Below, in pieces: positions 1-11,594 of a DNA stretch of 11,594 nucleotides (position 1 is its first letter; the number at the start of each line of letters is the position of its first letter). This DNA is from Oligoflexus sp. (GTDB taxonomy: Bacteria > Bdellovibrionota_B > Oligoflexia > Oligoflexales > Oligoflexaceae). The notes beneath the pieces are model-generated. The model was not told the origin of the DNA. It did no database searches and was given only the letters and a program-made list of their open reading frames with translations. The stretch is from contig JBGSTX010000098.1 of assembly GCA_041736305.1 (NCBI GenBank), forward strand, positions 1 to 11,594. Reading direction: 5' to 3'. The position numbers and the translations under genes were made by a program.

Positions 1-1301
1 CAGCCTTGGTGCTTTTCCACGATATCAAGTTTGCTCATGACCGTGTCGACCCACCACTGAGGATTCTTGTAGAGATCGCCATTGCGACCAGCGATAAACA
101 CTTTAGTCAGCTGTTCCTTGATTTTAGATCGAACGGCTGGAGTCAAGGTGTCTCCGGTGCCACCGCCTAAAGCTACGAAGCGAGAAAGAAGGAAACGACG
201 ACCGGCCTCACTGATTCTTGTGTTTTTCAGAGGTCCAAGAGTTTGCTGAGGATGCGCCGAGGCAACCGAGACTTCACAGCTTCTATCGCCGCGGAAAACG
301 CCTGTAGACAGCTTGTTCGCCCACGTTGCCATCGCAATATCGAGCTGCCTAGCATCGGTAAAATCAGTGCGGATGTCCCACGATAGACGAAAGCCACCCA
401 TCGTCGCCCCGAGATCATGAATTACGAGCCAAGCGGCATCGGGAGCACATTCAGTTTCTGACAAAACATTAGTGCAATATACCCGCTGATTGCCCTCCTG
501 ATTATCAACGTGAGAAATCATGGCGGCGAGAATCGCGAGCGCATGACGTTTAGCTAGCTCGTCGTCGACCTTGTCCGGCGGAAATGACAGCAGGCTTTTA
601 TCCATAGAGAGATCGTCTGCAAATGACCATCCCTCTTTTTTGGTCTCGACAACAACGATCGGCTCAGCAAATTTCCGTTCAATAACAGCTGGGGTATACG
701 AGGTCGATTGCTTCTTATCGACGAGGGATTTGACAAGGGCACGTGCCTTAGACTTATCGGCTTCGGAACCGTCGCGAGCCTTTTTAATCATCGACCAGAC
801 ATCTTGATCGCTCGGACATCCAATGCATTTCACACGCACTGAATAATAAGTGTCGGCGGGAAATCCTAAGAGCCAGAGCAGGCGCGAGCCCGCCGGTTCA
901 TTGTAAATTTCTGGATTATTCTTGTCGTATTTTATCTTTACGTTCTTTGCCACGACTTTGCCGGATTCATCGATTATGTTGCAGATGAATTTTGGCGACA
1001 AACCACTGGGCGGATCATCGAAGTTTTTATCAGAGAATACACAGTTGACGGTTTCGTCCCAGTCGAAATAGTCAAGTCCTTTTACAGCTCCCGCTGGCAT
1101 CTCGCCGTTTTTGATTTCCAGCTCACTCTTGGTACTAGGATTAGAAATTCCGCGGAAGACTTGGGCGCGGCTAACGAGCTCATTACGCTTGGTTTGGGGG
1201 ACATCAACGTCTGATGTTTCGGCCTTGTCTCCCTTTCCCGTAGATTTGCATGAGAAAACCAGACCGAGACTCAAAATGCCTAAAATCTTGCTAGCTCTCA
1301 C
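1..1301 (-). CDS. Predicted lipoprotein with atypical kinase-like fold (HipA/PI3K-like motif order); 3' end truncated by window edge
   Basis: Manual translation: GTG at 1301 with AAGGAG SD (1310-1315), open for 433 codons to the window edge. N-terminus MRASKILGILSLGLVFS-C (basic, hydrophobic, then Cys18). Motifs in order: SGLSPKFIC, VKIKY, EIYNEPAGSRLLWLLGFPAD, HVDNQEGNQR, VIHDLGATMGG. Absent from the ORF track because no stop lies in the window. Confidence 0.8.
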   Translation of the reverse strand, partial: MRASKILGILSLGLVFSCKSTGKGDKAETSDVDVPQTKRNELVSRAQVFRGISNPSTKSELEIKNGEMPAGAVKGLDYFDWDETVNCVFSDKNFDDPPSGLSPKFICNIIDESGKVVAKNVKIKYDKNNPEIYNEPAGSRLLWLLGFPADTYYSVRVKCIGCPSDQDVWSMIKKARDGSEADKSKARALVKSLVDKKQSTSYTPAVIERKFAEPIVVVETKKEGWSFADDLSMDKSLLSFPPDKVDDELAKRHALAILAAMISHVDNQEGNQRVYCTNVLSETECAPDAAWLVIHDLGATMGGFRLSWDIRTDFTDARQLDIAMATWANKLSTGVFRGDRSCEVSVASAHPQQTLGPLKNTRISEAGRRFLLSRFVALGGGTGDTLTPAVRSKIKEQLTKVFIAGRNGDLYKNPQWWVDTVMSKLDIVEKHQG

Positions 1302-1570
1302 AGATCCTACTCCTTCTGTGCGATTGATCCCCTTCCCATAGCCCTAGTCGTTATGCCTTCGCCGAAGCCAAGCATTCACGGAATGATTCCGCGGTGTTTT
1401 GCGATTTAGCCTTAGGGAAAATTTCTAAACGATCATACCTTATTCTAATGACTTGCAAAATAGATTCTTCCCCCTTCCGGATTTTATTGGAGAACTCCGC
1501 CCTCGCTAGGGTCGCACGGAAAATCTGCCGAGAAATGCATAGTTCGTGAACCCTAAAGGAGTTCGACCGG

Positions 1571-2131
1571 ATGAGAAAAAAGGCTGGCAAGAGTACCGAA
1601 AGTAAGAAGTTGAAGGACGCCGTGTCCGCTAACAAAACTCGAATAAAGAAAAAGCCACTTGCGGGAGTCCGCGACTGGGCAGGAGAAAAGATGCAATCGA
1701 GCAAGAGCTGGGTCCGCGGTACCAGCACCAAAGCGCGGGTAGCCTTTCTTTGTCTTGGCGTGATTGGATTAAGTGCGGGAGCCCTACCCTTTGTCGATTT
1801 AAAGGGTCCTATGGCCTCTCTCAACTCGCAGCTCACGACAGAGAATCAAAGCGACAAGCAGCCCGAAGTTAAAGCAGAAATGAAACACGCTAAAGGACAG
1901 AGTGAAAATTCAGCGGTAAAGGCCAGGGCCATAGAGACAGAGCCCAAATCTACGACCCGATTGAGTGCTGATAAGCCGAACAATTCGTTCACGAAAAAAG
2001 CTACGGTCAAAAGCAAGAAAGCCAAATCGAAATCTGCACTGCATGCCAAAAAAGCTAAGATCGAAAAGTCTAAGCTTGCGAAGCATAAAACCTTAAAGGG
2101 CAAACGATCATTAGCCGCTAAAGATAAATAG
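1571..2131 (+). CDS. Lysine-rich hypothetical protein with a single hydrophobic segment
   Basis: 186-aa ORF with AAGGAG upstream of ATG 1571 and an alternative ATG at 1691 preceded by AGGAG. One TM/signal-like stretch VAFLCLGVIGLSAGALPFV. 18 of the last 45 residues are Lys. A hairpin follows the stop. Confidence 0.75.
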   Translation: MRKKAGKSTESKKLKDAVSANKTRIKKKPLAGVRDWAGEKMQSSKSWVRGTSTKARVAFLCLGVIGLSAGALPFVDLKGPMASLNSQLTTENQSDKQPEVKAEMKHAKGQSENSAVKARAIETEPKSTTRLSADKPNNSFTKKATVKSKKAKSKSALHAKKAKIEKSKLAKHKTLKGKRSLAAKDK

Positions 2132-2153
2132 AATCTTGTTTTCTTTTCTTATT

Positions 2154-2182
2154 AGACCGGAGATCAGCATGATCTTCGGTCT
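2154..2182. terminator. Stem-loop between convergent genes, possible terminator
   Basis: AGACCGGAGATCA-GCA-TGATCTTCGGTCT forms a 13-bp stem with one G-U pair on the + strand, between stops at 2131 and 2204. The U-tract is weak. Confidence 0.55.
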
Positions 2183-2203
2183 TATCTCTATTGCCTATAC
2201 CTT

Positions 2204-3670
2204 TTAAACGCGGCGCATCAGTCCTGCGAAGTCGCGTTGCCCATCAAAATTCACCCCAAGCGCTTGCAGCAGAAGACTGTAGACATCAGCTTCTTCCATC
2301 TCTCTCCCTCTATCGGGATCGCCTGTGAGCGGATTGAAGCCATAGGTAAGGCCCGTACTCGTGTCGACGCCTCCATAGATGCGGTTGCCTTCGATGCGCG
2401 GCGAAATAAGCACGCTCCCGTTGTTGAGATGGTGGCCGCTCCCGATCCTAGTTTCGCGATCGCGTCCGAATTCAGTCGCAATATAGACGAGCGACCTATC
2501 CCAAATTTTGCCTTCCTCGGGCCTGCCGAGGTAGTCTTCTTCCTTAAGTAGTTGTATAAGTCGGTCGAGCGTCGAGAAGAGCCGCCGCCACATGCTGTTC
2601 TGAGCCCCTTGGTGATTGTTATGAGACCAGTCGAAAGCCAGGGGCAGATGAAGAATTTCCTTTTGCTCACCGACTTCTGTGAAGCGGACCAGGTCATCCA
2701 ATCCGAGCGTGACCGCAGCTGTAAGTCCGTAGCGGAAGAGCAGAAAAGCAAGCGCAGCCTGGGCTTCTAGAGGATCTGTCGCGTAAGCCGGAAAAACAGT
2801 CCGTACCTTCAGCAAGAGAGAGCCACGACTCGAATGGGCGTTAAGCGGAGGAGCTAGCCGCGCCTGGTCGAAGAACATGAGGGCCTCGAGCAGTTCGGCA
2901 GCTTCCAACTTGGGTATATTCTGCTGATAGCGCACGAAGTCGGCTAGCAAGGCCGACTCATTGTGCTTGGATAAGAACGTGCTATCGAGTTCCGCTCGTA
3001 CCTTCCGCGCAGCCGATAAGATTTTATCGTCAGCTCGACCTTCAATCCGCTGCTCGCGATGTAAAGCCAAGGGAAAGAGCAGAGCGTCCGCTACCGCTTC
3101 AGCTCTGGCGACGCGCGGCAGTTCAGGATCCGTGCCTGGCAGTCCATAGCCACCCATTCCCATGTTAATATTCGCCAGGAGCATTGATTGCCCATGGGCT
3201 GCTGCAGCCGCTTCCATCAAGGTCCGTCCACGGTTGATGCCGTTGCCATTAAGGGAACGTTGGGCTGCTATCAAGTGGTTGACGCTAGTCCCCGTATGCG
3301 TGATAACCGCTGCATCTCGCCCGTGCTTGCGCAAGAAGGTCCGCATTTCGTAGTTGGTATCGACCGGAACTCCCAGTTCATAGGGCACCGGTCGCACGCA
3401 AGCGAAGGCAGATCCAGCTTCGATATCAATTTCCGCCGCTGTGTAGCTGCGAATGCTTCGATTATTGTCAGAACCGAGCACAGGTAAGAGGGAATCGACT
3501 ATGCTGGCTCCTCCGTTAGCTGTCACGGCGATGAGCAGTTTTTCAGGGCGGACTCCGCGCGTTGAGACAGAAGAGCCGGCAGCGGCGCTGGCCTTGGCCT
3601 GATAAGCGCCCCAAAAACTCAGCCAGGCGGCGGTCTCTAACAGATGTCGGCGATCGAGCTTTTTACTCAT
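2204..3670 (-). CDS. DUF1501-family protein with Tat signal peptide
   Basis: 488 aa. N-terminal SKKLDRRHLL twin-arginine-like motif followed by an Ala-rich segment. Motifs NGGAS, FDWSH, VYIATEFGR, GHH and I-x-GNRIYG are typical of DUF1501 proteins. SD GAGGGGAG overlaps the upstream stop. Confidence 0.75.
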   Translation of the reverse strand: MSKKLDRRHLLETAAWLSFWGAYQAKASAAAGSSVSTRGVRPEKLLIAVTANGGASIVDSLLPVLGSDNNRSIRSYTAAEIDIEAGSAFACVRPVPYELGVPVDTNYEMRTFLRKHGRDAAVITHTGTSVNHLIAAQRSLNGNGINRGRTLMEAAAAAHGQSMLLANINMGMGGYGLPGTDPELPRVARAEAVADALLFPLALHREQRIEGRADDKILSAARKVRAELDSTFLSKHNESALLADFVRYQQNIPKLEAAELLEALMFFDQARLAPPLNAHSSRGSLLLKVRTVFPAYATDPLEAQAALAFLLFRYGLTAAVTLGLDDLVRFTEVGEQKEILHLPLAFDWSHNNHQGAQNSMWRRLFSTLDRLIQLLKEEDYLGRPEEGKIWDRSLVYIATEFGRDRETRIGSGHHLNNGSVLISPRIEGNRIYGGVDTSTGLTYGFNPLTGDPDRGREMEEADVYSLLLQALGVNFDGQRDFAGLMRRV

Positions 3671-3683
3671 GAGCGATCTCCCC

Positions 3684-4244
3684 TCAGAAAAATAGAAATT
3701 CCAGCTGTGAACCTACTGCAAGGCAGAGCGCCTGACTGAACATGGAGGCTTTCTCATCACCCAAGGCGGGGTCGTTAGCCAGTCCGAGTAGCGCTGCTTC
3801 CTCAGCAGGCAAAGGATCACGCACGAGAAAGCGCTGATAAAGGTCTCGAATCTGCTGAGCGATCGCGGGGCGATTGAGCTGGCTCAGCTTCTGCTGGAGC
3901 GGGTAGAAACGGAACACTGTAGGGGCTGCTCCTTCGCCGTCCCGGGCGATGCGATTGATGCAAGCGTTTAAGACGACTCGCTCAAAGGCGATGGCAGTGA
4001 GCTGCGAAGGTTCAGGCAAGGATCGATACTGCACGCGGGCAAAAGGATCATGGTCGCCTAGAGCGTAGAGATGCACATCCTTCAAGCAAGAGTATTGACC
4101 CAACTCGAGACAGAGCTCGTCGGCAGCTAGCTCGAGGGCCCGGCTTAGATCGCGTTCAAGAATCTGACTACGCTTCCAAATAAGTTCGGCCGCAGCTGCT
4201 TGGATAGAAAGCGAAAATCCTAGGAGAAAGAAAAGTATACGCAT
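3684..4244 (-). CDS. Secreted hypothetical protein (DUF1501/cytochrome c operon partner)
   Basis: Start reassigned to ATG 4244 (TGA-A-ATG coupling to the upstream stop, GGAGG upstream), giving 186 aa. Signal peptide MRILFFLLGFSLSIQAAAA. Four Cys. C-terminal helical LYQRFLVRDPLPAEEAALL segment. Confidence 0.75.
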   Translation of the reverse strand: MRILFFLLGFSLSIQAAAAELIWKRSQILERDLSRALELAADELCLELGQYSCLKDVHLYALGDHDPFARVQYRSLPEPSQLTAIAFERVVLNACINRIARDGEGAAPTVFRFYPLQQKLSQLNRPAIAQQIRDLYQRFLVRDPLPAEEAALLGLANDPALGDEKASMFSQALCLAVGSQLEFLFF

Positions 4245-4245
4245 T

Positions 4246-5628
4246 TCAGAATCTCCCTCCGAAACTTTGGGTTTCGACCATGGCGTGAATGAGTTTGTTG
4301 GCATTGTAGTTGAGCCCGGGCAGGCTCTGCCAAAGTTCGTCAAACTCGGCGAGCTGTGCTTGGGAACGGGGAGGATTGCCGAGCATGTAGGAATAGAGCA
4401 GCATAGTCAGATTTTTTTGAAAATCCTCGGACTGAACGGCTTTTTGTACCCACGCACCAAGATCAGAAACCGGCTCGCCAAAAAGATAAGCCCAGTTTTC
4501 CCACTGGGTAAATCCCGCATCGAAGCTGCCAACTGCTAGACGGCCGCCGCGGAGACCTACGTACGGAGCAAAGGCATAGGCAAGTGGATCGAGCGTGCTG
4601 TGGCAGAAGGCACAGGCCTCTTCCTTCACCCCTTTATTATCGACATCCCGAGGTTCGTTCGGGACCGGAAAGAGACCTTCGCTCCGAGCAATGTCGAGCC
4701 CGAGGTAAGCGCGATAAGCCTGCGAGGCCGTGTTACGAGGAAGCTCAGCAAACATGGTGTTGGTAGAGATGAACCACTGCGTCGTGATCATTCCATAGCG
4801 CTTGGCTGGTTCGAGAGGCTGGCCGTTTGCCACCGTGATCTTGCCTTCTATTTTCCGGTCCGGAATAGGTACCTCGATTTTTTCTCCGTTTGGGCCTATG
4901 TGATACTGAGCACTCAGCAAATCACGCATGTCGCGATCACCGCTCATAACATGCACGAAGAGCCGGTAGTCGTAACTATAGTCACCGATCACAAAGGGAT
5001 TGCCATCAACACCGACGGCGCGATTAGGCTTGATTTTGTCATCAGCAAGCCGCGGCAAGGCATCTTTCAACCAAAAGTCGCTGACTAGACACTTGTCGAG
5101 CGCACTGTGCAGCTCGATCTTTTGCTCCGCTGCGGATTTAGTTCTAAAGGCGACCAAATCTTGATAAGAGGGCGAGGCTCCGCAGAAGAGAAGATGAGCT
5201 CTTCTCCATGCCAGCTCTGGCTCGAAAGCAGTCTGATCAGAAGGCGGAGGCGGCATGGGACCCTGATCGGGTTTCGACAAATCGCTTCCTTCGGCAAGCT
5301 CCGTCTCATTCGTTCGCCCATCACCATCGCTGTCGATGGTGGCGATAGCACGCAAGCTTTCATCTAAATAACGACTGAAGGCAGCGGGGCTCTTATCGAA
5401 GTCGGCGAACGACCGCAGCTTTCGCGATAAGTCGCCACCGTAAAGGTTGAGAGTGGGAGGTGCCGTGTGACAAGTCTGACAGCTCGCCTGGCCGCTGCTA
5501 CAGGCAGGGGCCTCCGGATAGCTCGAGCAGAAGAGCGAGGCGTTGAGTGGAATGGCATTGAGTTGAGAAGCGAAGTTCGCAAATCCCAACACAAAGCCGA
5601 GGTACCAGAGCCTTGGGCGACTAGGCAT
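4246..5628 (-). CDS. Secreted diheme c-type cytochrome, DUF1588/DUF1585-like C-terminal part
   Basis: Likely start is ATG 5628 (AGAGG 9 nt upstream), giving 460 aa with a signal peptide. Two CxxCH motifs (CQTCH, CAFCH). The RYGMITT...CAFCHSTLDPL pattern resembles DUF1588. Acidic DSDGDGRTNETELAEGSD loop is Ca-binding-like. Confidence 0.75.
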   Translation of the reverse strand: MPSRPRLWYLGFVLGFANFASQLNAIPLNASLFCSSYPEAPACSSGQASCQTCHTAPPTLNLYGGDLSRKLRSFADFDKSPAAFSRYLDESLRAIATIDSDGDGRTNETELAEGSDLSKPDQGPMPPPPSDQTAFEPELAWRRAHLLFCGASPSYQDLVAFRTKSAAEQKIELHSALDKCLVSDFWLKDALPRLADDKIKPNRAVGVDGNPFVIGDYSYDYRLFVHVMSGDRDMRDLLSAQYHIGPNGEKIEVPIPDRKIEGKITVANGQPLEPAKRYGMITTQWFISTNTMFAELPRNTASQAYRAYLGLDIARSEGLFPVPNEPRDVDNKGVKEEACAFCHSTLDPLAYAFAPYVGLRGGRLAVGSFDAGFTQWENWAYLFGEPVSDLGAWVQKAVQSEDFQKNLTMLLYSYMLGNPPRSQAQLAEFDELWQSLPGLNYNANKLIHAMVETQSFGGRF

Positions 5629-5829
5629 AGTGTGCATCCTCTTTTTCATCTCATTTTTATGAGATCGCTGCTTGTTCAGCTTACAAAAACGAGAGATTTT
5701 CTTTGCAGAGTATACGTGAGTATCCAAAGAATTAAAGCGGCATTCTCGAGGGCAGCTTTAGAAGCGCTAGCCTTCTCTCGATATTTCACATCTTAGCATC
5801 GTTCTCTCCTCAGCTTCAGCTCTTCACTA

Positions 5830-5845
5830 GGCAAAAGCTAGGCCA
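5830..5845 (-). promoter_or_regulatory. Candidate sigma54 (-24/-12) promoter for the cytochrome c/DUF1501 operon
   Basis: Minus strand reads TGGCCTAGCTTTTGCC: TGGC...TTGC with exact GG-N10-GC spacing. It is intergenic, correctly oriented, and has an AT-rich tract just upstream (about 5855-5875). Confidence 0.35.
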
Positions 5846-5907
5846 GGGCGTCTCAAAAAGTTTTATATAGTTTAAGAGAGTAAGCAATATCGCTGAGATA
5901 GGCGGAT

Positions 5908-5933
5908 AAAAAATCGGCCCCAGGGCGGGGCCG
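5908..5933 (-). terminator. Rho-independent terminator of the oxidoreductase gene
   Basis: Minus strand CGGCCCC-GCCCT-GGGGCCG (7-bp GC stem) followed by ATTTTTT, 15 nt downstream of the stop at 5949. Confidence 0.8.
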
Positions 5934-5948
5934 GATGGTACAGAAAAT

Positions 5949-6947
5949 CTAAACTTCGATGAAGAGTTTACCAGTGTTCTCACCTTTGAAGAGCATATTG
6001 AGGGCATCGGGCGCCTTCTCGAGTCCTTTGACGACGGTCGACTTATACTTGATCTTGCCTTCTTTCATCCATTTCGCCAGCTCGGCGGTTGCTTCGGGAA
6101 TCTTCTTGGCAAAGTCGAAGACGATGAAACCTTGCACCAGCACACGCTTCATGAGAATCAGCGAAAATCCTTTGGGACCAGGAGTCGGACGCTCGTCATT
6201 GTATGAAGAGATCATTCCGCAAAGCGGGATGCGCGAGAAGAGGTTGAGGCGCTTTAGAACTTCCTCGAGAGTCTCGCCTCCCACGTTTTCAAAATAAACG
6301 TCGATTCCCTTGGGACAGGTACGATCGAGCCCAGCTCCGATTGATTCTTTCTTGTAGTTGATGACTTCGTCGAAATGCAGTTCGTTCTTGAGCCAAGCAC
6401 ACTTCTCGTCAGAACCGGCGATACCAACGACGCGCGCTCCCTTTATTTTAGCGATCTGTCCGACAATCGAGCCAACCGCACCAGCGGCAGCAGAAACGAC
6501 TACTGTCTCTCCAGGCTTCGGTTTGCCAATTTCAAGAAGACCGAAATATGCTGTTAAGCCCGTCATCCCAATAGGTCCCATATGAGCATCGAGAGGTACA
6601 TCCAGATCAGGAAGTTTGCTCACTTGGCCCGCTGCCACCAAGGAATATGCCTGCCAACCAAGCAGTCCCGAGACCAAATCGCCTTCTTTGAAGAGAGGCG
6701 AATTACTCTTTTCAACCCGGCCTATACCCAAACCACGCATCACGTCACCAACCTGCACAGGCTCCATATACTGAGGCATGTCGCTCATCCAGATCCGATT
6801 GGTCGGATCGAGGCTAAGATATTGAACTTTGACGAGAAGCTGGTCCTTGCCAGGACTTGGTATGTCAGTCTCTGTCCACTGGAAGTTGCTCGAGGTGATC
6901 ATACCTTGGGGACGAACTTTGAGTTTCCAAGCTGGGTTCTTAGCCAC
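5949..6947 (-). CDS. NADP-dependent oxidoreductase, MDR superfamily (prostaglandin reductase / CurA-YncB-like)
   Basis: Start reassigned to GTG 6947 (AAGGAG upstream), giving 332 aa. Hallmark motifs YLSLDP, GMTGLTAYFGL, VVSAAAGAVGS, GIDVYFENVGG, CGMISSYN, GENTGK. Confidence 0.95.
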   Translation of the reverse strand: MAKNPAWKLKVRPQGMITSSNFQWTETDIPSPGKDQLLVKVQYLSLDPTNRIWMSDMPQYMEPVQVGDVMRGLGIGRVEKSNSPLFKEGDLVSGLLGWQAYSLVAAGQVSKLPDLDVPLDAHMGPIGMTGLTAYFGLLEIGKPKPGETVVVSAAAGAVGSIVGQIAKIKGARVVGIAGSDEKCAWLKNELHFDEVINYKKESIGAGLDRTCPKGIDVYFENVGGETLEEVLKRLNLFSRIPLCGMISSYNDERPTPGPKGFSLILMKRVLVQGFIVFDFAKKIPEATAELAKWMKEGKIKYKSTVVKGLEKAPDALNMLFKGENTGKLFIEV

Positions 6948-7086
6948 GTAGTTTTCTCCTTCGATTGAGTCCGAAATCACAAATCTCCTCCTTTTAGGCC
7001 GAAAGGCTCGAAGAAGCAAGTTTCCGCTCCCATAACTTAATATCAGGTTTTTTGTAGACTACACAAAGAGCAGACGCAGCCAAACG

Positions 7087-7113
7087 TAAAGTCACGAGCC
7101 AGTAAGCCGATCA
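7087..7113 (+). promoter_or_regulatory. Candidate sigma28 (FliA) promoter
   Basis: TAAA(7087-7090)-N15-GCCGATCA(7106-7113) versus the consensus TAAA-N15-GCCGATAA: one mismatch and exact spacing, directly upstream of the operon. Confidence 0.6.
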
Positions 7114-7162
7114 ACAAGCAGGCATGCTTAGTCAAAAATGTTCATGTGCGAGGACTGGTCGC

Positions 7163-8287
7163 TTGGTGTTCAACGCCAAAAAAAATTTGTCTGAAGAAAT
7201 TCTTGTTCATGATGACAGGGTGGATTTGTCACGTGCAAACTATAGTCCTGAGCTTTCTTCGACTAATCTAGACGCTGAGACACAAAGCTTTCACGTAACG
7301 ATAGACAGAGTCAGCTTCAAAAAGCCCGTCGATATAGTCACAACAGTCTTGAATGCCCATGGATTTGCGATCAATCTTGAGAACATACTCTCTTCCCTCG
7401 ACCAGTTCGTGCTCGGGGTCAAAGTAAAAATGCCAGAGAAAAGCCCCCAGGAAGGCCGCGTACTAGTTCGCAACTTCTTGCCCTGCGTGCACCTGACTAT
7501 GCCCAACAAGTCCAAGGTTGGCACCTTACTCAAGCTCTTTTACGCGGAAATCCAAGGCTACGAGCAAGAAATAGCCCGTCTCCAAGATGGGGAACTCAAA
7601 AAAGACGGCGAAAAGGTCAAATCCCGGGAACAGTTGCAAAAAGAAATTGAAAAGCTGAGCATCGAGAACAGCCGTCTGCAAAGCAAAGTCACCGATTTAA
7701 CGAATCAACTGACAGAAGCGCTGAAGTTTCAAGCCAACGCGAACCGGGCCTTGGCTTCGCAAAACATTATCCCACCGCAACTGCGCCTGGCTCAGGTTCG
7801 CGATATCATTTTTTCCGAACGATCGGTTCTCCTCCGTGCAGGCCGAACTAATATCAGTCTGCCTATGGCCCTGTTGGAAGCTCTGCCAAAGCCCGGGGAC
7901 ACGTGCCTCCTGAATGTCGTCGATGGGACGGCGCTTGGCGCCTTCTTCTACGAATCGCGGGGAGTCCCTTTTCTAAAGGATATGGCCGAAGTTCTCTCGG
8001 TCAGCTCCGAAGCGTGCAAAGTGAGAGATTCGCAGCGCAAGCAGCACATCCTCCGCGCCCAAAATGAAACTGAGAAGGAACTCTTCAGCTCCCTCAAGCG
8101 AGGGCAGAAGATCATATTGTATCGGGCTGAAGACCTCATTATCAAAGTCGACGGCGTCGGTTCAACGAGACCGCAAGAGTTCACCCGCGAAGTTCAAGAA
8201 CTGATCGCCCTATTTCAAATCGCCCATACCGCCGACGACAAGGGACTCGCTGAACCCCTCCACGTCGTGCGGGATGTAGAGGAGTAG
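7163..8287 (+). CDS. Cytoplasmic hypothetical protein with central coiled coil followed by two OB-fold-like beta domains
   Basis: ORF 7124-8287. The start is uncertain: TTG 7163 has GAGGA 8 nt upstream, while ATG 7124 has no clear SD. Heptad region SREQLQKEIEKLSIENSRLQSKVTDLTNQLTEAL, then IPP, then two beta-rich units ending PKPGDTCLLN and LKRGQKIILY. No TM segment or signal peptide seen. Confidence 0.75.
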   Translation: MVFNAKKNLSEEILVHDDRVDLSRANYSPELSSTNLDAETQSFHVTIDRVSFKKPVDIVTTVLNAHGFAINLENILSSLDQFVLGVKVKMPEKSPQEGRVLVRNFLPCVHLTMPNKSKVGTLLKLFYAEIQGYEQEIARLQDGELKKDGEKVKSREQLQKEIEKLSIENSRLQSKVTDLTNQLTEALKFQANANRALASQNIIPPQLRLAQVRDIIFSERSVLLRAGRTNISLPMALLEALPKPGDTCLLNVVDGTALGAFFYESRGVPFLKDMAEVLSVSSEACKVRDSQRKQHILRAQNETEKELFSSLKRGQKIILYRAEDLIIKVDGVGSTRPQEFTREVQELIALFQIAHTADDKGLAEPLHVVRDVEE

Positions 8288-8291
8288 ACCC

Positions 8292-9074
8292 ATGGAAGGC
8301 TTGAACTCGAAAAAATATCTGCACACCACCAAAAAGCGTTTCGACCCGATCGCGCTTGTGTTGAGCCTACTTGGGTTGGCCGGAGTCGTCTACGGCGTCG
8401 TCTATTCTGATGGAACCCAGTCTTACTACGATCTCCACAGCCTGCTCATCGTCATCTGCGGAACCTTTGCGAGTATTCTCTTCCAGTTCGATTTCGGCAG
8501 CAGCTTCTACAGCCTCTTGCTCGTTCTACGCTCCTTCCTCGGCACACCGGAGAAAAAGCTACTCAATACGATTAAAGAACTCGATGAAGCTATCATCCAG
8601 CAGCTGGACTTGAAGCAGATGCGAGAGGGCCTGCAGATCGATGGCGAAATCCTGAATGACATTGTCTTCATGTACAAGCGCGGTCTCCTCTTCGAAGAAA
8701 TCGATGAATTTGTCACAGCTCGGATCAGCGATGAGTATCTTGGCCGCCGCGTTGCCGTTGATCTCCTGAAGCGTGCCTCGGTGATTGCTCCTTCCCTGGG
8801 TCTCTTCGGAACAACCATGGGTCTTATCGGAGTTCTCCGCAACCTAGCCAATCCTGCAGAAATCGGTTCGTCGATGTCTCTAGCGCTCATGACTACGGCT
8901 TACGGAGCAGCGTTGAACTCCCTCTTCTTCACTCCCCTCGCCGGTCGCCTGGAACATCACAATATGATTTACCTCGAAATCCATCAGCAGCTCCTGAACA
9001 AAGTCGGGATACTGCTCGGACGTGATGAACGCAAGATCGGTGCCGCAGAAAAATCGGGAGGCATTGCAGCATGA
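8292..9074 (+). CDS. motA: MotA/PomA-like (MotA/TolQ/ExbB family) ion channel subunit
   Basis: 260 aa with GAGGAG SD. N-terminal TM pair with DLHSLLIVICGT. C-terminal APSLGLFGTTMGLIGVLRNLANPAEIGSSMSLALMTTAYG...FFTPLAGRL matches MotA/PomA TM3-TM4. Confidence 0.88.
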   Translation: MEGLNSKKYLHTTKKRFDPIALVLSLLGLAGVVYGVVYSDGTQSYYDLHSLLIVICGTFASILFQFDFGSSFYSLLLVLRSFLGTPEKKLLNTIKELDEAIIQQLDLKQMREGLQIDGEILNDIVFMYKRGLLFEEIDEFVTARISDEYLGRRVAVDLLKRASVIAPSLGLFGTTMGLIGVLRNLANPAEIGSSMSLALMTTAYGAALNSLFFTPLAGRLEHHNMIYLEIHQQLLNKVGILLGRDERKIGAAEKSGGIAA

Positions 9075-9730
9075 AGCTTGAGCAATTGCAGTCTAACGAG
9101 TCATCCGAGAGCGCGCTCTCGTCTTTTTACGTGAGTCTAGCCGATCTCATGACCCTGCTTCTCGTCTTCTTCCTCATGCTCGTCTCTATGAGCAAGATCG
9201 ATACCGGCTCGTACGAAGTCATTCGCAGTGGTTTCACCGGCTCAACCAAGAATACTCTGGTCGACCTGGCCGCTCGCCTGCGCAAGATGGTCGAGGACAA
9301 GCCTGGCATTCCCGGCGTGAAAGTCCATTTGGCCCCGGACGGCGTTCGCCTCGATCTCGATACGGGCGCACTTTTTGAAACGGGTAAAGCGAGCCTGAAG
9401 CCTGGCGCTTTAGACCCGATTTTACCGCTTCTCAGTGAGATTCTATCGACACCCTACATCATTGATGTCGAAGGACATACGGACGACCAGGCCCTGCGCC
9501 GCTTTTATAAAGTCGACGAGGAGAAAAATCTCGAAACCAACTGGTCGCTGAGTGGACGTCGCGCCAGCAGCGTCGTCCATCACCTCTTAGACCTGGGCTT
9601 CGGCGAACCGCGGGTCCGCCTGGTCGGTTATGCTAGCACGCGTCCACTTTCGAAAATAGAAGGCAAGAGCGGCGATGAGCTTACTGCCGCCCGCGCCGAA
9701 AATCGGCGCGTGTCCCTGCTCGTGAAGTAA
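9071..9730 (+). CDS. motB: MotB-like protein with OmpA-type peptidoglycan-binding domain
   Basis: 219 aa with ATGA overlap with motA. TM YVSLADLMTLLLVFFLMLVSMSKID contains the conserved ion-binding Asp. OmpA-like motifs LFETGKA, VEGHTDD, NWSLSGRRASSV, GYASTRP, NRRV. Confidence 0.9.
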   Translation: MKLEQLQSNESSESALSSFYVSLADLMTLLLVFFLMLVSMSKIDTGSYEVIRSGFTGSTKNTLVDLAARLRKMVEDKPGIPGVKVHLAPDGVRLDLDTGALFETGKASLKPGALDPILPLLSEILSTPYIIDVEGHTDDQALRRFYKVDEEKNLETNWSLSGRRASSVVHHLLDLGFGEPRVRLVGYASTRPLSKIEGKSGDELTAARAENRRVSLLVK

Positions 9731-9742
9731 AGGAGAACCAAA

Positions 9743-11594
9743 GTGGGTCTTATCCCTAAAGCAGCGAATGAAGCCGTCGTCTCCGTCAAGCACGGTAGAG
9801 ACGGCAAGTTTACTATACGGCGCAGCAGAAGCTCAGAAGGATACGAAGTCTTTGTCATCGAAAACATCTCACGAAATGAAAAGCTCAACATCCCGCGCGA
9901 ACTCTTTGATCGCTTTCGAGCCACGCTGCTCGAACTGAGCTTTCAGACGCCGAGCGATACCCGTCCCTTAGATAGAAAAATCTACTTCGAAGAGCTGGAT
10001 TACTACAGCATTCGACCGGCGCTGGGAGAAGCCCAGAAGTTCGTCGTCCAGGAACTCATCAAGCAGCCCGGCTCAAGCGGACTCCTGACGATCCCTCTCG
10101 AGGCTCTCGGCCCTTTAGCTAAAGCGCTATATCAGCCTGCTCTGCGGCACACCAGTGAAGTCTTCGATCGTATTCTCAGCTATCATAAGCTCTTTCACTT
10201 CTCCTTTACCGAAGGCAGTGAAAGCATCACAAGTGATCTGGCTATGCGCCGCGACGTCTTGTCCCAGATCGATGAATTCGTTCCAGCGATGCGCACGCGC
10301 GAAAGCGAAGGTCGCTGGTCGCCTGGGGAAGTTGGCGTTGAAGTCCTTCCACGCGAATCGGCGTCCAGCAAGGCTCAGGACAGTAAGAAGGATGGGTTCA
10401 GCAAATTCAAATCCAAGCTCGGCCAGAAAGATGGCCGCGAAGCTTATGAAGTCGACTATGGAGCCCTTTTCCAGAACGGCCCTGGCACAGTTCCCGAAAA
10501 ACTCCCGCGCGCCGCTTCGGACGAAACCAAACGCGGTGCGATCGCCAATGCCACGACTTTCCCCCTCCCTCTGCTGGCTGGGGATATCAAGTCGATGGCT
10601 CAGCTGCCGTTTCGCTGCGAACTCAACAAGGAGGAGGCAAGTTCTCTGCGGGAAAACTTCCTGCTTGATCGCAACTCCGAACTGTATCTGGGATTCGAGA
10701 TCATTGACGCGATCTTTCGCACACATAATAAGCTGAAAACCTATCGTTTTCCTCTCTACTACATGAAAGTCGTCATCGAAGAAGCGGGACGGTATATTCA
10801 CATCAGCCCCGCCCAGCATAAGCCTGAGATCTATCTGAACCATCTGGCTCTAGCCACTCTGGTCGAAAGCTTTTCCGCAGCCCGTCCCAACGGAGGCGAT
10901 CCGCTCGAAGCTTTTTTTGGAAACCTTCTCTCACAGAAGATCGAAGTTCGCGGACGGCTTGCAGAACTTCGCATTCAGCGCCTCTTGCCAGTAGCCGAAG
11001 ATATTTTCGACCGAGTCCGTGACCTCCTCTTAGGCCTTCCCGGCGAAAACGGGAAAGGCGGCATACTCGAAAGCCTCAAAGTCATCGGTCTCGAATGCGA
11101 TCTCGAGTCGGTGGCTCTTTATAAAGCGCAGAACCTGACCTCTCCCGTAACGCGGGCCTTGCATCAGGATATGGATCACATTCAAGCGATATCCGAAGAG
11201 AATCCTGAGCGCTTCTATCGTTCGCTCCTCGGCCAGTTTCTCTGCCCCGAGCTTCGCTCCAACTCCTCGGAGCCCTTCGCCGAGCAGGTGCTTTGTCCAG
11301 GCGCCGCTCCTAAGTCCACCAGAAAACTCCTCGATCGCCTAAATAAGAACGACCTGCTGCTGCTGGAAGGACCGCCGGGAACAGGCAAGACCTTTACAAT
11401 TATGAACCTCCTTCTCCACAGCATCAATGCAGGTAAGCGGGTTCTGATCGTCAGCGATCAGAAAGCTGCGATCCACGCCCTCGTTGAGAAAGTACAGGAG
11501 TACCTGGTCGGGCGGGACCTCAATTCCCCTCTCTCCAAAGCGAATCTAGCTCTCTTCCGCCAGTCGATCAAAGTGGTGGATCAGGTTCCCAATG
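9743..11594 (+). CDS. Large DNA2/NAM7 (Upf1-like) superfamily 1 helicase with long N-terminal extension; 3' truncated
   Basis: Manual translation: GTG 9743 with AGGAG (9731-9735) immediately after the motB stop, open for 617 codons to the edge. Walker A GPPGTGKT at 11369-11392 in the context LLLLEGPPGTGKTFTIMNLLLHSINAGKRVLIVSDQKAAIHALVEK (motifs I and Ia). The upstream ELYLGFEII...YRFPLYYMKVVI resembles the DUF4011-type segment. Absent from the ORF track. Confidence 0.88.
   Translation, partial: MGLIPKAANEAVVSVKHGRDGKFTIRRSRSSEGYEVFVIENISRNEKLNIPRELFDRFRATLLELSFQTPSDTRPLDRKIYFEELDYYSIRPALGEAQKFVVQELIKQPGSSGLLTIPLEALGPLAKALYQPALRHTSEVFDRILSYHKLFHFSFTEGSESITSDLAMRRDVLSQIDEFVPAMRTRESEGRWSPGEVGVEVLPRESASSKAQDSKKDGFSKFKSKLGQKDGREAYEVDYGALFQNGPGTVPEKLPRAASDETKRGAIANATTFPLPLLAGDIKSMAQLPFRCELNKEEASSLRENFLLDRNSELYLGFEIIDAIFRTHNKLKTYRFPLYYMKVVIEEAGRYIHISPAQHKPEIYLNHLALATLVESFSAARPNGGDPLEAFFGNLLSQKIEVRGRLAELRIQRLLPVAEDIFDRVRDLLLGLPGENGKGGILESLKVIGLECDLESVALYKAQNLTSPVTRALHQDMDHIQAISEENPERFYRSLLGQFLCPELRSNSSEPFAEQVLCPGAAPKSTRKLLDRLNKNDLLLLEGPPGTGKTFTIMNLLLHSINAGKRVLIVSDQKAAIHALVEKVQEYLVGRDLNSPLSKANLALFRQSIKVVDQVPN

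Follow-up and report, generated by a model that had tools for sequence, protein, structure and literature searches.

The window, the whole stretch of DNA that was analysed (11,594 b, an entire contig), ends in four co-directional genes on the + strand (positions 7124-11594) that encode a coiled-coil/tandem-OB protein, a MotA-like protein, a MotB-like protein and an SF1B Upf1-like helicase. These genes form a self-contained, horizontally mobile four-gene module. It looks like a so far undescribed system, coupled to a motor, that handles and probably fights incoming nucleic acid. Among existing system models, none in PADLOC, NCBIfam or Pfam fits the locus or covers all four genes, and a literature search found no description of a four-gene motor-helicase system.

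A mobile four-gene cassette

The coiled-coil/tandem-OB gene (7124..8287, +) encodes 387 aa from ATG 7124 or, from an equally plausible TTG at 7163 with GAGGA 8 nt upstream, 374 aa. It ends in TAG and is separated by 4 nt (ACCC) from the MotA-like gene (8292..9074, +; 260 aa, Pfam MotA_ExbB), which in turn overlaps the MotB-like gene (9071..9730, +; 219 aa, Pfam MotB_plug and OmpA) by ATGA. A 12-nt gap with AGGAG inside leads to the 5' part of the helicase gene (9743..11594, +; GTG start, first 617 residues, Pfam AAA_11). The helicase frame remains open from GTG 9743 through the final base, and because the window is the whole contig, the helicase was cut by the assembly and not by biology. ORF coordinates and junction sequences bear out the layout described in an earlier note on this DNA, namely four co-directional genes with gaps of 4, -4 and 12 nt. 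Its statement that the window has no flagellar or chemotaxis genes also held for the rest of the window in a Pfam scan of seven ORFs, one of which is a zinc-type oxidoreductase while the other six have no Pfam family.

Conservation of the gene order across genomes was complete: 31 of 31 other loci with enough DNA kept it, a set composed of 26 relatives' loci (17/17 and 9 further, together 26/26) and named-record loci with enough upstream DNA (9/9), with four duplicates between them. Carriers span three phyla and belong to the Oligoflexales, Gammaproteobacteria and Myxococcota. The recurrence of this order in relatives' loci indicates that the layout is more than chance. In 68 loci the helicase matched in its core alone, and none of these had the other three genes. 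Across the 26 loci, the identities of the four proteins to those of the window co-varied (Spearman 0.68-0.81, a descriptive value only as the loci are related). There was no conserved fifth gene, and the flanks differed between loci.

Two congeneric genomes had in common a 6.7-kb block of 78% nucleotide identity, running from 34 nt ahead of the first gene to 1 nt past the helicase stop, with unrelated flanks on both sides; two related Gammaproteobacteria showed the same pattern of a common block amid unrelated flanks. In a quick tree of the helicase, one gammaproteobacterial clade fell inside Oligoflexales family f1 (SH-aLRT 98-100), and one genome carried two distant copies. Prevalence was 43/131 genomes in the window's own phylum, with 15/21, 15/22 and 4/4 in Oligoflexales families f1, f14 and f5, respectively, and around the named Teredinibacter carrier (Gammaproteobacteria) it was 5/201 in its family and 4/301 in its order. 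The earlier note had raised proximity to defence islands, of which there was no sign among the 137 proteins flanking the 26 loci. These were mostly housekeeping proteins (commonest Pfam families: ABC transporters, peptidases, metabolic enzymes, DnaK and DNA polymerase A), and their PADLOC matches were generic (OmpA as ZorB, ABC proteins as mad3, a NERD domain).

A flagellar-type motor pair

The MotA-like protein (Pfam MotA_ExbB, 2.5e-16) is stator-sized at 260 aa and has no cytoplasmic tail, as had been claimed. Its best NCBIfam matches, MotP (2e-24) and PomA (2.3e-23), were nearly full length and far under the curated cut-offs. Sequence matches in the PDB were to flagellar MotA/PomA only (1e-15), with none to ExbB, TolQ or ZorA at E <= 1, and PADLOC ZorA gave no match at E <= 0.1. 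P167 and P215 are invariant in the family alignment and the cytoplasmic loop is highly conserved. The MotB-like protein (Pfam MotB_plug 1.7e-11, OmpA 1.2e-8; NCBIfam MotD/MotS/MotB 7e-30 to 2e-21, under cut-offs) crosses the membrane once, in a helix that carries Asp25 (nt 9143-9145), and continues with a plug, a short linker and a peptidoglycan-binding domain of the OmpA type; its match to PADLOC ZorB (2.8e-16) is generic MotB likeness. Residues D25, E134-G-H-x-D138-D139, N157-W158, R164 and N211-R-R-V-S215 were invariant in 18/18 sequences. With MotB D25, the plug and the peptidoglycan-binding residues kept, along with the MotA prolines and cytoplasmic loop, the motor looks functional as judged from these alignments. 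By sequence, the pair is flagellar-type and not ZorAB-like, and the expected assembly is a 5:2 stator unit of MotA and MotB, anchored to peptidoglycan, driven by ions and of the flagellar PomA/MotP-like type.

PMC12505986 defines flagellar stators ('FIT') by a four-TM A subunit with a long loop and prolines and by a B subunit that has an Asp, plug and OmpA-like domain. As in MotAB, PomAB and MotPS stators, the cassette MotA is a stator-sized four-TM subunit whose cytoplasmic loop is long and whose prolines are conserved, and the cassette MotB has the invariant Asp, plug and OmpA-like domain. Unlike those stators, the cassette pair is always linked to the helicase and the coiled-coil/OB protein and is deeply divergent, with NCBIfam scores far under cut-off and only 26% identity between MotA and the stator paralogue closest to it in the same genome. 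The pair is not an ordinary flagellar stator, a possibility that the earlier note had allowed for, because five cassette carriers, two of them single-contig genomes, had no match to FlhA (FHIPEP) or to flagellin (0/5 each).

The coiled-coil/OB protein and the helicase

The coiled-coil protein comprises a conserved N-terminal alpha/beta domain (residues ~22-125), a coiled coil (~134-212) and two OB/cold-shock-like barrels (~217-280 and ~282-345). The proposed coiled-coil/OB architecture was supported by an AlphaFold model (pLDDT 78), Foldseek and VIA-align, while no Pfam, PADLOC or NCBIfam family matched. The top Foldseek matches were to Mpa/ARC, at the coiled coil and double OB, and to the coiled-coil/inter-domain region of Mpa (E 2e-4 to 1e-3), and VIA-align returned OB, cold-shock-domain and EF-P matches of generic OB likeness (Z 6-8). 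In the N-domains of Mpa/ARC/PAN proteasomal ATPases the coiled coil likewise leads directly into OB domains, but the cassette protein has no AAA+ module and TM-scores for the Mpa/ARC likeness were low (0.13-0.17 on query). Invariant residues concentrate in the N-domain (L76, G80, N84, E86, N87, P127, G133, Y140). The family has 138 matches (clusters at 50% identity) among 1.84 billion representative proteins, similar in order of magnitude to the 127 clusters (at 90% identity) of the helicase family, and its full-length members are all 330-450 aa, with none fused to another part.

The helicase proved to be Upf1/DNA2-like, as the earlier note had claimed, and of the SF1B type: Pfam AAA_11 matched at residues 531-586 (3.2e-8), and the family profile matched IGHMBP2 (8e-10) and then Sen1, Upf1 and Dna2 in the PDB. 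The 617-residue part was modelled with pLDDT 82.8 and pTM 0.79. Residues 7-141 (nt 9761-10165, +) are a structural match to Pur-alpha repeat I-II (VIA Z 13.2, rmsd 3.2 Å over 126 aligned residues; Foldseek E 5e-4), and Pur-alpha-like domains are of a kind that binds single-stranded nucleic acid. There follow a disordered linker in which the motif FK.KLG...VDY..LF is conserved (~nt 10397-10477, +), a beta domain with stalk helices (residues ~270-500, +) and the Walker A GPPGTGKT (residues 543-550, nt 11369-11392, +). Full-length relatives are ~1,390-1,460 aa, with ~450 residues between Walker A and Walker B. Walker A, D-x-A-x-Q, VVGDD.QT, DEH.RCP and QGKER were invariant in 17 sequences, and across 78 sequences Walker A was invariant and the later motifs at least 90% conserved; on this alignment, all SF1 motor motifs are retained. 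For the C-terminal nuclease that had been considered, a language model gave a lead and HMM searches gave no confirmation.

The helicase core has its nearest, though incomplete, likeness among defence helicases, with partial HMM matches to MkoC (1.6e-24), PDC-S37 (7.3e-24), ProA (4.7e-20), MkoA (1e-17) and Hhe (4e-10). Mokosh MkoA/MkoC, Hhe, the PADLOC candidate PDC-S37 and NCBIfam ProA share this SF1B core, in which a large insertion separates Walker A from Walker B, but the matches cover the motor core only and fall far below curated cut-offs (ProA 70.7 vs 1500 bits, Hhe 59.8 vs 2000). The first 530 residues, made up of the Pur-like domain, linker and beta domain, set the family apart from these helicases and are exclusive to it, 127/127 matches being of one length class. 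To our knowledge, none of Mokosh, Hhe, PDC-S37 or ProA includes MotAB.

Relation to Zorya and candidate functions

Zorya types I-III combine ZorAB with ZorC/ZorD, ZorE or ZorF/ZorG. PMC11946911 describes ZorA5B2 as a peptidoglycan-binding proton motor that detects an invading phage and brings in effectors with DNA-binding and nuclease functions. Like Zorya, the cassette is a mobile, patchily distributed single operon that joins a MotAB-superfamily 5:2 peptidoglycan-binding motor to cytoplasmic nucleic-acid proteins including a large helicase. It differs in that the 260-aa A subunit is flagellar-type (PomA/MotP) by sequence, lacks a coiled-coil tail and has no PADLOC ZorA match, the helicase is SF1B Upf1-like where ZorD is SNF2-type, no ZorC, ZorE, ZorF or ZorG homologue occurs in the cassette, and the coiled coil belongs to a protein of its own, together with the OB barrels. 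The 'Zorya-like' label of the earlier note needs correcting: any resemblance would be in logic and not in descent from ZorAB, the motor being PomA/MotP-like with a MotB plug.

We consider the chances about even that the cassette is a mobile, Zorya-like but independently built, envelope-triggered system against invading nucleic acid from phage or mobile elements. By analogy with Zorya, an envelope or peptidoglycan disturbance where phage or plasmid DNA enters would unplug the motor. In flagella, the cytoplasmic face of MotA pushes on FliG; here, this conserved face may instead engage the module's own cytoplasmic proteins. Its first partner might be the coiled-coil protein, whose conserved N-domain and tail of two OB barrels could make it the missing 'tail' or adaptor, and the motor would reach the ~1,450-aa SF1B helicase through this protein or directly. 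The active motor would recruit or switch on the helicase near the membrane, and the helicase would move 5'->3' on invader single-stranded DNA or RNA to displace or unwind it or, should the C-terminal domain of the helicase prove to be a nuclease, to degrade it. The strict four-gene linkage with no fifth gene, the mobility and patchy distribution, carriers without flagellar matches, the functional-looking motor, intact helicase motifs, the Pur-alpha-like fold, two OB barrels, the partial likeness to defence helicases and the Zorya precedent all argue for such a system. Against it are the housekeeping flanks, the lack of any PADLOC match in the window's own six neighbouring ORFs, plasmid and phage collections in which the helicase N-terminal 617 aa found no match, the fact that the suggested nuclease is only a language-model lead, and the commonness of the cassette in some Oligoflexales families, which also fits a lineage-specific physiological role.

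The reading of the pair as a spare stator of the ordinary flagellar kind, a paralogue of MotAB/PomAB that just happens to lie beside unrelated genes, is close to refuted: the PomA/MotP-like sequence, the MotB plug and OmpA domain and the presence of FliG in the window's genome speak for it, but linkage to the other two genes in 26/26 loci across phyla, the presence of the cassette in five of five tested genomes without FlhA and flagellin matches, and the divergence from every NCBIfam stator model and from its own paralogue weigh against it. We regard as very improbable a selfish mobile element of which the cassette would be the working part, with the helicase and its possible nuclease domain serving transfer or insertion. 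Discrete blocks amid unrelated flanks would suit such an element, as would flanking repeats (L017, inverted, ~79 nt; L125, direct, 158 nt); however, repeats flanked only three of the examined loci, integrases, transposases and relaxases were absent from the 25 commonest Pfam families of flanking proteins, no copies appeared in the plasmid or phage collections, and no role in transposition is known for a stator anchored to peptidoglycan.

Rather improbable, too, is an envelope machine whose stator would perform mechanical work that has nothing to do with nucleic acid (such as gliding, division or moving surface proteins), the 'helicase' being a regulatory or scaffold NTPase. PMC12505986 lists non-flagellar 5:2 motors (AglRS, TolQR, ExbBD) that power gliding and envelope processes, and these genomes hold ~5-18 MotA/ExbB paralogues each; yet the conservation of all helicase motifs, nucleic-acid-binding folds in two of the three cytoplasmic modules and the want of a conserved periplasmic or outer-membrane partner in the cassette point elsewhere. 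We judge it unlikely, though less so, that the module serves physiological nucleic-acid handling at the membrane, be it DNA/RNA uptake or processing (scavenging, transformation-like), tethered repair or RNA surveillance, with the stator as a source of energy or a localisation cue. The high prevalence in families f5, f1 and f14, flanks without defence neighbours, a helicase highly conserved and uniform in length across phyla, and Pur-like and OB domains of single-stranded nucleic-acid-binding types would all accord with this role. It is harder to square with the 26 loci, none of which has a linked pilus, competence or secretion gene, with the very sporadic occurrence in Gammaproteobacteria, and with a cassette that sits in different contexts in congeneric genomes, has been transferred between phyla and is present twice in one genome.

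Gene order and mobility of the cassette

The cassette consists of four co-directional ORFs on the plus strand at window positions 7124-11594, in a host genome of 5.0 Mb in 392 contigs of which the window is one entire contig (11,594 b). The gene for the coiled-coil/OB protein (7124-8287, 387 aa) is followed by a MotA-like gene (8292-9074, 260 aa), a MotB-like gene (9071-9730, 219 aa) and a helicase gene that begins at GTG 9743 and stays open to the last base of the window, with 617 aa inside it. The three junctions, TAG-ACCC-ATG between the coiled-coil gene and motA, ATGA between motA and motB, and TAA, a 12-nt spacer that includes AGGAG, and GTG between motB and the helicase gene, agree exactly with the 4-nt gap, overlap and 12-nt gap described in the earlier note. 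For the first gene, ATG 7124 and the start assigned in that note, TTG 7163, are equally plausible; the latter is preceded by GAGGA at a distance of 8 nt. A promoter and terminator scan of 6800-11594 returned counts no higher than in shuffled sequence.

The linkage of the four genes is real. The order coiled-coil gene, motA, motB, helicase, whose conservation the earlier note had left to be checked, was present in all 17 loci compared, which came from 16 relatives within the window's order, and was kept in 26/26 once nine loci from Gammaproteobacteria and Myxococcota were added. Among named public records all four genes were found in each of the nine loci with enough upstream DNA, three more loci being cut by contig ends, and none of 68 loci whose helicase was alike only in its core carried the other three genes. 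No conserved fifth gene was found in the compared loci. As for further genes downstream, the operon ends after the helicase in relatives, and the gene that follows varies by locus and is frequently on the opposite strand. The identities of the four proteins co-varied across loci (Spearman 0.68-0.81, n = 26), a purely descriptive measure since the loci are related.

The closest helicases came from Oligoflexus and other Oligoflexales MAGs, with others in a Teredinibacter sp. and in MAGs labelled Gammaproteobacteria, Cellvibrionaceae and Myxococcota; Pseudobacteriovorax, Spartinivicinus, Exilibacterium, Gilvimarinus and Microbulbifer were further named carriers. Within the phylum of the window 43 of 131 genomes carried the cassette, unevenly by family: 15/21, 15/22 and 4/4 in the Oligoflexales families f1, f14 and f5, as against 3/16, 0/12 and 1/33 in f12, f13 and f19. 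It was rare around the Teredinibacter carrier, with 4/301 sampled genomes of its order and 5/201 of its family. Two congeneric genomes had in common one 6.7-kb block (78% nucleotide identity) running from 34 nt before the first gene to 1 nt past the helicase stop, with unrelated sequence on both flanks, and a like pattern was seen in two related gammaproteobacterial genomes. In a quick maximum-likelihood tree of 28 helicases (IQ-TREE, SH-aLRT support only), one gammaproteobacterial clade was nested within family f1 (SH-aLRT 98-100), and a second gammaproteobacterial clade and Myxococcota formed deep branches. One genome, G017, held two full copies on separate contigs (loci L027 and L028), placed in different clades of this tree. 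The common block with unrelated flanks, the clade nesting, the two distant copies and the co-varying identities therefore indicate that the cassette travels as a unit.

Flanking repeats were considered as a general insertion signature and rejected, as they were seen in three loci only. Inverted repeats of about 79 nt bracket the cassette in locus L017 (7262-7364 and 14481-14634) and 158-nt direct repeats do so in L125 (5341-5496 and 14089-14245); the other loci examined had no significant flanking repeat except for a weak 29-nt match in L124.

The motor pair and the flagellum

The MotA-like protein matched Pfam MotA_ExbB (2.5e-16) and, over nearly its full length, the NCBIfam models MotP (2e-24) and PomA (2.3e-23), far below their cut-offs; its MotP score was 86 bits against a cut-off of 394, and all NCBIfam equivalog scores were sub-cut-off. 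Among PDB sequences at E <= 1e-4 it matched flagellar MotA and PomA only (about 1e-15), with no match to ExbB, TolQ or ZorA. The description of this subunit as stator-sized and tail-less proved accurate, as the protein of 260 aa matched no PADLOC family, ZorA models included, at E <= 0.1. Two prolines of the transmembrane part and the greater part of the cytoplasmic loop were invariant or nearly so in an alignment of 15 homologues. The MotB-like protein contained a MotB plug and an OmpA domain (Pfam), and the transmembrane Asp25, an EGH.DD stretch, N157-W158, R164 and N211-RRVS were invariant in 18 homologues. Flagellar-type stators are defined by a torque interface, a plug with its linker and an OmpA-like domain, as summarized in PMC12505986, and the sequence traits of such stators were all found here: a full-length MotA/PomA-type A subunit, and a B subunit with the Asp, the plug and the OmpA-like domain. 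Judged by sequence, the pair has all the residues required for rotation by ion flow and for attachment to peptidoglycan.

An ordinary stator role was weighed against genome content. The genome of the window encodes FliG and ten MotA/ExbB paralogues, the nearest of which is only 26% identical to the cassette MotA, and ORF domain searches agreed with the earlier note that the window itself holds no flagellar or chemotaxis gene. Searches with FHIPEP and with Flagellin_N each gave no match in five cassette-carrying genomes (86-96% complete, two of them single-contig) and gave matches in four known flagellates used as controls. The cassette pair is therefore not a flagellar stator: its sequence is of that class, yet in these five genomes it does not co-occur with a flagellum. 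Besides FliG genes of normal size, FliG_C domains (42-48 bits) were also observed inside open frames of 800-890 aa, an unusual length for a FliG-domain protein, in four genomes, at G000:C90:14567-14887, G014:C63:8130-8450, G034:C1:60387-60704 and G006:C1:985472-985789 (genome, contig, position).

The helicase and the coiled-coil protein

The assignment of the fourth gene to SF1 helicases of the Upf1/DNA2 type was borne out. AAA_11 (best 1.2e-17) and AAA_12 (best 6e-6) were matched by all 17 helicases in Pfam, and the family profile matched IGHMBP2, Sen1, Upf1 and Dna2 in the PDB. The motifs Walker A, D-x-A-x-Q, VVGDD.QT, DEH.RCP and GAGAALQGKER were invariant in these 17 proteins; in a set of 78, Walker A remained invariant and the later motifs were at least 90% conserved. 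At the level of sequence, every SF1 motif is present, and Walker A and Walker B are separated by an insertion of about 450 residues. Full-length relatives measure about 1,390-1,460 aa.

The N-terminal region of the helicase was represented by 127 clusters of one length class, labelled only "AAA domain-containing" or "hypothetical". In the model of the window fragment (pLDDT 82.8, pTM 0.79), residues 7-141 adopt the fold of Pur-alpha repeats I-II (VIA Z 13.2, rmsd 3.2 A, 126 of 145 residues against 3k44_A; Foldseek E 5e-4), whereas the next unrelated VIA rows reached a Z of about 5. Two beta-beta-beta-beta-alpha PUR repeats in one globular domain are thus recognized as a predicted fold only, and this region had no sequence-family match in Pfam. 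Pur-alpha-like domains are of a kind that binds single-stranded nucleic acid. The Pur-like domain is followed by a disordered linker with a conserved motif, FK.KLG...VDY..LF, and then by a beta domain and stalk helices leading into RecA1 with Walker A GPPGTGKT. The linker motif (window about 10397-10477, residues about 219-245) has L226 and F243 invariant in 78 sequences and sits in an otherwise disordered region of low model confidence; in appearance it resembles a docking peptide.

The earlier note had asked whether the C-terminus of the helicase is a nuclease. The last 209 residues adjoin MTES_1575/DUF559 clusters in an ESM Atlas feature search (score 0.94), but no MTES_1575/DUF559 match (PF18741/PF04480) was found by Pfam at E <= 1 in any of 17 helicases, a search of four carrier genomes with full-length copies gave no match of PF18741 to the helicase (the copy in genome G000 being cut before the C-terminus), and a custom C-terminal HMM matched nothing in the 68 other helicase loci. 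A Vsr-like C-terminal nuclease is accordingly a lead from ESM Atlas placement that no HMM confirms.

The first protein matched no family in Pfam, PADLOC or NCBIfam. Its structure model (pLDDT 78) has an alpha/beta domain at the N-terminus, then a coiled coil about 80 residues long, then a pair of OB/cold-shock-like barrels; the top Foldseek matches were to the Mpa/ARC combination of a coiled coil with a double OB, and the OB matches in VIA-align were generic (Z 6-8). The invariant residues are located in the N-domain, for which the ESM Atlas returned no usable match. The family is small, with 138 matches among 1.84 billion representatives, and its full-length members are 330-450 aa long, none fused to other parts. 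A co-fold of MotA, the coiled-coil protein and helicase residues 1-300 gave an ipSAE of 0.01, which speaks neither for nor against binding.

Proposed coupling to nucleic acid and possible roles

To our knowledge, no system other than Zorya has been described in which an ion motor of the MotAB superfamily is coupled to nucleic-acid enzymes. The ZorA5B2 motor of Zorya is described in PMC11946911 as a peptidoglycan-binding proton motor that detects invading phage and brings in effectors, both DNA-binding ones and nucleases. The Zorya-like logic proposed in the earlier note stands in outline, but the parts differ. ZorA has a long cytoplasmic coiled-coil tail, whereas the cassette A subunit has neither a tail of this type nor a match to a ZorA model. 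ZorB models of PADLOC did match the cassette MotB (2.8e-16 to 2e-7), but NCBIfam MotD/MotS/MotB matched it better (7e-30), and we read the ZorB match as a likeness at the superfamily level. Models of the type-specific effectors (ZorC plus ZorD, ZorE, or ZorF plus ZorG) matched neither the coiled-coil protein nor the helicase in a search that took in both the window fragment and a full-length relative. The helicases of Mokosh, Hhe, PDC-S37 and ProA were matched in the motor core only (MkoC 1.6e-24, PDC-S37 7e-24, and also MkoA, Hhe and ProA; PADLOC, NCBIfam), with no full-length match and far below curated cut-offs; the helicase is a Upf1-like superfamily member outside all named defence families. 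Full-text searches of the literature turned up no account of a MotAB cassette paired with a helicase of the SF1 or Upf1-like type; the supplementary tables of PMC12505986, on MotAB homologues and their neighbourhoods, might list the family.

In our view the cassette is a candidate motor-coupled nucleic-acid system whose boundaries are unusually clear and which has cultured carriers. In the mechanism that we propose, an envelope event would unplug the motor, the conserved cytoplasmic face of MotA would bind not FliG but the coiled-coil N-domain or the linker motif of the helicase, and the helicase would be recruited or activated at the membrane and act 5'->3' on invader nucleic acid. A more far-reaching reading, possible rather than probable, is that a flagellar-type stator (PomA/MotP-like, with plug and OmpA domain) has been removed from the flagellum and joined to a nucleic-acid motor instead. 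In the boldest form of this reading, rotation of the MotA ring would be transmitted mechanically to the helicase or its nucleic acid by way of the coiled-coil/OB protein, and ion flux would directly gate or power DNA or RNA work at the membrane. If true, this would be the first non-flagellar job for PomA/MotP-like stators bearing a plug and an OmpA domain, and motor-coupled immunity would have been invented a second time, independently of Zorya. The cassette would offer a second solution, of independent origin, to how such motors sense an event and relay the signal, with a minimal tail-less stator, the coiled coil on a separate protein and a helicase of a different superfamily; comparison with Zorya would reveal which features motor-coupled sensing requires. 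It also challenges the view presented in PMC12505986 that only flagella have stators bearing the flagellar set of structural traits. Carriers in culture are on record in Teredinibacter, Microbulbifer, Gilvimarinus, Exilibacterium, Spartinivicinus and Pseudobacteriovorax, and the hypothesis is therefore open to direct testing.

Defence against invading nucleic acid is our leading reading of the cassette, held at about even odds. Its mobile and patchy distribution with two copies in one genome, the resemblance of the helicase core to those of Mokosh, Hhe and PDC-S37, and the Zorya precedent (PMC11946911) argue for defence. Proximity to defence islands, another check raised in the earlier note, did not emerge: the 137 proteins flanking 26 loci were mostly transporters, peptidases and core metabolism, and PADLOC matches among them were generic only. 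These flanks count against defence, as do the window's neighbours, which had no PADLOC match, the lack of copies in plasmid and phage collections (no tblastn match to the helicase N-terminus) and the high prevalence in some Oligoflexales families. A physiological role in nucleic-acid handling is the alternative to be set beside these points, and we consider it unlikely.

Outside the cassette, Pfam identified one oxidoreductase gene in the window, and the other ORFs had no Pfam or PADLOC match. Five of these lie consecutively on the minus strand at 3-5727 (433, 161, 488, 219 and 493 aa), and none was found again beside the cassette in other genomes; the 493-aa ORF had a weak, sub-cut-off match to NCBIfam "diheme GEGP", the sole NCBIfam match among these other ORFs. 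Just upstream of the cassette and divergently from it, three genomes belonging to the same genus as the window encode a protein with a NERD (nuclease-related) domain (Pfam 3.2e-17; L015:15356-16405, L024:4833-5855 and L030:4458-5399, as locus and position). The oxidoreductase gene occupies the position of this NERD gene in the window.
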